DNA of 64,000 nucleotides, from positions 32,001 through 96,000 of IMG/VR virus record IMGVR_UViG_3300033463_000025. The stretch is one strand, 5' to 3'. Within the stretch, counting starts at the first letter, position 1; the number at the start of each line of letters is the position of its first letter. The notes under the pieces are model-generated. The model was not told where the DNA came from and did no database searches. It saw nothing but the letters and a program-made list of their open reading frames with translations. This document shows, piece after piece, positions 1 through 64,000 of this stretch. The stretch is from a virus. Taxonomy: Duplodnaviria; Caudoviricetes. The position numbers and the translations under genes were made by a program.

Positions 1-112
1 TACTTACAACGCAGAGCTTGTTTGTTCTTGTTTTGACATTGATAGTCGCTCCAAATTAAACGGCGCAAGCGTCCATTTCACGCTTATTGTTAATTAAAGA
101 AAGGAAAGTTAA

Positions 113-565
113 ATGAAGAAAGTTTTATGTTTGATTTTTGTCGTATTGATGATTGTTAGTGTTGGAACACTTACGGCTTTTGCCGATGACCCAAGTGCGA
201 CCCTTTACTACTATGCCCCATCAACATATACAGTTTATATTCCAACCGATTTTACTGTTGGCTCTCCCCTATCCATTACGGGTGAAAATTTGAATTTAGC
301 CGATGGTACTCATGTGGAAGTGTATGTATATAATATGGATGTTGATTCAGTCATATTAACTCACACGTCCGACAGCACAAAAACTGTCAGAGCAACCTTA
401 TATAATAACTTGGGTGAACAACTTAGAAACGAAAGTGTTGTATGCTCATTTAGCGAAGATGACGAGGGTGAATCTTTCCCAATGTACGCAAATGTTGACT
501 ACTCCGAAGATTATAAGGCTGGCGAATATACAGGAATTGTCAATTTCGGAATCTGTTTAAGATAA
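113..565 (+). CDS. secreted/surface protein with signal peptide (possible moron gene)
   Basis: MKK + hydrophobic stretch + AFA signal-peptidase site; RBS AAGGAAAG; converges on the integrase. Confidence 0.7.
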   Translation: MKKVLCLIFVVLMIVSVGTLTAFADDPSATLYYYAPSTYTVYIPTDFTVGSPLSITGENLNLADGTHVEVYVYNMDVDSVILTHTSDSTKTVRATLYNNLGEQLRNESVVCSFSEDDEGESFPMYANVDYSEDYKAGEYTGIVNFGICLR

Positions 566-583
566 TATAATAGCATAAAAATT

Positions 584-620
584 TTAGGCTGTAAGAAATA
601 ATCTTACAGCCTAATCTTTT
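584..620. terminator. bidirectional intrinsic terminator
   Basis: 13-bp stem ttaggctgtaaga/tcttacagcctaa between convergent genes, A/T runs on both sides. Confidence 0.8.
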
Positions 621-625
621 GCGCT

Positions 626-1780
626 TTAGAATACTTCATCCAAAGTATTTACAGCCAAATATCCTTCTGCCTCGGCAAAGTGGATATAAGTGTCGAGTGT
701 GATTTGTATGCTTGCGTGTCCCATAAGAGCCGATATTGTTTTTATATCAACCTTATTGCGGAAAAGCCTGTTAGCAAAAGTATGTCTAAGAGAATGTGTA
801 GCTCCTTTGTTAATTTTTGTGTTCTTTATTATACGCCTAAATGTACGGTCATACTGCTGTGGCGCAAGAACGCCGCCGTTTTTAGCACATACAATATACT
901 CGCTATTTGGAAATTTGTCACACATACGCTTTAAGGCGGCTTCAGCGGCTTTATTTAAAGGGACTCTCCTATCGCCAGAATATGTTTTTGTTGATGTTAA
1001 TATCGTTTCATATCCTGTGGCGTTACCATCGTCATCGCGTGTTTTAACCGTTTGTGCTGACTTGCTAATATGAAGAATGTGGTTATCCTTATCCCAATCT
1101 GTTTTCTTTAGTGCAATTATTTCACCACGCCTTGCACCAGTGTTGAGCTGAAGGATATAAGCATCACCATATAAATATACGGCTGTTTCAGAATTTAGAT
1201 ATAATCTTTGGCTTTCTTCAATAATAAGCTGTGCTTCTTTGTCAGTGTACCAAACCATTTCTTTCTTTTGAAAACTTGACTCGGATGGTAGCTTAACCCC
1301 AACCATAGGATTACAGGAAATATGCTTTTGTGCAAAAGCGTGTTGCATAACCATATTTACTCCGTCACGAGCCTTCTTTACTCTTGAATAAGAAAAGCCT
1401 TGTTTCTTAATATCGTTCAGCATCTTTTGAATATCGCTTGTTTTTATTTCGGAAATCCGCATCATTCCAATGTAAGGATAAATTTGATTCTTGAACGTTC
1501 CCTCAAGAGTGTCATAGCTCGACGCTTTAATCGTAGGTTGCTTATAAAGAACAAGCCATTGTGAAGCGTAGGTTTCAAACGATGTGATTAATGGGTCAAT
1601 ATGAGCTTCAGCATCAAACTGATTCATCTGTTTTTGAACCGCCATTTTTGTGTCGCCAGTAAAATAAATAATCTCTGGCTTACCATTTGCTTTGTATCTA
1701 CCTGTCCTTACTCTGCCATAATATTTGTCACCTCTCTTATAAATACTGCCTGTTCCTTTTGGTCTTCTTGCCTTTGCCAT
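626..1780 (-). CDS. int: tyrosine integrase
   Basis: N-terminal RRPKGTGSIY arm-binding motif, TGARRGE, HSLRHTFA, MGHASIQITLDTY; start moved to ATG at 1780 with RBS AAAGGAG. Confidence 0.95.
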   Translation of the reverse strand: MAKARRPKGTGSIYKRGDKYYGRVRTGRYKANGKPEIIYFTGDTKMAVQKQMNQFDAEAHIDPLITSFETYASQWLVLYKQPTIKASSYDTLEGTFKNQIYPYIGMMRISEIKTSDIQKMLNDIKKQGFSYSRVKKARDGVNMVMQHAFAQKHISCNPMVGVKLPSESSFQKKEMVWYTDKEAQLIIEESQRLYLNSETAVYLYGDAYILQLNTGARRGEIIALKKTDWDKDNHILHISKSAQTVKTRDDDGNATGYETILTSTKTYSGDRRVPLNKAAEAALKRMCDKFPNSEYIVCAKNGGVLAPQQYDRTFRRIIKNTKINKGATHSLRHTFANRLFRNKVDIKTISALMGHASIQITLDTYIHFAEAEGYLAVNTLDEVF

Positions 1781-1966
1781 ATTAACAACTCCTTTGCAAT
1801 AAATATGTAAAACAAGCATATTTTACGGATAGTGCTACAAAACTCAATCTGTAGCACTATTGTAGCACTATAAGTTGACAACAGATAATACTACTTGATA
1901 AACTTGCCAAAAGTCGGTAATTATATAATTTGATAGAAAATTAGAATATATGTTCTACTATCTATC

Positions 1967-1995
1967 ATTATAACATATTATTTGATTTATTGCAA
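1967..1995 (-). promoter_or_regulatory. sigmaA-type promoter for int
   Basis: TTGCAA-N17-TATAAT with extended TG. Confidence 0.6.
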
Positions 1996-2040
1996 GAAAT
2001 ATTTATATGTCTTAAAAATGGCTTATCCATGCGGTTTATA

Positions 2041-2077
2041 AAAGAAAAAGTACCATAATTCTTCTGAATTATGGTAC
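2041..2077 (-). terminator. intrinsic terminator after tRNA-Cys
   Basis: 12-bp stem gtaccataattc/gaattatggtac followed by a U run on the minus strand. Confidence 0.8.
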
Positions 2078-2083
2078 AAATTT

Positions 2084-2158
2084 TGGAGGCGACGAACGGA
2101 TTTGAACCGATGAATCAGGCTTTTGCAGAGCCGTGCCTTACCACTTGGCTACGTCGCC
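2084..2158 (-). tRNA. tRNA-Cys(GCA), probably the att core
   Basis: GGCGACG/CGTCGCC acceptor stem, U73-CCA, anticodon loop CT-GCA-AA; one mismatch each in the anticodon and T stems. Confidence 0.9.
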
Positions 2159-2303
2159 ATATTAAATTTGTTGTCTGCGATAAGGTTTTGCAGACCATAA
2201 TTCCTCTCTCTATAAATCCCGATGCCGCCTATACTTTCAAGCTATGGTTTCTGTTAATGTAGCACTATTGTAGCACTATTATAATTCTACAAAAGAATAT
2301 ATG

Positions 2304-2510
2304 TTAATATCTATATGTTTTTCGCGTGTTTTGTTCTAACCATTTTTCGAGATTTTTCTTTGAAATGATATATCTGTTGTTTAATTTCATAGAGGGAAAA
2401 CCATCGCTTCTCATAAGCTCATATACCTTTGTTCTTCCCATATGAAATATTTGCACCAAATCATCTACTGTATAAATTATTGTATCATTATTGCCGTTAT
2501 TTGTCAACAT
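2304..2510 (-). CDS. xis: excisionase-like HTH protein
   Basis: 68 aa, YTVDDLVQIFHMGRTKVYELM...FPSMKL (HTH_17-like); next to attP and int. Confidence 0.8.
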   Translation of the reverse strand: MLTNNGNNDTIIYTVDDLVQIFHMGRTKVYELMRSDGFPSMKLNNRYIISKKNLEKWLEQNTRKTYRY

Positions 2511-2591
2511 CCTAATCCCTTCTTATTGTATAGGGCATAGCCATAATAGACTACGCCCTATACTATTTATATATGTATTATTATGGCTTTG

Positions 2592-2996
2592 TTATTTTCG
2601 CCTGTGTTCGCTTCGCCAAACCATAATATCAACTTTGGCTTCAGCTTCCTCTTGCGTATTGAAAACTCGCATTTCCAAACTTTTAGTATTTGATAAAACC
2701 AAATCAGCAGATTTATACTTACCTTCGAGTGGCAACTTACAGAAGTAATAGTACATTTTATTAAACTCGCAGATTTTATATAAACACATTTTAACAACAG
2801 TATTTGAAATATCGTCTTTCGGCATTACTACATAATAAGTCTTACCAACCTCGTAGCCTTTATCACAATACTTTAAAATAATGTTTAATGCTTCTTCCAT
2901 ACCAAGCCGATAATTCTCGTCATAATCATGTTTTAACGACGGAGCTGTTATTGCGTGTTCAATCTCGTTTATGGCGTTTCTTAAATCACTTCGCAC
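2592..2996 (-). CDS. hypothetical protein
   Basis: ORF overlaps the dut stop in the operon. Confidence 0.6.
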
Positions 2997-3447
2997 CTGT
3001 ACTACCTAAACCTCCGCGACTAACCGACTTCAAGTGTTCAACCTCACGAATGTCTAATTCGGGTTGCTTCTGAACAATCCTGAACTGACAAATCCTGTCG
3101 CCTTTTTCAATCTTAGTATCACGCAAAGCGATTGCTGGGAAATGCCATTGGTCGTTTTCGCCACAATAGCTTTCGTCAATAATACCGCAGGAATTAGCAA
3201 GAATTATACCGAAATTCTTGTATGTACTACTTCTCGGAAGAACGTGAGCCTCATACCCAAGCGGTAAAATCATACCAACACCGAGCTTGATAAACTTAAA
3301 CTCACCTTTCTTTAACTCAACCGTTTCGGCGGCGTACAGGTCAATCCAGTCGCCTTGTTCAATCTTTTTAACCTTCGGAACGTCCTCATAAAAATATTTA
3401 ATTTGTACTACGTTCATATTTTGTCTTTCCTCCAAAATACAATTCAC
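2986..3447 (-). CDS. dut: dUTPase
   Basis: [32 protein letters not shown] motifs. Confidence 0.95.
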
Positions 3448-3722
3448 CTAATCCTTTTATTCATTTGTTCAACCTCATCATTCCAACGCTTTATAGCATA
3501 CTCTACAGAACGTGGGAATGATGCTTTTCCTTCTTCGACAATATGATGTCGTTTTCTCAAAAATGGTTTACATTGAATCATTGTAAAACCGCCACGACAA
3601 CATATATTATCATCATCAAAATACATCTTGGGCATACGCCCACATACAGGGCAAGGTTTAACGCTATTTAATAGCTCTTTATTATTACGCCTATAAAACA
3701 ACGTACATATCAGTGAATACAT
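3444..3722 (-). CDS. zinc-finger protein (Lar-like)
   Basis: KPCPVCG...C...AIKRWN pattern. Confidence 0.5.
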
Positions 3723-3934
3723 TAATTTCCCTCATCATTATTATCTACCGACACATATAAGCCACAATGACATTCGCCAATATAGCCATCGGCAACCTTA
3801 TCTTTGAAGTCCTTACACATACATTTTGTATCTTCATTCTTAATTACTCTACACGGGCAAAAACCATCGTTGTCAGCTAATTTATCTCTTATCTCTTTTA
3901 CATAATCCTTGTCTGAATTTAATACAATTTTCAT
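3722..3934 (-). CDS. ferredoxin:thioredoxin reductase catalytic-subunit-like protein
   Basis: CPC...CMC...CHCGLY cysteine pattern. Confidence 0.85.
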   Translation of the reverse strand: MKIVLNSDKDYVKEIRDKLADNDGFCPCRVIKNEDTKCMCKDFKDKVADGYIGECHCGLYVSVDNNDEGN

Positions 3935-4443
3935 ATCATTATATATCCTCCCATATTGATGTATTTCGCATATTGATTATCGCTGGCTAATTTAACGCCG
4001 AGAGTATAATCAAAACGTGAATCACAATTTGGAATAAACCGCCCAAATTTAATAATGATGTTATTTGTCATTTGCAAAATATTGAACGCTTTTTGATAAT
4101 TTTCTTTTATCTCGTCTTCTGTATAACCTGTATATATAATGATATAATCATTATTATTGTGGTTATATCGTAGCTTTGAAATGAAATCAATTACATTTTC
4201 AATATCGTCAAAAGGTTCTAATCCACCGAATACAACAGCTTTTGTAATCGGATTGTTTATATACCTTTTGACTAAGCTATCAATACTTATCTCAATATCG
4301 GGAGTGTTGGCAAGTGTGCTGTTCTGGCACACTTGCTCACCACTTTCCTTATCGCACTTAAAAGAACACGAATGACACAGCACCAACATATTCGGCTGTT
4401 TGTAATTTACGAAATCCTCATCAATTATGCCTTTTACTTTCAT
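3931..4443 (-). CDS. nrdG: anaerobic RNR activating enzyme
   Basis: CSFKC...CQN, GGLEP, IYTGY, KFGRF, SDNQ; adjacent to nrdD. Confidence 0.9.
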   Translation of the reverse strand: MKVKGIIDEDFVNYKQPNMLVLCHSCSFKCDKESGEQVCQNSTLANTPDIEISIDSLVKRYINNPITKAVVFGGLEPFDDIENVIDFISKLRYNHNNNDYIIIYTGYTEDEIKENYQKAFNILQMTNNIIIKFGRFIPNCDSRFDYTLGVKLASDNQYAKYINMGGYIMI

Positions 4444-6416
4444 TTCATAATACCGTCATCAGATAAGACATTCATCCATCTGCGTTTATCAAACTCGTTT
4501 TTGCGAATCTTCTGATAACTGCTTGTGGGGGTATAAAAGCCTACAACTCTTGCATAAGTATCAGCGATAGGCTCTCCACAAATCGGGCATTTCTTTTCGC
4601 TAATAAATGCGTGTCTATGTTTACACACACTAATCTTTGTTGTAAATGCAAAGTAGATAACGCCTTGAGATGCAACATAATTGAGCATATCCCACGCTGT
4701 TTCTTCGTTGGGGAATCTGTTTTCTATGTTAATATGTGCGATACAACCGCCGCCGCATTTTTTATCAAACAAAGAACCGAGCCTACATTTTTCTTGAATG
4801 GTACACTTCTCCATAAGGGGCAACCATTGATTTGAATAAATGAAGTATTTATTCTGTTCAAATAACAGATTGTCAGCTTGACAGATAACACCTGCACAAT
4901 TTTCGGCTGGTATCATCTCAAGGTTAAATGAGAAATCACACTCGAAATTATCTTTAACTTCGTTTATCACATCGAGGATTTGTGTTGTAAATTCAACCGC
5001 CTCATCTGAATAACTCTTACATCCAAGCTCATCGGTATTAATTAAGCCGAACAAATCCATAACCTCATATATACCGATACCGCCTATAGTGCAAAACTGC
5101 TTATCTAATTCAACAGCACCGTCACAGTAGTTAGGCAATAATCCCTTTTCAATATTGCGCTCAATGATGTGACGCATTGATGTTAATGCCTTACAGTTTA
5201 ACAGGACTCTGCTTTTTAATATCTTCAGGTACTTAGATTTATTAAAATCGCTTTCATAAGCGATACGAACAAGGTTAATTGTACTTACTCGGCATGAGCC
5301 AACGGAAAGGGCTGTACCGCCGATTGAGTTAATAAAGGCATCGAGTTTTGTAGTCTCACTGAGCAAGCGACAGCAATTCGATAAAACACCAACATTATCA
5401 CTAACAAAGAAGTTGCTGTCAGACCACTTAATGTTATGATTAGAACACCAACGAGCAAATTCTTCATCTTGGAACTTACCATCTTTATAAAGCAGAGAAT
5501 AAGTAAGTACAGGATAAGTGAACATATTTTGTTCACGGATTTCACTAACCACTTCCATAAATATCTTTTGACACTTAATAATATCTTCAACGTGGTCTAT
5601 AAGTAATGTGCCATCTGGGAACTCCATACCACCAAATAACGATTCGATATACGGTCTATCAAACAGAGAAACGTTTGTGAACGCACTTTGGTCTATGCGG
5701 AGAAATGGTTGATTAAGACGGTAAATCAGCTTTTGATATTGCTGTCTTAAATAATAATCAGGATTTTTCATATAATAACCATTATCGCAGTCTATCTTCC
5801 AAAAATACCATGCCCAAATCAGTACATTAGGCATCCCGACGGCTCCGCTCTGGCGGTTAGATAAGAAACTAACGAACTCAATCACATCATCAAAATAAGT
5901 CGTTAAGTGTTTCGGCGGTTTATTATTATATGTTACACCATCAATCTCAAGCCTATTGCCATCATGGTCAGTAATAACACTACCATTTAAAAAGAATAAG
6001 CCTTCTGTCGCAAGTCTTGTAAAATCGTTAGCCCAACAATAAGGAAAATAACTTGCCGTCGTACTATCGTTTAAATAAAATCCACGGCTGAACTCTTGTT
6101 CTAACCACTGTTTTGCTGTGCGTAAACCCCAACGCTTTTTAATCTCAAGGAATATCTTGTTAAGACCAAACAGCTTATCCTCACTCTTAGCTTTCTCTGT
6201 CATAAAGCTACGAATATCTTTGTGGTTTGCGTTAGCATTAGGGTCGATTGAAGAATCAGCAAGAGTATAATTATCAACAAAGTTGTTAATAAACTCTGAG
6301 AAATCAAGTTGGCTTGGATGAACACCATTAATGTATTCAAAATCCTCACCGTACTTTTGCTTTAATTCTTCAAGGAAACGCTCGAAATCTTTAGATAACT
6401 TTAATTGTATTTCCAT
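4440..6416 (-). CDS. nrdD: class III ribonucleotide reductase
   Basis: C-terminal CxxH/CPICG and RVVGFY glycyl-radical loop; PAEN; CCRL; no ATP cone. Confidence 0.95.
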   Translation of the reverse strand: MEIQLKLSKDFERFLEELKQKYGEDFEYINGVHPSQLDFSEFINNFVDNYTLADSSIDPNANANHKDIRSFMTEKAKSEDKLFGLNKIFLEIKKRWGLRTAKQWLEQEFSRGFYLNDSTTASYFPYCWANDFTRLATEGLFFLNGSVITDHDGNRLEIDGVTYNNKPPKHLTTYFDDVIEFVSFLSNRQSGAVGMPNVLIWAWYFWKIDCDNGYYMKNPDYYLRQQYQKLIYRLNQPFLRIDQSAFTNVSLFDRPYIESLFGGMEFPDGTLLIDHVEDIIKCQKIFMEVVSEIREQNMFTYPVLTYSLLYKDGKFQDEEFARWCSNHNIKWSDSNFFVSDNVGVLSNCCRLLSETTKLDAFINSIGGTALSVGSCRVSTINLVRIAYESDFNKSKYLKILKSRVLLNCKALTSMRHIIERNIEKGLLPNYCDGAVELDKQFCTIGGIGIYEVMDLFGLINTDELGCKSYSDEAVEFTTQILDVINEVKDNFECDFSFNLEMIPAENCAGVICQADNLLFEQNKYFIYSNQWLPLMEKCTIQEKCRLGSLFDKKCGGGCIAHINIENRFPNEETAWDMLNYVASQGVIYFAFTTKISVCKHRHAFISEKKCPICGEPIADTYARVVGFYTPTSSYQKIRKNEFDKRRWMNVLSDDGIMK

Positions 6417-6430
6417 TATATGCCTCCAAA

Positions 6431-6631
6431 TTATTGTTCATTGACCCACTGATTTGCTTTACCAAAATCAAGAAGTTCCCCATCGACAGATAACACGGGG
6501 ACTTGCTCAATCCCAAGTGAAAGCATTTCATCTATACTATTGTTCTCGACATATGTAATCTGCTTGTCCGCTAATTTCTTTTTAATAATATTACATTTAG
6601 GACAACCAGTAGAAAAAAGAATAATGTTCAC
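6431..6631 (-). CDS. NrdH/glutaredoxin-like protein
   Basis: CPKC and QVPVL in 66 aa. Confidence 0.85.
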   Translation of the reverse strand: MNIILFSTGCPKCNIIKKKLADKQITYVENNSIDEMLSLGIEQVPVLSVDGELLDFGKANQWVNEQ

Positions 6632-6647
6632 ATAAACACCCCTTGTA

Positions 6648-6980
6648 CTATGGTTTAGTTATATATAATCCAAGCACTTCTGCTTGTTCCAGCGTAGTTA
6701 GTTCATCAAAAATATCATTCAAATAATCGCTATCTAATATTATTTCAGATAATAACTTAATTTTTTCTTTATCCGATTCTTTATTCCATTGTGTATTTAT
6801 TTTATCTTTAAGACATTCTTCGCAAATATCTTCGTCGCCACAAGTATATTCTGCACCTTCCCCACCGCAAGTATCACAATAACGAACAGGCACATTGACA
6901 TATTTACACGGCTTACCAAGACAGCCCATTTCATGAGGACAGCCGACACAAAAGTTTTCTTTCTTAATCATTGTATTCAA
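6648..6980 (-). CDS. Cys-rich hypothetical protein
   Basis: several CxxC pairs. Confidence 0.55.
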   Translation of the reverse strand: MNTMIKKENFCVGCPHEMGCLGKPCKYVNVPVRYCDTCGGEGAEYTCGDEDICEECLKDKINTQWNKESDKEKIKLLSEIILDSDYLNDIFDELTTLEQAEVLGLYITKP

Positions 6981-7491
6981 CTCGCTTATATGTTATAAAT
7001 TCCCACGGAATATCCCCACATAATCTTGGCGTTACCCTGTCGGTAATTTCCCATTGTGGGTTTTCATCAATGTTCGGGAAAAACGTATCAGCTTCTTTAA
7101 ATGTTTTTTTTATTCTTGTAAGCAACACATAGTCGCAATAATTTAAAAGTTGCTTATATATGCTTTCTCCACCTATAATAAAAATGTTAATAATAGGAAA
7201 GTCATATGGGTGTTTGTGATGATAAAGATAACCTATTACATTATCCATGTTCATGTAAATGACCCCATTTTCATCTTTTATTGGAGATGAACAATCGTGT
7301 GTGATAACTATATTGATACGCTCAGGTAAAGGAATTGAACCAATGGATTTAAAAGTGTTTTTACCCATAACAACAATGTTATTTTTTGTCAATGCTCTAA
7401 ACCTTTTTAAATCTCCTTGTATAGAACATAATAATTTATTGTTGTACCCTATACCCCATGACTCATCGGCGGCAACGATAGCATAAATCAT
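6964..7491 (-). CDS. folA: dihydrofolate reductase
   Basis: GIG, VMGKNTF, PLPERINIV, IIGGESIY, ADTFFP. Confidence 0.95.
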   Translation of the reverse strand: MIYAIVAADESWGIGYNNKLLCSIQGDLKRFRALTKNNIVVMGKNTFKSIGSIPLPERINIVITHDCSSPIKDENGVIYMNMDNVIGYLYHHKHPYDFPIINIFIIGGESIYKQLLNYCDYVLLTRIKKTFKEADTFFPNIDENPQWEITDRVTPRLCGDIPWEFITYKRVEYND

Positions 7492-8324
7492 ATTCCAAGC
7501 TCCAATCTTATTTGAGGTTTAATTGGATTATAGTTTACCATTTCAAAATCATAAATGGTCATATCATAGAAGTTCCGCTTTCCTGAATTTAACACTAATC
7601 GCGGCTTTGACTTTTCATTCTGCCCATAATATCTGTAAATCAGAGTTTTTGCCGCGTTAATATGTCTATCATAGATTTGCTCATTTGCTACAAAGTGAGT
7701 AAAAACTCCTGCTTTATAGCCTGTATGCTGTGCAATCATCATCAGTAAAGCCGCATATTGAACCTCGTTCACCATACCACCGCCTGAAGCCGTCAACATA
7801 TCACCAGAACGTTGAATCATACACATATCAAGAAATTCATCACGAACATTCCAAATAGTACAAAAAGCACAAGGGGCAAGTCCAGCAGTTTCACGCAAAT
7901 CAGTTTCTTGCCATAGATTTACAATTTTGCGACGACCATATGGGTCTTTTTCTATGTCATTAATTAACTGATTAATTAAATCATAACGTTTAACTGTTCC
8001 ACCATATCTTTGCCCGATTGTTCCATCTCCAATATCCCAATCCTTCCACCAACCAACTCCCATTTCCTCCATTTCGGAAATCTTATTAGTAGGTTTTTGA
8101 TAAATGGTAAAAATCTCTTTAATACCAGTTTTCCAAGCAACAGGTCTAAGGGTACAGATAGGGAAATCACCCTTGCTTAAATCATATTTTCTTACAACAT
8201 GATTGATTGAATATGTATATGCAGGTGTGCCATCGGCATATTTCGGGCGTGGATTATCGTCTTTATATCCATTTTTCAATATATCTTGTATCGTGTTTAC
8301 TAAGTAATCATCTGCTCTTGTCAT
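7488..8324 (-). CDS. thyA: thymidylate synthase
   Basis: PYGRR, LAPC, QRSGD, NEVQYA, IYDRH. Confidence 0.95.
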   Translation of the reverse strand: MTRADDYLVNTIQDILKNGYKDDNPRPKYADGTPAYTYSINHVVRKYDLSKGDFPICTLRPVAWKTGIKEIFTIYQKPTNKISEMEEMGVGWWKDWDIGDGTIGQRYGGTVKRYDLINQLINDIEKDPYGRRKIVNLWQETDLRETAGLAPCAFCTIWNVRDEFLDMCMIQRSGDMLTASGGGMVNEVQYAALLMMIAQHTGYKAGVFTHFVANEQIYDRHINAAKTLIYRYYGQNEKSKPRLVLNSGKRNFYDMTIYDFEMVNYNPIKPQIRLELGI

Positions 8325-8341
8325 TTTTTTTTACCAGCTCC

Positions 8342-8629
8342 TTATTCACAACCAATATACGCTGGCGGATTATTATTCCTAAACCAACCGATTGATTGTT
8401 CACCTGTCTCGGTATTAGTCAAAATTTCAACTGTACAATCTTCATGTCGTTCAACAACATCAAAACAGTTTGTTCTAACTGTCGTGCTGTTATAAATATA
8501 AGGGCAAATAACATCATCACCGAAATATTCACTATACCATTTTCGACCCTCTTGAATATCCTTGTACATATAGCAAACATCTTTGTGACTACAGTGTTGA
8601 CATATTCTCTCGTTCATTAATTGTTCCAT
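8342..8629 (-). CDS. hypothetical protein
   Basis: CxxCxHxxVC motif; RBS AGAAAGG. Confidence 0.55.
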   Translation of the reverse strand: MEQLMNERICQHCSHKDVCYMYKDIQEGRKWYSEYFGDDVICPYIYNSTTVRTNCFDVVERHEDCTVEILTNTETGEQSIGWFRNNNPPAYIGCE

Positions 8630-8697
8630 TATAACTTATCCTTTCTTGTGCATTATTACCTGTATGCCACAATAAATAATGCTTTTATAATCATCTT

Positions 8698-8925
8698 GCG
8701 GTGTAATACATATCAACATAAAAAGGAGTAAAAAATGGATTTAGATAGCATACCTGTATATTACACAGATTTACCGCAAGATGAGTTGAAGCTACTGCTT
8801 TATTATAATCAAATACAACTAAGCAATTCTAAAACAGAAGAGCTAAAGCATTATTATCTGCAAAAGATAAAATACATATCTTCGCTAATAGAAGAATAAC
8901 AAACTAAACAAATGTATTACACCGC
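8698..8925. repeat. 14-bp perfect inverted repeat enclosing the small gene
   Basis: GCGGTGTAATACAT (8698-8711) / ATGTATTACACCGC (8912-8925). Confidence 0.85.
8735..8899 (+). CDS. 54-aa counter-oriented small protein (absent from the ORF track)
   Basis: AAGGAG RBS, MDLDSIPVYYTDLPQDELKLL...SSLIEE*, TATAAT at 8686; fills an intergenic gap. Confidence 0.65.
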   Translation: MDLDSIPVYYTDLPQDELKLLLYYNQIQLSNSKTEELKHYYLQKIKYISSLIEE

Positions 8926-9405
8926 TTATATTTCAGAAATAATCGTTACATTTCCAAAATGTTTTTTATCTTCTAAATCAATAGGAACATAATCAGTCTG
9001 GTTGTGTTGTTCAAAACACTTTTCATATGTATTCCAGTCTATTAACATTGGATATAATATAGTTTCAATATCATATATGGAAATAGAACCATCAATTAAT
9101 ATATGATTATTTCTTAATCCTCTTTGTCCATCATAAAATGGGATAACAAAAAATCTACTACCGTTTTTGAAAAGCACTTCATAATACAACTCAGAACGTT
9201 TATTTGCTCGTTGTATTGAACTTTGATAACTAACTAAAAGTTTATATACTATGTTCCTTATTGTCTTTATCTTATTGCCATTCATATCGTGTAAATAATA
9301 TAAAGCTGAATGATAGAATGAATAGTGTGTACACATTTTTAATTCTTTATCAATAGAAGATAATAAAAATTGATATTGCGATGTATTCATATTACTACTC
9401 ACCAT
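8926..9405 (-). CDS. terminase-ATPase-fragment-like protein
   Basis: FKNGSR...RGLRNNHILID; no Walker A. Confidence 0.45.
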   Translation of the reverse strand: MVSSNMNTSQYQFLLSSIDKELKMCTHYSFYHSALYYLHDMNGNKIKTIRNIVYKLLVSYQSSIQRANKRSELYYEVLFKNGSRFFVIPFYDGQRGLRNNHILIDGSISIYDIETILYPMLIDWNTYEKCFEQHNQTDYVPIDLEDKKHFGNVTIISEI

Positions 9406-9781
9406 TCTTCTCTTTGGGTTTTAATATAGCCCAAACATAAATACTTTCGTTGTTCATTACAAAATCTTCACTTGCAACAACAGTATAATCAGCATTTTGA
9501 AATTCAACTGTAGTATTTTCACTAAGCAACGGACAATCAACATCACCAATATAGAGCAAATAACCCTGATTATAATTATTGTCTGTAAAAACATCTACAG
9601 GAGATTCGTCGGTTACATAATTAACATGGCGACGAAATGTCACATACTTACGACGTAGCGGTTGAATAAATGCTTTAGTCGATATACAGTAATTATCCCC
9701 ACATACAACAACGCTATTGCCGTACTTTTGTAAAGCGTTATTAATATACTTAGTTTTCATCATTCTTTTTCCACATATCAA
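9395..9781 (-). CDS. hypothetical protein
   Basis: ORF in operon. Confidence 0.55.
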   Translation of the reverse strand: MICGKRMMKTKYINNALQKYGNSVVVCGDNYCISTKAFIQPLRRKYVTFRRHVNYVTDESPVDVFTDNNYNQGYLLYIGDVDCPLLSENTTVEFQNADYTVVASEDFVMNNESIYVWAILKPKEKNGE

Positions 9782-9965
9782 ACTTAGCTATATTACACAA
9801 GGATTCAACCTGTTTGCAGACTTTTACAAGCGTTTGGTTGATATTAAAATTCTTTTCACGAGCGTAATCAGCAATCGTTGTAATAACACTCATAAGCAAC
9901 GTCGCATCATACTCGTATTCTGCGCTATTATTGGTATTCTCAACATCTGGCATATTGTTATTCAC
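9750..9965 (-). CDS. hypothetical protein
   Basis: ORF in operon. Confidence 0.5.
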   Translation of the reverse strand: MNNNMPDVENTNNSAEYEYDATLLMSVITTIADYAREKNFNINQTLVKVCKQVESLCNIAKFDMWKKNDEN

Positions 9966-9998
9966 CCTTTCATTTACGCAAATGAAATAGTCATTTCA

Positions 9999-10397
9999 TC
10001 AGCATTTTTCAGTAGGAAAAATAGCCGTATTACAATGACGAAGGATATTTCGATAGACTTTATGCTCAACCTTATCGTCCAAAACAAGAGCGTTCCATCT
10101 ACGACCCCTTGTATTATCAGACGGTATAAGCACATCTATTCGACTTCCGTTCTTAAACGTAATCGCTTTCGTCGGCTGTGATAATGATAAATACTCAAGC
10201 AGAACGCAATCAACAAAATCCGTCAAAACATCAACAGCCTTATCAAGCGTATCACTATCAGCTACGGCAATTCCTATTTTCAACTTCGGATATAACTCGC
10301 ATATCTCAACAGCATATCTTAAAGCTGGTCGAGATAAAGGCAGTACAACATTGTTCATTAATATCACCCGCCATTCTCTCTTACAAGATAGTCCCAT
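9999..10397 (-). CDS. terminase-ATPase-fragment-like protein (paralog of 8926-9405)
   Basis: FKNGSRI...RGRRWNALVLDD. Confidence 0.45.
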   Translation of the reverse strand: MGLSCKREWRVILMNNVVLPLSRPALRYAVEICELYPKLKIGIAVADSDTLDKAVDVLTDFVDCVLLEYLSLSQPTKAITFKNGSRIDVLIPSDNTRGRRWNALVLDDKVEHKVYRNILRHCNTAIFPTEKC

Positions 10398-10711
10398 AAA
10401 TCTTTTGTAGTCTGAAGTTTAATGTCAACCCCATCGTCAACATAATCCCCTGGCTCCCAACGCTCGCCAAACTCAAGTTCCCAAACGAAATACGGTATTA
10501 CATCTGAATCGCAACCCATTATCTTTTCAAGAAGACCAATAACATCGTCATCAAGTGACGGGAACATAAATTCAATATCGGTATGTAATTCCTTATTCCA
10601 TTTTCGGATTAAGTCACTTAGGCTTCGCTCAAAATCTGCAACCTTCTTTACTCGTCCAATATACTTTTCAAATTCATCATACGTTATACTTATTTGTCTT
10701 TCCATTCGCAA
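10364..10711 (-). CDS. hypothetical protein
   Basis: IPYFVWELEFG...DLWDYL; RBS AGAGGT. Confidence 0.6.
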   Translation of the reverse strand: MRMERQISITYDEFEKYIGRVKKVADFERSLSDLIRKWNKELHTDIEFMFPSLDDDVIGLLEKIMGCDSDVIPYFVWELEFGERWEPGDYVDDGVDIKLQTTKDLWDYLVRENGG

Positions 10712-10744
10712 CCTCTTTTGTTTGTATGTCAGTAAATTTTAATT

Positions 10745-13700
10745 TTACTTGACAAATTCATATTTTGTCAGCCATAGTTCTTTCGTGCCTGGGATGGGCA
10801 AGAATGAGCCGTCAGGCTGTTTTTCTTTTTTCGGCTCATACTTTTGATTAAGTACGCGAATAATATCGCCTTTTTTGATTTGCTTATTTTTATATGTTGT
10901 CTTTCGTATTTTGCAGTAAAACTCAATACCCGTTTTAACAGCATATACCTGTAACCTCGGAGAATACTTTGTGCTTATAGCCAACACAACAAGTACCTTA
11001 CTTGCCTTTGGGTCAACTACGTCTACATAACCTAAATACTTTGATTGACTTTTTATCTTATCGCTTAAAGTCCTCGGTTCTACAATAAGGTGACTTTCCA
11101 TATAAAGCAGGAATCCATATGTATCAACTTTAGTAAAAGTCTTGTCCGTTACGTTTTGTGAAAACTCTGCGAGAATATTATAGTCAAGATTATATTTGTC
11201 AGCTTTAACTTTTGATACAGATACCTTACCGTACAGCTCATCAAATAACAGCTTGACTTTCGCAAGGAAATTAGCATCTCCAAACTCGTCAAAGAAATCC
11301 AAAGCAATCAGAGTATCAAGCTGGCTACTTGTTAAGGAAGTTTTATTTTTCAAATCAATCATTAAGTCAATAAATGATTTGTACCTATTATCTCTTAACG
11401 CATACATTTCTTCAGCAACAGCGGCGTTTAATCCATTAATTGAAGCTATGCCCTTTTGTATGGTATGAGTTTCCTTATCAAATCCGTAGTTGGCTCTTGA
11501 CTCTCTAAAGCGAATAGGTGTAATCCTAATCCCGTGTTTTCTTGCATATTCTGTGATAGCAAGCGACTTTTCTTTCTTGTCGATAAAGATATTAAAAGCT
11601 GTTGAAATAAATTCAAGCGGATAATAATATCTTAAATAACCACAGATATAGCCAACCCAAGAATAAGGGTCTGAGTGGTTTTGTGAAAACAGATAATCAC
11701 TTGAGTCTTTAACAACCGCTATAAAGCCTTCAACAATCTTTTCGGCTTCTTCGGGCGGCGTTCCGTATCGCTCATTCATCACAGCGAGAAAACCTTTGAT
11801 ATGTCTTCCACCAGCTTGCAACGAACCGCCATACTTGATAATTGGTATATCTTGCTCTGTACCCGTTTTCTTTGCAAAATGTCTTCGGACAATATCAGCT
11901 TCGCCCATTGTGAAATCACAAAACTCGTGGAGAAATCCCATAACTTCTTCTTGATATATGCAGAAGCCAAGCGTCGGTTTAAGGTATTCATTGATAGCAT
12001 AATGACCGTTATCTTTGAATACACCTTTTGCTAAATCGTCACGGTATGAGCTTCCACCTGGTCTAATCGCACCATTACCCATAGAGAAAAGGTCAATATA
12101 TGAGAAATTCGGGTTTTGCTTTCTAATGTTCTCAACGGTACTATCACTGAATAACTGTTGTAAGTATGCTGTAGCTGATTGTGACTCCCATTGAAATATC
12201 ATCGTGGTATCTTCTCTAATGCTATTCCAAACAGCCACATCATCAGGTGTATTATCTGGCGTTAAAAAATCTATCCCAGCCGCTTCACAAGTCTTTGAAA
12301 TCATACCCATCGAGTCCAAGCCTAATATATCCAGCTTGACAAAATTTAAGCTGTCAATTTCTTTCATGTTTAATACGGAAACGGGGTATTCATCATTTGA
12401 TGTAGTGAACGTTCCAAACCAGTCATCAATCGGGAATGGTGATACTACACAGCCAGCAGGGTGATTACCGACTGATACTACAACACCTTGAGCAATCTCG
12501 ACATTCTTGAATATATAAGGATATTTTGCCTTGACGCTTTCGTAATCATTTTCTGCAAGTTTGATTAGCTCTTCTGAGAAAGCTAAATAATCATAAGGAA
12601 TTTCTTTGTGTTGGGCTGATTTTGTATATTCCTTTTTAAGCCATTCTTCAACGGCTTTAGGCATTTCTAAATCTTCGCCCTTGTGGTGCTTTTTGTATTC
12701 TTTACGGTCTTTTTCATACTGCTTTAGAGCTTCATCAAGTTTTGGCGGAAGAACCAACGACCGCAGATTAATTTGAAATAACCCTCTACATATATCCTTA
12801 ATTGCACCCTTTAATGCGATTGTGTTAAAGGTCACTATATCGCAACAATACAATCCTTCTTTTTCTTGCAGGTATTTTCTAATTACTTTTCTATCGGGGT
12901 CATACCAGTCTGTATCTATATCAGCAAGACTAATACGTTCACGCGACATAAATCTTTCAAAGTTAAGGTGAAACTTAACACTATCAATCTCGGTAATACC
13001 AAGCAGGTATGCAATCAATGAACCAGATACAGAGCCACGAGAATAGCCAAACTTAATACCACGCCTCCGCATTTCACTTTTGCAATCCTCATCAAGAAGC
13101 ATAAAGTCTACTGCATCATTGTGAACATAGGTATCATATTCGTAATGTATTCTATCTACATATTCTCTGTAATTAGGATATTTTTGAATACCGCGCCATT
13201 TAACGCCTTCGTTGATTTTCTGCTTGAATACCTCTTGAGCTTTATCGCCATACAGACGAGGATATTTAGCAGAACGGTCTAATTCAAATGTTTCAACACT
13301 ATCTGTCAGCCTGACTGTGTTCTCCATCGCTTCGGCTACAACGTCCATAGGTAAAGAGTTCTGACGCTTATATGTGTCATATAATTCTTGTGGCGTTTTG
13401 AAAACCAAATTCCATTCATCTTCGTCGTTGAAATGAACACCTTTTGCGGCTTGCAGAATAGCTCTACATTCCATATGGTCTTCGCTAATAGCGTGTGTAT
13501 CAGTACCAACAATAAGCGGAATACCTGTTGCTTTATGAATTTCATAAAGCATTTTATTATAATCAATCTGTTCTTTGGACAGATGATGCTGAATTTCTAA
13601 GTAACAGCGATGCTTATTATTCCTCAAGAAGTTTAGAAATCTCTCAGCAACTTTGGCATCGCCTTTATGTAAAACCCCACCAAGACAGGCGGTAGTGACT

Positions 13701-14314
13701 AAAATATTGTCGGAAGTTTTGAAAAGCTCATCGAATGTAATTCGAGGACTGCTATAAAAATGACAGTCATCTTCACGATTAAAAGAAGCAGACGTGAGCT
13801 TATTTAACTCTTTTACGCCATCATAATTCTTTGAAATTAAAACACAATGGTAATTATCCCTTGTCTTTATATGCTCTGTTTTGATAGAATCAATATCTAT
13901 CCAAACGGTTTTTGTGATTTCGGGATTATCTGGGTCAGCAACGTCAGCTATCCACTTGCCATCATCGGATTGCCGTGGCTCTCCCAAAAGTGTAACTCTA
14001 ACAGCCTTTTTCTTTTTGTTTGGCGTAAGATTTATTAATTCGGCAGTAAAGTAAGAATTGTTTTCGCCGTTATCCTCGGTCAAATACGCCTCAATAGCGT
14101 GGATATATTTCATACCAGCGGCTTCAACGGCTTCTTTTTTATGTACCCATTCAAAAATATTGCCGTGTTCGGAAAAGGCTAAAGCTGTCATTCCGCACTC
14201 TTTTGCCGCTTTAACATACGTTTTAAATGGAGTAACACTGTCAATATTGATAGTGCCATTAGACAACATACTATGCAAATGATATATATTGTATCTTAGT
14301 CTGCTGTCTTGCAT
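10745..14314 (-). CDS. dnaE: DNA polymerase III alpha subunit
   Basis: PHP domain (HLHS, SEHG, TDTH), SRGSVSGS, LNFERF, DIDTD, HPAG, KLDILGL, YQE. Confidence 0.97.
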   Translation of the reverse strand: MQDSRLRYNIYHLHSMLSNGTINIDSVTPFKTYVKAAKECGMTALAFSEHGNIFEWVHKKEAVEAAGMKYIHAIEAYLTEDNGENNSYFTAELINLTPNKKKKAVRVTLLGEPRQSDDGKWIADVADPDNPEITKTVWIDIDSIKTEHIKTRDNYHCVLISKNYDGVKELNKLTSASFNREDDCHFYSSPRITFDELFKTSDNILVTTACLGGVLHKGDAKVAERFLNFLRNNKHRCYLEIQHHLSKEQIDYNKMLYEIHKATGIPLIVGTDTHAISEDHMECRAILQAAKGVHFNDEDEWNLVFKTPQELYDTYKRQNSLPMDVVAEAMENTVRLTDSVETFELDRSAKYPRLYGDKAQEVFKQKINEGVKWRGIQKYPNYREYVDRIHYEYDTYVHNDAVDFMLLDEDCKSEMRRRGIKFGYSRGSVSGSLIAYLLGITEIDSVKFHLNFERFMSRERISLADIDTDWYDPDRKVIRKYLQEKEGLYCCDIVTFNTIALKGAIKDICRGLFQINLRSLVLPPKLDEALKQYEKDRKEYKKHHKGEDLEMPKAVEEWLKKEYTKSAQHKEIPYDYLAFSEELIKLAENDYESVKAKYPYIFKNVEIAQGVVVSVGNHPAGCVVSPFPIDDWFGTFTTSNDEYPVSVLNMKEIDSLNFVKLDILGLDSMGMISKTCEAAGIDFLTPDNTPDDVAVWNSIREDTTMIFQWESQSATAYLQQLFSDSTVENIRKQNPNFSYIDLFSMGNGAIRPGGSSYRDDLAKGVFKDNGHYAINEYLKPTLGFCIYQEEVMGFLHEFCDFTMGEADIVRRHFAKKTGTEQDIPIIKYGGSLQAGGRHIKGFLAVMNERYGTPPEEAEKIVEGFIAVVKDSSDYLFSQNHSDPYSWVGYICGYLRYYYPLEFISTAFNIFIDKKEKSLAITEYARKHGIRITPIRFRESRANYGFDKETHTIQKGIASINGLNAAVAEEMYALRDNRYKSFIDLMIDLKNKTSLTSSQLDTLIALDFFDEFGDANFLAKVKLLFDELYGKVSVSKVKADKYNLDYNILAEFSQNVTDKTFTKVDTYGFLLYMESHLIVEPRTLSDKIKSQSKYLGYVDVVDPKASKVLVVLAISTKYSPRLQVYAVKTGIEFYCKIRKTTYKNKQIKKGDIIRVLNQKYEPKKEKQPDGSFLPIPGTKELWLTKYEFVK

Positions 14315-15120
14315 ACCTTACTCCAATCTTCAACCTCTTGTTTGTATTCACACGAGCCACGATAATCACATAGCTCGTTGCAATAAAAGTATTCTAAGTT
14401 TGCAGGAAATTCTTTCTCTTTGCCAATATTCCTGATAGTTGTTTTTGTGGCATCAAGTGTATCGTTATACTCATCCATAACAAACGGTATTGTAGTTAGC
14501 ACACCATCGTTTTTGTAATGATGCCAAACCAGCTCTTTTGGATATTCACCATATTCCTCAAATACAGCACGAGCATATAAATACATTTGCAATCTGTATT
14601 TATAAAAGTCTTTTGCCGATTGTGCTCGTACCTTACCCGATAAAGTAAAGAACGGTTTTGATGATTTGTGGTCTACAATCACTATCCGACCATCTGATTT
14701 ATCTCGCAACAACAAATCTATATAACCAATAAATTTGTGTCTGCCAACCTTGAAATGCACTTCTTTTTCAATGCCGATTATTTCATAATCATCAAGCCAT
14801 TCAAGATTCGTTTCAGCTAAATAGTTTGCACAGGCAAAATAGCTGTTATCCATGATAGTCTGTCTGGTAAAATAAATAACATTGTTATCAAATTCTGAAG
14901 CATAGTATTCTGACGCTTCAGCTAAAGTCATCTGTTTGGATAATATCTTTGCGAAAATACTATGTACAAACGAACCAAACTCGGCATAAAAGTTATCTTC
15001 TGGGAAATACAAATCATCATTAGCGACAACGTATTTAAGATAGAAAGAGTATGGGCATTGAATAAAAGTAGAAAGCCTTGAAAAAGACCACTGCATATTT
15101 TTAATCTCATCATATTTCAT
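14296..15120 (-). CDS. PD-(D/E)XK Cas4-like exonuclease
   Basis: SFSRL...CP, GYIDL, IVDHKS, QMYLY, C-terminal Cys cluster. Confidence 0.85.
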   Translation of the reverse strand: MKYDEIKNMQWSFSRLSTFIQCPYSFYLKYVVANDDLYFPEDNFYAEFGSFVHSIFAKILSKQMTLAEASEYYASEFDNNVIYFTRQTIMDNSYFACANYLAETNLEWLDDYEIIGIEKEVHFKVGRHKFIGYIDLLLRDKSDGRIVIVDHKSSKPFFTLSGKVRAQSAKDFYKYRLQMYLYARAVFEEYGEYPKELVWHHYKNDGVLTTIPFVMDEYNDTLDATKTTIRNIGKEKEFPANLEYFYCNELCDYRGSCEYKQEVEDWSKVCKTAD

Positions 15121-16154
15121 ACTACTTTCCTTCTATCCTCGTATAACTTAATCCATATATCTTTACCGCAATCAACTGGTGCATTTTTGTTCTTTTTCTT
15201 TTCACCGTTTATAATCTCAAACGGCTTGCCTAAAAGGTTATTTGTATCAATGATGGTATATAAATTTGTCATTCGACGCAGACGAGCCACATCGCGCTTT
15301 ACACTTGCTTCTTTATAATCAACATCTTTATCATAAGCCAATACTACACTCGCTTGCATTTTGATTAGCAATCGGATTTGTTCATCTGTTAATGTGTGCT
15401 TTTCTGCTGAAACACAATTTTTATATCCCCATTGAAAAGCCTTCATCACAGACTTTATTGACTCAAATACTATAACCTCGCCTTTTTCTTTGATGTACGG
15501 GTAGGTTCTCTCTAAAGATTGAAAGTAGTCAACAGTACCGACTGGATAATAGTTGATATACTTAGCAATCTTTATTCCGCTATTAAGTGGATATCTTGTT
15601 CTACCCTTAATGTTTATTAAACGTCCCCTTGCGTCATAAACGGGGTAAACAATCCTGTTCCCTTTTTCGTCTACCCGTACACCAAAGAAATCTAAAGTCT
15701 TTTGTTCTATACCTTCCTCAATCCATTCGGGAACAGGAGCATGGCTATATGTATCTAAAATACTTGGGTTTAATATCTCGTGGTTGGTATGTTCTTTTTG
15801 TTGATTATTCAACTTGCGGACACTACGGAGAAACGAGATTGTTTCTGAATGACATAAACTTGCAGGATTTATATGAGCTAATTTAGAGCCTTTATCAACA
15901 GCCTGCTCAAATGACAATCCTTCATAGTCCATTAACCATTTGACTATGCCACCGCCACGACCACAACCAAAACAAAAGTATTTATTTGTTTCTGGTGTAA
16001 TAGAAAGCGACGGAGTGTTATCCGTATGCTTAGGACAACGTGCGAAATACTCTCCCCTACCGCGCTGTTCAAATTCAAAGCTCTGACTTGCATATTCTAA
16101 AAGATTGACGGTATTGTTGATATACTCCAAAAGTTCTTCACTTGGGTTATACAT
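15117..16154 (-). CDS. dnaG: DNA primase (CHC2 zinc finger + TOPRIM)
   Basis: CPKHTDNTPS...CFGC, VFE, YDKD. Confidence 0.9.
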   Translation of the reverse strand: MYNPSEELLEYINNTVNLLEYASQSFEFEQRGRGEYFARCPKHTDNTPSLSITPETNKYFCFGCGRGGGIVKWLMDYEGLSFEQAVDKGSKLAHINPASLCHSETISFLRSVRKLNNQQKEHTNHEILNPSILDTYSHAPVPEWIEEGIEQKTLDFFGVRVDEKGNRIVYPVYDARGRLINIKGRTRYPLNSGIKIAKYINYYPVGTVDYFQSLERTYPYIKEKGEVIVFESIKSVMKAFQWGYKNCVSAEKHTLTDEQIRLLIKMQASVVLAYDKDVDYKEASVKRDVARLRRMTNLYTIIDTNNLLGKPFEIINGEKKKNKNAPVDCGKDIWIKLYEDRRKVV

Positions 16155-16172
16155 TTAACAATACCGCCTCCT

Positions 16173-17519
16173 TTAAAAGTCTTCGTCCATTTTGTGTTGC
16201 ACAGCTTCGGTAATAGTGGTAGTTTCACCATCAAGGAAAAAGTCTAAATACTCATCTTCCTCATACATTCTTGCACCGATACGATTGATAATAACCTTAG
16301 CGTATGTGTTACCACATTCTGCTCCATCGTGGATTTGTAATGATTGAGGTTTATGACCCCATTTAATTGCAACAGATAATCTCTGTTCAATTTTGTAGCT
16401 GTCGGCAATATCGCCGCCTCGATTGAGCTGTGCCGCCGCAAGTACAGGTATTTTCAACTTACCAGCGACCTCGTTCTTTAAGAAGTCGCACTGTGCTCCG
16501 AGGATATTGTAGTTATTACCAGTATCTTTATCATTACTCTTAAAGTAATCATAGACGAGGAAATTCATACCGACCTTGTTTTTTAGCATTTTTGACATCG
16601 CATAAACTTCTTCCATTGTGATGCCTGGGCGGTATTCGTGGTACAATGGCTGTTTCTTTAGCCAGTCCTTCCACTTTATAATCTCTTGCTCTTGTTCTTT
16701 GGTGTAAGTACCGTTCTCAATAATCTTGATTGGAATACCTGTTAAGTGACCTAACAAACGGGAGAAGAATAAATCATCGTCCATTTCAGTGTCGATAACT
16801 AATACTTTCATACCGTTTATCAACTTATGTACAGCTTCATTCATCAAGAAGATTGATTTACCCTCTTTGGTTTTTGCCACAACAACATAGAGCTGAGAAT
16901 GTCGATATGTAAAATAGGAATTTAAAATATCAAACTTGGACGGAATACCAAAAGTGCCATCACCGTTACGCTGACTTAAAAGGTTATCCCAAAGTGTATC
17001 AACCTTTGAGCCTATTGTGGTGACATCACCTTCAACCAAAAAGCTCTGCGTAAGGTGGTCTAATCCATCGTTGACTTCAGTATTTAACACACCCAAGTCT
17101 TTTGACGTATCATAGCAATCTACCTGCAATTTCTGAGCAAACTTAACCAAATCACGCCTAAAAGCCAATGCCTTGATGTTCTTAGCATACATCTTGTATT
17201 CTTCGATAGAGCCTCGTGCGGCAGTCTGATAAAGCTCAACACACTCTTGAATGTCTGGCAGATTATATTTCTCCATCGTCCGATGAACGCCAGCGTTAGA
17301 ATGTATCTTGTTTGAAATATTGTAAGTATCAAGCTGGTCTATACCGTCTTTTTCGACAAGCTCTTTAATTGCCCAATAGAAACAAGCGTTTTCTTCGTTG
17401 TAAAAATACTTTGGTAATAAGTCCTCGCTGTATGCTAAATATTCGGGATGTAACAATAAAGTACCTATAACACTACTTTCTGATTGAATGTCGGAAAGCG
17501 TTTCATTTCGTTTTGCCAA
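16173..17519 (-). CDS. dnaB: replicative helicase
   Basis: AKTKEGKS Walker A, IDTEM, YDY, AAQLNR. Confidence 0.9.
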   Translation of the reverse strand: MAKRNETLSDIQSESSVIGTLLLHPEYLAYSEDLLPKYFYNEENACFYWAIKELVEKDGIDQLDTYNISNKIHSNAGVHRTMEKYNLPDIQECVELYQTAARGSIEEYKMYAKNIKALAFRRDLVKFAQKLQVDCYDTSKDLGVLNTEVNDGLDHLTQSFLVEGDVTTIGSKVDTLWDNLLSQRNGDGTFGIPSKFDILNSYFTYRHSQLYVVVAKTKEGKSIFLMNEAVHKLINGMKVLVIDTEMDDDLFFSRLLGHLTGIPIKIIENGTYTKEQEQEIIKWKDWLKKQPLYHEYRPGITMEEVYAMSKMLKNKVGMNFLVYDYFKSNDKDTGNNYNILGAQCDFLKNEVAGKLKIPVLAAAQLNRGGDIADSYKIEQRLSVAIKWGHKPQSLQIHDGAECGNTYAKVIINRIGARMYEEDEYLDFFLDGETTTITEAVQHKMDEDF

Positions 17520-17530
17520 ATTGTCACCCC

Positions 17531-17968
17531 CTAATCATCGAATATAGAATTGAATCCTTTTGGCTTGCTGTCTGGTGCTGTAAACGAAGGCTCTATACTT
17601 TGTTGTTTACGCATCTTTGAAAAGTCAATTTTCACCTTTGGCTTTTTCTTAGACTTTTCTTTTTCATACGCTTGTTTGATAAATGGCTTATCAAGAAAGT
17701 ATTTGAACCCTGCGGGATAATGCAAACTAAGACGGTTATCAATACAATATCTCAAAACGAATAAGATATAATCTGTATTAAACCCTCTGCTTATAGCATC
17801 ATTAAAGGCAAATTTAAGAAAGCCATACTCAACAGATTTGTTTATGCTGGCAATCCATAACTGCCGAAATTCATCAAATTCTTTTTGATATAAATACGGT
17901 TTAGATTTTTTCTTCTTACTCACCGTTATTACCCTCAAGAATATGTGAGGCTTCTGTGTCAGCTTCAT
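17531..17968 (-). CDS. hypothetical protein in the replication module
   Basis: ORF immediately upstream of dnaB. Confidence 0.55.
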   Translation of the reverse strand: MKLTQKPHIFLRVITVSKKKKSKPYLYQKEFDEFRQLWIASINKSVEYGFLKFAFNDAISRGFNTDYILFVLRYCIDNRLSLHYPAGFKYFLDKPFIKQAYEKEKSKKKPKVKIDFSKMRKQQSIEPSFTAPDSKPKGFNSIFDD

Positions 17969-18509
17969 GCAAAGCTAATACAAGCGGATATTTTTCAATC
18001 GCCGCACTAAAGTCATTCCAATACTCTTTCGGCTCGGTATAACCCATATGCCAACGAATAGCGTACCGTTCTATAGGCTCAAGTTGCATAAACTGTTCAA
18101 TCATCATCACAGACTTTTCGCCGTGTCCGTATGGGAATTTATTGTCTATGGTGTAATACGGAACTTTAGTCCATACGTTATCAACCTTTGCATTACGATA
18201 ATCAATCTTATAAAAATACGTCTTGCAAATATCGTGAAGTAAGGCAACAATTATTAACGAACTTGTACTAATATCGGCTAATTCCGCTTTCCACATGGGA
18301 TTTTCTAACTTATCACATAAACAATTTAAAACATTCAAGCTGTGGATTAATAACCCACCCTCAAAGTTACCGTGATAACGTGTGCTTGCAGGAGCAGTAT
18401 AAAAGTCTGATTTACGAATAAACTCTAACAGTTCATCTTTGCCCTTGCGTTGGAATCGCTCAAACCAACCTTCAAACTCGTTAATCTTTTCTTGAATATT
18501 GATGTCCAT
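17916..18509 (-). CDS. HD-domain phosphohydrolase
   Basis: APASTRYH, HSLNV, LLHDICK, GHGEKS, IRWHMG, EAD. Confidence 0.9.
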   Translation of the reverse strand: MDINIQEKINEFEGWFERFQRKGKDELLEFIRKSDFYTAPASTRYHGNFEGGLLIHSLNVLNCLCDKLENPMWKAELADISTSSLIIVALLHDICKTYFYKIDYRNAKVDNVWTKVPYYTIDNKFPYGHGEKSVMMIEQFMQLEPIERYAIRWHMGYTEPKEYWNDFSAAIEKYPLVLALHEADTEASHILEGNNGE

Positions 18510-18518
18510 AATTGCTCC

Positions 18519-19046
18519 TTATTTATTCTCGGAAAGTTCAAAATCCCATATGGTAATAGAGGTTTTGACAGCCTGTTTTGATATAAACTTCTTTAACTTT
18601 TGCTGGTCACTTTCTGACATCAGCCCATCCTTTAAAAAGGCATAAATCTTTTGTCTGTCCTCGTCGGAAATATTTAAGCCTTTGATGAAGCTGGCAAATT
18701 CAGCTCTTGATTTGTGACTCGGAGCTAAACTGTCAACCCACTTTTCGCTTTTCTGTCTGCGTTCATTATCACAGTAAGTTGAAATATCGGGAGAAGAAGT
18801 AATCTTAATACTGCGGTACTTTCGATTTTGTCTATCTACTTCTGTCGGTAAACCAAGAGCTAATGCTTTTTCTCTTGCTTTATTTGCAAAAGTCACATAA
18901 CCGCTGTAAGCAATTTCGTAATTCTTTTCGCCTGTCTTACTATCGCTAACACGCTTATTAACACTTATTTGTCCGTAGCATTGTGTGTGGTTGGCGTTTT
19001 CTTGTACCGCCCAAACCTTAGCATAACAACCTTCTCTTAATCCCAT
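18519..19046 (-). CDS. putative phage ssDNA-binding protein
   Basis: YAKVW...YSGYVTF...IWDFE pattern and position next to Sak; weak inference. Confidence 0.4.
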   Translation of the reverse strand: MGLREGCYAKVWAVQENANHTQCYGQISVNKRVSDSKTGEKNYEIAYSGYVTFANKAREKALALGLPTEVDRQNRKYRSIKITSSPDISTYCDNERRQKSEKWVDSLAPSHKSRAEFASFIKGLNISDEDRQKIYAFLKDGLMSESDQQKLKKFISKQAVKTSITIWDFELSENK

Positions 19047-19053
19047 ATCAAAC

Positions 19054-19758
19054 TCACTTTCGGATAGCTGTTAATTTCTTCTTTAATCCAGCAAGAATAT
19101 CTATATCTTCAATATTCTTGTAATTGCCTGTAATATCTGACTCTTCCCAATCGGGATGTGCCGCTTTTTCAGCTTCAACACAAGCAGATTTTACCTTAGC
19201 CTGTGCTTCAGCACCTAACGCCGCCCTTTGTTTGGCGAGCTGTGCAATCTCGGTTTGGAGCTTGAGCAAGTTCTTGATTTCTTCGGGAACGTCCTCACCC
19301 TCGTAGATATACATACCAAGACCGTGCATAGCACACGCTTTTACAAGACATCTCTTTTCGGCTTTGTTGGCATCCACAGAAGTAATGTTATCAGCTTTGA
19401 TTGATTCATTCTTATAATTCATAATGGCGAGGACTTCACGCATCTCCACGCCCTTAATGGTTACACCAACTTCAACCCAGCCAGTTTTACTATCGTCATG
19501 CCAAAATCGTGTGTTACCAAACTCGTCCATTATCTGTGGATAAATGGTATATGTAGCATCGGGATATACTTTCTTAATTTCGCTCCACGCTGAAGCCCAA
19601 GAAAGATATTTGAGCTTTCCCTTTTCTTTAATCTTGCCATCGAGATTAATCTTACTAAGAGTTGAAAAAATGCTTTCATCAATAACGACTACAACATCAT
19701 CAGTTGAATCAACTTTAGTATTTCCTTTACTAACAGCCATTCTATAACCTTCTTTCAT
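19054..19758 (-). CDS. Sak/Rad52-like single-strand annealing protein (DUF1071)
   Basis: YLSWASAW, RCLVKACAMHGLGMYIYEGED. Confidence 0.88.
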   Translation of the reverse strand: MKEGYRMAVSKGNTKVDSTDDVVVVIDESIFSTLSKINLDGKIKEKGKLKYLSWASAWSEIKKVYPDATYTIYPQIMDEFGNTRFWHDDSKTGWVEVGVTIKGVEMREVLAIMNYKNESIKADNITSVDANKAEKRCLVKACAMHGLGMYIYEGEDVPEEIKNLLKLQTEIAQLAKQRAALGAEAQAKVKSACVEAEKAAHPDWEESDITGNYKNIEDIDILAGLKKKLTAIRK

Positions 19759-19788
19759 TATTTTATTGAGTTATGTTATTAAATAAAG

Positions 19789-21219
19789 CTAAGAAGCAAC
19801 ACGACAAGCCTTCTCAAACATTCCTATAGCATCAGAATAAGCTACAGACGCATTACCAATTTGGCTAAATGCCTCTGATACTTCCTGAAGCGACATAGAC
19901 AACATTTGAAAAGGCTGTGTAATCCGCATCATCGTGATAAACGGAGGTGTATTACCATCACGACAACTGGTATATACTGCTTTATATGTATCGCCGTTTG
20001 AACTAATAACTTCGTCTAACTGCTTCTGTTGAGCTTTGTTAAAGTGGTTTTCATAAATCAGCTTATATCTATATGTATATTCACTCTTAGATAATTGCAT
20101 ATTAAGTCCTCCAATTCGTTTGTCTCAACAGTTATATTATAGCGTATTTTATAACATATGTCAATAGTTATTTTTAATTATTTTATAACTTTTTTATATG
20201 ATTCGCCTTTTAATCAGAAACGACCTCCATTATTACACTAATAGTTAGCATAATAAGAAACGCCACAATAACAAGTCCTGCTGAAATCCAAATTGGTGAT
20301 ATAATCCAATACCATTCCCATTTGACAATATCAACAATTCGCATTATCAAAAACATAAAACTCATGGCTACAGGAACAGTACACAGACCGCCGCAACCAC
20401 AACCGTCATTATTATCGTACATGGCTATTCTCCTTAGTATCTAACACGCCTACCACAAGTAGGACAATAATTCATTACTTTTTCTTTTCCTCTGTTTGTA
20501 TAGCACACATAATCTCTTGGTACTTGTTCGTCGCAATCTTCACAACCTTTGTGTTTGTCTGCAAACGACAACCTCAACTCATCGCTATCGTGAGATATAA
20601 TCTCATCAGCAATTCTCTTTCTGTTTTGATTGCAATATAAATTCACGAGTCTTAATGATAAATCGGCAGTATCTTTATCAACCAATAGATTAGCTTTTAT
20701 ATCGACCTTAAATTCTGACATACTATCCTCCCAACTACCAGCCAATACCATAACCCATAGTTAGTTTTGGCTCTACTGTAATTACATCATCATCTAAAAA
20801 AGACGTTTTTCTTTTGATTTGTCTTTCTTGTCTTTTACATACTTTATCGCAAGGTTTATCATAATAAGTACACAAGCCACACGGAGCATAATACTTACAT
20901 TGGTCTTTTATAAACACTAACAACACTTCCTTTTACAATGTCGTCCGAGAAAATCTTTTAAGAATATATCGTGGATTCCGTGAGAGATTAGAATATCCTC
21001 AAACATCGGCATATCACCTTTATCAGAATTGACAATATCCATCATTATAATCATCATCTTTTCTGTAGCCACAAATATATTCGGTAAAATCTCTTCCCCA
21101 TCGAACGCTAATTCAATTTCATCATTATTAGTAGTAACAAACAGATAAGCATTTTCAGAATTATTTTTGGCTTGATTCTTGATAATATCAACCCAAGCCT
21201 TATTTAATGTGTGTAACAT
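19789..21219 (-). other. five small hypothetical genes (19789-20100, 20210-20422 membrane, 20434-20751 Zn finger, 20735-20926, 20917-21219)
   Basis: tightly packed minus-strand ORFs. Confidence 0.55.
20136..20164 (-). promoter_or_regulatory. consensus sigmaA promoter driving the replication operon
   Basis: TTGACA-N17-TATAAT; the 17-bp motif overlaps the -35. Confidence 0.85.
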
Positions 21220-21242
21220 ATTAATACTCCAAATTCAATTTA

Positions 21243-22028
21243 TCACATATCAAAAAACCTTACGCCTTTATATTCAACTACAAACTTTTGTGATTCATGC
21301 CACGAACTTGTTGTGTACATTGAATTATACATAACCAATATTCTGTGCGGCACAGCCAACCCGCCTAAGTCAAAGATATAATCAATAGCGTCGTAGCAGT
21401 CTTGATTAGGAGCGTATATAAATGAGTAACGGTCATATTGATAATCGTGGTACACCGATTCAAGAGAAGTGCCAGTATATATAATAGCATCCCTTAGAGC
21501 TTGAGCTTGCAAACAGCAGGCAATATAACCTTCGTTTCCGAACTCACGCATTATAATGTTAGCCGCCAACTCACGCTCAGAATCCGATAGTCTTACCGCT
21601 TGTGGTGCATATGTAAAATCTGGGTCGTCAATGTCAAGCAGGTAAACGCCTGTATATCTTAGATTTATACCATCGGGATTGTTTTCGGGAGTATCATATA
21701 ATAGATATTCTGTGCTGTCCTCATCAAAGTCTGGCGAAGCCACCTCATATTCAAACGGTTTTGTTTCAGCTATTGCTTCTGTAGGTTTTTCGGTTGGGGC
21801 AGTCGTAGGATGAATTGTTGGCTTTACTGTTTCTGCGATTGTTGGAGCTGTTGTTGCTTTCACAGTTGGAGCTACCGTTTGGTCGGATATTATTTCTACA
21901 CCAATCGTCATCGGCTGTTCATATATTGATTCATCTTCCGTTTTTATTGTAGTAATACAAACAAAGCAAGAAATAAATAGAATCAATATAAGCACAAGAA
22001 AGACTATACTTATAATTCGTTTTTTCAT
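21243..22028 (-). CDS. membrane-anchored protein with Pro/Thr linker and SleB/Hydrolase_2-like domain
   Basis: N-terminal TM, APT repeats, LAANIIMREFGNE...QY...FF. Confidence 0.55.
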   Translation of the reverse strand: MKKRIISIVFLVLILILFISCFVCITTIKTEDESIYEQPMTIGVEIISDQTVAPTVKATTAPTIAETVKPTIHPTTAPTEKPTEAIAETKPFEYEVASPDFDEDSTEYLLYDTPENNPDGINLRYTGVYLLDIDDPDFTYAPQAVRLSDSERELAANIIMREFGNEGYIACCLQAQALRDAIIYTGTSLESVYHDYQYDRYSFIYAPNQDCYDAIDYIFDLGGLAVPHRILVMYNSMYTTSSWHESQKFVVEYKGVRFFDM

Positions 22029-22510
22029 TATTCACCTCTCTTGCTTTGCCAACATATATATGGATAATCCTTTATGTCATCATATTCAAGGTCTTCCTGC
22101 CAAACGGAAATATTAGTTATTTCGTTTCCATCGTGAAAATACCCTTTGCCTTCATCAGGATAAAATATTTCATGTTCGCAGAAATAATCAACAGTCATTA
22201 CCTCATAATTATCATACTCCGCTTGTACTTGTTCGATAGGTTTAATCGGTTTCAATTCCTCAAACTCATAATTTGATGGGAGTATTGTTGCACAATTTGA
22301 CATACTGATTGTTTCTGTCTTTTTAGTACGAAGATTTGTAACATCAATATAACTTGAGTAAACACTGTTATGAGAAGACCTTGAGGTTAAGACTTTAACA
22401 TCAACTTGCAAAATTAAAATATCGCCAATTTGAATATCTTTAAAAGCCTTTGCATAACTCTTTCGCAAGATTTTTGTTATTTTAATTGTATTTTTAAGTC
22501 TTATTTTCAT
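22028..22510 (-). CDS. hypothetical protein
   Basis: ORF in operon. Confidence 0.55.
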   Translation of the reverse strand: MKIRLKNTIKITKILRKSYAKAFKDIQIGDILILQVDVKVLTSRSSHNSVYSSYIDVTNLRTKKTETISMSNCATILPSNYEFEELKPIKPIEQVQAEYDNYEVMTVDYFCEHEIFYPDEGKGYFHDGNEITNISVWQEDLEYDDIKDYPYICWQSKRGE

Positions 22511-23090
22511 TTTTCCTCCAGGGCAACAAATCCCTTATACTAAACTTTTTCTTTGTATTATGTTCTCTATAATAATTGTCAATCAATTTCGCTATACGTT
22601 CTGGCGGCAACATATATTTTCTATTAATAATCTGAACGGTAGTTTCTTTATCAATATCCGTAAACTGCCCTTCGTCTGATAAACTCCTGCGACAAGCCTC
22701 ATCAATATTATCGCCACGCTCTAACATTTTGATAAGCCTTTCCCTACGAGGAACATTAATATAGAATGAATATATCGTATTCTTCGGAAGTAATTTTGAA
22801 ATCTGCCGAAAACCACTTGGATTGAAAACGCCAACAGTATTTTCTGTATAGTCAGCTCGTGCAGAGCCGTAATGCCATCCTCTATAGCAAGTGGTTTCAA
22901 GAAAGAAATTCTCGGACATCTTTTCTGAAAACTCTTGTTCGGAAATAAAGTGATAATCTACACCATCAACTTCATTTTCTCTTGGTGGTCTTGTCGTATA
23001 AGAAACGAGTCTGTCATAGCCAAAGTCTTTAGCTAAAACTTTTTCAACCGTTGACTTCCCACTTGCAGACTCGCCAATAATAACAATCAT
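22494..23090 (-). CDS. gmk: guanylate kinase
   Basis: GESASGKST, SYTTRPPRENEVDGVDYHF, YRGWHYG. Confidence 0.93.
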   Translation of the reverse strand: MIVIIGESASGKSTVEKVLAKDFGYDRLVSYTTRPPRENEVDGVDYHFISEQEFSEKMSENFFLETTCYRGWHYGSARADYTENTVGVFNPSGFRQISKLLPKNTIYSFYINVPRRERLIKMLERGDNIDEACRRSLSDEGQFTDIDKETTVQIINRKYMLPPERIAKLIDNYYREHNTKKKFSIRDLLPWRKNENKT

Positions 23091-23338
23091 TCAACCATCC
23101 CCTCAAACATAAAATCAATATTTCTTGCAGAGGATGTATATTCTGTAGAAGATACACAGCTTGTCCTCCAACTAACATCCCTTGCAAGCAACTTATTATT
23201 TTTGTACACATCCATCTGTGTACCAAAACGTTTCAGCCACTTCTTATTAATACGCCTTTTCTTATGACGGCGACGTTGAACAACGCAAAATTCCAAAACA
23301 GATAATTCGTCTGGTATTTCTATTTCAAAATCAGCCAT
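23087..23338 (-). CDS. hypothetical basic protein
   Basis: RRHKKRRINKKWLKRFG motif. Confidence 0.55.
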   Translation of the reverse strand: MADFEIEIPDELSVLEFCVVQRRRHKKRRINKKWLKRFGTQMDVYKNNKLLARDVSWRTSCVSSTEYTSSARNIDFMFEGMVE

Positions 23339-24468
23339 TAGTGAGCCTCCAAATCAGCTTTATGAAGTATCATAATATCTTCATACATAGTTTTACCTAT
23401 GCGCTTCATATCACGAGTTTTTGATTTTTCACTCTGCGCCCACGATGTAAACGGCTTCATATGATAATAGATAAGATTGCAAATATAAAGACCGTCGTTC
23501 TTGTTTACGCCGAGGCTGGATAAATAAAACATAGCATCATAAGCCCCGACGTGATGGTGATTATAATAGTGATATTCGCCATCGTCTTTACCTTTGGCGT
23601 TTGTTCTCGATACAGTGAACGGCTTGCCAATATCATGCAAAAGCGCGGCAAGAGCAATCCTATCATATCTGTTGAGTTCACCAAGACCGCCATTAACAAT
23701 ACAGCCAGCGACTTTATCAACGTTTATCTTATCTTCTCTTACCTTTCCGTCATTATCTAAAATGTCAATTTTAACAGGATAATTAGACTTAACAAAGTCA
23801 TACGCCGCTTTACAGTGTTCGCCAAGAGAAAACTTGTGATGTGAATTATGTTGGTCAAATGAATCAAATCTTTCAAACAACGAAGACAAACTGTATTTAT
23901 TTGGAATTATTGAAGATTCGTTTTTGCCAACAATCTCAATTCGGTTAAAGCCTTCGGTGTACATCGGAGGACAATAACCTAACAAAACCTTGCGTAACTC
24001 TGTGGAATAAATTAACGATTCACTTAACGGAGAATTAACCAAAGCATCAAGATAATCTTCAGCAACAACAATACACATAGGAAAGCAGGTGATATTTGAT
24101 AACTCTTGAAGAAAACCAATACGAGCTGATTTCTTCATATGGTCGCCGTCATAAATAACGTGCTTTCCTTTACGTAACGCCATCTTAACTTCTTTCGGAT
24201 TTGAAAGAACAACAGTATTATCATCGTAAATGCTAAAATCATTTTCGTCATTAGTAAGCAGTTCATGTTCATAATAAAAATGAATTTGCTTAACAAACTC
24301 TGCTTTTGCAAGTGTCGGAAAACCAACAACCATACATACCGCAGGCGCACTATGCGTAGGTATGCCGTAATACACTTTATTCTTAGTTAAAACAAACATA
24401 AACAACCCCTCATCTTTTAAACGATGTGATATATTTATAAGCCTCGCGCCAATCATTAACTCTAACAA
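23338..24468 (-). CDS. kinase-like (degenerate P-loop) + HD phosphohydrolase fusion
   Basis: VGFPTLAK, VIYD, PPMYTEGF; HH...EHC, LLHDIGKP, HM, AD; true start probably near 24405. Confidence 0.75.
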   Translation of the reverse strand: MLELMIGARLINISHRLKDEGLFMFVLTKNKVYYGIPTHSAPAVCMVVGFPTLAKAEFVKQIHFYYEHELLTNDENDFSIYDDNTVVLSNPKEVKMALRKGKHVIYDGDHMKKSARIGFLQELSNITCFPMCIVVAEDYLDALVNSPLSESLIYSTELRKVLLGYCPPMYTEGFNRIEIVGKNESSIIPNKYSLSSLFERFDSFDQHNSHHKFSLGEHCKAAYDFVKSNYPVKIDILDNDGKVREDKINVDKVAGCIVNGGLGELNRYDRIALAALLHDIGKPFTVSRTNAKGKDDGEYHYYNHHHVGAYDAMFYLSSLGVNKNDGLYICNLIYYHMKPFTSWAQSEKSKTRDMKRIGKTMYEDIMILHKADLEAH

Positions 24469-24964
24469 TATCGCTTTTGGTTACATCAAAATCTCTATTA
24501 TGTGACATATCCATCAATATCTTATGCTTTTGATTTCCCATAAGGTTATGTGGAGCATCATCAATAATAAAGTCAGTTGCAATCAAAGACTTATTCGCCG
24601 TAACAATAATGTGCGACCAATCAATAAACGGAAACAACCTTTTTATAACTCGCTCGAATTTTGGTTTAACATTCCTATAATCTGTCGCTGTACAAAAATA
24701 AATATCATACTCAAGATTAATAAGTTTTTGCAGGTACTCAACAGCCATAGGTTTAGGCGTTATCCTGTCCCAAAACCATTCAACAGTTAAAGGCGAAAAA
24801 ACCTGTTGACGAGTTAGTGTTGGAAAGAACGAAGGCACATCCCACTTATCAATATCATTACAATTAACATTTGTACCGTACATTTGATTCAGCCAGTCAA
24901 TCCAATGAGGAAGAAGATATGTAGCGGTATCATCAATATCTACCGCAATCGTACATCTACTCAT
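24410..24964 (-). CDS. 5'(3')-deoxyribonucleotidase (NT5C, HAD family)
   Basis: AVDIDDT, FIIDDAPHNL, HNR. Confidence 0.88.
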   Translation of the reverse strand: MSRCTIAVDIDDTATYLLPHWIDWLNQMYGTNVNCNDIDKWDVPSFFPTLTRQQVFSPLTVEWFWDRITPKPMAVEYLQKLINLEYDIYFCTATDYRNVKPKFERVIKRLFPFIDWSHIIVTANKSLIATDFIIDDAPHNLMGNQKHKILMDMSHNRDFDVTKSDIVRVNDWREAYKYITSFKR

Positions 24965-25091
24965 TATCATCAGCCTCTTTATCTGTGTTGGACTTAGGTT
25001 CGATTTCATCATTCCTGCTATATGACAGAATTGCCATCATTGAAATGCCAATAAAGCCGCCAACTAATAAACCAATAAAAAATCCTAACAT
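24957..25091 (-). CDS. 44-aa membrane peptide (absent from the ORF track)
   Basis: MLGFFIGLLVGGFIGISMMAILS...; RBS GGGAG. Confidence 0.55.
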   Translation of the reverse strand: MLGFFIGLLVGGFIGISMMAILSYSRNDEIEPKSNTDKEADDNE

Positions 25092-25106
25092 TTCTTTCTC
25101 CCTAAT

Positions 25107-28100
25107 TTAATTATCAACTGTAATAATAATTACGTCTTTCCAATATTCTTGATACTTTGTGGCGGTATCTTCAACCAATCTATCAAACTCTTCGTCTGAT
25201 AAATCCTCATATTCGTCTCCCAAACAATAGGCGATATTTTCTTTGAAATCGTCCTCGTCCATCATAACTTCTTCGTTGGTGTATGGCGTTTCACAATCCA
25301 GTATCATGCCAACACTAAAACTAATTGACGAACAATAGGTGTAAGTATAATCAGGGCAAGAGGCATCATAACCTGCCATTACAACAATCGGATAATCAGG
25401 ATGTTTTGCAATAAGTTCTTTTAATTCATCTGTGCTTGTTGTTAAATTAAGCGGAAAGATTTTACGGGCTATCATAGTTTATTCCTCCGATTTGATTTTG
25501 CCAAACTCATAATCGAGTTCTTCATAGCCAATCTTAGAATATGTATCAATAAACCATTTTGGGTCACTACTTATTTCTTCTAATAGCTCATCAATACCCA
25601 TTTTGGTATATTCTTCTGTCAATAAAGCATTTTTGAAAATTGAAGCATAACCTTCCATGTCCTCGAAAACACCAACAGTAATCAGACTATTACGCAGTTT
25701 TGAAAGGTCTTTAACTTCCTTTGAAAACTTATTTAATAAGTCATATAAAAGTGATACGCTTATCCCGTTATTATTTTCACATTCGGTATCAATAAACAAG
25801 AAATTATTTGCTTCATCACAGACGAACCTACAACGCTGGCGAAACGACCAATATGGATATTCACATCTTCTATCTTCAGTCACATAATTACATTGATACC
25901 GTTCTATATATTCATAGAATAAGTTATAAGTTAATCCGTCAATTTTAATTTTGTTAATATCTATCAATTTACAATCACCTCATCCTCAAACTCATCCATA
26001 AACATTCCCCACTTTGTATCTAATGTTCTGCCGTTAATTTCTATAAAGTCAGGATGTGTAATCTCAATCTCATTAAATAGTACATTACACATAAATCCAG
26101 GACGGTCTAACGATTTGCAAAATACCATTCTCCCTCTGGAACTAAAAGATAGAATTTGTATTTTTTCACCATCTTTAAAATCCAAAATGGTAGGGATGCG
26201 CTGAGGTGGCAAATGATATATACCAAAGCAATTTTTCATATCATTCAAATCCTTTTTGCCCAAAATGTTGATATATCTGAGCTTTATCAGCCAGTGTTAT
26301 TTTATAATATACTGTACGGTTGTTAAAATCTAATAACCAGAACGAATCTGGTGCTTGCGTGGAGGCAATAACAACTTTAGGCGTTACACCCTTATGATAT
26401 GAAACATCAAAGTTATTATATATATGCAAATCTTTAGGAGCGCCATCCTCGTCATAGTATTGCACACTTAGCTCAATGTTATTTTTATTACTAATGTAAA
26501 CATAGTAGCTTTTGTCATCTACTATATATGGAGTGAGTTCATATGTTTCTTCAGTAGTAGAGTACACACTATTAATACTGTAAAATATTCCGCTAATTGC
26601 CAACATAATCAGAATTGATACAGTTGCGCCGCCCAAAGCTCCAGCTAAAAAACCAAAACCTCTTTCTCCTTGTTCGTTAAAGAAGAATGTCATAAAAATA
26701 ATTGCAGAAGCGATTGCACATACAGTCACAATTACCCACATAGTTTTTTGTTCGACCTCCCACTCATTGAATATGCCAAATGTATCTTTTTTTAATCCTT
26801 ATGTTTATTTATTTTGAAACAACTCATATGGTATATCATCGTATGGAGAAATAATTGCAACAACATTCTCATCACCATTTTCGTTTTTACTTTCTAACTT
26901 TGTATAGTTGCCACGAATTTGTGACAATTTTATGTTTGCTATTTGAGTAAACGGTTCTATTGTGTTTTTATCAACTCTAATCATTTCAAGACCGCACTCA
27001 TTAACTCCACCGCAAAACCCACCTGGCATATAATTGTTGCGGACAATATAATAAATCCAATCGTTGGGATTACTATACCACGGCTTATCTATCACGATAT
27101 ATCCAACCACATAATCATTATCCTTGATTGAACGTGCCATATATGTATAATCTTCCTGTTTATTATCTTTATCATATTCTAAAACCAAAGTAACCATTTC
27201 TGTAGCCATATCTTATCTCCTATAAATATTGTTATTATTCAAGATTAAAAACATGGATAGTATCATTTTCAATAAGGGATTCTCCAAAATACAATCGACG
27301 CAAATAAAAATGATTATCACATAAAAACCATTTAATTCGGTTATCATCATCGGGTTCTGAAAAAAGAATATCTCCATCGAATCCTCGATAAAAGTTACGA
27401 TTATTCTTACTCAATATTAAACCTTTATCTGAAAATTCAACACCAAATAATATATCAAAATCATTTGATGATTTACCTTCGTATTTTGAAACACAAAGCA
27501 AGCACTCTTTTTCATATATATGTTTTGCACACATATCTTCATTGTGGTATTTCTTGTAATAACAATACTGATTACATTGAGATAAAGCGATACAATTATC
27601 ACAAGTTATTTTCCTATTTTGAATTTGATTTAATATTTCATTAATACGTTTTCTTTTATAAACCTCTTTTATCGGCATACAATTTCACCACAAAATCTTT
27701 TAACCATTTATTATTCTACAACTTCACTTTTGAGATAATCTTTCCAACAATCAAAGCAAGGGAGCGTAAACCTTCCTCTGACGTTAATAAAGCCTTTCTC
27801 AATACGTTCTACAGGACATCCACGTTCATCATGGCATACTTGATGAAAAGCTCTATCTGCGGCATAATCTTCAACAGTCATATTTTGTATGATTTTTTCA
27901 AAGTTAGTCACGATATATACTCCTTATGAAATACCAATTTCATTATCTTAATTACCAATACTGATTGTCTATATAGTCTTTACAATTATAGGCATCAGTC
28001 ATATTATCAAAACCTTCATCTGTAATGTTACACGCTCCGCAATATCCATAACAATTTCGACTTGCCATTATATATTTCTTTACGCCTTCATATTCTGCAT

Positions 28101-28953
28101 ATGTGAGCTTTACGAGAAATGTACCAGAATCCTCTGCACACATAACTCCACCATACCACTTAGAAACGTGCGGTGCATTTTCAATAGAATCAAGAAGAGA
28201 CTGATAGTCTTCAAGCCACTGACGTAGTTGCTTATGTTCTTGACCACATTTAGTACAATCTTCTTTTTCTCGACAATGTTGTATTGCTTCATTAAGAGTC
28301 ATCATAATATTCACCAATACCTATTTAATATTATCATCATACCGTTTAAGAGTACCATCTGAGTTATACAAAGGACATACGCTTATTCCAACCCCACCAC
28401 ACGTTGAGGCTGAATTGTAAACACATAGATATAAGATGCCCGAATCATTATCCATAAAAGTATCAAAACTAAACGCACCATGTTCCTCTTGAGCTACTAT
28501 TGTGTATGTATCTGTTATCGCTTGATTTTGATTTTTAGCCGCATCAACAGTACACGCGGATAAAACAAAAATAAACAGTATCAAAAATCCTATAGCTATA
28601 ATTATTGATAATCTTTGGTTTGAATTAAAACATTCTTTCATATTTTAAGCCTCTATTTATTGCAACAGTTTCATATCTCGCTCATCGTTTTGATGTGCTA
28701 AATCAGAAATGGTTATATAAGCAATATCGTGTTCGTTATTCCCAAACCGAATGATAGCATCATCTGATTTAAAACCAATGATTTTGCCACGCCTGCCGAC
28801 AAAAGAAAATGCAAATGTGCGTTCGGAATTTTTAACAACGGTAACTTTATCACCAATTTTAAATGCACTTTGCCATTCAGCTTTTTCTTTTCTTAATCTT
28901 TCAAACATTGTTTTCCCTCTCAAACACTTCAAAATAAAACTCAAATAGTTCAA
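25107..28953 (-). other. run of about ten small hypothetical genes, incl. membrane protein 26241-26741 and lipoprotein-like 28321-28641
   Basis: packed minus-strand ORFs; LSAC lipobox in 28321-28641. Confidence 0.55.
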
Positions 28954-29311
28954 CAGGCGTTTCGTGGACTTCTATCAAACCATAGCGTTCTCCAATTCCA
29001 AACGTTTTTCTATCTCGCCTAAGTTTAAAAGGAATAGATGTAATGACTTTACGAAACGTATCTATATCATAAGTATCTTTGTACCTATTACAACTTCTAC
29101 AAGAAGGCATTAGGTTATCAAACGTATCAGGTAATTTGTTTTGAAGTTCAGGCTTGACTTCAAAATGATAGACAGGAATTAGGTGGTCAACTTCCATTTC
29201 ATCAAAAGCTATCTCGCATCCGCAATAAGCACAATGACCATGATACTTGTTATATATAGTTACACGTTGTTTTGGCGTTGGTTTGTGACGATTAATCTTT
29301 CGTTGGAACAT
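28901..29311 (-). CDS. HNH endonuclease
   Basis: CAYCG, EVDHLIP, NLMPSCRSCN. Confidence 0.9.
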   Translation of the reverse strand: MFQRKINRHKPTPKQRVTIYNKYHGHCAYCGCEIAFDEMEVDHLIPVYHFEVKPELQNKLPDTFDNLMPSCRSCNRYKDTYDIDTFRKVITSIPFKLRRDRKTFGIGERYGLIEVHETPVELFEFYFEVFERENNV

Positions 29312-29383
29312 CTTAATCCTCTAATTCATCAATACAGCTTTGTGGTTTAAGCCCTGGTGATAAATCAAAAACATTTTTCATCT

Positions 29384-31565
29384 TTATTCAACACCTAATC
29401 TTTTCTTTAACGATTGTAATTCCGATTCAATCTGTTTGAGCCTTTTATTATTATGTGCAATCCTATCTTTCTTTCTGTTAATCTCGATTATTTCACAAGC
29501 TATTTTTGCAAAATCCACTTCATATGAACAATGACGTAACGATTCTTCCAACAGATGTAATGAATATTTTTCCCAATTTGCGTTCTCGCAACTTCTCCAA
29601 CGATACACTACCTCAAGGCAAAAATTATTTGACATATGTTCGGCAAGATGTTTGACATACTTATTAAACTCTGGCGTTTCTGGCATAAGTTTTGCATTGT
29701 TCAATTCTTCAAGCTCACTGTTTATATTATCTCTTTCAGTTTGCAATTCGCGGATTTTAGACAGAGCTGAATGTTCAAAAGGTTGAACGCAATCAACTGG
29801 ATTTCTCGGTACTTCTACAATCACTGGTAATGTATCTTCTTTTTCCTTCTCCTTCTTCTTCTGTAACCAATTAAACATTAAATAGCCTCCAACTCTTTAA
29901 GGATTGTTTCTCTATCAATATCGGCAAATTTCACAGACGGAGCAATATACATCCAATTACAGACAATCTCTCCACTCATTTTTCGCATCCACATTACAAA
30001 CTTGCCAAGAAATGGTGAATGTGTATATTGATTATTAAACTTAGAAATAAACTCTTTCATTTGTGACGTTGAAACATTATCTGCAAAAATTACATAAAAG
30101 TCTGACTTCCCGTGTCCACAACACGAATAGGCGGTTTCCAGTCCACAGGAATTAAATACATCACAAATCGGAATACACTCTTTATCCATTCTACTTGGAT
30201 ATTCAAAGTGTTTTAAATGAAAATTATCTTTCATTTTCTTTAACCTCACTACTAAGCCATTCATTCCAACATCGTCTACACGCTCTCTTTTTATCTAAAT
30301 AACCGCCATCTTCCCAATAGCAATTAATCATGTCCTCATTAGTTGGACATGAACGAGCAAGTATATCAATTAAATCAAATGGTCTCATAGACATAATCTT
30401 TTGATAATTATTCATAACATCAACCCCTACCAATTCCACTCGTCAATCACAAAGTCATTATCATAAAGACCATAGCATTTAAGCTCTAATAAATGTTTCT
30501 TTTCATCTTTTAATGCAAAAATCATATAATCTGCCTTTCTAATGCTGTCCATCGTATCATAGAAATCAGTCATTATTTTATGACACATTTGATAATCAAT
30601 GTCGATTGTTCTGTTGATTATATCTAAGTAGTTGTATTCGCTAAGTTTATCCATAAGAATAAGAACTTTTTGATATTTAGCTCTTATATCTTCACGCATT
30701 ATTTTTAAAGATTTTTCTAATGCTTGAATTTTATAATCTATCTCTTGCAAACGATTATCGTAATCAAATTTACACATATTCTTAGGTATATTATTATTTT
30801 TTAAAACATCATTTTACATTATAAAAATCATTTGTTATCTCTGTAACATTCTTAAATATAAACCAATCATCAAACGGATTCTTTGATATTAACACTATTT
30901 CTTTTACACCAATGTCAAAGCAATACTCCATTAACTTTCCTATTGAATCATACTCTTTCTCTGATTCAACGATAGTTTTATATAGTTTCCCATGATGTGC
31001 TATTATCGAATCGTTTTTGCTTATCTGATGGCTTGAAATGACTAAACTTCCATCATATGTGAAATACAAATAAGATTTACGATTTCCAAATTTTCCCAAA
31101 ATTGTAAATTTTTCATTTCGAGGTATTACTCTTAAATAGCAATTTCTTTTTGAATCAAACATCTTCTTCTACCTCTTTACAATATCTATATTCGGCAACT
31201 AAATCCTGTGCAATTTTGGCGGCGTGGTCTTCATCTTTAGCCATAACATAAACACCGTATCTACCATTTTTATAACGCTCAACTTCATTAAACACTGATA
31301 CATAATCACCAGTATAATAATCATCCACATAGTCAAAATGACCCTGTGCATCAAAAGCAACAGAATAAACTTTACAACCGCTATTTGCTAAATCTGCTTC
31401 GGTAGTGAATTTATCGGTATCATACACCTGTATTCTTGCTCTGGTGCTTTCAAAACTGTCATCGGTAAATAACTTTCGCAATCCTTCAGCTTTAACTTCA
31501 TCAGTAGCTACAGCGCAAATGTGGTAATCAGAATAGCAACCCTGCGTAATGACATATACTTTCAT
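29384..31565 (-). other. six hypothetical genes
   Basis: packed minus-strand ORFs; SCCGH motif in 29878-30264. Confidence 0.55.
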
Positions 31566-31678
31566 GGTTATAGCTCGCTTTCGTTTGTCTATTGTATTAT
31601 GTTATAAAATATAGAAAAAGGTAGGTTACTCGTTATACCATCAATATAGTTTTCACCTACCGTTTTCTTACACTATTG

Positions 31679-31707
31679 ATTATACTATATTTTACAGCGT
31701 TTGTCAA
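31679..31707 (-). promoter_or_regulatory. consensus sigmaA promoter
   Basis: TTGACA-N17-TATAAT. Confidence 0.85.
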
Positions 31708-31736
31708 TAGTTCTATAATATTATATTGTAATTATT

Positions 31737-33044
31737 TTATACAACCTGAGTCACAGTATCAAACGCTTCTATACCGACGCTCTCAACCACGGTGTCAATT
31801 AATTCAAGAAGCACATCTTTCTCATTTGGCGTATCGTCATACATAACGCAATTCAAAAGATATTTCAAAGCGTTCCCTATTTGTTCACCTTCAAAGCCTT
31901 TTTCTTTCAGCTCTTCCCCACTGACAGCAAGCGCATCAATCGTATGAGGATTATTCATCTCGCCCAAAAGATGCTCTACAATACAGCCAGCGAACGCCAT
32001 AAACAAAGCGGCATCGGTTTCAACCTGTGACATACAGTAGATAGAAGTTGCAAGTTGATAAACCATTTCTTGACTATCTGTTTCACTTAGGAGCTGACGC
32101 ACATAATACTTCGGGTTAGGATTAGCATTATAATCCCATATTGTTTGTACAGAATTGACAATCCAATCAACAGCCTTAATATCCTTATTGCTAAACTTTA
32201 ACCTTTTAAGGACAGCCTTCGTCTTCTGTGGGTCTTTGAAATTAAAGAGAATAGCAAGTTTACTGTGAAGCATCAACTTATCTCTTGATATTCTTTTTAG
32301 TCCCTCATTAATACGAAGGTAGCTATATCCTCCATCTTTAAATTCGGGAATAATCGGTTCTAAAACATATAACAACTCATCTTTCTTAGTGATAAACCCG
32401 TTTAAAGTCTTGACAAGTTCATCGTGAATACGCTCCACAGCTATATTCTTTAATAAATCCCTCTTAGCACAAAGCGTTTCATATGTGCTTGGTTCAATCC
32501 AAAAGTCAAGATTATTAGCAAAACGAACAGCTCTAATTATTCTAAGAGCGTCTTCCTCAAATCTCTCTTCGGGATTGCCGACACAACGGATTAGCTTTTT
32601 CTTAATATCTCTTTTACCACCATAAGGGTCAACGAATCCATCAACAGGGCTATAAGCCATAGCATTAATAGTGAAGTCACGCCTTACTAAGTCAAGATTA
32701 ATGTCATCAGTAAATACTACATCGTCTGGCTGACGGTTGTTAGAATATTTACCATCCATTCTATAAGTAGTAACCTCATACATAACGCCATCGAAAACCA
32801 CGCCGATAGTACCAAAGTTTTCTCCGTGGCTGGTGACTTTATAATCGTCGCTAAATAACGCCTTAGTTTCTTCGGGCTTCATGCTGGTACAAATATCCCA
32901 ATCGTGAGGCTTCATTTGTCTTAGTGTATCACGCACACAACCTCCGACCACATAAGCGGTATGCCCTGCTTCGTAAATCTTATTTATGATTGTTTCAACC
33001 GCTTCTGGCAGTTGAATATAAAACTTCTTTACATTCGCTTTCAT
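31737..33044 (-). CDS. cca: CCA-adding tRNA nucleotidyltransferase
   Basis: VGGCVRD, DWD, EVTTYR, DLVRRDFTINAMA, RFEEDALRIIRAVRF. Confidence 0.93.
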   Translation of the reverse strand: MKANVKKFYIQLPEAVETIINKIYEAGHTAYVVGGCVRDTLRQMKPHDWDICTSMKPEETKALFSDDYKVTSHGENFGTIGVVFDGVMYEVTTYRMDGKYSNNRQPDDVVFTDDINLDLVRRDFTINAMAYSPVDGFVDPYGGKRDIKKKLIRCVGNPEERFEEDALRIIRAVRFANNLDFWIEPSTYETLCAKRDLLKNIAVERIHDELVKTLNGFITKKDELLYVLEPIIPEFKDGGYSYLRINEGLKRISRDKLMLHSKLAILFNFKDPQKTKAVLKRLKFSNKDIKAVDWIVNSVQTIWDYNANPNPKYYVRQLLSETDSQEMVYQLATSIYCMSQVETDAALFMAFAGCIVEHLLGEMNNPHTIDALAVSGEELKEKGFEGEQIGNALKYLLNCVMYDDTPNEKDVLLELIDTVVESVGIEAFDTVTQVV

Positions 33045-33045
33045 A

Positions 33046-33315
33046 TTATTCTAACACAAATCCTTCCTCATCAGTAATAGCCCAACGTACATTCTCATCT
33101 TCGTTATACTCTATGTATGCACCATACTTATCGTATTCGATTTTGCCACAGACTATAAACTTTGATGTGTCATAGTTCTGGGTAATAAACTTTTCATATA
33201 TTTCCAACAAAAAAGCCTTTCGTAACTCATTCTTCGCTTCGTCAATATCCTTACATTCAATCGTGCTATTATCTTCATCGCCTAAACAGTTTTCAAAACG
33301 CATTAAACAAATCAT
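33046..33315 (-). CDS. hypothetical protein
   Basis: RBS AAGGAG. Confidence 0.55.
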   Translation of the reverse strand: MICLMRFENCLGDEDNSTIECKDIDEAKNELRKAFLLEIYEKFITQNYDTSKFIVCGKIEYDKYGAYIEYNEDENVRWAITDEEGFVLE

Positions 33316-33419
33316 TCTTTTCTTCTCCTTACAAATTCATAATATTCATTTATTCAAATCCACATCATAAATAACATTACATTAGCTTGACAACACCTCG
33401 ATTAACGTGTTAATATAAT

Positions 33420-33520
33420 AAGCGAGATGGGGCTACCCATAGAGTAACCCTATTCACTTATAACTGTAATGTAGTTCTCTCCCGCCAAGTTGATTGCTAC
33501 ATTACAGTTATTCTTTTTGT
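33420..33520 (+). ncRNA. putative ~100-nt antisense sRNA
   Basis: plus-strand TTGACA-N18-TAATAT (33387-33416), 15-bp stem 33460-33474/33497-33511 + U run; converges on a minus-strand promoter. Confidence 0.55.
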
Positions 33521-33531
33521 CTACACTAATT

Positions 33532-33560
33532 ATTGTAACATCGAAATGTGGACTTGTCAA
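33532..33560 (-). promoter_or_regulatory. sigmaA promoter upstream of the cca operon
   Basis: TTGACA-N17-TACAAT with extended TG. Confidence 0.8.
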
Positions 33561-33587
33561 CAGAAAATTAGAATATTTGTTCTAACT

Positions 33588-34090
33588 TTAGCCGACGAAC
33601 GTTCTACAATCTGTAATATTATCTTCAGCATCACAGATTGGTCTACAGTGTTTAGCGGAAACATATTTCCACTCGTTGCCAGTCATAATAAGAAATGTCG
33701 GATAGCCATTCTTGTTCTGCTTTACATCATAGACGGTTGTTTCAAAACAACGCTCAACCGATTCGCCCTTGTTCTTGTATGTATATAATACTCTAAACAT
33801 AATTAAATCTCTCCGTGATAAATATACTTTCCGTAAACTGTATCGTTTCCATATTTGTCAATGTGTCGTTCGTACTGCGTTTCAATATTATACCTGCGAC
33901 GCAGGTTAAAAATGATAGCACTTAACCTTGTGGCGGCGTACAACTCGATAGCTTCTAAACTTGTTATACTCCCATGTTCCTGTAGATGCTGAAGCACTTT
34001 TAGAGCCTTATTGGTCTTTCTGTGTTTTGATTGAGTTTTCATTAGTAACCTCTTGAAAATAAGTATAGTGTGTTTTATAGCGTTTGTCAA
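33588..34090 (-). other. two small genes; 33803-34090 is an HTH protein
   Basis: HGSITSLEAIELYAATRLSAIIFNLR; promoter TTGACA-N17-TATACT at 34062-34090 means the true start is further downstream. Confidence 0.65.
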
Positions 34091-34095
34091 TAGCC

Positions 34096-34892
34096 TTATT
34101 GACTTATGTTAAAATTTGGATTATTATTTACCCATTTATTGTAAACGAATAATTTTTCTGTTACCTTAAATTGATTATCTTTGTTTCTATCGAGAGTCCT
34201 TGTAAAAGGCTTCTCCCAAATAGCAACAAAGTCATCGGGAGCAACTTGTTCTGAAATAAACATCAAATGGTTTTGACTTACAGTTCGTGCATATTCCCAA
34301 AACGCTTGACTATCAAACACCATTTTGCCATAACCTGTAGTACCGTTGTAAGGTGGGTCTGCGTAAATAACACAGCCTTCTGGTAACTCTACATCACGAT
34401 AATCTCTACAAATGAATTGTGCATCCATAAGTGTAGCCATATCCTTGAGTAAAGATTTCTTGCTTTGTGCGGCATAGTTTGTACCGCCCTTATTACGAGC
34501 ATAACCGCCAAACCATTTACCGCCGAAGCTACAGCCGAATCCAACAAAGCCAGCTAACACCTTATCATCGTTTTTATTGGCTCGAATGTTTTTATAATCT
34601 TCTTCGGATATGTAATCAGGAAGCTCGTAACCGTTCTGAACACCCTGTAACATCGCTATCAGATATTCATGGTTATCGTTCAAAATCTTGTGTTTAAATG
34701 ATGTTAGTTTACTTTCAACAGAACAAGTGCCGCAAAACAAACTGACTAACTCACAGCAGTTTTGCCCCCCCCGTTAGGCGGGAAATAACACTCGCTATTG
34801 ACTTGGAAATTCTTGATTTCCCGCCTTGATAACGCATCTATTTCCTCCGCTATTCTTTTTGCTATACGACTTTTACCGCCTAAATACTGCAT
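34096..34892 (-). CDS. Dam-like (D12-class) adenine methyltransferase, frameshifted at G8 (OFF), two alternative N-termini
   Basis: MQYLGGKSRI (ATG 34892) and MRYQGGKSRI (ATG 34837); C8 at 34765-34772; body LVSLFCG...SFGGKWFGGY...YADPPY. Confidence 0.9.
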
Positions 34893-35227
34893 TACGAAAC
34901 AACAAATTTTTGAATCGCGCTATACAGCTTTTCACTTTCAGAGCCACATACCAGTGTGTTATAATCAACCTCATGTGCGGTATGTTCACGGCTTCTATTC
35001 TTCAAAGCGTTAGCCGCTACGCCAAGCGATGACAGGAATGATTTAGCAGAAATAATCCACTCTTCCCCATTCTCATCAAAGCCCATCAGCTTAACCTTTT
35101 CAGGGATAGCGCAAACAGCCTCATTAAACTCCTTAAAGTCATCGTGGCAGGTAAGTTCAATCTTGTATTCGTAAGTAAACATTTTCATATGCTTGTCCAT
35201 AATTAACCTCATTTCTTTATTGTACAT
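34892..35227 (-). CDS. HPr-like protein lacking the His15 region
   Basis: IISAKSFLSSL resembles the HPr Ser46 motif. Confidence 0.5.
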   Translation of the reverse strand: MYNKEMRLIMDKHMKMFTYEYKIELTCHDDFKEFNEAVCAIPEKVKLMGFDENGEEWIISAKSFLSSLGVAANALKNRSREHTAHEVDYNTLVCGSESEKLYSAIQKFVVS

Positions 35228-37199
35228 TTTCTATTTCTTGTGTATTATCTTCTTCTGTATCGACCCTAAGTATTCTTGCAATTACGAAAACCGTAATTAC
35301 GCAAATAAGTTCAATCGCCAAAAGAATAGATAGGATAATAAGAATAACATTTAGCCATTCAGGAATTGGTATATTCATATTACGAAGTACCGAACTAACG
35401 GTAATGAATATCAAATCAACAAATGGCAGTATAGTAAAAACTTTTGGTAGAATTTTATATAACACTACTTTGTGCCTCCAAACTGGTTTTATAATAAAGC
35501 CTTTTAGCTTTACTTTGAACAATATCCCAATACTTACAATTTGGGATTGAAGTGTTGAGTATTCTTTCAATTTCTTCATGCTCCATTAAAGTGTGTTTAA
35601 AAACAAAAGAATACCCTTTGCTTGAATAACATCTCGGATTGCTATGATTTAACTTGGTAATTTCTAATAAATCACCTCGTATATAAATGGTGATAGGATA
35701 ATGAACATTGAAAACACCATAATTCAAATCGTCGCCGTAACTTAATCCATCACCATATTTAGTAATCCATTTATTCTCAATAGCACCATTGACATTCTTG
35801 CTTGCTGTTGGCTCATTCCCATCCCACATATCATAAGTAAAGCCTAAAAACATCGGAAAAGGAATATCGGAATTATCTGTTATTTTCTTTTTTGGCTCAA
35901 ACTTCATTATGGGTTTCCAATCATCGTGAGTTTTCGGCTTTTCATATCGCCACTCAATCCCGTTATTAAAGATACGCAAATCAATATATTCAATGTCAGG
36001 TAAAGACAACAGCCAATCTCGATACTCTTTAGCCGTGTCAAAATTACCACCATGACGTTTAATCCAGCGAAGCAAAGTATTATCAATATCTTCAAGCTGT
36101 AATTGATATTCGGATTTTTGTTTTGCCGCTTCACGAGCCTCTTTTTCTAATTCAAACATTCTCTTAGCAAACAAAACAGCTTTATCATAATCATAGAATA
36201 CATTTGATTTCTTTATATGTGGGTAATCTAAACGACCATATTCGCTTTTAATACTAACCTCATCGCAATATTGGTATTCATACCTGATTTGCCCAGGTAT
36301 AACATCGTAATGCCCTTCGGGTGTTCTATCAACAAAATATATCGTATCGCTCATTTACTTATTTCCTCAAGAAATGGTAAGCTATCCATATAACGGTTAT
36401 ACTCTTTTATTAGGTTTTCTAAACAGATAAAGCCTGTAACCTCTTTACCAAAGTTTTCACCATAGAATGGTGTATATGGCTGACAAAAATCCTCATCAAG
36501 AACAATGATGTTATCAAAATCATTCCAGTCCGAAAAATTTTCAGTAAAAGCTATATCAATATCGTAGTCAAACTTATACTTTTTACCTTCAATAATTGAC
36601 GTTATTTCAACATAATGCGTTTTGTAAAGAACACAGCCTTCTTTTATAATCCAAATTGCATTACCCTCTTTACAACCTGCTTTGATGAGGTCGTCTTTGG
36701 TAATGCCATCTTTGAGCTTATACCTTTTAATCTGTGCCATTTACTCGCCTCCCGTATTGAAAGTCAGACCAATCCAAAACTTGACCGCAATCTTGACAAC
36801 GCTTATCTCTTACGCGACTACTACTACCGTTGCCGCTTCGTACTCGTCTACCACAAGTTGGGCAACAGCATTGTGTATGACTGCCTAAAACTTTTCTCGG
36901 CGTGAGCATACCAATCACATTATTTAGTGCTATCGTAACATTTACAGGAGCATCGTTAAGCTGTACCATCACAGCCGCGTCTTTTAGGCTATCGAGCAGT
37001 TCAATACTATTCATTTTTTATTTATCCCCATTTTATACTTATGGCATTTATATCTGCCATATCTTCTACGTTTCTTACCTTTTGCAATCCGAAACATCAT
37101 AATCGCCACAACGAGCTGAAGGAAATTTAATATACAAATTGTAAACGAATAATTACCTTTCAGCATTTCGTTCACAATGGTCTTAAAATATTCAATCAT
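35217..37199 (-). other. five hypothetical genes (membrane 35217-35579; 35455-36354; 36351-36740; Zn finger 36727-37014; 37011-37199)
   Basis: packed minus-strand ORFs. Confidence 0.55.
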
Positions 37200-37217
37200 A
37201 TGTATTTGTAATCCTTA

Positions 37218-37724
37218 TCATTTTATTTTTCTTTCAACAACAACTATGGTATCATTGTGCCAACCGCCGTGTGGGACGAGTAACACTTCTTCAATTTCAA
37301 ATCCGTATTTCTTTCCTATACCGCCAGAGTTCCAGCTACAAGTAATAACCTTGCCATTCGATTTTACTATTCGCCCTATCTGTTCTTTTTGTTTAGACCA
37401 GTAACTTGCCTGTGTGGTCTGCATATTCACGGTATAATTCAGTTGTTTATAACACTCGCTCACCTGCCGTGGTGAGAACGGCGGGTCATATAAAACCATA
37501 TCAACAGAGTCATCATCAAATAAAGCCAAAAAGTCTGTAGCGTCCAAATGATAATCTGTATTGTACTGTGTGTCTAAATCATTAGTAACAGTAGCGAGTT
37601 TATTCTTATTAGCAAAAGGGTCGATTATAATGCCCCCCCCGATATGCCGAGCTAACAGCTCTTTAATCGGTGGAACATCAAATGTGTTCTTGCTCGGCAT
37701 AGCCCATTTTCGGCTTATTTTCAT
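37218..37724 (-). CDS. small amino-DNA methyltransferase with in-frame G8 tract (ON)
   Basis: IIDPFAN, LYDPPFS; C8 at 37633-37640 encodes IGGGI; ATGA overlap with the metK stop. Confidence 0.85.
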   Translation of the reverse strand: MKISRKWAMPSKNTFDVPPIKELLARHIGGGIIIDPFANKNKLATVTNDLDTQYNTDYHLDATDFLALFDDDSVDMVLYDPPFSPRQVSECYKQLNYTVNMQTTQASYWSKQKEQIGRIVKSNGKVITCSWNSGGIGKKYGFEIEEVLLVPHGGWHNDTIVVVERKIK

Positions 37725-38509
37725 CGAATCAAACCCCATTCGGCAAACTTTTCAAAACCGCCGACGCTTTTAATATATGCACGAGCGACGTTTACAATTT
37801 GCTCATACGGAATACCGTCAATAGACTCATCACCAATAGCGCAACACATTTCGACTGGTTTACCTGTTTCTTGGGCTTTAAGATGAGCGTAAATGTTTAC
37901 ACTTACATCAGCCTTTGAAAAGTCCTTCCCCATTAAGCCGCCGCCTGTGACAGAATCACCCATATCAGAGCCGAGTTTACGATTTGTAGCACCTGTGTCA
38001 ACCTCTACGCCGCCCGTCCAATAACCAAGCGGATTGACGATTGCATCAGGATATAATTTTGCAATATCAAATTTTTCTGCAAAACTTTGACAAATAATCA
38101 GCTTGTCGCCGTTGAGAATATACTTGCCATCGCTACCATACTTGTCATATAAGCGATGTGCTATATCAGATAAAGCCTTCTGTTCTGCCGTTACAGGCAT
38201 ACCCCTAAAGATACCGTTATCGCCACAGCGGATTTTACCATGCTGATTCGCGGCAAGGTGAATATCTTGCGACACAAGACGGAAATCTGTGAGCAGTTTA
38301 TTCCCACCAATGCGATTAACAATATTGTCTGTCTCATCCCAAGTGATATTTACAGAGCTTTCAACTATGATATGGCAAATACCATGACCGATAAGCACTT
38401 CAACCGCAATCCGTGGATTCTCCGCTTTGGAATACGCTAAGTCAACTAATGCGCCAGCAATTCTATCGGCTATCTTATCAGGGTGTGACGGATTAACTTT
38501 CTCGAACAT
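37721..38509 (-). CDS. metK: compact S-adenosylmethionine synthetase
   Basis: EKVNPSHPDKIADRI, GDNG, DGK, NPLG...DTGATNRK, GGG...GKDFSKAD. Confidence 0.92.
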   Translation of the reverse strand: MFEKVNPSHPDKIADRIAGALVDLAYSKAENPRIAVEVLIGHGICHIIVESSVNITWDETDNIVNRIGGNKLLTDFRLVSQDIHLAANQHGKIRCGDNGIFRGMPVTAEQKALSDIAHRLYDKYGSDGKYILNGDKLIICQSFAEKFDIAKLYPDAIVNPLGYWTGGVEVDTGATNRKLGSDMGDSVTGGGLMGKDFSKADVSVNIYAHLKAQETGKPVEMCCAIGDESIDGIPYEQIVNVARAYIKSVGGFEKFAEWGLIR

Positions 38510-38684
38510 CTCTTACTTCCTCTCTTGTAATGATTGTATCTTCTTTTATTTCGCACATTTTTAATAAATCGTCTTGACAGGTACAAGCGCATGAAAGCGA
38601 ACAACCATAACACGGTTTATATGGTTTGCTGTTACATTTAATCATCAACTTTGCAAATTCTTCTTTTGTACAAATGATTTTCAC
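38493..38684 (-). CDS. small Cys-rich hypothetical protein
   Basis: ORF coupled between the MTase and metK. Confidence 0.5.
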   Translation of the reverse strand: MKIICTKEEFAKLMIKCNSKPYKPCYGCSLSCACTCQDDLLKMCEIKEDTIITREEVRDVRES

Positions 38685-39432
38685 GCAACATTCCTCGCTT
38701 TATTAATTCGTTCTTTAGCAATCTCATACATCTGTAAATCGTTTTCAATACCAATGAATCTTCTTTTGGTATTGATGCACGCCTCGCCAGTTGAGCCGCT
38801 ACCCATGCAGTTATCAAGGACAACATCATCCTCGTTGGTATATGTATTTATTAACCATTCTAAAAGTGCAACAGGCTTTTGCGTCGGGTGAAGTCTGCTA
38901 CCGTCCCTTGAATAGCTCAATATCGACAAAGGATTTCTCGCTCCGTCAAGCGACTCAGTATAAGCTACACCTCTATCGCCGTAGTTATCAGAAAGACTAC
39001 CGTTTTTAGTTTTCTTATATGGTGTTGAATACCATAGCTGTTTATTATATGTGGGTTTCTTTTTATAGAAGATTGCAATTTCCTCATGGGATTTCAAAGG
39101 TTTCACATTAGCATTAAGAAAATCAGAGCCACGTTGTTTATCCCATATAAGGTTATAACGCCACATCTTTTTATTTGATAACATAAGGTCTGCCATAAAC
39201 AAACCATCGCAAAACAAAGCTATACAACCGTTCTGTTTGATAATTCTGTTGTACTGTTCCCATAGCTTTTCAAATGGAATAACAGTGTCCCATTTATTTC
39301 TTGTCGTTCCGTATGGAAGGTCGCAACAAATCATATCAATACAACCGTCAGGGAGTTGGCTCATAACCGATAAACAATCTTGTCGCCAAAGGCTTACCCC
39401 CCCCGACTCAGAAGATTATTTATATCAAGCAT
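38681..39432 (-). CDS. N4/N6 (beta-class) DNA methyltransferase, frameshifted at G8 (OFF)
   Basis: AAGGAG RBS + ATG 39432 gives MLDINNLLSRGG*; C8 at 39397-39404; other frame QDCLSVM...DLPYG...HPTQKP...LDNCMGSGST. Confidence 0.88.
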
Positions 39433-39718
39433 ACTCTACTCCTTCGGGCGGCTCAGGCAATTCAGCCCAAAAACGCACATTAGTTATTTCATAAAATCCG
39501 TATTCGGAATCATAATCAAACCAACCGCTTTTACCATTCTTATCAGCAAAGTCATATTCATCTACATTAATTAGATTATTAGCGTATTTAGCTATTCTAA
39601 GAAAATAATATCCGCTAAGTGTATAAGACTTCGCAAAAATGAGGTAAGGTCTTCTATCTAACTTTGGAGGGTCTAACTGTGCATCGTGCCAAATTACTTT
39701 TGTAGCATTATCGTTCAT
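39425..39718 (-). CDS. hypothetical protein (DUF551-like C-terminus)
   Basis: WH...PP...VRFWAELPEPP. Confidence 0.55.
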   Translation of the reverse strand: MNDNATKVIWHDAQLDPPKLDRRPYLIFAKSYTLSGYYFLRIAKYANNLINVDEYDFADKNGKSGWFDYDSEYGFYEITNVRFWAELPEPPEGVEYA

Positions 39719-39743
39719 ATCGTTTCCTTATATTTCTATTGAC

Positions 39744-41275
39744 TTATGTTATAGATTTTAATAAATGGGCTATGACTTCAACAGTCCAGCCGTTACCTAA
39801 ACATTTATATGCTTGTGAGTTGCTAATCACACTAAAGTCATACCATTCTGGTACTGTCTGCAACCGCATACATTCTCTTACTGTTAGTTTACGAATTATG
39901 TAAAAGCCATCAGACAACTTAATCGGATATGTTTTTCCTTTAATTGTTATCTGTCCATTGACAACTTCGTAAACCGTATATACTTTACCATCGGCAAAGC
40001 TCTTAGCTTTTATAGGTATATCATCTTGCCATTCACACGGTTCAGCATAATGTAACGGATTTTGTGTATTAATCGTTACAGCATACAGCCCTGTCTTACC
40101 ACCAAGACCACCACCATTAGCAGACAACGTAACAGATTTGCCATCTTGCGAATATACCCTCATCGCTTGAGAATTATTTGTTTCTCCATTCGATGACGGC
40201 ATACATCCTACCTGTTCAGCTACCATGCTTTTACAGCCTTTTTCTATAGTATGGCTCACATAGTTCCCTATGTTTTCTCCGCTACCGTTTTTATATCCTG
40301 CTGTTAAGCAATAAGATTTATCGTTCTTAGTCATTCCCACTGGCTCTGCAACACCACTCGCGCCATATGTTGAAGTGTATTTACAGATGTTTGCAATACT
40401 CGTTTGTTGATATTGTGCCTTAATAGTTTGTGACTTTCCTTCACCAGTCGTATTCACTGGTTCAATCGTTCGGGCAACAACGTCGCTCGTTGGATTAGAT
40501 GCTAAACAATATGCTTTATCTTTTACACCAACTCTACGATTGCTTAAATCACCAACCATTGAAAACGCTTTAGGTAACGCAACAGGCTCAACCGCCATAT
40601 TTCGTTGATGCCGCTCTATGGTGTTCCACGCAACCGCACCGCCATAAGCTGTGGTTAGCGTCCAGCCTTTTTCGTTGCTCGTCAAATCATCGGCGTTATT
40701 TTCGAGAATATCTCTTAGTAATATTCCTCTATCCTCTGGCTGTTCTATATCCGCCTTTTGATATGTACCATCTTCTTGACGAATACCAACCCAATACAAC
40801 CGCTGACGGTTTTGAGCTGAAACAAGTGCAGAATTTATACAAATCGGCTCAAATCCAAATGTGTCAGAAATGCTGTCATAAATAGCTCTTGACATTGATT
40901 TGTTGTTTTCGTAAAGAAAGTATTTCGGTTTTGCTTCTTTAATAGCTCTTACAAACTGGCTAAACAATTCCCAGCCCATACCGCTTGCTTCTGTTTCGCG
41001 GTTGTTCTTTTGAGCGATGCTCCAAAAAGTACAGGGCGAACCTCCGATAAGATAATCAATACCGTCAAACTGCGTATAGTCTGCATCAAATACATCACCA
41101 CACTGGATGATACTCGGAAAGTTATGCTGGCTAACTTGAATAGCATACTTATCTATCTCATAAGCATAATAGTCTTTGACTTCTATACCAAGTCTTTTGA
41201 ACGCCAACATACCACAAGACATTCCATCAAATAAACTAAGAACAGATACCCCATCTTGTGATGAAATATCTCTTT
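39744..41275 (-). CDS. C5-cytosine methyltransferase with long repetitive variable region; no in-frame start before motif I
   Basis: VLSLFDGMSCG, EID, GGSPC, YENN, QNRQR, RLQT, GNGW; upstream frame reaches TAA without an ATG. Confidence 0.92.
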
Positions 41276-41416
41276 CATTACAATAATGTTAGTTACGATT
41301 GGCTTATAATCTGACTTTCTATAAATCGCACACAACTATCAATAATTGTAAGAAGAAAATAACTAACGGAATTATGGGGTGTTTAGTAATATGAATCAGG
41401 ATAAAAGAGATATTTC
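41263..41416. promoter_or_regulatory. candidate invertible switch carrying the RBS and ATG of the C5 MTase
   Basis: 13-bp IR GAAATATCTCTTT (41263-41275) / AAAGAGATATTTC (41404-41416); inversion gives in-frame MNQDKRDISSQDGVSVLSLFDG. Confidence 0.65.
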
Positions 41417-41443
41417 CTTATACTCGTTTATCCTACAATTACA

Positions 41444-41472
41444 ATTATAACACTATTTATAACATAAGTCAA
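41444..41472 (-). promoter_or_regulatory. sigmaA promoter for the methylation operon
   Basis: TTGACT-N17-TATAAT; the -35 lies inside a perfect 17-bp motif. Confidence 0.85.
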
Positions 41473-41477
41473 TAGTT

Positions 41478-44400
41478 TTATAAATATTTGTTATTCTGTT
41501 CCATATCTCTTGTTATAAAACGAAAAGTAGGTACAATCCTTAGCTTTTCAGATATTTGAGCTAACTCTAAGCAAGTGAAATCGTATTTACCGCTACACCA
41601 TAGCGTTAGCTTACTTTTGCTGATATTAAAAAATTTACAAACCTGCTTTTTACTTATGCCACACTCATAAAATGATTTTAAATAATCAGTTATATAATCT
41701 GCAACTTGCATTTTCAACTTATCAGCAGTTCTTTCTGGGTGGACATATTCACCTAATAAATCTCTATTTCGGTAATAATCATTAAACAGCATATCTTATT
41801 GACCGCACCTTTCTATACTTTGTCGCACACATACCTATACACTGTGGAATATAATACATTTCATTGTAAAAGCGTCTAACACAAACATTTCTTGTATCGC
41901 GCCAGCCGATTCTCTCATCGTTAATTTTTCTTTCATCAATAACCAAATCATAAATACCAAATGGAGGCATTTCCCCTTTGCGAGAATAACAGCCTACAAT
42001 ATACTTGAACATTTCTTCTTTTGTTTTAAATTCTTTGGCTTCTACAATAGATTCGGATAACGTTGAACGGTGTGGTCTGTAAATATACATATGTTATCTC
42101 CCTAACATTTTCTTAAATTTTTCAGCTTGTTTAATTATATCTTTTCTATGTTCCCAAAAATAATCAAAGAATATATCCCAATTCATTCTTACTTGTTCGT
42201 ACACATCAACTTTTATTTCATCATCTACTTTTGACGAGAAATTACTAATGATTATCTCCCATTCAAACCTAGACCAATAATAATACGTCAGCTCTCTGCG
42301 GATTTCCTTTTCGAGCTTTTCACGGTCATCTTTATATTTCTTTATCCATTTAGCACTATATAAAAGAAAACTACCGTGATTAAATACATTATGTATTTCA
42401 ATTTTTCGTGTATTTAAATTAAATACAAAAACATTCCACACCACAGGTATATCGGTCATAACGCTTCAAATTCCCTTCTCGCTTTTTCATGTTCGCCACG
42501 GTAATAATCTAAAAGGCAATCTCTAACCTCAACTTGTAAAGGCGCAGGTTCAACCAACGACTTTAGAAAAACTACTCCATCCGAATACTCTTCTAAGATA
42601 TTAATAGCCTTTTGACATTCCTCACATCGTTTCAATAATACTTTCGCTTTTTCAAAGGCTTCTATATTCATAATCATTCCTCATTCCATATGGGGGGCGG
42701 GGGTCAATCCCACAAATTAAAAAACCATTCAGAAAACAATTTAAAAAATTCGTCTTTGGCTTTTTCAACTTTTTCGTCAACTTCTTTATAATTCATTTTC
42801 TCATACTGTTTATCGTTCTCGTCCATAGCACGGCAAAGGTCAATTAATTCGGTAAGAATACTATTCCACTTTTCAGCCGCTTTATCTTGAATTTCCTTAT
42901 CACTAAGCCCTTCACCATATGAATAGAAATCAAGTGAAGCAGGATAACCAATGCCATCGTCACGCAATCTTTCAATAATCTCTGGCATTACAGATGTAAA
43001 CCAATAGTGAACACTCCACGATGCTGACATTGGATAACCGTGTTTTAACAGAAATCTCCTATGCCTAAAATAAGCTGGTATCTGTTTAATATTTCTGAAA
43101 AAGTTACGCCATGTCATATAATAAAATGCGTCCTGTGCAGGCTTGCTTAATTTTATCATAGCACTTCTCCCCTATAATTTTTCTGTTAAATCTATCTTTT
43201 CTCCGCAAATACACTTTGCTATAACGATGTCGCCCAGCCCTGTTGGTGTAAACTCAAACGTTGTAGCTCCGCCTATTGCGCCAGCATATCTAATACCGTC
43301 TTTTCGGCAGGAACATTCGTGTGTCTTAACCCACTCTGCGTACTCGTCCCATTTCTTATCACTAATCTTAAAAATCATACTGTTATCCCTCATTATGTAG
43401 CGTTAGGCACAAGTCATATTAACCTGTGCCTAACTGTGTTCTCATATCTTTATCCATTCACTCTTCTAACTCTTGCTTTGGGTTTATCATTTAGAGATAT
43501 TTTGCGAATGTTAAAGTCACGATTCTTTCTTATGTATTCTTCAAAGCTAAATTGGTCGGTGTTATAGTCGTACTCAATTTTAAACCTTAAAGAGCGAAAA
43601 CCACTAACGCAAAGTGTAGCAGACATATTGTTACCGATTTTAGAAAACGCGACTATTGCAACCCGAATATCGTCATCGTGGCAAGCATCAACCGCACAAA
43701 CATATTCTTCCTTGACATATTCTGCAACAACGCTTTTAGCGATAAGTGTAAACTCATCAGCCGATGTAATCTTTTGGCTCTTCTCTCTTTCATACACACT
43801 TGCCATATCCTTCAACAAGTCAATGGACGTTCGCCAATAACCAAGCTCGTCCTTCAGAGTAATACCATACTTTGATGATGCTTGAGTAATATCAATAACA
43901 TCATCTAAATCGTTAATTGCTTCAAACAATGCGTCTGCATAACTCATAATAAACCTCTATTTTTTACGATGAAATGATAGTTTTATCTTATTTATCGCCG
44001 TTCGTATTTTGTCGAGTTGTCGCCGTAAACTTCAAACGCTTTCGGCTTTACATACAGAACGAGCATACGCATCCTCAACATCTGTACTAAACGAAACACC
44101 AATGCGAGGGTATTTCATATCTGCAAAGATTTCTTCGGCAATATCCTGAAGCAGAACGCTCATAATGCCATAAGGACTATCGAGCTGGTCGTTAAAGAAC
44201 TGCACTACACACTTTGTAAACATTACATAGGTAAACGGAACATACCATGTATTTTCAGGAACGACGACACGCGAAAGCGCAGGATTCTTAGAGAACGCAA
44301 CTTCAAACAGCTCTTTTGCCGTTACAAATGCGCGGTTGCTAATCTTCGCACAGTCAACGTCAATAGTCAGAATAATGTTGCCAAACAATTTTTGCTGTGG

Positions 44401-45589
44401 CAAAAGCAAAAGTAATGCCGCCGCCTTTTCGGAATTGTTGGTTGCTAAAACAACTTTCAGATTTGAATAGTCAATATTGAAAGCAATCTCAGGGTCACCA
44501 TCAAACATCGCCTGTAACTTGTTAATGTAGGTAATCCAGGGTGGTGAAATCTTTAATCTATTATCGGTCATAATAAATCACTCCTTAATATCAATTTAAA
44601 AATATTTGTGAAAAATAGCTCGAAGAGTTTTCTTCCACTTTCCATTTACTAATTCATAGCCGTTAATGTAAACCTTATTATCTATGACGGTGCTATTATA
44701 TCCTCTGCCTGGGAGTTTATATTTAACGTCATTAATAAAATCATAATCATCTTGAATTTTGACGACAGTATTATTATCGCCATTGATGTGAATGTTACTA
44801 TAATTCAATACTATCTACTCCATTATTAATACCAATCTCCAAAATCAACATTATATTCGGACAAATACTTTCTTACTTCTTTGTCACATTCTGGGCATTT
44901 AGTAGAAGCACAAAAACTATCGGTAAGTTTTGTAACAATAAAAGATTGTGGTGGAACAATAAACTTACAACCGCAACGCCGACATTGAAATTTCATATTC
45001 TTCTTAATCATTTTTATGACTTTACTCGGCTTTACAATAGATTTATTACTACTATCTTCAGCTTTGGCAATAATTTCATCTATCACTTGTTGAATACCGA
45101 TTGTAAACATACCCCTGTCGGTTGTGTTTAATTGAGAAACGAGAATGTAATCCTTTTCCTTTATAATTCTCAACAGTTCATCAGCATCAATAAGTCTGCG
45201 GTGTCGTTTATTCATTTCAAATCACCTTCGATTATTCTTATTTCTTAACTAAACTCGTCTATCCTGTTTTTAATATCCGAAACAGCCATAGTTTTTAGCA
45301 TTTTTATATGATTAAAAACGGATTTGCCGTAATTAACCTAAGCACTTTCGCTTTGTCTGTACTTATCCCATATATGGTACGCTTCAAACAAACTCGTCGT
45401 TGCCGTCCAAGTGTCAAAATTACACCAAATAATATATACAGGTGAGCTATAGTGAACTCGGTTATCATATTCAAACTCTCTTGTGACTTTATATAATCCA
45501 TTACCACGACTACCTTCAAGCCGAAAGAGAATAGAATTGTTTTCTTCACATAACTTTACCCATTTATCGAAGTGTGTAACTTTATTCAT
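41478..45589 (-). other. about eleven small hypothetical genes; 41478-41792 has an XRE-like HTH
   Basis: packed minus-strand ORFs; GISKKQVCKFFNISKSKLTLW. Confidence 0.55.
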
Positions 45590-46394
45590 ATGGTTCTACC
45601 AGAGGAATAATCTCCTTGAAATGACAATAGAATTTTGGTGCTAATGCTCTACCAGTGAAATGTAAATGACCGCCGTGCCATTCCTTAAACTCTAAGCCGT
45701 TATCTAATAGCTCATCAAGATATTTTTCAACAGCATCAGCATCATAGAAGCCAACGAGTGAACAAATACTATGCGGAAATGTATGTGTAAAAACATAATC
45801 AACTTTATATCCGCACTTCTCAAGGTTTTGTTTGCCACGTTCAAATTCTTCTTCTGTTGGGATTTCTCTTTCCCACCAAGACATCTTATTGACGCGAAAA
45901 TACTTACCTTGAGCCTGTCGCCTATTATATGCGTTTACAAATCCTCTACGGTCTTTATAGTCTTCCATTTCCATAATACCGTCTTTAATATCATGTGAGC
46001 TTGCTCCACCCATCACAAAACATTTCTTTCCGTCGAAGTCAAATACATAACCTCGCATAAGATGAAATACTTTATCACGGATTTCATGAGCTTTACCACC
46101 ATGAAAATCAACGATAGGAAATTCATCACTATATAACCGACCGTAATTCTCGTGATTCCCGTCCACAAAACAGGTTACATAAGGTTTATCATTCAACCAA
46201 TCGAGCCAGTAATTCTCTTCTGGGATATTTGCAACGCCAAACCGCCATCTCGCATTTGGGTCATTACACCAAATCCCGCCGAAGTCACCAAGAATAATCA
46301 TTGTATCATTCTCGGTAAGCTCGTTTTGCTCAGGAAAATTGTATTTTGAAAACCTATGAAAATCTGCGTGGGTATCTCCTGTTATGTAAATCAT
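45582..46394 (-). CDS. calcineurin-like metallophosphoesterase
   Basis: GDTH, GDFG, DGNHEN, TH, GHLH. Confidence 0.92.
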   Translation of the reverse strand: MIYITGDTHADFHRFSKYNFPEQNELTENDTMIILGDFGGIWCNDPNARWRFGVANIPEENYWLDWLNDKPYVTCFVDGNHENYGRLYSDEFPIVDFHGGKAHEIRDKVFHLMRGYVFDFDGKKCFVMGGASSHDIKDGIMEMEDYKDRRGFVNAYNRRQAQGKYFRVNKMSWWEREIPTEEEFERGKQNLEKCGYKVDYVFTHTFPHSICSLVGFYDADAVEKYLDELLDNGLEFKEWHGGHLHFTGRALAPKFYCHFKEIIPLVEPYE

Positions 46395-46846
46395 TAGAAC
46401 GGAAGGTCATCGTCAAGCGGTAATGTTTCAAAACCATCGGAAGACGGTGCTGATACCGATGCTGAAGTCGAAGTCGATGTTGCATTATCACTCACACTAA
46501 TGTTGGGCGCATTACTACCGTTCCGTTTTTCGCCTGTAAAAGATACCTTTTCAACTGCGATACTATATGCAGTACGGTTCTTACCTTCTTTGTCGGTATA
46601 TTTGTTGCTTTGAAGTTGTCCAGCAACAGCAATCATAGCACCCTTACCAAAGTTCCTTGCAATAAACTCTCCCTTTTGTCCCCAAGCTGTACAAGGGATA
46701 AAGTCTGTTGCACGTTCAGTAGAGCCAGCTTTTTGATAATCACGGTCAACCGCTACGGTAAAATTGACAAATGATTTACCGCCGTTCGTGGTCTTCACTT
46801 CTGGCTCTGCTACAATTCTCCCCATACAAATAAACTGATTAAGCAT
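46394..46846 (-). CDS. ssb: single-stranded DNA-binding protein
   Basis: OB fold with DDDLPF tail. Confidence 0.95.
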   Translation of the reverse strand: MLNQFICMGRIVAEPEVKTTNGGKSFVNFTVAVDRDYQKAGSTERATDFIPCTAWGQKGEFIARNFGKGAMIAVAGQLQSNKYTDKEGKNRTAYSIAVEKVSFTGEKRNGSNAPNISVSDNATSTSTSASVSAPSSDGFETLPLDDDLPF

Positions 46847-46887
46847 TATTATTTATCCTTTCTAATATAGGTTTATTACTTATACTC

Positions 46888-46912
46888 AACTGTTCGGAAT
46901 TTCCGAACAGTT
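46888..46912. repeat. 25-bp palindrome downstream of the tRNAs
   Basis: AACTGTTCGGAA-T-TTCCGAACAGTT. Confidence 0.75.
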
Positions 46913-46917
46913 TAATA

Positions 46918-46991
46918 TGGTGCAAAATGTCGGAGTCGAACCGCCCTTCTACATCCCAAATGTAGTGTGCTACCGCCACACCCCATTCTGC
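46918..46991 (-). tRNA. atypical tRNA-Pro(TGG)
   Basis: CTACA-TT-TGG-GA-TGTAG anticodon arm, GGTTCGACTCC, ACCA; G1-C72, G8, T-stem mismatch. Confidence 0.65.
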
Positions 46992-47070
46992 CTGTTAAAC
47001 CCTCTCGACCAAAGAGGGTATTTAGTTTCATCCGAGGTCTTATGTCGTGTCTGAACGCCCCGAAGGTCAT

Positions 47071-47156
47071 TGGTGCTGGTGGAGGGACTTGAACCCTCAC
47101 GCCGTATTGACATCGGAGCTTAAATCCGATGCGTCTGCCAATTCCGCCACACCAGC
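47071..47156 (-). tRNA. tRNA-Leu(TAA)
   Basis: canonical cloverleaf, long variable arm, A73-CCA. Confidence 0.93.
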
Positions 47157-47175
47157 ATATATGTTCAAGCTGGTG

Positions 47176-47442
47176 CTATGAAACCTTTTTATCAAGCCAT
47201 TTATATAGATTATCTATATCACGTTGGCACTCAATTCTAAACGATACTTCGTAATCGCCGTGCGTAACGCCTCTAAATGTTATACTCCACACTCTTCCAT
47301 CACGGCTGTCAAAGCAAGAGTCAATACATTTTATAGCTCTTCGGTGTCGTATGTGATTTATTTCATACATATGTTCACCCCAAGAGTTATTCTTTTTTAT
47401 GTATTCAAGTAATTTGCAGAATTGTTCAGGTGTCATTTCCAA
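47176..47442 (-). CDS. hypothetical protein
   Basis: ORF overlapping the RT stop. Confidence 0.55.
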   Translation of the reverse strand: MEMTPEQFCKLLEYIKKNNSWGEHMYEINHIRHRRAIKCIDSCFDSRDGRVWSITFRGVTHGDYEVSFRIECQRDIDNLYKWLDKKVS

Positions 47443-48530
47443 TTCCTTTTCTTTTTCTTTGCTCTCTTTTCAATTTTTGATATTACAGATTTTTCTACCA
47501 ATTCAAAACCAGCAATATCATTGATTCTGTGGTCTAAGCGTATGCCTACCGTATGACAATCAGCACGAGAAATATGCTCACGCCATGAGTAATAAGATTG
47601 CCTAAACTTTTCAACGGTCAACCTACCTGCGGCGACAAGTTTTGCCATCTTTACATATTTTCTTTGTGCTGTTCGTTTCTTAGAATTATCTAACCTTCGT
47701 ACAATCACGCCGCTATTGGTGATATATGTATGGAATCCTAAGAACGCAATCCCGTTTTTAATAGGAAATATCTGTGTCTTATTATTTAGCTTTAATCCAA
47801 GTGATTCAATAAAGCTCGTAATGGCTTCTAAACAGTATTTAAGATATTCTAAATCGTGATGTACAAGATAGAAGTCATCCATATACCTGCCGAAATAAGC
47901 AATACCAAGTTCGCCAGTTATAAGTTTATCTAATCCATCCAAGTATAATACAGCAAACATCTGATTAACTTGATTGCCTAACGGCAAGCCAACATCTTCC
48001 GTGCTGTCAATAAACTTGTTACACAGCCACACAATTCCTTCGTCATATCCAAAATAGTATTCAACTATATCTTTCAATAAATCATGCGGTATGTTGTAGA
48101 AATATTTAGATATATCACACTTGAGAATATAGCCATTAAGACCGTGCCTTTTATAAAAGTTCTTTAAATGTTTGCTTAATTGATTAAGTGCTAAATCAAT
48201 TCCTTTACCGTCTTGCCCTGCGTAGTTATCTAATAAAAAGATTTCTTTTGAACGCAACTGCAAAACATTATCACACAGGCTATGCTGTACAACATTATCT
48301 TTAAAACCAGCGACTTTGATTTCACGCTCTTTAGGTTCAAAAACTAAAAAGGTATTATAAGCATCAAGTTCATACGTTCTGTTTTCAAGAAGTGATTTGA
48401 TAGTTAGTACACCATCTAACGCACTAATGTCAAACTTAGCTGTACTCTTCTTTTTACCTCTACCACATTTAGCATCCTTAAAAGCGTTATAAATGTTTTT
48501 AAAATCCGTTACTAATTCAAAATCTGTTAT
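47433..48530 (-). CDS. DGR reverse transcriptase (365 aa if initiated at ATA)
   Basis: FEPKEREI...FKDNVVQH, LKCDISKYF, LPLGNQVNQ, RYMDDF, FLGF; frame open 89 codons upstream of the track start. Confidence 0.95.
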   Translation of the reverse strand: MTDFELVTDFKNIYNAFKDAKCGRGKKKSTAKFDISALDGVLTIKSLLENRTYELDAYNTFLVFEPKEREIKVAGFKDNVVQHSLCDNVLQLRSKEIFLLDNYAGQDGKGIDLALNQLSKHLKNFYKRHGLNGYILKCDISKYFYNIPHDLLKDIVEYYFGYDEGIVWLCNKFIDSTEDVGLPLGNQVNQMFAVLYLDGLDKLITGELGIAYFGRYMDDFYLVHHDLEYLKYCLEAITSFIESLGLKLNNKTQIFPIKNGIAFLGFHTYITNSGVIVRRLDNSKKRTAQRKYVKMAKLVAAGRLTVEKFRQSYYSWREHISRADCHTVGIRLDHRINDIAGFELVEKSVISKIEKRAKKKKRNWK

Positions 48531-48639
48531 ACAGCATTACCTCTTTGCTTTTTATCCCTATTGGGAAGGGTCATACATTCTTTTGGCAGTGGTGCATTGA
48601 TTTCCGCCTTTTGCGTACTCTGTCGAGCTATCCACCAAT

Positions 48640-48703
48640 ACGGACGAAGCCCATTCTCGTTGTTGTAGTTGTTGTTGTTGATGTTACCGTGAGGCGACAC
48701 ACA
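48640..48703 (-). repeat. DGR template repeat (TR), 64 bp, 20 adenines
   Basis: AAC-rich; differs from the VR only at adenines. Confidence 0.95.
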
Positions 48704-48735
48704 AAGAGAAAGGTTACAACGCATAACCCATATAA

Positions 48736-49107
48736 CTACTTGTATTCTGACGTTCTCCACGCAATAGATAAGTGTTTTACATCTTTTACCAAACCACTCC
48801 AATATTCCGCAGACTTGTCTGACAACAATTTAATTTCCATTGAAAGCTCGATATAAAATAATAGTTCATCGCAATATGCAATAGCTTTAGTAATTGCTTC
48901 ACAACGCTCCGCTTTATTGCGTCTATTATCAATTCGATTTGCTTCTAACAGTGTATCAAATATATCTAAACACTTAATTTGTATTTTATCTCCGAGAGAG
49001 TGACGATATTTCTTAGGGTATCTATCGCTATTTGAAGTTATAATATATGTATGTTTCGCAAGCTCTTTGGCTTTAGAAACAACTATCGGTTCATCATTTC
49101 GTGACAT
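48736..49107 (-). CDS. avd: DGR accessory variability determinant (four-helix bundle)
   Basis: YPKKYRHSL...EAN...W motifs; located between target and TR. Confidence 0.9.
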   Translation of the reverse strand: MSRNDEPIVVSKAKELAKHTYIITSNSDRYPKKYRHSLGDKIQIKCLDIFDTLLEANRIDNRRNKAERCEAITKAIAYCDELLFYIELSMEIKLLSDKSAEYWSGLVKDVKHLSIAWRTSEYK

Positions 49108-49730
49108 TAGTTCGTTGGAGATACAAAGATATTAGAGTCAAAGATACAAAACGGACGAAGCCCATACTCGCGGTTGTAGACGTAGTGGTCGATGTCACCG
49201 CGAGGCGACACACACTTTACCCAAGTGCTATCCTCATGCTTAGGTGTGCTAAACGCCGTAACCAGCCACCACCATTTATTGACTTTAAACTTATCAAGAA
49301 TATCGACATACCTACGATACAGGTTTGTGGTAAGCAAAGAAACCTTACGCTTAACCTTGCCATAATCCTTCAGACCATCATCAGAAGTAAGGTCAACCGT
49401 GTGTAAAACAAGATTATCTGCTCCGATAATACTCTCAATTTCTGTGGCGAAAACTTTACAAGCATCATCAGCAAGCGAGCCATCAAAGTTATTGTTCTTG
49501 TTGCTAAACTTTTGGCAATCCTTGAGAAGATTTTTACAGATTACTGCGGTTGTAAAAGCTGAATGTTCAAGTACAATAAACTCGTACTTACCAATCTTGA
49601 ATGTTCTACCTGCTTTCAGACTTCCTAACTGCACAGCACCAATACCGAAACTATCTTGGATTTCAGCTACTTGTGCATCGGTTAAGAAAATCTTTTGACC
49701 GTTAAGCTGAATAAAATTCTTGTTTGCCAT
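49107..49730 (-). CDS. DGR target protein (CLec-type C-terminus, DUF6273-like)
   Basis: KVSLLT...WWWLVTA...CVSPRG...GLRPFC; GGAGG RBS before ATG 49730. Confidence 0.9.
   Translation of the reverse strand: MANKNFIQLNGQKIFLTDAQVAEIQDSFGIGAVQLGSLKAGRTFKIGKYEFIVLEHSAFTTAVICKNLLKDCQKFSNKNNNFDGSLADDACKVFATEIESIIGADNLVLHTVDLTSDDGLKDYGKVKRKVSLLTTNLYRRYVDILDKFKVNKWWWLVTAFSTPKHEDSTWVKCVSPRGDIDHYVYNREYGLRPFCIFDSNIFVSPTN
49151..49214 (-). repeat. DGR variable repeat (VR)
   Basis: 54 of 64 identical to the TR; all 10 mismatches at TR adenines. Confidence 0.95.
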
Positions 49731-49771
49731 TTTTGATTTCCTCCAACTATTATTAAAAATTTTCAATATTC

Positions 49772-50453
49772 TCATTTTTTGTTAGCCCTACAAATCGTTC
49801 CGTGGTTCATAAAACCCATAAATGTGTGGAATTGCAAGCTCTCAATCCAACCGTAATGTCTAATTGCATCGCGCAAATAAAACATTGTTTCGCCTTTAGC
49901 TTTTAGTGCTAAATATTCTTCAACACTTTTAATAGGTTCGCCTTTGTAATACCGTCTACGACTTTCTAAATATTCGTTATACTTTTTGTATTTTTCGCAC
50001 TCACGACAAATCTTCGCCTTTTCTCCAAAATCACGAGCATAATATCGCACATTTCCACTTTTATATTGATAGCTATATGCGTACTCGCATTTGTTACACG
50101 GTTTATTCATTTTACACCGCCACAGCTCTACTATAATAACTTGTTACTTTGTTATTCAGTGTCTTCAGATGTTCCTGCGTTTCATTATGTAACTTAAACC
50201 TGTTTACCATTTGGAGAACAAGTAAAATCTGTTCAGCGGTTAATCCGTTAAGGTTAATGGATTTGCCATTATTATTCTCTACGACCTTTTCATTTACTTT
50301 GTCTTTCAAAAGTAAAATCTGTGTTGGTGACAACTCGCAGTTTTCGTACTCTCCGAGTCTGTCATAAAGTTGCTTAATCGGAGGACAACTATGCGGAACA
50401 TTTGTACCCTTGCCAACATACCATTTATCTGTCAATCGGTTCATATAGCACAC
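49772..50453 (-). other. two hypothetical genes (49772-50110, 50112-50453)
   Basis: packed minus-strand ORFs. Confidence 0.55.
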
Positions 50454-50943
50454 CCCTTAATTAATGTTAGCCATAAATAAACGCTACAAAAGGACATCAT
50501 TCTCGTAACCTACTCTACGCTCAACTTCTTCGATAGATTGACGTAGCCACTCCATCTTAATAGTCCTTCTTCTTAAATATCTGCCCTCAGAAACAAGACC
50601 GACATCCTTTCGTAACGCTCCGCAAATCTTTTCGTGCTCTTGGTCGAGACCGCTGATGCACCAGTCGTCGGTAAGATTGCATTTTCGCCAAGCCAGTATT
50701 TTATTTCATCACATTTGCATTTCCCCGCATTAACGTAACGGTAGATGAAGTAACGCCGCACCTGTAACGGAACGAGAAACTTGTACCAAAAGTCCTCATA
50801 TATCATTTCATCCGTTCGGCTTCTCGGTTATCCTTTGGTACAGGATAATCAATTTAATATGATTACATATCAACTAAACAGCGGCACACAGTATGGCAAC
50901 TTTGTACTTGATAAAAACGCCGTAAAAATGATATAGTAAACAA

Positions 50944-51138
50944 CTAACCTGTGTAGTAATTTGTCTTTCCGAAAAAGTCTTTTGCTTGCGTGTTATAGCA
51001 TTGGCAAAAATTTTTCGGATTGCGTTTCATTTCTTCACCGCACTCTGGACACATATGCCCTTTGTCGGTATATTCGTGAACAGACATTATTACCTCTTCT
51101 TCATGCTCACATTTGGAGCAAATGAATTTATAAATCAT
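50944..51138 (-). CDS. FmdB-like zinc-ribbon protein
   Basis: YKFICSKC...CPECG. Confidence 0.75.
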   Translation of the reverse strand: MIYKFICSKCEHEEEVIMSVHEYTDKGHMCPECGEEMKRNPKNFCQCYNTQAKDFFGKTNYYTG

Positions 51139-51273
51139 TTTTATTCACCTATTGACTTATGTTATAAACTAAAAATATTATGTACTATATATTGTATTTT
51201 TCACATTGTTATACCACTATATATTGTGGTGTAATTGACAATGAAATCACAGTTTTATTAGCATTTTTAAATT

Positions 51274-51351
51274 TGGTGCATCGTCTGGGAGTCGAACCCA
51301 GCACCTGTTGATTATGAGTCAACTGCTCTAAACCTGATGAGCTAACGATAC
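51274..51351 (-). tRNA. tRNA with CAT anticodon (elongator Met or Ile2)
   Basis: GTTGA-CT-CAT-AA-TCAAC, GGTTCGACTCC, ACCA. Confidence 0.88.
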
Positions 51352-51451
51352 GTCTTTGTATCGGTCTATTCCCGATTGCCAACTATACACTCAATGAGTG
51401 CATAGATTTTAATGAAAAGAAGTAAGTAATGAATCGTTGTACGAAGACAAC

Positions 51452-51526
51452 TGGCTGGGGAGGCGAGAATCGAACTCACGAATAATCGGGTCAAAGCCGA
51501 GTGCCTTACCGCTTGGCTACTCCCCA
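51452..51526 (-). tRNA. tRNA-Gln(TTG)
   Basis: U1-A72, G73-CCA, CT-TTG-AC loop. Confidence 0.9.
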
Positions 51527-51644
51527 TCAAAGTGTGGTTACGCCACAACCGTTTTGTTACCTTAACTTTTGCCTTGTGCGAACCACACACTCCGATGCTG
51601 AAAATCATTAGAGTTTGTAATTTGAGCCATAAGAATTTCACTTA

Positions 51645-51757
51645 TGGGAGCGTAGGCTGGATTAGGCGGCACCTACCACGCCAGCGAATTTTGACTCTAC
51701 AGTTTTCAAACTGGTCTTTTTACAAGCCTTCTCGTTGAGCCGACTTAATACTACGCT
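51645..51757 (-). ncRNA. 113-nt tRNA-like cloverleaf with enlarged arms
   Basis: AGCGTAG/CTACGCT stem + C-CCA end, three internal stem-loops. Confidence 0.55.
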
Positions 51758-51914
51758 TTTTCACGTTCCACAATTTTATAATATAGGGGTCAACCTCTTT
51801 CGCAACCTTCCGATACTATCCACACCAAATACGAATTTGTACAGATTCGAGTTTGGCTTGCGCTTGTGGCAAGTTTCCCGTGGCTCTTACCCACACCTCA
51901 ATCTTACGTTTCTT

Positions 51915-51943
51915 ATTATAGCACCATTAACAGCGTTTGTCAA
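51915..51943 (-). promoter_or_regulatory. sigmaA promoter for the ncRNA/tRNA cluster
   Basis: TTGACA-N17-TATAAT. Confidence 0.85.
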
Positions 51944-51976
51944 TAGCTCTATTGAATTATTTTATAAAATTCTTAA

Positions 51977-52360
51977 TCATTCATTTTGTCCAAGAATAAC
52001 AACAAAATCATCATTATCTTCAGCAAGTAAAGCCATCATATTTCTTGTATCGTCGTCGCAATAATCAACACGCTTTTGAATAATACTAAAACCACGCTCA
52101 AAATATGATTTGCTTGCCTCTAACTCTTCGCAAAACCAGTCCTCATAGTCTTCACCATAGGTATCAAATAAATACTTGCGATAGTCTTCTTCATTCTTAA
52201 ATATACAAGCATCTTCTGTTTCATAATAATACCTATTATTTTCAAAATGAACAAACAATTCGACCATCTTATCAAAATACTTTACGGCAGGATTTTCACG
52301 GTAAGCGATGATAAAACTACTGCTTGAGCTATTTGTTACATAGTCTGTTCTTATTTTCAT
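51977..52360 (-). CDS. TNSSSSS-motif protein 6
   Basis: MKIRTDYVTNSSSSSFII. Confidence 0.85.
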   Translation of the reverse strand: MKIRTDYVTNSSSSSFIIAYRENPAVKYFDKMVELFVHFENNRYYYETEDACIFKNEEDYRKYLFDTYGEDYEDWFCEELEASKSYFERGFSIIQKRVDYCDDDTRNMMALLAEDNDDFVVILGQNE

Positions 52361-52380
52361 ACTATCCTCCGCGTGATTTC

Positions 52381-52932
52381 TTATACTTGTTTATTCCAAT
52401 CAGTAATAGCTTTCTCTCTACTATTTACGAATGAAGTTGTTTCCCAAGCATTACCACATTGACAATTAACCTTATACCCTTTAGATTCATAGCCAGAACC
52501 GTAATCGCCTTCTGATACATAGAGCCATGATGTATTGCATTTAGGGCAAGGTTTGAGCTGTTCTTTAGATTGATTTTTGATATTGCTATCGACAACGATT
52601 CCGACGCAATACAGCTCACCGTCTTCATAGATATTGAACTCGGCGTGTGGCATTTCTGTTTTATAACTCCATGCACAATCGCGTTCTTTATCGCACCATA
52701 CAGCTTCTATAGGTTTTGGCAATCTCTTATCCTCTATAATGCCACCACCAAAACAACCGTATTCGTCACGGAACGCTCCATAGATTTCACAGTTGTCATC
52801 ACTATAACCAGTTACGACAATAAAGCCCAAACTCTTTGCAAGCTCTTCTTCGGCAGGAGATATTTCATTACCGTATTCCCCACCGTTAAGCATTTTTGCA
52901 AAATCATATATAGTCATATCCATATCTATCAC
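52381..52932 (-). CDS. hypothetical protein with C-terminal Lar-like zinc finger
   Basis: LKPCPKC...CQCG...AITDWN. Confidence 0.6.
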   Translation of the reverse strand: MIDMDMTIYDFAKMLNGGEYGNEISPAEEELAKSLGFIVVTGYSDDNCEIYGAFRDEYGCFGGGIIEDKRLPKPIEAVWCDKERDCAWSYKTEMPHAEFNIYEDGELYCVGIVVDSNIKNQSKEQLKPCPKCNTSWLYVSEGDYGSGYESKGYKVNCQCGNAWETTSFVNSREKAITDWNKQV

Positions 52933-53585
52933 CCCATATGGTTACAGTACAACGATGATACTTTAGCAAGTGATTCTCTTACATAATCGGGAATATAGCA
53001 ACCGTCTTCACCCCAAACAGCATAGTGACCGAATATGCTATATATTACATCTCTGCCTAATTTTCCTTTTATGCTACTGCACGTTAGCTTTTTCGTGTTA
53101 AACCTATAATCTTTTACACAGCAAATATCAGGGTAACACCCACCATCATAGCCGTTATCAAGACAAGGTAAATACCAACCTGCAACGCTGTCCGCCGTGT
53201 CTGTGTCTTTGCTCAAATCGTGAATACTGAAGTCAATATACCATTTCCAATTTTTACCATGCAAAGGCTCAAACTTTTTACGGAAATATGATATGTATTC
53301 ATCATACGTTTCGCATGAATCTATCCAGCTATCATCACACTCTTCGTAAAACAAATCGTATGTTGATATACCATATTTATTTTTAATTCTCGTTTCGTTC
53401 TCATATTTCCAATTCCAATTATCCGCTTTACTGCCATACTTGCTTCTTATCAAATTTGACTTTTCACGATGCTCTCTAAACTTTTCGCGGATAAAAGAAT
53501 AAATATCATCAATAGTCCAGTCATCGCGGCTAATTACGAAAGAAGAACTACTCGAATTTGTTACAAAGTCTGTACGAATTTTCAT
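52929..53585 (-). CDS. TNSSSSS-motif protein 5
   Basis: MKIRTDFVTNSSSSSFVI. Confidence 0.85.
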   Translation of the reverse strand: MKIRTDFVTNSSSSSFVISRDDWTIDDIYSFIREKFREHREKSNLIRSKYGSKADNWNWKYENETRIKNKYGISTYDLFYEECDDSWIDSCETYDEYISYFRKKFEPLHGKNWKWYIDFSIHDLSKDTDTADSVAGWYLPCLDNGYDGGCYPDICCVKDYRFNTKKLTCSSIKGKLGRDVIYSIFGHYAVWGEDGCYIPDYVRESLAKVSSLYCNHMG

Positions 53586-53968
53586 TAGCAACCACCCACT
53601 CCTATTACGAGTTTATCATTGTTAATACGGAAGGTATCTAAAAACATATCAAAGTCATTGAGGTAATCATCAGTGTCAATCGTTCTTACATAAGCGATAA
53701 AGTCACCAATCTCAACATTCCAATATCCATTATCAGAAGAAACATAATCAAGAACAATATCCATTAATTCTTCTTTATCTTTCAACCTATCTTTTAACGA
53801 ATATGGCAAATGAGCAAAATAACGCTTCATAGCTTTAACATATCTGCTATACCAATCTTTATCAGATTCAATAAGCTCACGCAGTTCATCACGAGTTACA
53901 TCTTTGCGTTTTGCGATAATGAACGATGAGCTACTTGAATTTGTTACGAAATCAGTTCTAATCTTCAT
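53585..53968 (-). CDS. TNSSSSS-motif protein 4
   Basis: MKIRTDFVTNSSSSSFII. Confidence 0.85.
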   Translation of the reverse strand: MKIRTDFVTNSSSSSFIIAKRKDVTRDELRELIESDKDWYSRYVKAMKRYFAHLPYSLKDRLKDKEELMDIVLDYVSSDNGYWNVEIGDFIAYVRTIDTDDYLNDFDMFLDTFRINNDKLVIGVGGC

Positions 53969-54281
53969 AGAGAGAACCCCTTTCTTCTGGCTTTAGTAAT
54001 ATCCATTTTACAAAAGAAAAAATTGCAACAATTAAAAGTAACAATCCAAATACCAATACCATAAATGCGTCTAATGGAAGAAAAACTATCTGAAACACAA
54101 CTCCGACAATTATTCTTGGTATCAAACGATACTTTTTATTTGATATAAAATAATATGATGATGGTAATGCAGGTGAAATAAATGTATCAATAAAAGGCGA
54201 GTGAGTCAGTTTATATATCATCATCCCGAAAAAAGCGGGAACATAAATAATAATGATTAATTCAAACAAAGTCATCAACAT
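53958..54281 (-). CDS. membrane protein inside the TNSSSSS array
   Basis: two or three hydrophobic segments. Confidence 0.6.
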   Translation of the reverse strand: MLMTLFELIIIIYVPAFFGMMIYKLTHSPFIDTFISPALPSSYYFISNKKYRLIPRIIVGVVFQIVFLPLDAFMVLVFGLLLLIVAIFSFVKWILLKPEERGSLYED

Positions 54282-54284
54282 ACC

Positions 54285-54791
54285 TCAATGATGATTATAA
54301 ACACCAACAGTAAAGCCACAACGCGGGAGAATATGATGTTCCAATTCACAACCAACAATATCATCATCGCCAAATGTTACAAGACAAACCAAATCTTTAT
54401 CTTTGATTCTTGCTTTGACTCTTTTTATCTCATCTTGAATACGTTGTTCAATTTCCGCTTTTCCTTCTTCGGTTTTGCTATATTTGTATGCCTCAATATA
54501 AGATGTTCGGTTTTCAATTTCATAGTTATGTCTGACTTCATATTCAGCGTTCCAACGATATTCCTCGTAAACTATCTCATCAATCTTTGCAACATTAAGC
54601 AAACCATTTAATTTATTCTTTAATTCTTCAATAACTGCTGGCTTATACTTTAAATAATCCTCAACAGACCAACAATCCATATAACACTCAACGCTATTCT
54701 GAACTATTTGGTCAATATCATCGCTTGAATTAAACGCTAAAATAAAACTGCTACTGCTACTATTAGTCACAAAGTCTGTGCGGATTTTCAT
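54285..54791 (-). CDS. TNSSSSS-motif protein 3
   Basis: MKIRTDFVTNSSSSSFIL; LEH and C-terminal NHH. Confidence 0.85.
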   Translation of the reverse strand: MKIRTDFVTNSSSSSFILAFNSSDDIDQIVQNSVECYMDCWSVEDYLKYKPAVIEELKNKLNGLLNVAKIDEIVYEEYRWNAEYEVRHNYEIENRTSYIEAYKYSKTEEGKAEIEQRIQDEIKRVKARIKDKDLVCLVTFGDDDIVGCELEHHILPRCGFTVGVYNHH

Positions 54792-54816
54792 TTGCAATCA
54801 ACCCCTCTTTTAAAAA

Positions 54817-55191
54817 TCAATGATGACTATAACGTGTCACGGTACAGTATAAATAAGGGAAATATTCATGTTCTAAAAATGATTCTATATCAGTATCATC
54901 TTCAATTTCAATTTTAAAAAACCTATCAAATCCCTTTTTATCAGCAAGTTTTTTAATTCGTTCTACTTCAGCATCGCAATCGCTTCTGTAGTATTCTAAC
55001 ATAGATTTTATATTGTCCGTATCAACAACATCAGAAGCAAACTCAAGCAAATGTTCTACTAAAGTATCAGCAAAATATCTATCAATACTATTTCTAATAG
55101 CATCAAATTTACTATCACATTCTTTTGAATTGTAGCCAATAATAAAACTGCTACTGCTACTATTAGTTACAAAATCTTGTCTAAATTTCAT
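54817..55191 (-). CDS. TNSSSSS-motif protein 2
   Basis: MKFRQDFVTNSSSSSFII; LEH and C-terminal SHH. Confidence 0.85.
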   Translation of the reverse strand: MKFRQDFVTNSSSSSFIIGYNSKECDSKFDAIRNSIDRYFADTLVEHLLEFASDVVDTDNIKSMLEYYRSDCDAEVERIKKLADKKGFDRFFKIEIEDDTDIESFLEHEYFPYLYCTVTRYSHH

Positions 55192-55537
55192 CTAAAATAT
55201 CTCCTAATTCATTATCATCACAATTATACGGATTGCCTGGTAAATCATCTTCATCATAATATATGTGAGAGCTGTCTACTCCAATGGCGCATAGAAAACT
55301 CTCTAAATCAAAATTATCCATTGATGTCCATGCACTAAGATAACGCCCTTCGTCAATAATAGTCCACTCATCTTCAAAATCTGCCCAACCAAAATGATAT
55401 GAACCTCTTTTAAGTAATCTCTTAGCAACCTCAATATGATTTTTGATTGCCCTAATTTGATTTTTAGTTAATCCACGCTTATCAATAATAAAGCTCGACG
55501 ATGATGAATTTGTAACAAAATCTGTTCTGATTTTCAT
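55181..55537 (-). CDS. TNSSSSS-motif protein 1
   Basis: MKIRTDFVTNSSSSSFII. Confidence 0.85.
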   Translation of the reverse strand: MKIRTDFVTNSSSSSFIIDKRGLTKNQIRAIKNHIEVAKRLLKRGSYHFGWADFEDEWTIIDEGRYLSAWTSMDNFDLESFLCAIGVDSSHIYYDEDDLPGNPYNCDDNELGDILDEI

Positions 55538-55555
55538 ATGACTACCTCATCAAAA

Positions 55556-56368
55556 TTATTTATCAAATTCTTTCCACTCTATTCTTTTTCCACAATGCCC
55601 ACAATAATTAGAATGTGACCATGACTCTATCGGATATTTACAGCAACTACATTTACCCCAAAACCATTTCCCAAATGCAGTTTGTACTGTATTCATTTCT
55701 TCTGGTGTATTATGAGATATGCGGTAACACTCTGCAATTTCTTCTGTGATATTGTTGATTTCTACTCCTGTGCGAATGTCACGAAACGGATAACTACTAT
55801 TTTTCATAAATATATCATCCTCTTTAACAGCTTTATTCCATCGGTATTTAACAGCTTTTCTTTATCCTCATTATCCATGAGCTTTGCATTAACAAGGTAA
55901 TTAACCAAAAAGCTATAATCTCTTATCAAATCTCTGGCGCAAAAGTTTAAATCTTCATATTTACCGAGAGCGTTCCTCAATGCCTGAATCTCATCATATG
56001 GGTTATCATATTCTACGCATGAACCATAATCACCCATAGAAGATTTATAAGTAAGCCTACTCATTATCTTCAACCACCATCTTAGAACGTATGCTGTACA
56101 ATCCGCATAGAGCCATTTCAAGTTTTTCAATTCTGCCACGCAAAGACCTAATCGTTTCATCTAAGTCTTTGCCATCAGCCGAATAATAATATCCACGATG
56201 ACAAGAGCAAACCGCAAAACCGTCACTTCTTGCTTCGTTTATATATTGACGAACAGTAAACTCGCTAAGTGAAAATCTGTCACCTAATTCACGACCTATG
56301 ATAGATTTGTCCTTTTCGTTGGCGTAAGTGATAATATAATTAATCAAAGGCATATATCTTTTCATCAT
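55556..56368 (-). other. three small genes: Zn finger 55556-55807, hypothetical 55804-~56064, winged-HTH 56057-~56368
   Basis: YCGHCG; IIGRELGDRFSLSEFTVRQYINEAR...GYY. Confidence 0.55.
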
Positions 56369-57426
56369 ACACAATCCTTTTCTGCATTGTTGCAAAGTAC
56401 AATTTCTCTGCAAATCGGACAGCCACCAGCACAGCAACCGCGCTTCGGGCAATTCGGACAAGAGTTAGCCAGAGAATATCTAAACTTGTTAAATACTTCT
56501 CCATCCCATGCCTCTTGAATTGTGTGGTTTCGTAGATTAACAAACCATTTAGGATTCTGATTGCCAAAACTACAGGGCATGGCGTTCATATGAGCATCAA
56601 TATACATCGAGAAGCGTCCGCCCTCGCAATAGTCGATACTGTCAAGATTGATTTTTGACGTATTGTTTACGATGCCTGCACAAGAGCAAGAATCAAAACC
56701 GATTTTGAAGTCAAATTTTCCATTGTCTATAATATCGAAAAACTCTTTCACTTTCGGATTGTCGGGCGTTAAGATGTTTTCAATCTTACCTAAACCGATA
56801 GGCTTATAAAGCAGAAAGACAATAGCGTTAATACCCTTATGGAAGCCGTTATTCTTTAAGCGGTCGATAGCATCATCAATACTCTTTGCAGATAAGACGT
56901 AATGGATGTTAGTCTTTACACCAGCCTCGATAAGAAGATTCAATGCTCTTTCGGTATAATCAGCATTGTGCTCAGATACGGCGACCGCGCCACAATACTG
57001 TTTACAAAGCTCCGCCTTTTCTTTTGTAAAAGCGATACCAGATGTAGTAAAGTTCGGTACAACTCCATACTGACGAGAGAGCTTTAAGATTTCTTCAAAG
57101 TGTTCGTGCGTATCAGGGTCGCCAGCTCCACCGAGAGCTACTTGGAACAGCTTGCCTTCTCCCTGTTTCATTATATCTTCGTAATCATCAAGGCTCATAT
57201 TCTCGCCCGTTCTGTCACAAGCCTTTTGGTAACAATCCACTTTACACTTGTGAGCACAAACGCATCTTTCCATTATGCCAATGTCAATAAGCTGTGGGAA
57301 GTTCCGCATAAACGGGTCAACGCCTGTGTCTTTTCCATCCTCAATAACACCTGTTCTCATATAAAAACCTGTGTTCGGGTCAAACTGTTCTACAAACTTG
57401 TTTTTTCTGTCAATATAAACGTTCAT
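56365..57426 (-). CDS. radical SAM/SPASM-domain protein
   Basis: CVCAHKCKVDCY, QVALGGAGDP, NFTTSG; SPASM CEGGRFSMYID...PCSF...CPNCPKRGCCAGGCP. Confidence 0.92.
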   Translation of the reverse strand: MNVYIDRKNKFVEQFDPNTGFYMRTGVIEDGKDTGVDPFMRNFPQLIDIGIMERCVCAHKCKVDCYQKACDRTGENMSLDDYEDIMKQGEGKLFQVALGGAGDPDTHEHFEEILKLSRQYGVVPNFTTSGIAFTKEKAELCKQYCGAVAVSEHNADYTERALNLLIEAGVKTNIHYVLSAKSIDDAIDRLKNNGFHKGINAIVFLLYKPIGLGKIENILTPDNPKVKEFFDIIDNGKFDFKIGFDSCSCAGIVNNTSKINLDSIDYCEGGRFSMYIDAHMNAMPCSFGNQNPKWFVNLRNHTIQEAWDGEVFNKFRYSLANSCPNCPKRGCCAGGCPICREIVLCNNAEKDCV

Positions 57427-57436
57427 AACTTACCTC

Positions 57437-58153
57437 TCAAATTTTCCATTGTTTATTTGCATTTTCAAAAATATATGTAAGGCGACGTGGCGCATATTGC
57501 CGTGTCGTCAATCCGTTAATAGCAGACTTCATATCAGCCAACATAACGGAATTAACCTTGCAATCAGAAAGCTGTCCGAGAATAAACAGCTCATCCTTAA
57601 CCTTCCGCCGAGCAATCAGGCGTTCTTTTAGCATCAAACACAGAATGTATGCTTTGTACATATCAAAGTTATTCAACTCAATAAAGTGTTCTATGTCGCT
57701 ATCTTCAAGGTCTATTTCACTTAACGCTTGTCGCAACTTTGTCTTTCGTTCTTCCGCTGTAGTGATAAAGTCAGTTAAAGAATCAACCTCTGCATTTATT
57801 CTATCAATATGAGCACTGTTCAAATCAATGTCCGATATTGATTTTATAGATAACTTTTCAGTTGGCTTTGGAATTTCTTTCTGTACTGGTGTTATCTTTT
57901 CCACTTCAGGCTTTATCTTTTTAATGGTCTGTTCATCACTACTTTCTGTCGTAAGCTCTTTAACGTGATACCTCGCTCTCAAATTCTTATTGATTGAATT
58001 TTGTAGAACGTTCTTGGCTTTATAATAATTATCCCACATCTTTGCTAACATCCAGTTATCAACAGGAATATAATTACCTTGTGCGTCTTCTCTTAGATAA
58101 TGACCATGAGAGTCAACAAGCACAAACTTTCCCAACTTTTCCACCTCTTTCAT
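57437..58153 (-). CDS. hypothetical coiled-coil protein
   Basis: DIEHFIE...RRKVKDE...YAPR. Confidence 0.6.
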   Translation of the reverse strand: MKEVEKLGKFVLVDSHGHYLREDAQGNYIPVDNWMLAKMWDNYYKAKNVLQNSINKNLRARYHVKELTTESSDEQTIKKIKPEVEKITPVQKEIPKPTEKLSIKSISDIDLNSAHIDRINAEVDSLTDFITTAEERKTKLRQALSEIDLEDSDIEHFIELNNFDMYKAYILCLMLKERLIARRKVKDELFILGQLSDCKVNSVMLADMKSAINGLTTRQYAPRRLTYIFENANKQWKI

Positions 58154-58199
58154 ATCGTTATTTTATCACTCTATTGAGTTATGTTATAAATTATTTTTT

Positions 58200-58222
58200 A
58201 TAGGGGCTGGTTAAGCCCCTAT
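58200..58222. terminator. hairpin terminator after the MrpR-like gene
   Basis: ataggggct/agcccctat stem. Confidence 0.7.
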
Positions 58223-58226
58223 AAAA

Positions 58227-59168
58227 TTACACCACGAATGTACTTAATTGTGGTAACAGATTATACATTCTCGCTGGGTTCGCACCGTAATCTCTGAGAT
58301 ACGGAATAAGTACATCATTACTACCTTCACCCGTTACAGCTTTATCAACTACGTCCTTCCCCAACTTACTTACAAGATAATCATACAATCCGCGTTGCCA
58401 CAATCTTGTAGCATTAAATCTTGTATTTGAATACGGGGTAACATCTCTTGAAAACTTAGACCGTGCTCGTAGCACTACATCTTTTAGCGGAATATCCTCA
58501 ATGCTTTCGTCCTTCTCGCTGATGAGTCCCATATAACTTTTATGCCAAGTCAGGTTATAGTATTTACGTCCTCGATATGCTGATACATAAAGCGGCGTAT
58601 AATGTTGCTTCTCAAGCAGTTCCGCCGTTCTATCCGATAAAGTAATAGTCCTTCCTAACAGTTTTATTCTCGGTAAGTCCACCATATCTTCCGTGATACT
58701 ATAAAGCTCATCAAACGATGATATTCCTTCGTAGAACAGTCTAATTGAACACTCTAAATGTTCCGCTGTGCATTTGCCAGACTTGTAGATTTCGTTAATT
58801 ACATACTCAATCTCTTTCTTGTCCAACGGCGACAAGCGTTGTTTTGCACGTTCAAACAATGCTTTTGGCGATAGCTCCGCTTTATTCCACGGATTTCGCA
58901 CAGGCTCGTAAGTGTCAATATAGTATTCAAATACCTGCTTATAGAACCATACATAGGCTCTATACGTTGTTACCGATGTGCCTGGAGGATAAGCGTCCAT
59001 CAATTCGATGCAGTCTTGAACAGTGAAGTCAATGAATTGTTTACCTAATTTTTTCTCGACTTCAAATAGTTCAGGTCGCAAATAGACGTTGCGATTTCTC
59101 CGCACAACCTCATCATTACTTTTGTCGAACACTTCATCAAATAATTGCTGAGTAGAGATAACTGCCAT
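58227..59168 (-). CDS. MrpR/YopR-like repressor (degenerate tyrosine-recombinase fold)
   Basis: EKKLGKQFIDF, NPW, RLFYEGI...ELYSI; no HxxR or catalytic Tyr box; own promoter at 59190-59218. Confidence 0.65.
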   Translation of the reverse strand: MAVISTQQLFDEVFDKSNDEVVRRNRNVYLRPELFEVEKKLGKQFIDFTVQDCIELMDAYPPGTSVTTYRAYVWFYKQVFEYYIDTYEPVRNPWNKAELSPKALFERAKQRLSPLDKKEIEYVINEIYKSGKCTAEHLECSIRLFYEGISSFDELYSITEDMVDLPRIKLLGRTITLSDRTAELLEKQHYTPLYVSAYRGRKYYNLTWHKSYMGLISEKDESIEDIPLKDVVLRARSKFSRDVTPYSNTRFNATRLWQRGLYDYLVSKLGKDVVDKAVTGEGSNDVLIPYLRDYGANPARMYNLLPQLSTFVV

Positions 59169-59243
59169 ACAAATCTCCCCTTTAATTCCATAATAACATT
59201 ATCCACAATAATTGTCAATAGATTTTTTGAATTATTCTATAAA

Positions 59244-59648
59244 TCATATCGCTTGCAAAATAGGAAATTGAATCAGCATCGCTTTCATTATTTCGCCTAC
59301 GATATTCCCTTTTACTTCTCCGATTGGCTTATCCAAATTTTCCATTGGTAATGTACTAATCTGTTCCACCAACAACGTACTTGGCACTCGCAATCCACAT
59401 TCTTTATAATTCCAAATCTCAACGTGAATCGGTAACTTCCGTTTATTCATTTTTGAAGTAATCGGGATAACATTGACAATATCGGCATAAGTGTTATTCA
59501 AATCATTGGAAAGAATAAGCACAGGTCGATAACCACTCTGTACGCTCCCCGCCTTACTCGGCAGTTTGCACAGCCAAATCTGCCCACATTTAGGCTTATC
59601 GTTTTTGCCACACATAAAACCACCTCTCTGCATTGAAATATGTAACAC
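59244..59648 (-). CDS. MazF/PemK-family endoribonuclease
   Basis: GQIW...GSVQSGYRPVLILSND.NN...PITS...LPIHV...EQI. Confidence 0.92.
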   Translation of the reverse strand: MLHISMQRGGFMCGKNDKPKCGQIWLCKLPSKAGSVQSGYRPVLILSNDLNNTYADIVNVIPITSKMNKRKLPIHVEIWNYKECGLRVPSTLLVEQISTLPMENLDKPIGEVKGNIVGEIMKAMLIQFPILQAI

Positions 59649-59759
59649 AAATGCAAATGGGTTTTATGCTCGCAATCAGCAATTATCCGTATTTACTTTT
59701 GGTAATTACACATCTCTCCTTTGGCAAAAGTAGTTTCCGTAGCATTATTGGTTTCTGTA

Positions 59760-59975
59760 TTATTCAAGATATTTTGTTTTAAGCTCAACGGGATTCGCCG
59801 CCTTTCCAAGTTTTTCCGCTTTATCATCTACCAGCTTATATAAGAAATATTGACTTCTCTCTATTTTGGAAGTAACAAAATAAGTTGTTCCGTTCGTATG
59901 GTACGTTTCCCACACAATCTCTGTCTTCGGTATTCCCTTAATGGCTTTATTCGGAATAGGGATGCCATCTATCAC
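59760..59975 (-). CDS. hypothetical protein
   Basis: 71-aa ORF between the recombinase and mazF. Confidence 0.55.
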   Translation of the reverse strand: MIDGIPIPNKAIKGIPKTEIVWETYHTNGTTYFVTSKIERSQYFLYKLVDDKAEKLGKAANPVELKTKYLE

Positions 59976-60904
59976 TTAGCTACCCCCTCGGCATAACTGA
60001 ACACATCATTGACAGCTTTAATATGAATTTGCGGGTCAGTAACATTCGCGTTCTGACATCCTGCCTGATATGCCATAGTGATAAGTTCACGCAGGTCGTT
60101 GTTATCAAGCAACATCATGGGCGAGTCTGATTCGGGTGAATAGGTTTTATCACCAAAGATATAATCCTTCCAAAAGTCACCCATATCAGAAGTGTACTTC
60201 TCTGTAGCCTCACGGTCAACGCCTGTATAGCGTCTTGTTACAGCTTCACTTGAATGATTAAAGCCACGGCTTACAATCTGCATAGCATTTGGGTCTGTCT
60301 TATGAAGCTCAATGCTGGTTTTACCAAACGTCTTTCGGGAGCTGTGTGTGCCTAAATTACGTTCGATGTTCAGCTTCTTCATAACGTCCTTCAGCGCATA
60401 CATAGCACCAGAGTAGGACAACACAGAACCTTTGTGCGTTCCAGTAAACTGATAGAACACTTCGCGCTTGTAATCGTCGGTCGCTGGGTCATAACCAACA
60501 GCACAGAGATACTTGCCAATAGCAATCTTGACAGCCTCATTGATTTTTGGGGAAGCATACTTGCCTGTTTTCTGCTCTTTGATAGCCTTCAAGTTTTCTC
60601 TGAAATTACCCGTTTGCGGATTAAAGAAATCTTCCCACGTCAGCTTGCACATATCAGAAAAGCGTCGTGCAAGGTTATAAGACGTAACAAACAGAAGATA
60701 GTGAATCCACTTGTTATTCTGTTCAAAGTATTCTACCACACGCTTAGTGTCTTCGATAGATAACTCGTGAACCTCACAGCTTTTTCCTTTACACTTACTT
60801 GCTTTCTTAGCAACTGGCGTTTCTTCATGCTGAGGGAACAGCTCAATAACATTCCCTCTTGTAACTGTATTCGGATTATAATTTACAATAGCTGGTGCTG
60901 GCAT
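59972..60904 (-). CDS. second tyrosine recombinase with intact catalytic residues
   Basis: ARRFSD, KEQKTGK, HSSRKTFG, NHSS...RRYTG; AAGGAG before ATG 60904; promoter TTGACA-N17-TATAAT at 60935-60963. Confidence 0.92.
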   Translation of the reverse strand: MPAPAIVNYNPNTVTRGNVIELFPQHEETPVAKKASKCKGKSCEVHELSIEDTKRVVEYFEQNNKWIHYLLFVTSYNLARRFSDMCKLTWEDFFNPQTGNFRENLKAIKEQKTGKYASPKINEAVKIAIGKYLCAVGYDPATDDYKREVFYQFTGTHKGSVLSYSGAMYALKDVMKKLNIERNLGTHSSRKTFGKTSIELHKTDPNAMQIVSRGFNHSSEAVTRRYTGVDREATEKYTSDMGDFWKDYIFGDKTYSPESDSPMMLLDNNDLRELITMAYQAGCQNANVTDPQIHIKAVNDVFSYAEGVAK

Positions 60905-61029
60905 ATCCTTCAGCTCCTTTCTTAGATTGACTGCATTATACCACAAGGAATAACATTTGTCAATAGGTTTATTGAGTTATTTTATAAAAAGTTTTTCACA
61001 TACATGAATCAAATTTTCCATCAAGCGAC

Positions 61030-61200
61030 TTTTAAACTAAGTTAAAAAAAACGCTATATAGATGTAATATATAATTAATTTATATAGAATACTCTATTAG
61101 TATATAATCATATCTAATATAATCATATACTATATAACCTATTATCAACTATAAGATTATTAACTAATATAATAATTATCTATTAAGTTGATAATAGGTA
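61030..61200. other. very AT-rich non-coding segment with a 14-bp inverted repeat
   Basis: ACCTATTATCAACT (61137-61150) / AGTTGATAATAGGT (61186-61199); TATAATCATAT twice. Confidence 0.6.
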
Positions 61201-61454
61201 CGTCACCTCTTTTTACAATTTTTCCGTATTTTGCAAAATTTCAGTTAAATGAAATGGCTGTTTTATTGTAGAAAGTTTACCTCCCTATCAGCTTCGCCCA
61301 CCCCTCTCGTTCCTCTGTGGCGTTCATATTTTGGTAGGGCACTCAACTTTTCCGTTCAAAGCAATTTAAAATGGAAAGTTGAAGTTCGCAAATATATGAT
61401 TATATCCTATATCATAGGATAGTTCGTTAATTCTATAACAAACTTTTTCAGCAT

Positions 61455-61488
61455 AAAAATAACAGCCCCCTCGGACACAAGGGGCTGT
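61455..61488 (-). terminator. intrinsic terminator
   Basis: acagcccc/ggggctgt stem followed by a U run on the minus strand. Confidence 0.7.
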
Positions 61489-61588
61489 CGGTGTCAAAAG
61501 ACAACAAACAAAGGAGTTAGGGGTAACTATGTTCGCTTGTTACCATCTTTGTTCATTAAGCAAATTATACACTACTACTTGCAATATG

Positions 61589-61858
61589 TCAAGTAACATC
61601 TGGCGTAGGATATTCCACGTCGAAATCACCACGAACGGCGGCGAAGGTCAAGGATGAGATATATGCGTCATTTGTTCCGTCGCCTATGGCTATATACATT
61701 CTTGTTTGCGGTCTGATAGTAAATGTCTTATCTTCATTTAGCTTGTAGCTCTTGTGAAATGTAATCACAGCATTTCTAACTTCGTTCTTATTCCGCACGA
61801 ACAAGCCTTTGCCTGTCGTACCAATGGTAATTTCCTTGTCGTTATACAAACTAATCAT
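61589..61858 (-). CDS. hypothetical protein
   Basis: RBS AGAGGTG before MISLYND. Confidence 0.55.
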   Translation of the reverse strand: MISLYNDKEITIGTTGKGLFVRNKNEVRNAVITFHKSYKLNEDKTFTIRPQTRMYIAIGDGTNDAYISSLTFAAVRGDFDVEYPTPDVT

Positions 61859-61868
61859 AGTACACCTC

Positions 61869-63686
61869 TTATGCAACCGTTTCTTCCAACATGAGCACTT
61901 TGCTTTCGGGAGAAACGATAAAACGCTCACGCTGGGCGAATGTCTGATTGTACGATTCCTCGCCTTCAAATTCATCTATTACTCGGCGTTCTTCTTCGTC
62001 CATAGCTTTGTATGTTTTCTTTCCGTAGGACGGCGGCAACCAGCCCTTCTTCATACAGCCGTAAATGTTAAACTTCTTCAGAACGTCAAGGTCGGTAAAC
62101 TTGATATGAACTGTACCCTTCTTGTACACGTTTACATCGAAATACTTGAAATGCAAATTCTTTGTGGTCTGCGTTTTTTCGTATGCCTCTAACCAATGGT
62201 GAAGGTCGCGCTGAATTTCATTTTCTCCACCATCAAGGAAGTCAAAACACTTTTCAATATCGTCAAGGATTCTGCCGATTTCTCCGTCATAGAAGTTATA
62301 CTTGAATTTACCCCAAATAGAATCCCAACATCTACACCACGGCACAACAACCCTGGGATTGATGATGAAAGCAGAGTTAGATTTCCAACCGCTGAAGTAG
62401 TGAACGTTTCCACTTGCTTCCATTGAATGTTTGTATGTCAGCTTTTCAAAGAGCGATATGATTTTATCCTCGATACCTTGAGCTACAGACTTGAGCATAT
62501 CAATTCTTACAGCGTAGATATTTGACAACGAAAAATCCTTCTTGGCATATTCCTTTATATCGGCAAAATACTGTTCTTTAAGATTGGAAGTAAGATTGCC
62601 GATAAATGCAGGCTTATGTAAAAGCTCATACCAATATTTGTATCTTACGGAATAAACATACTTGTTCCACTCAAAAGCCTTACCTCTTCCGTCTACCAGT
62701 CCGATATGTGCGCCGCGCTTGTATGAAGGCAACTCTTTTTCATCGCTGGCAAAGTATAAAGAAATATGCGGCGATACGGCAAGGTATTCTTCATACAGCC
62801 TCTTCCCCATCGCTATTTCTTTTTTATACATCAGCACAGCTTGACGCATATAATCAGCGGTCACAATTTCAGAAGTGTTATAGTCAGGCTCATCAACAGT
62901 GATTTCCATTTCCTCAAGCTCATCAAGGATTGTGGAATGTGCATTGTTGAACGGCGAAGGAATATCAATACGCACGATTGCACACTCAACATCTGTCTGG
63001 CGTTCAGCCTGTTTGAAAGCACCGCTAACATATTCAATCTCGGCATTGTAGAAGTCGAGCTGTTTCTTCAATTCTTTGCGCCAATTAGAATAGGGATTGT
63101 CAAGAGTCTGACGGTTAAGCAGACAAATAATCTTTCCGCCTGTTTTCTTGGCTACGTTGATTGCGTGAAGAAGATGCTCGTCGCCGTTGCTAAAAGGCGG
63201 ATTCATAATGATTAAGTCGAAGTGTTCATCGCCGTTAAACTCTAAGAAGTCGCTACCAATAACGGTATAATCTTTGTCTTTAAGGATTGCTCTAAGTCCG
63301 TCGTCAACCTCGATACAATTAACGTCTAACTTTTCACATCCCTCACGAATGTCACCAATGAGATAACGCCTTTCATCTTCATCTTGGCTATACTTTCTTT
63401 TGTTATAGTCTGCTATCCATTGAGTAGTCATGTACTTATAAATCATTTCTTCATAAGTAATTTTATAAGCAACATACTCTTCAAAGATAGGGTCTTTATA
63501 ACGATAGCTCCCCATTCTGTGGCTAACGCAGTAACGCATATAGCAAATGAAGTCTGCAATATCACCCTTGCCTGCTGACGGCTCAAGCACACTCTCAATA
63601 TCGGTCAACTTAATGCCTTTAATCATTTCCGCTACAAGTTCTGGCGGAGTCGGATAAAATTCAGTTAATGATTTGTATGTACTCAT
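61869..63686 (-). CDS. N6-adenine methyltransferase with DUF4942-like C-terminal domain
   Basis: FYPTP, LEPSAGKG, IMNPPF, YKKGTVHIKF, WLPPSYG; promoter at 63767-63795. Confidence 0.88.
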   Translation of the reverse strand: MSTYKSLTEFYPTPPELVAEMIKGIKLTDIESVLEPSAGKGDIADFICYMRYCVSHRMGSYRYKDPIFEEYVAYKITYEEMIYKYMTTQWIADYNKRKYSQDEDERRYLIGDIREGCEKLDVNCIEVDDGLRAILKDKDYTVIGSDFLEFNGDEHFDLIIMNPPFSNGDEHLLHAINVAKKTGGKIICLLNRQTLDNPYSNWRKELKKQLDFYNAEIEYVSGAFKQAERQTDVECAIVRIDIPSPFNNAHSTILDELEEMEITVDEPDYNTSEIVTADYMRQAVLMYKKEIAMGKRLYEEYLAVSPHISLYFASDEKELPSYKRGAHIGLVDGRGKAFEWNKYVYSVRYKYWYELLHKPAFIGNLTSNLKEQYFADIKEYAKKDFSLSNIYAVRIDMLKSVAQGIEDKIISLFEKLTYKHSMEASGNVHYFSGWKSNSAFIINPRVVVPWCRCWDSIWGKFKYNFYDGEIGRILDDIEKCFDFLDGGENEIQRDLHHWLEAYEKTQTTKNLHFKYFDVNVYKKGTVHIKFTDLDVLKKFNIYGCMKKGWLPPSYGKKTYKAMDEEERRVIDEFEGEESYNQTFAQRERFIVSPESKVLMLEETVA

Positions 63687-64000
63687 AATCTTTTCTCCTT
63701 TAACATTATTTTATTTGTCTTTTGACTTATGCTGTACGGTATTTTTTAACCTCAACCAACGATATTATTATAGCCGATTTTCGTTAAATTGTCAAGTGAT
63801 TTTACTTTTTTTTATGGTTTTTAATATTGTGGTTTTCTGTTTTAGTAATATAAATAATTATATACATTACTGCCGCAATTTGTATAAAATCGTTTACATT
63901 ATTTTGTTTTGAAAAATGACACCTTTTTGCGGACATCCGCAAATTGGTCTACAAAAATCCCTTGTTTTTCAAAATAAAACCTTTTTGCCAACGCTGGCAA

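Follow-up and report, generated by a model that had tools for sequence, protein, structure and literature searches.

Are the repeats and inverted repeats at the 5′ ends of a phage's DNA methyltransferase (MTase) genes heritable switches, and if so, what would they be for? The question arises from a 64,000-nt stretch (the window) of the complete 143,758-bp (~144 kb) genome of a gut phage, which has a GC content of 37% and whose host is probably a member of the gut Bacillota. A sequence-only reading of the window had placed a C5, an N4/N6, a small and a Dam-like MTase around a MetK-like gene, and annotation with Pfam and PHROGs recovered all five at those positions, each encoded on the minus strand. 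In the whole genome, PF00145, PF01555, and PF02086 are represented by a single gene each, and all three are located inside the cassette and switched. The cassette comprises all Pfam-recognisable DNA MTases of the phage plus the MetK-like gene; one 605-aa DUF4942 protein, in which a region weakly resembles an MTase, is without a switch and counts against the statement that every MTase is switched. We consider it likely that this is one cassette in which each MTase is separately switched and the mixed methylation states hedge types I–III against type IV restriction.

The cassette is probably one transcription unit. Its probable promoter (41444..41472, minus strand) reads TTGACT-17-TATAAT with a TG-extended −10 and is located just outside the upstream arm of the inverton described below. 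It is the best match between 34000 and 41900 (11/12), by consensus only, and as many sites as were found are expected from shuffling. The next strong promoter-like site (34062..34090, minus strand; likewise an 11/12 consensus match only), directly 3′ of the Dam stop codon, may mark the downstream boundary of the cassette. Neither Pfam nor PHROGs assigned a confident family to a 97-aa ORF between the C5 and N4/N6 MTases (39425..39718, minus strand) or to four co-directional ORFs of 299, 129, 95, and 62 aa between the small MTase and the Dam-like gene (35455..37199, minus strand), and the 299-aa ORF had zero relatives in the metagenome scan. Upstream of the Dam-like gene, the stop codon of a 111-aa ORF (34892..35227, minus strand) runs into the first Dam start (TAATG), a sign of translational coupling.

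Three C8 runs on the plus strand, which are G8 on the coding strand, occur at 34765-34772, 37633-37640, and 39397-39404, each no more than ~130 nt downstream of an MTase start codon. They had been singled out as the only G/C runs of 7 nt or longer in the window, which proved to be true of the whole 143,758-bp genome as well. C runs of 5 nt were counted ten times, runs of 6 or 7 nt never, and runs of 8 nt three times, and a first-order Markov model predicts ~0.2 runs of at least 8 nt versus the three observed. No coding simple repeats other than the G8 tracts were found in the genome. Frame arithmetic agreed with the earlier assignment of two tracts as frame-breaking (N4/N6 and Dam-like) and one as in frame (small MTase). 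When tract-adjacent ORFs were scanned in related phages, seven out of ten were MTases, belonging to three families, and one related phage (G003) carries a C5 inverton together with two tract-bearing N6_N4 MTases.

The N6_N4-class MTase gene (38681..39432, minus strand; PF01555, E=3e-34) starts at an ATG at 39432 with AGGAG in front, and its body frame has 244 open codons. The G8 tract (39397..39404, minus strand) cuts the leader off after 13 codons, at a TAA at 39396-39394, leaving the gene OFF as assembled. A G9 tract would restore an enzyme of 251 aa and a G6 tract one of 250 aa. We propose that slipped-strand mispairing at replication alters the tract length in this short N-terminal leader and that only the G6/G9 frame class would link the RBS-equipped start to the enzyme, with the assembled G8 being an OFF allele. 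Relatives with ~80% identity come in two forms, long ones whose leader contains a run of Gly and short ones starting at the internal Met. The homologous tract in relatives is G5 at three loci, G7 at three, and G9 at two, with near-identical flanks, and these loci come from independent Illumina assemblies of different samples. In two further relatives (L009 and L010), tracts are found at other codons of the gene. The truncated 227-aa product retains the whole Pfam domain, and its inactivity is therefore an assumption.

The D12/Dam-like adenine MTase gene (34096..34892, minus strand; PF02086, E=1e-11) can start at either of two ATGs that lie in different frames, one at 34892 and the other, which has a GGAGG site, at 34837. 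Each start opens an N-terminal module that precedes the G8 tract (34765..34772, minus strand) and encodes a Y-x-G-G-K motif of its own. The body frame runs open through 225 codons. According to frame arithmetic, G7 or G10 fuses the second start to the body (246-247 aa), and G6 or G9 fuses the first (266-267 aa). The tract would thus be a three-state switch, with one frame class giving the short enzyme, another the long enzyme, and the third, to which the assembled G8 belongs, none. In the long form, the second module would be read out of frame, as a loop; the extra 22 residues have a pLDDT below 50 in the structure model. In both modelled forms, a confidently predicted N-terminal helix follows the GGK motif, and the top fold hits are E. 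coli Dam and T4 Dam. Among 120 representatives of the Dam cluster, 57 are short-type, 41 long-type, and 22 truncated, and the dual-start design is kept in at least 98. The junction repeat of the relatives is at the same position and is either poly-G or (GA)n; (GA)8 gives the long form in one relative (L120) and (GA)4 the short form in three others (L121-123), from different samples.

For the C5 cytosine MTase, the switch would be an inversion. The open frame of 514 codons (39744..41288, minus strand; PF00145, E=2e-39, a six-frame match covering profile positions 2-322) has no start codon before motif I as assembled, and its first ATG (41222) is inside motif I. Two 16-nt inverted-repeat arms with one mismatch (94% complementary) are found at 41401..41416, where the core resembles the arms of relatives, and at 41263..41278, inside the translated 5′ end of the C5 frame. 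The 122-nt interior (41279..41400) carries an RBS and an ATG (41391-41393, plus) on the opposite strand, which is the OFF orientation. A computed flip of 41263-41416 (154 bp) places GGGGTG-N9-ATG in frame and yields a 514-aa enzyme including motif I. In sister genomes, the interior matches that of the phage in inverted orientation at 134/137, 130/136, and 125/128 positions (96-98%), compared with ~56-62% in direct orientation, and the flanks downstream of the inverton are 94-99% identical. Across relatives, ~29 invertons are ON and 8 OFF. The invertible start suspected for this gene is borne out by the arms, the frame logic, and the occurrence of both orientations. The segment would carry the RBS, the start codon, and the first codons, with the promoter outside; given this arrangement, the switch acts on translation initiation. 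A site-specific recombinase, probably one of the tyrosine recombinases of the phage, would flip the 154-bp segment. No recombinase gene is located beside the inverton, and the 324-aa recombinase in the window was matched in only two of five inverton-bearing genomes.

The small DPPF-motif DNA MTase (37218..37739, minus strand; 173 aa; phrog_11619, E=2e-49) is intact as assembled, with its G8 tract (37633..37640, minus strand) in frame at codons 35-37, i.e., ON; any one-base slip would turn the gene OFF. A relative with 80% identity (L204) has the same G8, likewise in frame. No OFF allele of this tract was found; what was seen is conservation of the in-frame G8 in two lineages. Next to this gene is a compact 262-aa MetK-like (methionine adenosyltransferase-like) gene (37721..38509, minus strand; PF00438, phrog_1569). 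Only its N-terminal MetK domain (PF00438) passes Pfam, and comparison with PDB MAT showed matches at the N-terminal HPDK and C-terminal GGG..GKD motifs. The protein has more than 567 phage homologs with ~70% identity and is a putative MetK-like methionine adenosyltransferase.

In natural relatives, the tracts and the inverted-repeat segment behave like true switches at the level of the DNA. The sequence-only reading had named tract-length polymorphism in related genomes as a check, and such polymorphism was found, with ON and OFF alleles, at both the N4/N6 (G5/G7/G9) and the Dam ((GA)4/(GA)8) sites. The OFF alleles showed no other inactivating lesion. For the small MTase, the tract is missing from nearly all of the 5307 relatives. 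No near-identical genome was present among the searched relatives, including the metagenome scan, and we infer switching within the phage's own population, its rates, and the identity of the invertase. Each MTase would have its own heritable stochastic switch, and the population would be a mixture of methylation states: part of it would survive where restriction targets unmethylated DNA (types I-III), and part where it targets methylated DNA (type IV). The phage population thus can probably carry many DNA-methylation patterns at once as a hedge against host restriction. The earlier figure of up to 16 states follows from four binary switches but does not allow for the three states of the Dam-like switch.

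The switches could also serve another purpose, by regulating phage or lysogen expression as a phage-borne phasevarion or by reducing how costly or toxic the MTases are to the host, with no restriction hedge. The genome encodes integrase-family recombinases and one relative is classed as a provirus; moreover, prophage MTases can alter host phenotypes, as does S. aureus PamA (PMC13076061), and many mobile-element MTases are silent in gut Bacteroides (PMC10333322). On the other hand, four separately switched enzymes of different classes are more in keeping with evasion across a range of hosts than with control of one regulon. Phage orphan MTases are also classically anti-restriction, and we regard this alternative as unlikely, with an appreciable chance of being right.

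A less probable explanation is recoding, in which G8 is a site of programmed −1 ribosomal frameshifting or transcriptional slippage, the broken MTases are made constitutively at a low level, and differences in DNA tract length are only incidental. Both ribosomes and RNA polymerase are known to slip on homopolymers, and direct reading of the sequence shows that both frame-breaking alleles need the identical correction: a −1 shift on G-GGG-GGG at 39397 enters the enzyme frame, with a stop codon after the tract, and at 34765, reading from the first Dam start with a −1 shift yields precisely the long form that G9 would encode. However, the G5, G7, and G9 alleles at one site would each need a different correction, the (GA)n of many relatives is no frameshift heptamer, and the (GA)4 and (GA)8 alleles choose different starts. 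A shift at the in-frame tract of the small MTase would destroy its product, and the C5 gene is switched by DNA inversion. We therefore think recoding improbable as the main explanation, but it may still leave the OFF state leaky; because one −1 ribosomal shift could rescue both frame-breaking alleles, OFF may mean low rather than zero.

We give very little credence to an assembly or sequencing error that conceals in-frame tracts and ordinary constitutive anti-restriction enzymes. In its favour are the identical length of the three tracts, 8 nt each, and the tendency of some platforms to make errors in homopolymers. Errors, however, alter length; they do not produce three G8 tracts found nowhere but at MTase 5′ ends in a genome of 37% GC. 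The 127-bp terminal overlap of the assembled genome points to short-read k-mer assembly, from which we infer that the G8 lengths are reliable. In the protein collection, the same OFF products come from a 143,772-bp contig, 14 bp longer, which would fit a k=141 assembly of the same genome. In addition, the tracts of relatives differ by 2-8 nt rather than one, and the missing C5 start is unrelated to homopolymers. We give equally little credence to the broken MTases being pseudogenes on the way to loss, with the repeats as chance breakpoints: three of the four are non-functional (OFF) as assembled and many relatives are called as truncated proteins, but the OFF genes are otherwise intact (225, 244, and 514 codons open, no internal stops) and ~80% identical to intact relatives, the dual-start Dam design persists as described above, and ON and OFF alternate among near-identical lineages.

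A bacterial phasevarion arises when a 5′ coding repeat of an MTase gene slips and the frame goes ON or OFF, and several independent MTases per genome are possible (PMC10123105, PMC13076061). The set we compared comprises Type III mod and Type I hsd genes of Haemophilus, Neisseria, Helicobacter, Campylobacter, and Actinobacillus. The cassette shares with them the simple 5′ repeat and the several switching MTases in one genome. In contrast, its enzymes are orphans (D12, N6_N4, and small DPPF) without a res or hsd partner, borne by a phage rather than a host-adapted pathogen, and known here from sequence, not as a regulon. A second comparison is with phage contingency loci. Reports on poly-G tracts in Fletchervirus (Campylobacter) phages and on T2/T4 describe hypermutable homopolymers and mixed populations as a bet-hedge (Sorensen et al. 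2021, as cited in PMC12823448; bioRxiv 10.1101/2025.10.21.683753), and for Bordetella phage BPP-1 a poly-G tract in a methylase gene is mentioned there in passing, as not studied further. The cassette likewise has hypermutable homopolymers in phage genes, with a mixed population as the proposed hedge; the published targets are receptor-binding, baseplate, and rII-type genes, whereas here they are all the MTases of the phage, one with a three-state switch and one switched by inversion. Poly-G contingency tracts in phages are thus already published, which tempers the earlier suggestion of novelty, but we found no published description of one phage with every Pfam-recognisable MTase switched by two mechanisms, and this combination is new.

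The C5 inverton resembles known invertons, including Type I hsdS epigenetic invertons (PMC7672463), intragenic invertons (bioRxiv 10.1101/2023.03.11.532203), and the promoter invertons fimS, hin, and Bacteroides capsule promoters, in its short inverted repeats, recombinase-flipped segment, and occurrence of both orientations in nature, and, like the hsdS invertons, it controls DNA methylation. It differs in holding no promoter or alternative coding modules but only the RBS, the start, and the first few codons, with one arm translated, the promoter-like site outside, and no adjacent recombinase gene. The Dam-like gene recalls a different design. In H. influenzae lic1 and lic2A, CAAT repeats follow starts in two frames, and two of the three repeat frames give product. 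The Dam-like gene also has two starts in different frames upstream of the repeat, but each supplies a separate copy of an N-terminal motif that matters for catalysis, the tandem modules are offset by one frame, and the two products are distinguished by an inserted loop as well as by amount. Constitutive phage anti-restriction MTases include T4 Dam, P1 Dam, and the multispecific C5 MTases of Bacillus phages SPR and phi3T, none of which is known to be phase-variable. Like these, the MTases of the cassette are phage-carried orphans, several per genome, and the Dam-like enzyme is predicted to have the Dam fold; unlike them, each has a switch, and three of the four are OFF in the consensus genome.

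The complete genome, of which the window represents bases 32001-96000 of the IMG/VR record, has a length of 143,758 bp and a GC content of 36.8%, and its ends share a 127-bp repeat, which fits a circular contig from a short-read k-mer assembly. Almost all genes lie on the minus strand, and the genome encodes a DnaE-type polymerase, a DnaB helicase, an anaerobic ribonucleotide reductase, integrase-family recombinases, and a reverse transcriptase. No near-identical genome was found among deposited phages by megablast. By polymerase, the phage comes closest, among deposited genomes, to Clostridioides phage pCD1602_4 (47% identity) and to large Bacillus siphoviruses, and related contigs originate from gut metagenomes, which makes a gut-dwelling member of the Bacillota the probable host. 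The reverse transcriptase at 47433-48263 (phrog_1423, E=3e-67) presumably belongs to a diversity-generating retroelement, which would provide the same phage with a second mechanism, protein diversification.

On the minus strand, the cassette opens with a strong promoter-like site (41472-41444) and closes with the stop codon of the Dam-like gene at 34096, directly after which there is a further promoter-like site. The genes are arranged in the order C5 MTase, a 97-aa ORF, N6_N4 MTase, a 262-aa MetK-like protein, a 173-aa small MTase (phrog_11619), five small or unknown ORFs, and a D12/Dam-like MTase. In six-frame searches, PF00145, PF01555, and PF02086 were each found in one gene of the whole genome, all inside the cassette. 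None of the genes in the cassette was recognised as a res or hsd partner, leaving the MTases as orphan enzymes, and a metagenome scan returned no relatives of the 299-aa ORF in the cassette. The first gene past the cassette, behind its own promoter-like site, encodes a 95-aa winged-helix protein (33803-34090; HTH_39, E=8e-12). Elsewhere in the window, a 605-aa protein at 61869-63686 combines DUF4942 with a weak Dam/MTS-like region and is a possible fifth MTase, with neither a repeat nor an inverted-repeat switch.

Three of the MTase genes contain a G8 tract on the coding strand, at 39397-39404 (N4/N6 MTase), 37633-37640 (small MTase), and 34765-34772 (Dam-like MTase), each 28-120 nt downstream of an MTase start codon. 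The sequence-only reading had described them as the sole G/C runs of at least 7 nt in the window, and this holds for the whole 143.8-kb genome, where C runs of length 5, 6, 7, and 8 number ten, zero, zero, and three, respectively. Like contingency loci, the tracts are over-represented relative to genome composition, with 3 runs of at least 8 observed versus approximately 0.2 expected, a count reached in none of 100 shuffles, and their length sets the reading frame, as modelled lengths of 6-10 toggle full-length products. G8 breaks the frame of the N4/N6 and Dam-like genes and is in frame in the small MTase, which agrees with the two frame-breaking runs and one in-frame run counted in that reading. 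No other coding simple repeat was found in the genome, and poly-A/T runs of at least 8 are mostly located outside ORFs of at least 80 aa.

In the N4/N6 MTase gene, the ATG at 39432, with AGGAG ahead of it, opens a leader that meets a TAA directly past the G8 tract. A G9 or G6 tract yields a 251- or 250-aa enzyme, respectively, with a conserved Cys-Leu motif ahead of motif IV. The internal ATG at 39364, which is the start chosen by gene callers, has no ribosome-binding site. Among relatives with approximately 80% identity are long forms in which a Gly run occupies the tract position, short forms that begin at the internal Met, and many others that lack the tract and have an ordinary start. Comparison of related phage genomes had been proposed from sequence alone as a check for tract-length polymorphism, and such polymorphism was indeed found: the tract is G5 at three loci, G7 at three, and G9 at two, all with the same flanks; these loci make up one allele group and come from different samples, assembled independently. 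Among these alleles, G9 alone is in frame. In other N4/N6 relatives, a G9 or G11 run sits at other codons of the gene, which suggests that tracts of this kind arose repeatedly. The 39397 tract with its exact flanks had no match in IMG/VR, and the 227-aa N4/N6 product had no exact protein match. In eleven N4/N6 relatives (P0053, P0060, P0061, P0068, P0071, P0072, P0079, and four more), an odd leader places Pro-Pro just ahead of motif IV; it resembles an out-of-frame reading of the usual N-terminus and may reflect another tract or frameshift site in that sublineage. Some relatives have an inserted TnpB/IS605-OrfB gene ahead of the N4/N6 MTase (loci L112:4636-5733 and L117:441-1538), and Cpn60 (GroEL) adjoins MTases in relatives.

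The Dam-like gene has a more elaborate arrangement, in which two tandem N-terminal modules, each with Y-x-G-G-K, lie in different frames. The first module (ATG at 34892) is coupled through TAATG to the upstream ORF, and the second (ATG at 34837) has its own GGAGG site. Tracts of G7 or G10 join the second module to the enzyme body (short form, 246-247 aa), G6 or G9 join the first (long form, 266-267 aa), and G8 joins neither, so that the assembled allele has its GGK motif cut off from the body. A slip either way would return this OFF allele to an ON state. The gene belongs to the D12 class, with PF02086, GGK, FxGxG motif I, DPPY motif IV, and a Dam fold in models of its relatives, for which E. 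coli Dam and T4 Dam are the best matches (Foldseek E about 1e-8). The two starts are a conserved feature, with 57 short-type, 41 long-type, and 22 truncated proteins among 120 cluster representatives, at least two of the 22 being long-type with an altered motif. The junction in relatives is made of Gly runs or (GA)n-encoded Arg-Glu repeats, and the same comparison of relatives was positive here as well: one lineage has (GA)8 alleles that yield the long form and (GA)4 alleles that yield the short form. In AlphaFold models of natural proteins of either form, a confident helix directly follows the GGK motif, and the extra 22 residues of the long form are loop-like with low confidence. The helix and the Dam fold in these models make both products plausible enzymes.

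In the small MTase, the in-frame G8 encodes Gly-Gly-Gly. A relative with 80% identity keeps an in-frame G8 despite differing flanks, and nearly all other relatives lack the tract; in-frame G8 was the sole length seen, with no tract-length polymorphism among these relatives. Three possible products of the gene had no exact protein match. A switch at this tract is plausible.

Ribosomal recoding is a more serious alternative than assembly error or gene decay: as read from the sequence, one -1 shift could rescue both frame-breaking G8 alleles. The third tract, however, is in frame, and this and the G5, G7, G9, and (GA)n alleles of relatives point to DNA-level change as the main variable. It is possible that the OFF states are leaky. 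Gene decay, in which the OFF alleles would carry further inactivating mutations, is unlikely; the open frames of 225, 244, and 514 codons contain no internal stops. Assembly error at the homopolymers is likewise unlikely.

The C5 MTase gene is associated with a switch of another kind. Its frame of 514 codons is open from 41288 and matches PF00145 over profile positions 2-322, with the first start codon, at 41222, located inside motif I. The invertible start suspected in the sequence-only reading corresponds to a segment at the 5' end of the gene, bounded by 16-nt arms (41263-41278 and 41401-41416) that have one mismatch and are 122 nt apart. Once flipped, the segment presents GGGGTG, nine bases, and an in-frame ATG. 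C5 homologs in other phages of 90-200 kb share this layout and have similar arm cores. Three sister-genome pairs have interiors that are 96-98% identical if reverse-complemented versus approximately 56-62% when aligned directly, and the downstream flanks are 94-99% identical; one orientation gives an in-frame start and the other puts a stop at the arm boundary. Approximately 29 relatives are in the ON and 8 in the OFF orientation, a count that leaves out L128, L132, L138, and L143, four loci whose two-mismatch arm pairs in AT-rich DNA are probably due to chance. This phage is known in one orientation.

By sequence logic, the orientation should alter expression of the adjacent gene, as it does in an inverton, because the start codon and ribosome-binding site are present in one orientation only. 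Since the promoter-like site lies outside the segment, the inversion most likely acts on translation initiation. A weak terminator-like hairpin (3 GC pairs) at 41244-41271 overlaps the downstream arm and a G4 run in the OFF orientation, which is the assembled one, and might add transcriptional attenuation to the OFF state. A +1 slip at this G4 run (41249-41252) is arithmetically possible as a C5 switch but was rejected, as the tract is short and not over-represented, and inversion is directly seen in relatives. No recombinase gene adjoins the inverton. All five inverton-bearing genomes searched encode two to three tyrosine recombinases each, and one of the five encodes a serine recombinase. 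The 324-aa tyrosine recombinase of the window was matched in two of the five, too inconsistent a co-occurrence for the invertase to be assigned.

The 262-aa MetK-like protein, encoded at 37721-38509, is approximately 120 residues shorter than canonical MetK, a three-domain MAT of about 385 aa, and PF00438 (the N domain) is the sole MetK domain passing Pfam. MATs in the PDB align with residues 3-70 and 156-213, stretches that contain the N-terminal HPDK and C-terminal GGG..GKD motifs. The family (phrog_1569, "unknown function") is very large and tightly conserved in phages, with more than 567 IMG/VR matches at about 70% identity, and at the same position locus L113 encodes a 531-aa protein with all three MetK domains. 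The proposal that the phage brings its own SAM supply is plausible.

Related phages show comparable arrangements. Seven of ten ORFs scanned beside long G/C tracts are MTases, of three families. In the genome of the closest C5 homolog (G003), a C5 inverton occurs together with two adjacent N6_N4 MTase genes, both of which have a tract of 8-9 nt close to the start. The order N6_N4, MetK-like, Dam-like is retained in a 148.8-kb relative. Long tracts in the group are not confined to MTase genes, as a G10 tract in one related phage (L012:5060-5069) precedes an 807-aa VapE-like (primase/helicase-type) frame by 11 nt. Directly upstream of the two tract-bearing MTases in G003 is a 125-aa zinc-ribbon protein with a weak match to Lar restriction alleviation (L207:2265-2642), which fits an anti-restriction neighbourhood.

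Taken together, the N4/N6, Dam-like, and C5 switches are well supported by natural polymorphism in relatives. We give roughly even chances to the broader proposal that large gut Bacillota phages carry a combinatorial "methylome randomiser", in which each MTase has its own stochastic DNA switch (slippage repeats, including the three-state design, or a start inverton), so that a burst would be spread over at least 16 methylation states and be pre-adapted to opposite restriction logics, and that this is a widespread counter-defence strategy undescribed in print. Possible purposes are a hedge between methylation-sensitive and methylation-dependent restriction, control of the lysogen epigenome, and a limit on enzyme cost. 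The usual view of phage MTases is that of fixed anti-restriction tools; should they prove routinely switchable, a phage population would have an "epigenetic identity" that is a distribution rather than a constant. In that case, the prediction of host range, the design of phage therapy, and the use of methylation to link phages with hosts in metagenomes would be affected, "broken" phage MTase genes in assemblies should not be counted as pseudogenes or errors, and the silence of some MTases on mobile elements would be explained. Natural ON and OFF alleles would also serve as ready-made reagents for testing the trade-off between the two kinds of restriction. As compact designs, the start-codon inverton and the dual-start three-state repeat switch are of general interest for gene regulation.

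Literature searches found no description of a phage with all of its MTases switched. Earlier published cases comprise bacterial phasevarions, poly-G tracts of Fletchervirus, and contingency loci of T2/T4; Type I hsdS invertons have also been described (PMC7672463), and a methylase-gene tract in BPP-1 receives a passing mention in a preprint (bioRxiv 10.1101/2025.10.21.683753). A phasevarion involves a Type III or Type I restriction-modification MTase that alters a gene set, whereas the cassette MTases are orphan enzymes and fall outside this class. Fletchervirus carries the same type of tract, 7-11 nt of G, but in receptor-binding protein genes, while the genes here are MTases. What is new is that a single phage combines these switches, together with the comparative proof of the compact start-codon inverton and the counts of natural switch states.

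Follow-up and report, generated by a model that had tools for sequence, protein, structure and literature searches.

We found that a phage Dam-like DNA methylase gene begins with two homologous N-terminal segments, which overlap in two different reading frames and are followed by a run of eight G residues and a catalytic body in the third frame. The locus is likely a three-phase translational contingency switch, with the expression and activity of the two resulting isoforms being inferred. The gene is located in the window (the whole stretch of DNA analyzed, 64,000 nucleotides, corresponding to positions 32,001 to 96,000 of IMG/VR record IMGVR_UViG_3300033463_000025). The virus record is complete (143,758 bp, with direct terminal repeats) and encodes a DNA polymerase III alpha subunit, DnaB, an anaerobic ribonucleotide reductase, a CCA-adding enzyme and five tRNAs. 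The host group of this phage of about 144 kb comprises anaerobic gut or rumen Clostridia. No close cultured phage was found when the locus was compared by blastn against 50,697 phage records, the sole match being 74 nt of a Bacillus phage methylase gene.

All genes in this part of the window are carried by the minus strand. The locus is organized as follows:

34892..35227, minus strand: upstream ORF of 111 aa with unknown function (no Pfam match)
34839..34892, minus strand: N-terminal module 1 (Q-type, YxGGK), codons 1-18 of start 1 (translation)
34746..34892, minus strand: start-1 ORF as it reads at G8, terminated, 48 aa (frame translation)
34844..34848, minus strand: GGAGG Shine-Dalgarno motif of start 2, 6 nt before ATG 34837
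34784-34837, minus strand: N-terminal module 2 (R-type), codons 1-18 of start 2, within the start-2 ORF
34751..34837, minus strand: start-2 ORF as it reads at G8, terminated, 28 aa (frame translation)
34765..34772, minus strand: G8 homopolymer tract (exactly eight G's), the slippery element
34096..34764, minus strand: catalytic body of the D12 class (Dam-like) in the third frame, up to the stop codon (PF02086, motifs, EcoDam alignment)

The ATG of start 1 (34892) and the TAA of the upstream ORF have one A in common (TAATG), and start 1 is probably reached via translational coupling, as inferred from this arrangement. Start 1 of this phage lacks a Shine-Dalgarno motif of its own, while start 2 has the GGAGG motif, which is encoded within the last codons of module 1. 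ATG 34837 is located 55 nt downstream of ATG 34892 (1 mod 3) and is read in another frame. Both modules share 12 of 18 residues, 32 of 54 bases and 8 of 18 third codon positions. Three-frame translation shows that both N-terminal frames end 4-6 codons past the tract, and that the third frame stays open between the tract and 34096 and holds motif I (SLFCG) and motif IV (DPPY). The G8 tract occupies the position of the linker between the N-terminal helix and the SAM-binding motif I. With one base left out of the tract (phase G7/G10), start 2 and the body form a single frame of 246 aa; with two bases left out (phase G6/G9), start 1 and the body form one of 264 aa. At G8 neither start is joined to the body, which is the OFF state found in this phage. 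Past codon 18, the start-1 frame reads module 2 out of frame as a passenger linker.

A previous sequence-only reading of the window had described start 1 (ATG 34892, TAATG, 48 aa) and start 2 (ATG 34837, GGAGG, 28 aa), the YxGGK motif in both N-termini and the body in the third frame, and had assigned G9 to start 1, G7 or G10 to start 2 and G8 to neither. All of this held, including every coordinate, upon three-frame translation and frame reading. Directly downstream of the methylase gene lies the gene for a small winged-helix protein (PF14090, HTH_39; 33803-34051, minus strand), and the same neighbor is present in L081, the one other record that was recovered from this phage's own lineage.

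In the mechanism that we propose, the methylase would need its YxGGK-bearing N-terminal helix and the slippery repeat would sit just past this helix. Because the repeat follows an essential element, a second frame would need its own copy of that element to be productive, which would account for the N-terminal duplication: the helix would be encoded twice, 55 nt apart (1 mod 3), with one start per copy. A slipped-strand change in the G tract would bring the body in frame with start 2 and give a short isoform (R at residue 2). The alternative slip would bring it in frame with start 1 and give a long isoform (Q at residue 2), which would carry the out-of-frame module 2 as a partly disordered linker of 18-25 residues. 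The third phase, which is the one present here at G8, would join neither start and would be OFF. Two starts in two frames would thus turn two of the three phases ON. The likely use of such a switch, again an inference, would be to let the phage hedge its DNA methylation against restriction by the host or against defences that depend on methylation. Likewise inferred are the translation of the two isoforms, their enzymatic activity and frequent, reversible switching. The sequence-only reading had also suggested two expression levels. This is no more than plausible: start 1 would be reached via TAATG coupling and start 2 via a GGAGG motif, so the two ON phases may differ in level, as inferred from these start signals.

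The double start is shown to be conserved in a large number of relatives. With the start-2 fusion as query, we retrieved more than 2,000 metagenome proteins at 63-77% identity. Of the top 120 clusters, 69 belong to a short class (about 231-255 aa, R at residue 2) and 30 to a long class (about 251-270 aa, Q at residue 2), and among the rest are a small number of truncated calls and in-frame tandem forms. The extra conserved segment of the long class is the hidden second start, read out of frame, and the long-form clusters hold 130-294 members. We then scanned all three frames upstream of motif I in about 80 IMG/VR loci. A double start before a poly-G or (GA)n repeat is present in 48 of 81 loci, with 26 of 81 being single-start relatives. 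The two starts are spaced by 55 nt in 30 of the 48 loci and by 58, 67 or 74-88 nt in the others, mostly 1 mod 3. The repeats that follow the starts are either poly-G (G6-G13) or (GA)n with 4-14 units and are located 10-45 nt before motif I. Species-representative bacterial genomes and MAGs yielded 23 more double-start loci (Ruminococcus, Oscillospiraceae, Flintibacter, Acutalibacter and other Clostridia). Three of the carriers are isolates: Ruminococcus sp. YE282 has start 2 ON at G8, Flintibacter muris DSM 110149 has start 1 ON at G11, and Acutalibacter caecimuris M00118 has two tracts with start 1 ON. We should note that the loci are phylogenetically related and their counts are therefore not independent. 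Loss of the second start in relatives had been named as part of the outcome that would refute the sequence-only reading; the second start is kept, in the 48 IMG/VR loci and the 23 bacterial or MAG loci.

Other repeats seem to be present at the same linker position in L104, L107 and protein P0107, specifically (TA)n-like (I/Y alternation, IYIY) and (AGAC)n-like (RQTD) repeats. These were inferred from peptides and not from the DNA scan, which identified the poly-G and (GA)n repeats. The variety of repeat types at one linker position argues for selection for mutability. A further group of loci (L020, L022-L026, L028, L030, L058, L059, L086, L089, L091-L093, L101, L110, L113) contains two G tracts, one after each module. 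Here, the first tract sets whether module 1 is followed by module 2 in frame (tandem) or out of frame, and nine combinations of tract phases are possible in principle.

All three states of the proposed switch occur in nature. In 42 unique viral double-start loci, start 2 is in frame in 18 (ON2), start 1 is in frame in nine (ON1), both are in frame in a single tandem locus and 14 are OFF. The three-state switch (isoform A, OFF, isoform B) put forward in the sequence-only reading is supported by these relatives, with the activity of the isoforms being inferred. Lineages with identical or nearly identical flanks differ in both tract length and state, and the following pairs were found:

G7 (ON2) and G8 (OFF)
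G8 (ON2) and G6 (OFF)
G9 (OFF) and G13 (ON1)
G8 (ON2) and G7/G10 (ON1)
(GA)8 (ON2) and (GA)7 (OFF)

At the protein level, one 90%-identity cluster combines long (249/251/253 aa), short (234/236 aa) and truncated (187 aa) forms with essentially the same body. Tract variation is thus shown for the relatives only and not for this phage's own lineage, in which L081 likewise has G8 and possibly comes from the same sample. An exact 32-mer of the tract flank had no match in metagenome contigs. All states were read from consensus assemblies, which hide mixtures within a population. Tracts interrupted by an A (GGAGGGG, GGGGAGGGGG) are found in L006, L008 and L038 and look locked in a start-2-ON or start-1-ON phase; the interrupted tract of L038 is in the start-1-ON phase.

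Both modules are under coding-type purifying selection as strong as that on the catalytic body, as shown by the pN and pS values of 20 unique loci with 55-nt spacing:

Module 1, own frame: pS 0.746, pN 0.159
Module 2, own frame: pS 0.734, pN 0.147
Catalytic body: pS 0.82, pN 0.186
Module 1, two other frames: pS 0.27 and 0.17, pN 0.29 and 0.29
Module 2, start-1 frame: pS 0.155, pN 0.302

In the off-frame controls, pN equals or exceeds pS, and module 2 read in the start-1 frame is a passenger. This frame is nevertheless kept free of stops. Between ATG 2 and the repeat, the start-1 frame is stop-free in 40 of 41 unique loci and the start-2 frame is open in 41 of 41, against 1 of 39 for the third frame, which has 2.7 stops on average. 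Of 42 loci, 35 have a Shine-Dalgarno-like motif before start 1 and 31 have one before start 2, with GGAG or GGAGG in 28 of the latter. The idea that both N-termini are used, originally based on the motif being kept despite nucleotide divergence, is thus supported by pN/pS. Support for a product from both starts is only indirect, consisting of Shine-Dalgarno-like motifs and coding selection, and translation is still inferred from sequence.

The body alone matches PF02086 (Pfam; 50.6 bits against a cut-off of 22, E 2.8e-13). Its DPPY (motif IV) aligns with D181-Y184 of EcoDam. The motif I position reads F-C-G-T-C, in which the F and the first G of FxGxG are kept and the last G is replaced by C; this FCGxC form is found across the whole subfamily. 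The aromatic-x-G-G-K motif, encoded twice in two frames, aligns with W10-K14 of EcoDam, and R124 and the GGK motif of EcoDam both align with the phage enzyme at an overall identity of about 27%. Residue equivalence rests on the E. coli dam product, aligned with MAFFT, and on the range of the structural alignment. A phmmer search of the 21-residue N-terminus against PDB sequences gave no match, and a profile search aligned T4 Dam from residue 24 only and did not cover the N-terminus.

AlphaFold2 was run on natural homologs, of which the long one is 72% identical to the enzyme of the window. In the model of the long homolog, the first helix is predicted with a pLDDT of 89 (residues 11-20) and the linker (residues 29-39) with values below 50. 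The short homolog is predicted confidently throughout its start (pLDDT 93/90), with residues 1-3 having a low pLDDT in both models. The long model aligns with EcoDam (2g1p_B) with a Z-score of 15.2 and an rmsd of 3.2 over 206 aligned residues (model 2..251 to chain 9..270) and with T4 Dam (1yfl) with a Z-score of 14.4. These predictions, made on a homolog, agree with module 1 taking the usual position of the N-terminus in EcoDam. That the long isoform tolerates an insertion of 18-25 residues between the helix and motif I is merely suggested by the same model. The phage enzyme has its family and, as inferred from the homolog model, its fold in common with EcoDam, T4 Dam and DpnM (PF02086; PDB 2g1p, 1yfl, 2dpm), but its gene adds a repeat-bearing linker and a duplicated N-terminus.

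Residue 2 consistently differs between the two modules. One Q and one R are present in each of the 42 unique viral double-start loci and in 21 of 23 loci from bacterial genomes or MAGs, the other two being H/M or Q/M. Overall, Q/R is found in 63 of 65 double-start loci and a homotypic pair in none. The Q copy comes first in most viral loci; the order is reversed in several lineages, with the pair still being mixed. Specifically, L010, L011, L016, L048, L104 and L105 have R on module 1 and Q on module 2, while the rest of the modules keep their positional character, and this reciprocal swap retains one Q and one R. In the MAFFT alignment, residue 2 is located opposite K9 of EcoDam, and Y3-K7 opposite W10-K14. 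EcoDam K9 is among the residues for recognition of the first base pair of GATC, a contact that is not conserved across the Dam family (PMC4417163). Since residue 2 never matches between the two modules and aligns with K9, the isoforms may differ in function. One possibility, which we offer as a hypothesis only, is that they differ in target specificity or stringency, giving two methylases and an OFF state. If true, the locus would be a three-state epigenetic switch, which goes beyond raising the ON fraction.

We considered three rival explanations. The one that survives best, though unlikely, is recoding, in which the DNA tract is stable and the enzyme is made from G8 by RNA-polymerase slippage or ribosomal frameshifting (a ‘leaky OFF’). 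There is a precedent, as frameshift suppression at repeats was reported in a phase-variable mod gene fragment (bioRxiv 10.64898/2026.04.01.715767), and low-level slippage on G8 is not excluded by the evidence. Given such suppression, the OFF state may be leaky. Against recoding, tract length differs at the DNA level between near-identical genomes, and one 90% cluster has gene calls fused in different frames. Moreover, a second start in a second frame would be superfluous if recoding were all that happened.

A second rival, which we regard as very unlikely, holds that module 1 is the leftover of a 55-nt duplication or of mosaic recombination, or a leader ORF feeding ribosomes to start 2. The start-2 fusion alone would then work, and the locus would be an ordinary ON/OFF switch. 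In favor of this view, the short R-type is the commonest (69 versus 30 long Q-type of the top 120 clusters), ON2 outnumbers ON1 (18 versus 9), single-start relatives exist (26 of 81 loci) and start 1 of this phage is without its own Shine-Dalgarno motif. However, a relic or leader would not keep a methylase motif at a pN/pS of about 0.2 where synonymous sites are saturated, and the start-1 frame is stop-free through module 2 in 40 of 41 loci versus 1 of 39 for the third frame. In addition, long forms are abundant as natural gene products (clusters of 130-294 members), and an interrupted tract locked in the start-1-ON phase exists (L038). A decaying duplication was rejected on these four grounds, i.e., selection, frame openness, abundant long forms and the locked tract.

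The weakest rival, a homopolymer sequencing or assembly error in an intact gene, is all but excluded and was rejected: homopolymers are error-prone and only one consensus sequence represents this phage, but the other contig record is also G8 (although it may come from the same sample), the three G runs of at least 7 in 143.8 kb are all placed in methyltransferase 5′ regions with one in frame, relatives from many assemblies share the architecture (including (GA)n repeats) and the two-frame N-termini are present whatever the tract length.

The preferred reading, a three-phase switch, has partial precedents. In Haemophilus influenzae licA (lic1), start codons are present in two of the three frames upstream of a CAAT repeat (PMC2212159). 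Both systems have a repeat in the 5′ coding region with two phases ON and one OFF. In licA, however, the alternative starts add only a few leader residues and no functional element is duplicated. In the phage gene, the repeat is located downstream of an essential element of the catalytic domain, and two diverged, overlapping copies of this element are present in two frames. The phage system also differs from licA in being phage-borne, in its poly-G or (GA)n repeat instead of a tetranucleotide and in the two structurally different isoforms predicted for it.

Phase-variable methyltransferases are known from bacteria, with Type III mod genes and Type I phasevarions (PMC5909438, PMC7383803) and a poly-G Type IIG enzyme of C. 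jejuni (PMC4889913). They resemble the phage locus in having a simple-sequence repeat in a methyltransferase ORF that is turned ON or OFF by frameshift. However, the bacterial systems belong to cellular restriction-modification and are binary, whereas the phage locus encodes an orphan D12-class enzyme with two ON phases and two N-termini. Contingency loci have also been described in phages, namely poly-G tracts in receptor-binding proteins of Fletchervirus and repeats in T2/T4. The same preprint mentions that the methylase gene of a Bordetella phage has a poly-G tract, a case that, according to this source, was not studied further (bioRxiv 10.1101/2025.10.21.683753). These phage loci have hypermutable homopolymers for bet-hedging in common with ours, but none is described with duplicated N-termini in two frames or with three states. 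In the open-access literature searched, we found no description of duplicated, overlapping two-frame N-termini but only the partial precedents above (PMC3091744 and PMC11868660 contain nothing bearing on the design); a paywalled account is possible.

Repeat-based phase variation is usually binary and mostly studied in bacterial pathogens, and its recognition in phages is recent. In our case, repeat switching acts on DNA methylases, and the phages and prophages that use it form a large, widespread group in gut and rumen Clostridia. The design would circumvent a structural problem, a repeat that comes after an essential element, by means of an overlapping copy in a second frame, so that one gene would have two ON phases and give two different proteins. 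This points to phages hedging the epigenetic marks of their own DNA against restriction by the host and defences that depend on methylation. The locus is also a natural example of an overlapping segment kept in two frames by selection. For annotation, it is a warning that methylase calls in viromes that appear ‘frameshifted’ or variably long can be switch states and not errors. As cultured hosts carry the locus, it is directly testable.

The tract is not the only one in this genome and is not due to chance. G runs of at least 7 are expected 0.7 times in the window, and the whole genome contains just three, all of them G8 on the coding strand. Three different DNA methyltransferase genes carry one each in their 5′ part, one in frame and two out of frame, and this placement argues against sequencing error as the source of the frameshifts. 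The second G8 tract (37633-37640, minus strand) is located inside an amino-methyltransferase ORF of 173 aa (37218-37739) with a DPPF motif and a weak match to PF10237. It is in frame and encodes Gly-Gly-Gly just before the SAM-binding region, so the gene is ON. The third G8 tract (39397-39404, minus strand) is positioned 5′ of an N4/N6 methyltransferase ORF (PF01555; 38681-39364). A short ORF from about 39432 stops right past this tract and one extra G would join this ORF to a normal N-terminus, so the gene is OFF at G8. An internal ATG (39364) could yield a truncated product. The PF01555 gene showed no second start in another frame. Two other genes lie among the switchable methylases, specifically a SAM-synthetase-like gene (PF00438 N-terminal domain; 37721-38509, minus strand) and a gene for a C5 cytosine methylase of 492 aa (PF00145; 39744-41222, minus strand). 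Finally, a protein of 605 aa with DUF4942 and weak Dam/MTS methyltransferase matches is encoded at 61869-63686 (minus strand) and may represent a fifth DNA-modification gene.

Follow-up and report, generated by a model that had tools for sequence, protein, structure and literature searches.

A putative inverton carrying the translation start of a phage C5 DNA methyltransferase

We analyzed a 64,000-nucleotide stretch of viral DNA (the window). The virus record from which it comes is complete, measures 143,758 bp, and carries direct terminal repeats; the window covers its bases 32001-96000. Our results indicate that the element at 41263-41416 is very probably an inversion switch, working or recently working, that sets the translation start of a C5 DNA methyltransferase (methylase) and has been caught in its OFF orientation. 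The features of this DNA support the classification of the element as an inverton, "partial intergenic" in Chanin's terms, that would carry the translation-initiation region of the methylase. The support for an inverton at this position comes mainly from the relatives of the phage, as described below.

The methylase gene and the adjoining inverted repeat

The phage has a GC content of ~36%, and its minus strand carries nearly all genes. The fixed body of the C5 DNA methyltransferase lies on that strand at 39744-41262 and matches both PF00145 (145.6 bits against a cut-off of 22, with profile positions 2-322 of 324 covered) and TIGR00675 (125.4 against a cut-off of 100.65). Motifs I, IV (with the catalytic Pro-Cys), VI, VIII, IX, and X are all readable in its translation, and a long variable region separates motifs VIII and IX. 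The frame is intact over 514 codons, being open from the TAA at 41291-41293 through motif I (~41243-41223) to the stop codon at 39744-39746. An in-frame scan from 41290 down to motif I revealed no ATG, GTG, or TTG, which bears out the claim of an earlier reading made from the sequence alone (hereafter the sequence-only reading) that the gene lacks a start codon before this motif. The first canonical in-frame start is the ATG at 41222. Because this codon sits inside motif I, a product initiated there would be devoid of the AdoMet-binding motif. Public gene calls begin the methylase even further downstream, giving proteins of 488 or 492 amino acids.

The region between motifs VIII and IX (window 39900-40720) comprises ~270 amino acids and contains recurring short units. 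A methylase with such a repeat-unit region may be multispecific, and one switch would then control several m5C specificities.

The 5' end of the methylase frame contains the gene-proximal arm of an inverted repeat (41263-41278, perfect core 41263-41275), and the distal arm is found at 41401-41416 (perfect core 41404-41416). The repeat is perfect over 13 bp and can be extended to 16 nt at 94% with one mismatch, and the whole element measures 154 bp. Between the perfect cores lies an inner segment of 128 bp (41276-41403), which would be invertible by analogy with the relatives and which is present here in the OFF orientation. The proximal arm ends 19 nt before motif I. On the plus strand, opposite to the gene, the inner segment holds a hidden translation start at 41376-41393, composed of GGGGTG (41376-41381), 9 nt, and an ATG (41391-41393). 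We inverted the segment in silico and obtained an in-frame N terminus that starts with MNQDK and continues into motif I. The repeat, the hidden start on the opposite strand, and the in-frame outcome of the flip had all been proposed in the sequence-only reading, and each was reproduced here. An in-frame Shine-Dalgarno sequence with an ATG is present solely in this flipped state, as generated in silico, and the resulting N terminus resembles the MQDK... N termini of fixed-start homologues that have no inverton. In the OFF orientation, an out-of-frame ATG (41277-41275) adjoins the proximal arm and opens a 31-codon frame on the minus strand (41183-41277), which is +1 relative to the methylase; related elements, when start-less, have out-of-frame ATGs at the equivalent place.

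A fixed promoter-like site is located outside the repeat, beside the distal arm, at 41444-41472 on the minus strand, as had been claimed. It consists of TTGACT, 17 nt, and TATAAT, with a TG before the -10 hexamer, and is a near-consensus site of the sigma-70 type with a score of 11 of 12.

A 14-nt motif starting with the -35 hexamer of this site occurs in 13 copies at no more than two mismatches on both strands of the window, where 1.3 are expected. The sites linked to it include 39736-39752, 41459-41475, 20151, 34099, 51152, 58174, and others. A perfect 17-bp inverse copy overlaps the methylase stop codon, such that a 17-bp inverted repeat brackets the whole gene with its arms 1.7 kb apart. 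The 14-nt motif probably represents a promoter or operator element present in repeated copies.

We estimated how often repeats of this kind arise by chance. Perfect repeats of at least 13 bp with a spacer of 30-400 bp number seven in the 143.7-kb genome, compared with 1.5 ± 1.1 in Markov-1 random genomes. With ~1.5 expected per such genome, a 13-bp repeat on its own proves little, and it is the relatives that carry the argument. What is remarkable is its placement, 19 nt before motif I in a gene that lacks a start. A perfect repeat of at least 11 bp with its proximal arm 5-60 nt before motif I was found at 13 of 140 homologous loci, compared with 21 of 3560 positions drawn at random from the same DNA, and the spacers in those 13 repeat-bearing loci all measured 120-129 bp.

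Orientation of the element in related phages

Viral contigs and genome contigs supplied 160 related loci, to which we added more from contigs encoding homologues. Nineteen of the best 120 protein homologues were called as starting downstream of motif I, and no canonical start before motif I was present in thirteen loci among the 161 loci and the window examined. Positionally equivalent elements occur in several lineages of large gut/rumen phage contigs, with perfect arms of 10-15 bp, a spacer of 110-129 bp, and a proximal arm that ends 8-26 nt before motif I; the repeat with a spacer of ~110 bp is that of a further locus, L194. The arm sequences are unlike between lineages, and their inner ends are alike (ATAAAAA or ATGAAAG). 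The DNA similarity between the inner segment of the window and those of the other lineages was not above that of shuffled sequences, and the segments could not be aligned. For this reason, the homology of the switch rests on its position, its geometry, and the gene that hosts it. Among 80 relatives from JGI metagenome contigs, none was start-less and none had a repeat arranged in this way; lineages with the inverton form a minority.

The sequence-only reading had suggested a search for the flipped allele in related genomes, and both orientations were found in three related lineages. In each of these, independent assemblies contain inner segments that are exact reverse complements of one another between colinear flanks. 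In the ~170-kb family (contigs of roughly 145-181 kb), a segment of 127-129 bp has one orientation in nine loci (L039, L041, L046, L047, L049, L052, L053, L055, and L062) and the exact reverse complement in five (L045, L048, L054, L056, and L146). A tree constructed from the flanks only has at least four orientation changes, three of which are forced by well-supported branches. This number is equal to that obtained with shuffled labels (4.3), and we therefore conclude that the segment has been switched repeatedly in this family. The start-bearing orientation offers a TTG with a weak Shine-Dalgarno sequence just 3 nt away, which is in frame one way only.

In the second lineage, L192 and L193, which come from a 157-kb contig and another assembly, have the segment oriented such that it supplies the gene with an in-frame ATG, and the resulting N terminus, MCNKN..., matches intact homologues. 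Two loci from two other runs (L179 and L180) carry the exact reverse complement of this segment and have no start, with an out-of-frame ATG only. The flanks of the two pairs are one or two SNPs apart. The difference between the ATG-bearing and the start-less pair directly displays the mechanism originally put forward, namely inversion of the translation start, and both orientations also occur in the two further lineages.

The third lineage comprises L001, L178, and L282 in one orientation and L281 in the opposite one, again as exact reverse complements. Elements of this type lie at 2796-2947 in L001, 1056-1206 in L281, and 114-261 in L002. The L001 lineage and L002 have no in-frame ATG, GTG, or TTG in either orientation; in the Shine-Dalgarno orientation, a GGTGG-like motif is followed after a few bases by an in-frame ATA or ATT, which occupies the position of the ATG in the window. 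Because these loci are without a canonical start either way, a simple ON/OFF reading is not universal. These copies may either be decaying or be using weak non-canonical starts. L002 is the closest relative of the window phage among the retrieved viral contigs and is in the same orientation, with ATA, not ATG, as its hidden start. A further relative, L087, gained an in-frame ATG and an N terminus starting with MNKNN when flipped in silico.

Among the assemblies on record, the window phage itself is found in the OFF orientation only. Its other assemblies call the same truncated methylase, and three assemblies agree. An exact-word scan of viral and metagenome contigs with the proximal arm and its flank returned no further match, nor did a megablast search of deposited phage genomes with the locus as query. 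Flipping of the window copy itself is what we infer from its anatomy and from the inversions observed in the three lineages. A Lachnoclostridium MAG contains one of the relatives, and two related records have been assigned to the proviruses.

Proposed mechanism and competing interpretations

We investigated the predicted folding of the leader. No orientation-specific terminator was predicted in either orientation, and both the minimum free energy (MFE) and the centroid folds leave the arms unpaired with each other in both orientations. The leader folds somewhat better than shuffled sequences (z = -2.35). The sole terminator-like hairpin predicted in it, at 41244-41271 on the minus strand, has 12 pairs formed by the proximal arm and the fixed downstream flank, is followed by a U-rich stretch, and falls within the first methylase codons. 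This hairpin is identical in both orientations and might affect translation or recombination. Because the promoter lies outside the element, the arms are unpaired, and the hairpin is common to both states, ON and OFF differ in whether an in-frame translation start is present. Control at the level of translation should leave the transcription of downstream genes unchanged. This had been suggested in the sequence-only reading and agrees with the absence of a predicted orientation-specific leader terminator.

The phage encodes three tyrosine recombinases, the third of which spans the record ends. A divergent tyrosine recombinase of 324 amino acids from a TTG (59972-60946, minus strand) is a candidate invertase, as named in the sequence-only reading, and a second, integrase-like one of 397 amino acids (626-1819, minus strand) is an alternative candidate. 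No serine recombinase (PF00239) past the cut-off was found in the phage genome (best score, 13.8 bits against 23.3), and one of five related inverton-bearing records has such an enzyme. Homologues of the 324-amino acid recombinase with 23-31% identity are encoded ~12-19 kb from the methylase in related large phages. They are present in all nine inverton-bearing records where findable, with five of five in the further set of such records, yet also in four of five inverton-less phages, and co-occurrence is therefore not discriminating. A comparison of the 324-amino acid protein with solved structures gave no sequence match.

We propose that the promoter remains fixed upstream of an invertible piece, one strand of which holds a Shine-Dalgarno sequence, an ATG, and the first codons (about five), whereas the opposite strand holds an out-of-frame ATG. 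In the OFF state, as assembled, the good start faces away from the gene, and ribosomes without an in-frame start before motif I would yield no active enzyme. Inversion, probably catalyzed in trans by one of the phage tyrosine recombinases, would produce the ON state, in which the gene would read MNQDK... into motif I. The likely benefit would be a population in which phages with this m5C modification and phages lacking it coexist, which would hedge between two kinds of restriction enzymes, those that cleave unmethylated DNA and those that cleave methylated DNA.

The most serious competing interpretation is a fossil or one-off inversion that has left the element locked OFF and the methylase silent and heading for decay. 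Arms that are still perfect over 13 bp, a hidden Shine-Dalgarno sequence and ATG that are intact and in frame, a 514-codon frame without a stop in which the catalytic motifs are all kept, and the repeated switching of related elements make this unlikely, although OFF is the sole orientation recorded for the window phage, L002 shares that orientation and has ATA at the hidden start position, and no recombinase is tied to the switch. Inversion would not be needed at all if translation of the methylase began at an in-frame ATT (41267-41265), or if ribosomes that had started at the out-of-frame ATG (41277) shifted into its frame, with the repeat acting as an RNA structure in the leader. ATT and ATA starts are permitted under genetic code Table 11, they are the sole in-frame start candidates in the L001 and L002 elements, and the folding energy of the leader would be compatible with a structured RNA. 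However, no Shine-Dalgarno sequence lies at a usable distance from the ATT, the arms are unpaired in the predicted folds of either orientation, passage from the frame of ATG 41277 into that of the methylase needs a net +1 nt in the absence of a slippery site, and DNA inversion itself is proven in the relatives. We consider translation without inversion quite improbable. The sequence-only reading had listed two alternatives of this type, neither of which is favored by our data: an RNA fold-back with an ATT start, for which the arm-arm stem is unused in the MFE and centroid folds, and slippage at a G4 run. The latter run is located downstream of the out-of-frame ATG, where one extra G would join the ATG frame to the methylase frame, and was rejected on account of its length of only 4 compared with the evident G8 tracts of the phage.

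A chance inverted repeat beside a gene that has lost its start by mutation or assembly error seems to us barely credible. The ~1.5 perfect 13-bp short-spacer repeats expected per genome of such size and composition would allow for the repeat as such, but its position, its spacer length, and its hidden in-frame start are common to the elements that flip in relatives. In addition, repeats of 13 bases are too short to mislead an assembler, the three assemblies of the phage agree, and independent samples with flank SNPs oppose the view that the elements of the relatives are assembly artifacts. An inversion switch remains our preferred explanation. Two other ideas were discarded: a terminator like that of cwpV, as none specific to OFF is predicted, and, for the ~170-kb family in its start-less orientation, a +1 shift at the stop codon of a four-codon mini-frame, as the P-site codon could not re-pair.

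Known switches and neighboring methylases

Phage-borne inversion is exemplified by the G segment of Mu and the C segment of P1, which are kilobase-sized and are inverted by the serine invertases Gin and Cin to give alternative tail-fiber C termini. The window element would resemble these systems in being a phage-borne, recombinase-driven inversion that gives two kinds of progeny. It differs in that no serine recombinase passed the cut-off, in the length of the segment (~150 bp), and in its target, an enzyme of DNA modification.

Among described switches, the closest in anatomy is cwpV of Clostridioides difficile, in which a fixed promoter precedes a 195-bp invertible leader element that is flipped by the distant tyrosine recombinase RecV (PMC2784873). 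As in cwpV, a short invertible element (195 bp in cwpV, 128-154 bp here) is situated in the transcribed leader downstream of a fixed promoter, control is exerted after transcription start, and the recombinase is encoded far from the switch, as are the candidates here. Both have a low-GC setting, and C. difficile is a Firmicute; we infer from the promoter type and the one Lachnospiraceae MAG that the host of the window phage is also a Firmicute. The cwpV element excludes the reading frame and acts via an OFF-specific terminator (PMC2784873). In contrast, the window element is phage-borne and holds the Shine-Dalgarno sequence, the start codon, and the first codons, which points to control of translation initiation, and it has no terminator of the cwpV type specific to OFF, the same arm-plus-flank hairpin being present both ways.

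Partial intergenic and intragenic invertons have been reported in gut bacteria by Chanin et al. (PMC10028968) and Milman et al. (PMC9881135). The window element shares with the partial intergenic ones its short repeats, one arm inside and the other outside the coding sequence, an inversion that would alter the encoded product, and the occurrence of both orientations in sequence data, in this case in relatives. Most of the partial intergenic invertons described there are long and shufflon-like and swap homologous gene parts (PMC10028968, PMC9881135), whereas the window element is small, swaps nothing homologous, and would just supply or remove a start. The words methyltransferase and methylase do not occur in the text of PMC10028968, and the passages of PMC9881135 available to us deal with cellular restriction-modification (R-M) and BREX genes and with phage tail genes, with no phage methylase case among them.

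Phase-variable methyltransferases of bacteria include phasevarions based on repeat-tract slippage and the Type I hsdS "epigenetic invertons" (PMC7394358, PMC7672463). Like these, the window element would provide stochastic, heritable switching of a methyltransferase via a local DNA rearrangement, and the phage also has three G8 runs. Unlike these, which are cellular N6-adenine systems, and unlike hsdS, which swaps target-recognition halves and so alters specificity, it would switch an orphan-looking phage C5 enzyme on and off via its start codon. The one paper on viral invertons that we found lists 16 candidates, with methyltransferase and methylase absent from its text, and our literature searches yielded no described phage methylase with its start codon on an inverton. 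Bacteria have provided many well-known cases of invertons and of phase-variable methyltransferases, but descriptions from phage genomes are very few. In this respect, the element would show phages hedging over their own DNA modification by means of a minimal cassette, in which only the ribosome-binding site and the start codon move. It also has a bearing on annotation. Gene callers give a shortened methylase that looks "intact" and begins downstream of motif I, as for the homologues noted above, and such switches and their true ON/OFF state are therefore invisible in current annotation. Finally, this family of elements offers a small, portable, translation-level DNA switch together with several natural ON/OFF pairs, among them SRR20662458 and SRR20632253 versus ERR3393536 and the samples of the ~170-kb family.

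Three G8 runs are found on the minus strand, at 39397-39404, 37633-37640, and 34765-34772, where 0.06 are expected, and all three are in or at the 5' ends of neighboring DNA methylase genes. The run at 39397-39404 has a TAA directly after it and is placed just past the AAGGAG-type start of an N4/N6 methylase, which looks as if it were switched off by tract length. Judged from its DNA, the phage appears to vary four DNA methylases independently. A broader and more tentative idea, which we regard as possible though on balance doubtful, is that large gut/rumen phages possess a combinatorial phase-variable methylome. A dedicated phage tyrosine recombinase would flip a compact start cassette, with arms that have an ATRAAAR-like inner end in common across lineages, and thereby switch a C5 methylase that may be multispecific; poly-G tracts would switch three neighbors. 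One genome could then give rise to up to 16 epigenetic phage types, which would hedge between classical restriction and the methylation-dependent kind.

Three more perfect inverted repeats of 13-14 bp, with spacers of 185-263 bp, are located at 8698-8925, 3933-4145, and 61117-61405. One of them is intergenic, another lies directly upstream of the gene for the 324-amino acid recombinase, and their arms are unrelated to those at the methylase. These repeats are possible additional invertons.

Follow-up and report, generated by a model that had tools for sequence, protein, structure and literature searches.

Apart from adaptive immunity, DGRs are, to our knowledge, the only natural systems that subject proteins to targeted hypermutation; those carried by phages are usually interpreted as host-range devices. 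Among the targets already described, nd4_tgt2 and nd12_tgt2 are small proteins consisting of a DUF6273 domain only (Baykov 2023, PMC10743442), small DGR targets were reported in the Faecalibacterium phages Lelie and CP11 (PMC11792537), and a small VR gene belongs to the core of Toutatisvirus (bioRxiv 10.1101/2024.10.15.618418). A single TR diversifies both the small target nd4_tgt2 and a Hoc-like tentaclin in nd4-like phages, and a receptor-binding role is favoured by the authors for the small target (PMC10743442). A non-structural phage DGR target has also been proposed already: the second target of Quimbyvirus, numbered both ORF 80 and ORF 84 in the paper, was argued to be non-structural and to take part in phage-host conflict (Benler 2021, PMC8008677). 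Both the cassette type and the target class analysed here are therefore known, and they are common in gut phages.

The locus lies in a stretch of 64,000 nucleotides (the window) of a gut-Clostridia phage, whose genome measures 144 kb. It is a genuine DGR, belonging to a clade of gut-Clostridia phages with small, single-domain DUF6273 targets; taken as a whole, with an off-virion role of these targets included, this explanation is moderately probable. The features of the cassette, in window coordinates, are the following.

47433-48530, minus strand: DGR RT, 365 aa, start ATA at 48530-48528
48531-48635, minus strand: TR-RT spacer, presumed 3' part of the DGR RNA
48636-48703, minus strand: TR, 68 nt with 21 adenines; in the target frame, seven AAC codons and one AAT codon
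48736-49107, minus strand: avd, 123 aa, ATG overlapping the TAA of target A (TAATG)
49107-49730, minus strand: target A (T1), 207 aa, DUF6273 / C-type-lectin fold, single domain, start ATG at 49730
49147-49214, minus strand: VR1, residues 173-194 of target A, 68-nt repeat relative to the TR
49151-49163, minus strand: IMH-like element, GC-rich invariant 3' end of VR1, GGGCTTCGTCCGT, the same in TR, VR1 and VR2
8 nt 5' of the ATG at 49730, minus strand: target A RBS, GGAGG
51915-51943, minus strand: candidate operon promoter, TTGACA-17-TATAAT with TG, 12/12 consensus positions, a consensus match only

A preliminary description of the locus had reported a complete DGR in the order target(VR)-avd-TR-RT, with the target stop overlapping the avd start, among tRNA and SSB genes. 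All of this was reproduced: RT, Avd, TR and VR are present and lie on the minus strand, the overlap is the TAATG listed above, and the RT gene is followed by tRNA-Leu, tRNA-Pro and SSB. The candidate promoter is located upstream of tRNA-Gln, tRNA-Met and small ORFs, after which the cassette begins. No convincing minus-strand terminator was found between this promoter and the SSB gene, the sole terminator-like match being a 15-nt stem in the IMH-like end of VR1.

TR and VR1 differ at 11 positions, all of them TR adenines (21 A in 68 nt; hypergeometric P = 2.3e-7). The short direct repeat described earlier as a 64-bp TR thus stands, with its length corrected to 68 nt, and the 10 adenine mismatches counted at that time are those inside the 64 nt. 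The eleventh, at the 3' boundary, changes a TR A to T (RPY to RPF) and is common to both VRs of the phage. The changes affect codon positions 1 or 2 only, in AAC, AAT, CAC and TAT codons, and the TR and VR peptides are, as previously given, CVSPHGNINNNNYNNENGLRP and CVSPRGDIDHYVYNREYGLRP. When each TR adenine is replaced by N, the resulting pattern matches the window at TR and VR only (0 matches expected). The earlier figure of 4^20 DNA variants for 20 adenines also holds; these are distributed over eight AAY and four single-A codons, and the possible variants number about 10^12 at the DNA level and 7e11 at the peptide level. In the structural model, the diversified segment is predicted to form a surface beta-hairpin of the target. 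The absence of a hairpin after the VR, already noted, agrees with folding: the 96 nt from the IMH-like ends fold worse than shuffles (z = +1.9 for VR1, +2.0 for VR2), and no hairpin or cruciform of the BPP-1 type was found there. A stretch equivalent to GGGCTTCGTCCGT is conserved in the aligned TRs across the clade, and by analogy with BPP-1 an IMH function may be ascribed to this element.

A search of the genome for remote VRs, suggested in the preliminary description, revealed a second one (VR2), located 30 kb away and outside the window. It is carried by target B (T2), a paralogue of target A encoded at genome positions 110779-111399 on the minus strand, and VR2 itself occupies genome positions 110819-110886; 13 of the 14 mismatches between TR and VR2 are at adenines, and the remaining one falls on the final base of the repeat. 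As judged from the repeats, one TR would serve two paralogous targets, A, which adjoins avd, and B. By orthology, T1 corresponds to the first of the tandem targets of related loci and T2 to the second. The T2 gene has its own terminator, a near-consensus extended -10 promoter, a leader tag shared with other units and a downstream terminator. The tag emerged from a listing of consensus promoters, and the combination of -10 and leader tag occurs at seven other units within 20 kb (0.09 expected by chance). Of 23 such promoters, only about 2 lie in the structural block. The array of small genes sharing the tag is presumed to be early, promoters and timing being read from consensus matches only. 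The phage carries another DGR, on a 2455-aa protein, and a strong hairpin follows the VR of that element (z -5.8). The block holding this protein is presumed to be late, and host-range diversification is probably handled by this other DGR.

Target A matches PHROG 9958 (6.5e-34). No NCBIfam match was obtained, nor any Pfam match at default settings; at E 10 the only one was DUF6273 (PF19789; 15.5 bits, E 0.017, residues 138-198), below the gathering threshold of 23.5 bits. The homologous Toutatis gp24 reaches 24.8 bits for DUF6273, and many close homologues of target A have a precomputed PF19789 match. By tblastn, the target finds nd4 (E 7e-17), Lelie and Toutatis gp24, a 'DUF6273 domain-containing protein' (E about 1e-10 for the latter two). 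The AF2 model (pLDDT 86.6) has as its best solved-structure match 9qa6, the N-terminal DUF6273 domain of the Thomasclavelia ramosa IgA peptidase (PMC12402451), with Z 13.3, 164 residues aligned, rmsd 3.0 and 15% identity; Lcl (Z 9.2), the DGR target TvpA (Z 7.3) and C-type lectins are also matched. These structural matches came from VIA-align; Foldseek gave no PDB match at E <= 0.001 and retrieved viral 'DUF6273 domain-containing' models (E 4e-8 to 1e-7). Some BFVD look-alikes are named tail or receptor-binding proteins, and a PHROG 'Hoc-like head decoration' profile matches the VR region only.

[quoted passage not shown] Among 114 homologues the VR columns reach about 3 bits of entropy between invariant flanks, and the entropy of the family peaks at AAY-coded residues only. 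A 30-residue N-terminal extension is conserved in the family and could be a docking element. The view of target A as a small, stand-alone, non-tail protein is borne out; it is a single domain with no recognisable attachment domain. The reported lack of a signal peptide extends to target B, and both proteins also lack a membrane segment. This was counted in favour of an off-virion role; the lack of a signal peptide is nevertheless uninformative on location, because virion proteins have none either. A conserved disulfide was considered as an extracellular sign and rejected, T2 having a single cysteine. Assignment to the tentaclins of Baykov 2023 was likewise set aside: A and B each consist of one domain, measure 206-207 aa and carry the VR at the C-terminal end.

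Comparison with 79 IMG/VR loci revealed that several features first regarded as unusual are typical of the clade. An RT gene cluster lies beside the target in 60 of the loci and an Avd gene cluster in 55; TR/VR matches differing at A only span 40-84 nt, mostly 60-75, so that the short TR is ordinary, and most loci have two tandem small targets. The location next to SSB, found in 34/79 loci, is not exceptional either, and the class of small single-domain targets is published (PMC10743442, PMC11792537, bioRxiv 10.1101/2024.10.15.618418). The recurrent co-oriented neighbours are SSB, RecT, SbcC, a DnaD-like loader, primase/helicase and Ant. A dedicated promoter directly 5' of the first target does not characterise the clade (9/74 loci, against a background of 6%). 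Small-target cassettes of this type occur very commonly among gut Clostridia phages, with 1310 protein clusters at 90% identity and many gut MAGs. Activity in the clade is shown by two near-identical relatives, L063 and L082, where TR and the 500 nt upstream are identical and the VR differs at 12/20 adenine sites and at 0/48 others. Strain-level relatives of the present phage with different VRs were 0 in viral contigs and 0 in metagenome contigs, searched with flank-anchored patterns.

From the sequence signature and by analogy with BPP-1, the following mechanism may be proposed. TR and the conserved spacer would be transcribed, and RT, together with Avd, would copy the TR RNA into cDNA, misincorporating opposite adenines. 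The cDNA would then replace the VR, the GC-rich invariant 3' end GGGCTTCGTCCGT marking the homing boundary. A and B would be soluble hypervariable binders, produced from host-type promoters in the non-structural arm, and would work off the virion, either inside the cell during infection or lysogeny or once lysis has released them.

This last element, the action of A and B off the virion, is favoured by context and stands, in our judgement, at an even chance. It is suggested by the position of both genes in the minus-strand non-structural arm, with the structural block on the opposite strand, by the host-type promoters, by the leader tag that B shares with other units, and also by the co-oriented SSB/RecT/primase-type neighbours and the separate DGR on the 2455-aa protein. 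Against it, all experimentally studied C-type-lectin-fold DGR targets we know of are surface-displayed, and DUF6273 elsewhere is extracellular or virion-linked, as in the IgA peptidase N-terminal domain, the tentaclins and the BFVD tail or receptor-binding proteins. The strongest of the alternatives, though somewhat unlikely, places the small targets on the virion, as receptor-binding or adhesion proteins of the Mtd kind that dock to tail or capsid via the N-terminus and whose DGR tunes host range or adherence. Such a role would suit a fold common to Mtd-type and TvpA-type DGR targets, the names of the BFVD look-alikes, the Hoc-like PHROG match over the VR region, the conserved N-terminal 30 residues, and the use of one TR for a Hoc-like tentaclin and a small target in nd4, Lelie and Toutatis. 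It fits poorly with proteins that have no recognisable attachment domain and are encoded outside the structural block on the opposite strand, with T2 in an array of host-type promoters and shared leader tag, with a cassette placed in replication modules in the 79 loci, and with a giant late-block protein that already has its own DGR. Among the papers examined that mention DUF6273, none contained virion proteomics on a small target with this domain. A narrower version of the off-virion role, which we regard as improbable, makes A and B an 'antibody-like' phage system, intracellular, expressed from host-type promoters and diversified by a dedicated DGR located in the replication module, binding variable intracellular targets such as host defence or rival-phage proteins; it takes up the intracellular binder, possibly against host defence, inferred in the preliminary description, and an anti-defence role is speculative. 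If true, the clade would represent a widespread programmed hypermutation for counter-defence rather than adsorption.

The RT matches RVT_1 (2.2e-13) and PHROG 1423 'reverse transcriptase' (7.6e-91), with YMDD at residue 216. Its motif LGNQVNQ, to be compared with the DGR-type [LIV]GxxxSQ, belongs to the clade form LGNQ(I/V/T)(N/A/S)Q, where Q is present in most members (G in three homologues) and S in some only. A-specific mutagenesis is seen in the clade despite this variable S. Avd matches PHROG 3206 'Avd protein of DGR' (1.2e-21), and also NCBIfam DivGenRetAVD (2.3e-11) and Pfam bAvd (7.5e-7), both below the curated cutoffs. The spacer is conserved in length and sequence among 24 aligned loci and contains a small GGC/GCC stem, whose pairing is kept through two-sided changes. 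The RT ORF has no ATG, GTG or TTG start and begins at ATA (48530-48528), where 45/59 homologues have ATG at the aligned codon. The present activity of this copy is uncertain for this reason, and RT may be made poorly or not at all. A second alternative, unlikely in our estimate, is that the cassette was recently silenced: a G-to-A change would have turned the RT ATG into ATA, leaving no RT and VR1 and VR2 as frozen records. The conserved RBS spacing before the ATA agrees with such a loss, as does the next in-frame start, which would cost RT about 89 residues. Beyond its start codon the RT ORF is however intact, as are Avd, TR and spacer, and both VRs are in frame; AUA is a possible, if weak, translation start codon, and the ATA could also be an assembly error. 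The RT of the second DGR might or might not substitute. That the TR/VR likeness is due to chance or to an ordinary gene-duplication repeat, for which nothing speaks beyond the short repeat length, is already refuted by mismatches at adenines in two independent VRs, by the 0 matches expected by chance, by RT and Avd adjoining the TR and by related loci repeating the same design.

The finding is a well-formed example of a described class and not a new system. New elements are VR2 with target B, the promoter and leader tag of B, the ATA start of RT and the second DGR on the 2455-aa protein. The phage appears to separate two jobs, one DGR acting on a giant, presumably late protein and the other on two small soluble lectin-fold proteins. 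Once learned, the ligands of small DUF6273 targets would explain a large share of gut-virome DGR activity.

Compared with the Bordetella phage BPP-1 DGR (Brt, Avd, TR, Mtd), the locus has the same order target-avd-TR-RT, adenine-specific TR-to-VR differences, and a VR at the C-terminus of a C-type-lectin fold with a GC-rich invariant 3' end. It differs in having no hairpin after the VR, LGNQVNQ in place of the usual ...SQ motif of RT, and a TR of 68 nt, that of BPP-1 being 134 bp; Mtd, a 381-aa protein at the tip of the tail fibre, is trimeric and contains beta-prism and beta-sandwich domains, while the target here is one domain. The domain of 9qa6, unlike target A, belongs to a multidomain protease that is secreted and sortase-anchored, and is not diversified. 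The Quimbyvirus target, compared in fold and gene position, shares the C-type-lectin fold and a position distal to the structural module on the opposite strand; Quimbyvirus is however a Bacteroidetes phage with one DGR for a structural and a non-structural target, whereas here a dedicated DGR serves two small proteins only. The closest relatives are the small targets of nd4, Lelie and Toutatis, which are homologous in sequence (27-30% identity, E 7e-17 to 1e-9), consist of one C-type-lectin-fold DUF6273 domain of about 200-290 aa with a C-terminal VR forming a surface beta-hairpin, and are likewise encoded at a distance from the tail genes, close to replication or early genes. The second target of those phages is a Hoc-like tentaclin, while the present phage and most related IMG/VR loci have two small paralogues and no tentaclin. 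It is also distinguished from them by its 144-kb genome with a second DGR and by target B, which has moved 30 kb, into a small-gene array with host-type promoters.

The DGR cassette noticed in the preliminary description was confirmed, with corrections: target, VR, avd, TR and RT are all present, on the minus strand of the window, within the tRNA and SSB neighborhood that had been reported. Its parts are arranged as follows.

49107-49730, minus strand: target A, 207 aa, ending in VR1, with GGAGG 8 nt before its ATG
48736-49107, minus strand: avd, whose ATG overlaps the TAA of target A (TAATG)
48636-48703, minus strand: TR, 68 nt with 21 A
105 nt, minus strand: spacer between TR and RT
47433-48530, minus strand: RT ORF, with YMDD
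after RT: an 88-aa ORF, then tRNA-Leu, tRNA-Pro and SSB

A metallo-phosphoesterase gene (PHROG 1649, 2e-30) lies directly after SSB, at 45582-46394 on the minus strand; a homologue (52% identity) is also found downstream of the same cassette in the related locus L076.

A repeat search without prior assumptions, performed on the window, gave a length of 68 nt for the TR-VR1 repeat, in place of the 64 originally proposed. Its 11 mismatches, like the 10 claimed within the 64 nt, all fall at TR adenines (11/11, with 21 adenines among the 68 nt; P = 2.3e-7); within codons, only positions 1 and 2 are affected. The TR and VR peptides, and the figure of 4^20 DNA variants from 20 adenines, had been correctly given. 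The eleventh mismatch, which turns TAT into TTT and yields RPF, is common to VR1 and VR2, a second variable repeat described below, and represents either a selected A-site change or a homing boundary; in relatives, the A is sometimes retained at this position. No hairpin was detected by folding 3' of either VR1, as already noticed, or VR2 (z +1.9 and +2.0, respectively).

When every TR adenine is replaced by N, the resulting pattern matches only TR and VR within the window, with 0 matches expected by chance. The search for remote VRs, suggested earlier, was extended to the whole genome (143,758 bp, with direct terminal repeats; the window spans 32001-96000), and revealed a third copy at 110823-110882. 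The features found outside the window are listed by genome coordinates, with those of two other stretches of the same genome, L006 and L007, in parentheses.

110819-110886, minus strand: VR2, at the end of target B
110779-111399 (L007 10779-11399), minus strand: target B, 206 aa
103-115 kb (L007 3271-14567), minus strand: array of small monocistronic units with shared promoter and tag
~27.5-30.4 kb, plus strand: separate DGR with its own VR, TR and RT; region including its target, ~20369-30400 (L006 1-8400)

VR2 shows 13 adenine-site differences from the TR, and target B is a paralogue of target A (41% identity). Most of the 79 related IMG/VR loci examined contain two tandem small targets; target A is the orthologue of the first (52-66% identity), and target B, with 43-53% identity to the second copy but 35-41% to the first, is the orthologue of the second. 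Orthology to separate tandem copies shows that the A/B pair is old; in this phage B has moved. Three tandem small targets are found in some relatives (L045 6001-7705, L046 6001-7816); in L045 a single TR matches the VRs of all three, with differences at A only.

The target family is large, with 1310 clusters when grouped at 90% identity and, at 50%, 859 representatives, almost all of them about 200 aa long. Among gut MAGs, those of Oscillospiraceae, Acutalibacteraceae, Ruminococcus, Lachnospiraceae and relatives carry homologues. Among 114 homologues, entropy reaches about 3 bits only at residues derived from TR AAY codons, between invariant flanks. In the loci examined, an RT gene cluster is found beside the target in 60/79 cases and an Avd gene cluster in 55/79. 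A-only TR/VR matches, usually present for both targets, range between 40 and 84 nt, but mostly between 60 and 75, so that the short TR, previously regarded as unusual, is the norm for the clade. Loci L063 and L082 show 0 differences in the TR and in 500 nt upstream, while their VRs differ at 12/20 adenine sites and at 0/48 other sites; these near-identical relatives prove the DGR active in the clade.

The RT (RVT_1, 2.2e-13; PHROG 1423, 7.6e-91) carries LGNQVNQ, which seems to be the clade's form of the DGR motif; Avd matches PHROG 'Avd protein of DGR' (1.2e-21) and NCBIfam DivGenRetAVD (2.3e-11). In 24 loci, both length and sequence of the TR-RT spacer are conserved, and its small stem stays paired through two-sided changes. 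A feature overlooked in the preliminary description is the RT start. No ATG, GTG or TTG is present in the frame ahead of residue 90; the start codon is ATA (48530-48528, minus strand), where 45/59 relatives have ATG, homologues reading ...TGYTGT-ATG-ACC-GAT-TTT... with a RBS 9 nt upstream. Accordingly, translation of the RT from AUA would be weak, or no RT would be produced. A 6-codon ORF, out of frame, begins at an ATG located 8 nt upstream of the ATA and is found in many relatives too, starting with ATG or GTG. TR peptide, spacer and RT start form one open frame in loci L008, L009, L010, L016, L018, L020 and L022; this phage has a stop and a frame change between the TR peptide frame and the RT start.

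The target is, as first described, a small stand-alone protein: a single domain throughout, with no membrane segment or signal peptide detected in target A. Its sole Pfam match is a sub-threshold one to DUF6273 (15.5 bits), along with PHROG 9958 ('unknown function', 6.5e-34). The AlphaFold2 model, built from 114 homologues (pLDDT 86.6), best matches, among solved structures, the N-terminal domain, a DUF6273, of the IgA peptidase of T. ramosa (9qa6; Z 13.3, 164 residues), followed by the C-terminal domain of Legionella Lcl (Z 9.2) and by TvpA, a DGR target (Z 7.3); a Bacteroides fimbrial C-type-lectin domain, many C-type lectins and viral DUF6273 models (E 4e-8) are also matched.

The phage carries two DGRs, the second independent of the small-target one. 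In this second DGR, a 2455-aa protein (...WIGVRPCFSIF) has the VR at its C-terminus, with a strong hairpin about 60 nt 3' of the VR (z -5.8). The place of avd is taken by a 266-aa ORF without Pfam match; next come a TR of about 130 nt, which shows 10 mismatches, 10/10 at A, as well as a 3-nt gap, and a 442-aa RT with LGSQISQ. Plus-strand ORFs of at least 150 aa extend from about 119.5 kb across the record ends to 32.5 kb, a block presumed structural/late from its large proteins, while both small targets lie in the minus-strand arm (32.6-118 kb). The target A operon starts at a candidate extended -10 promoter (12/12 consensus; window 51943-51915), and no convincing minus-strand terminator was found between it and SSB. 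Target B is a predicted stand-alone transcription unit: a strong terminator and a candidate near-consensus extended -10 promoter, TTGACT-17-TATAAT with TG, lie upstream, its leader tag is TGTCACAAAGACA, and a terminator-like site follows. A further 7 units within 20 kb share this -10 and tag (0.09 expected). Each unit of the array has a consensus extended -10 promoter, TGTCAAAAGACA 5 nt later and then an AAAGGAG RBS, with GC-rich terminators between units. Genome-wide there are 23 consensus promoters, 13 of them on the minus strand between 100 and 116 kb, and about 2 within the presumed structural block. The array appears to be a set of early genes under common regulation.

Judged from the 79 loci, the clade is housed within replication/recombination modules: recurrent co-oriented neighbors are SSB (34 loci), a metal-dependent hydrolase, a SbcC-like protein, a DnaD-like helicase loader, RecT, a primase/helicase, Ant and a replication initiator, and none of the ten annotated recurrent neighbor clusters is structural. 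The neighboring ssDNA-handling proteins may conceivably take part in cDNA homing. Because of the location in the minus arm, the promoters and tag, the replication neighbors and the separate DGR on the 2455-aa protein, a role of the small proteins off the virion is favored, with about even confidence. Action on the virion seems less likely, though the opposing case consists entirely of context and consensus motifs, DUF6273 domains are elsewhere extracellular and surface display is, to our knowledge, common to all C-type-lectin-fold DGR targets studied so far. The original interpretation, an intracellular binder directed against host defence, is thus partly supported: context favors its off-virion part, while the anti-defence part has no direct support.

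The locus sharpens the question of the role of a very common gut-phage DGR clade, and its value lies in additional anatomy, namely the A/B pair, a remote VR2 in a promoter-and-tag array, the ATA start and two DGRs per phage. The small-target class itself is already published. In tblastn searches of phage records the target matched nd4 (E 7e-17), Faecalibacterium phages Lelie and FP_Toutatis, the gp24 of the latter being annotated 'DUF6273 domain-containing protein', and FP_Brigit. The class includes nd4_tgt2/nd12_tgt2, for which a Mtd-like receptor-binding role was proposed (PMC10743442), and small targets in Faecalibacterium phages Lelie and CP11 (PMC11792537); in Toutatisvirus a core small VR gene lies 17 kb from its TR (bioRxiv 10.1101/2024.10.15.618418), and the anti-defence concept had been raised for Quimbyvirus (PMC8008677).
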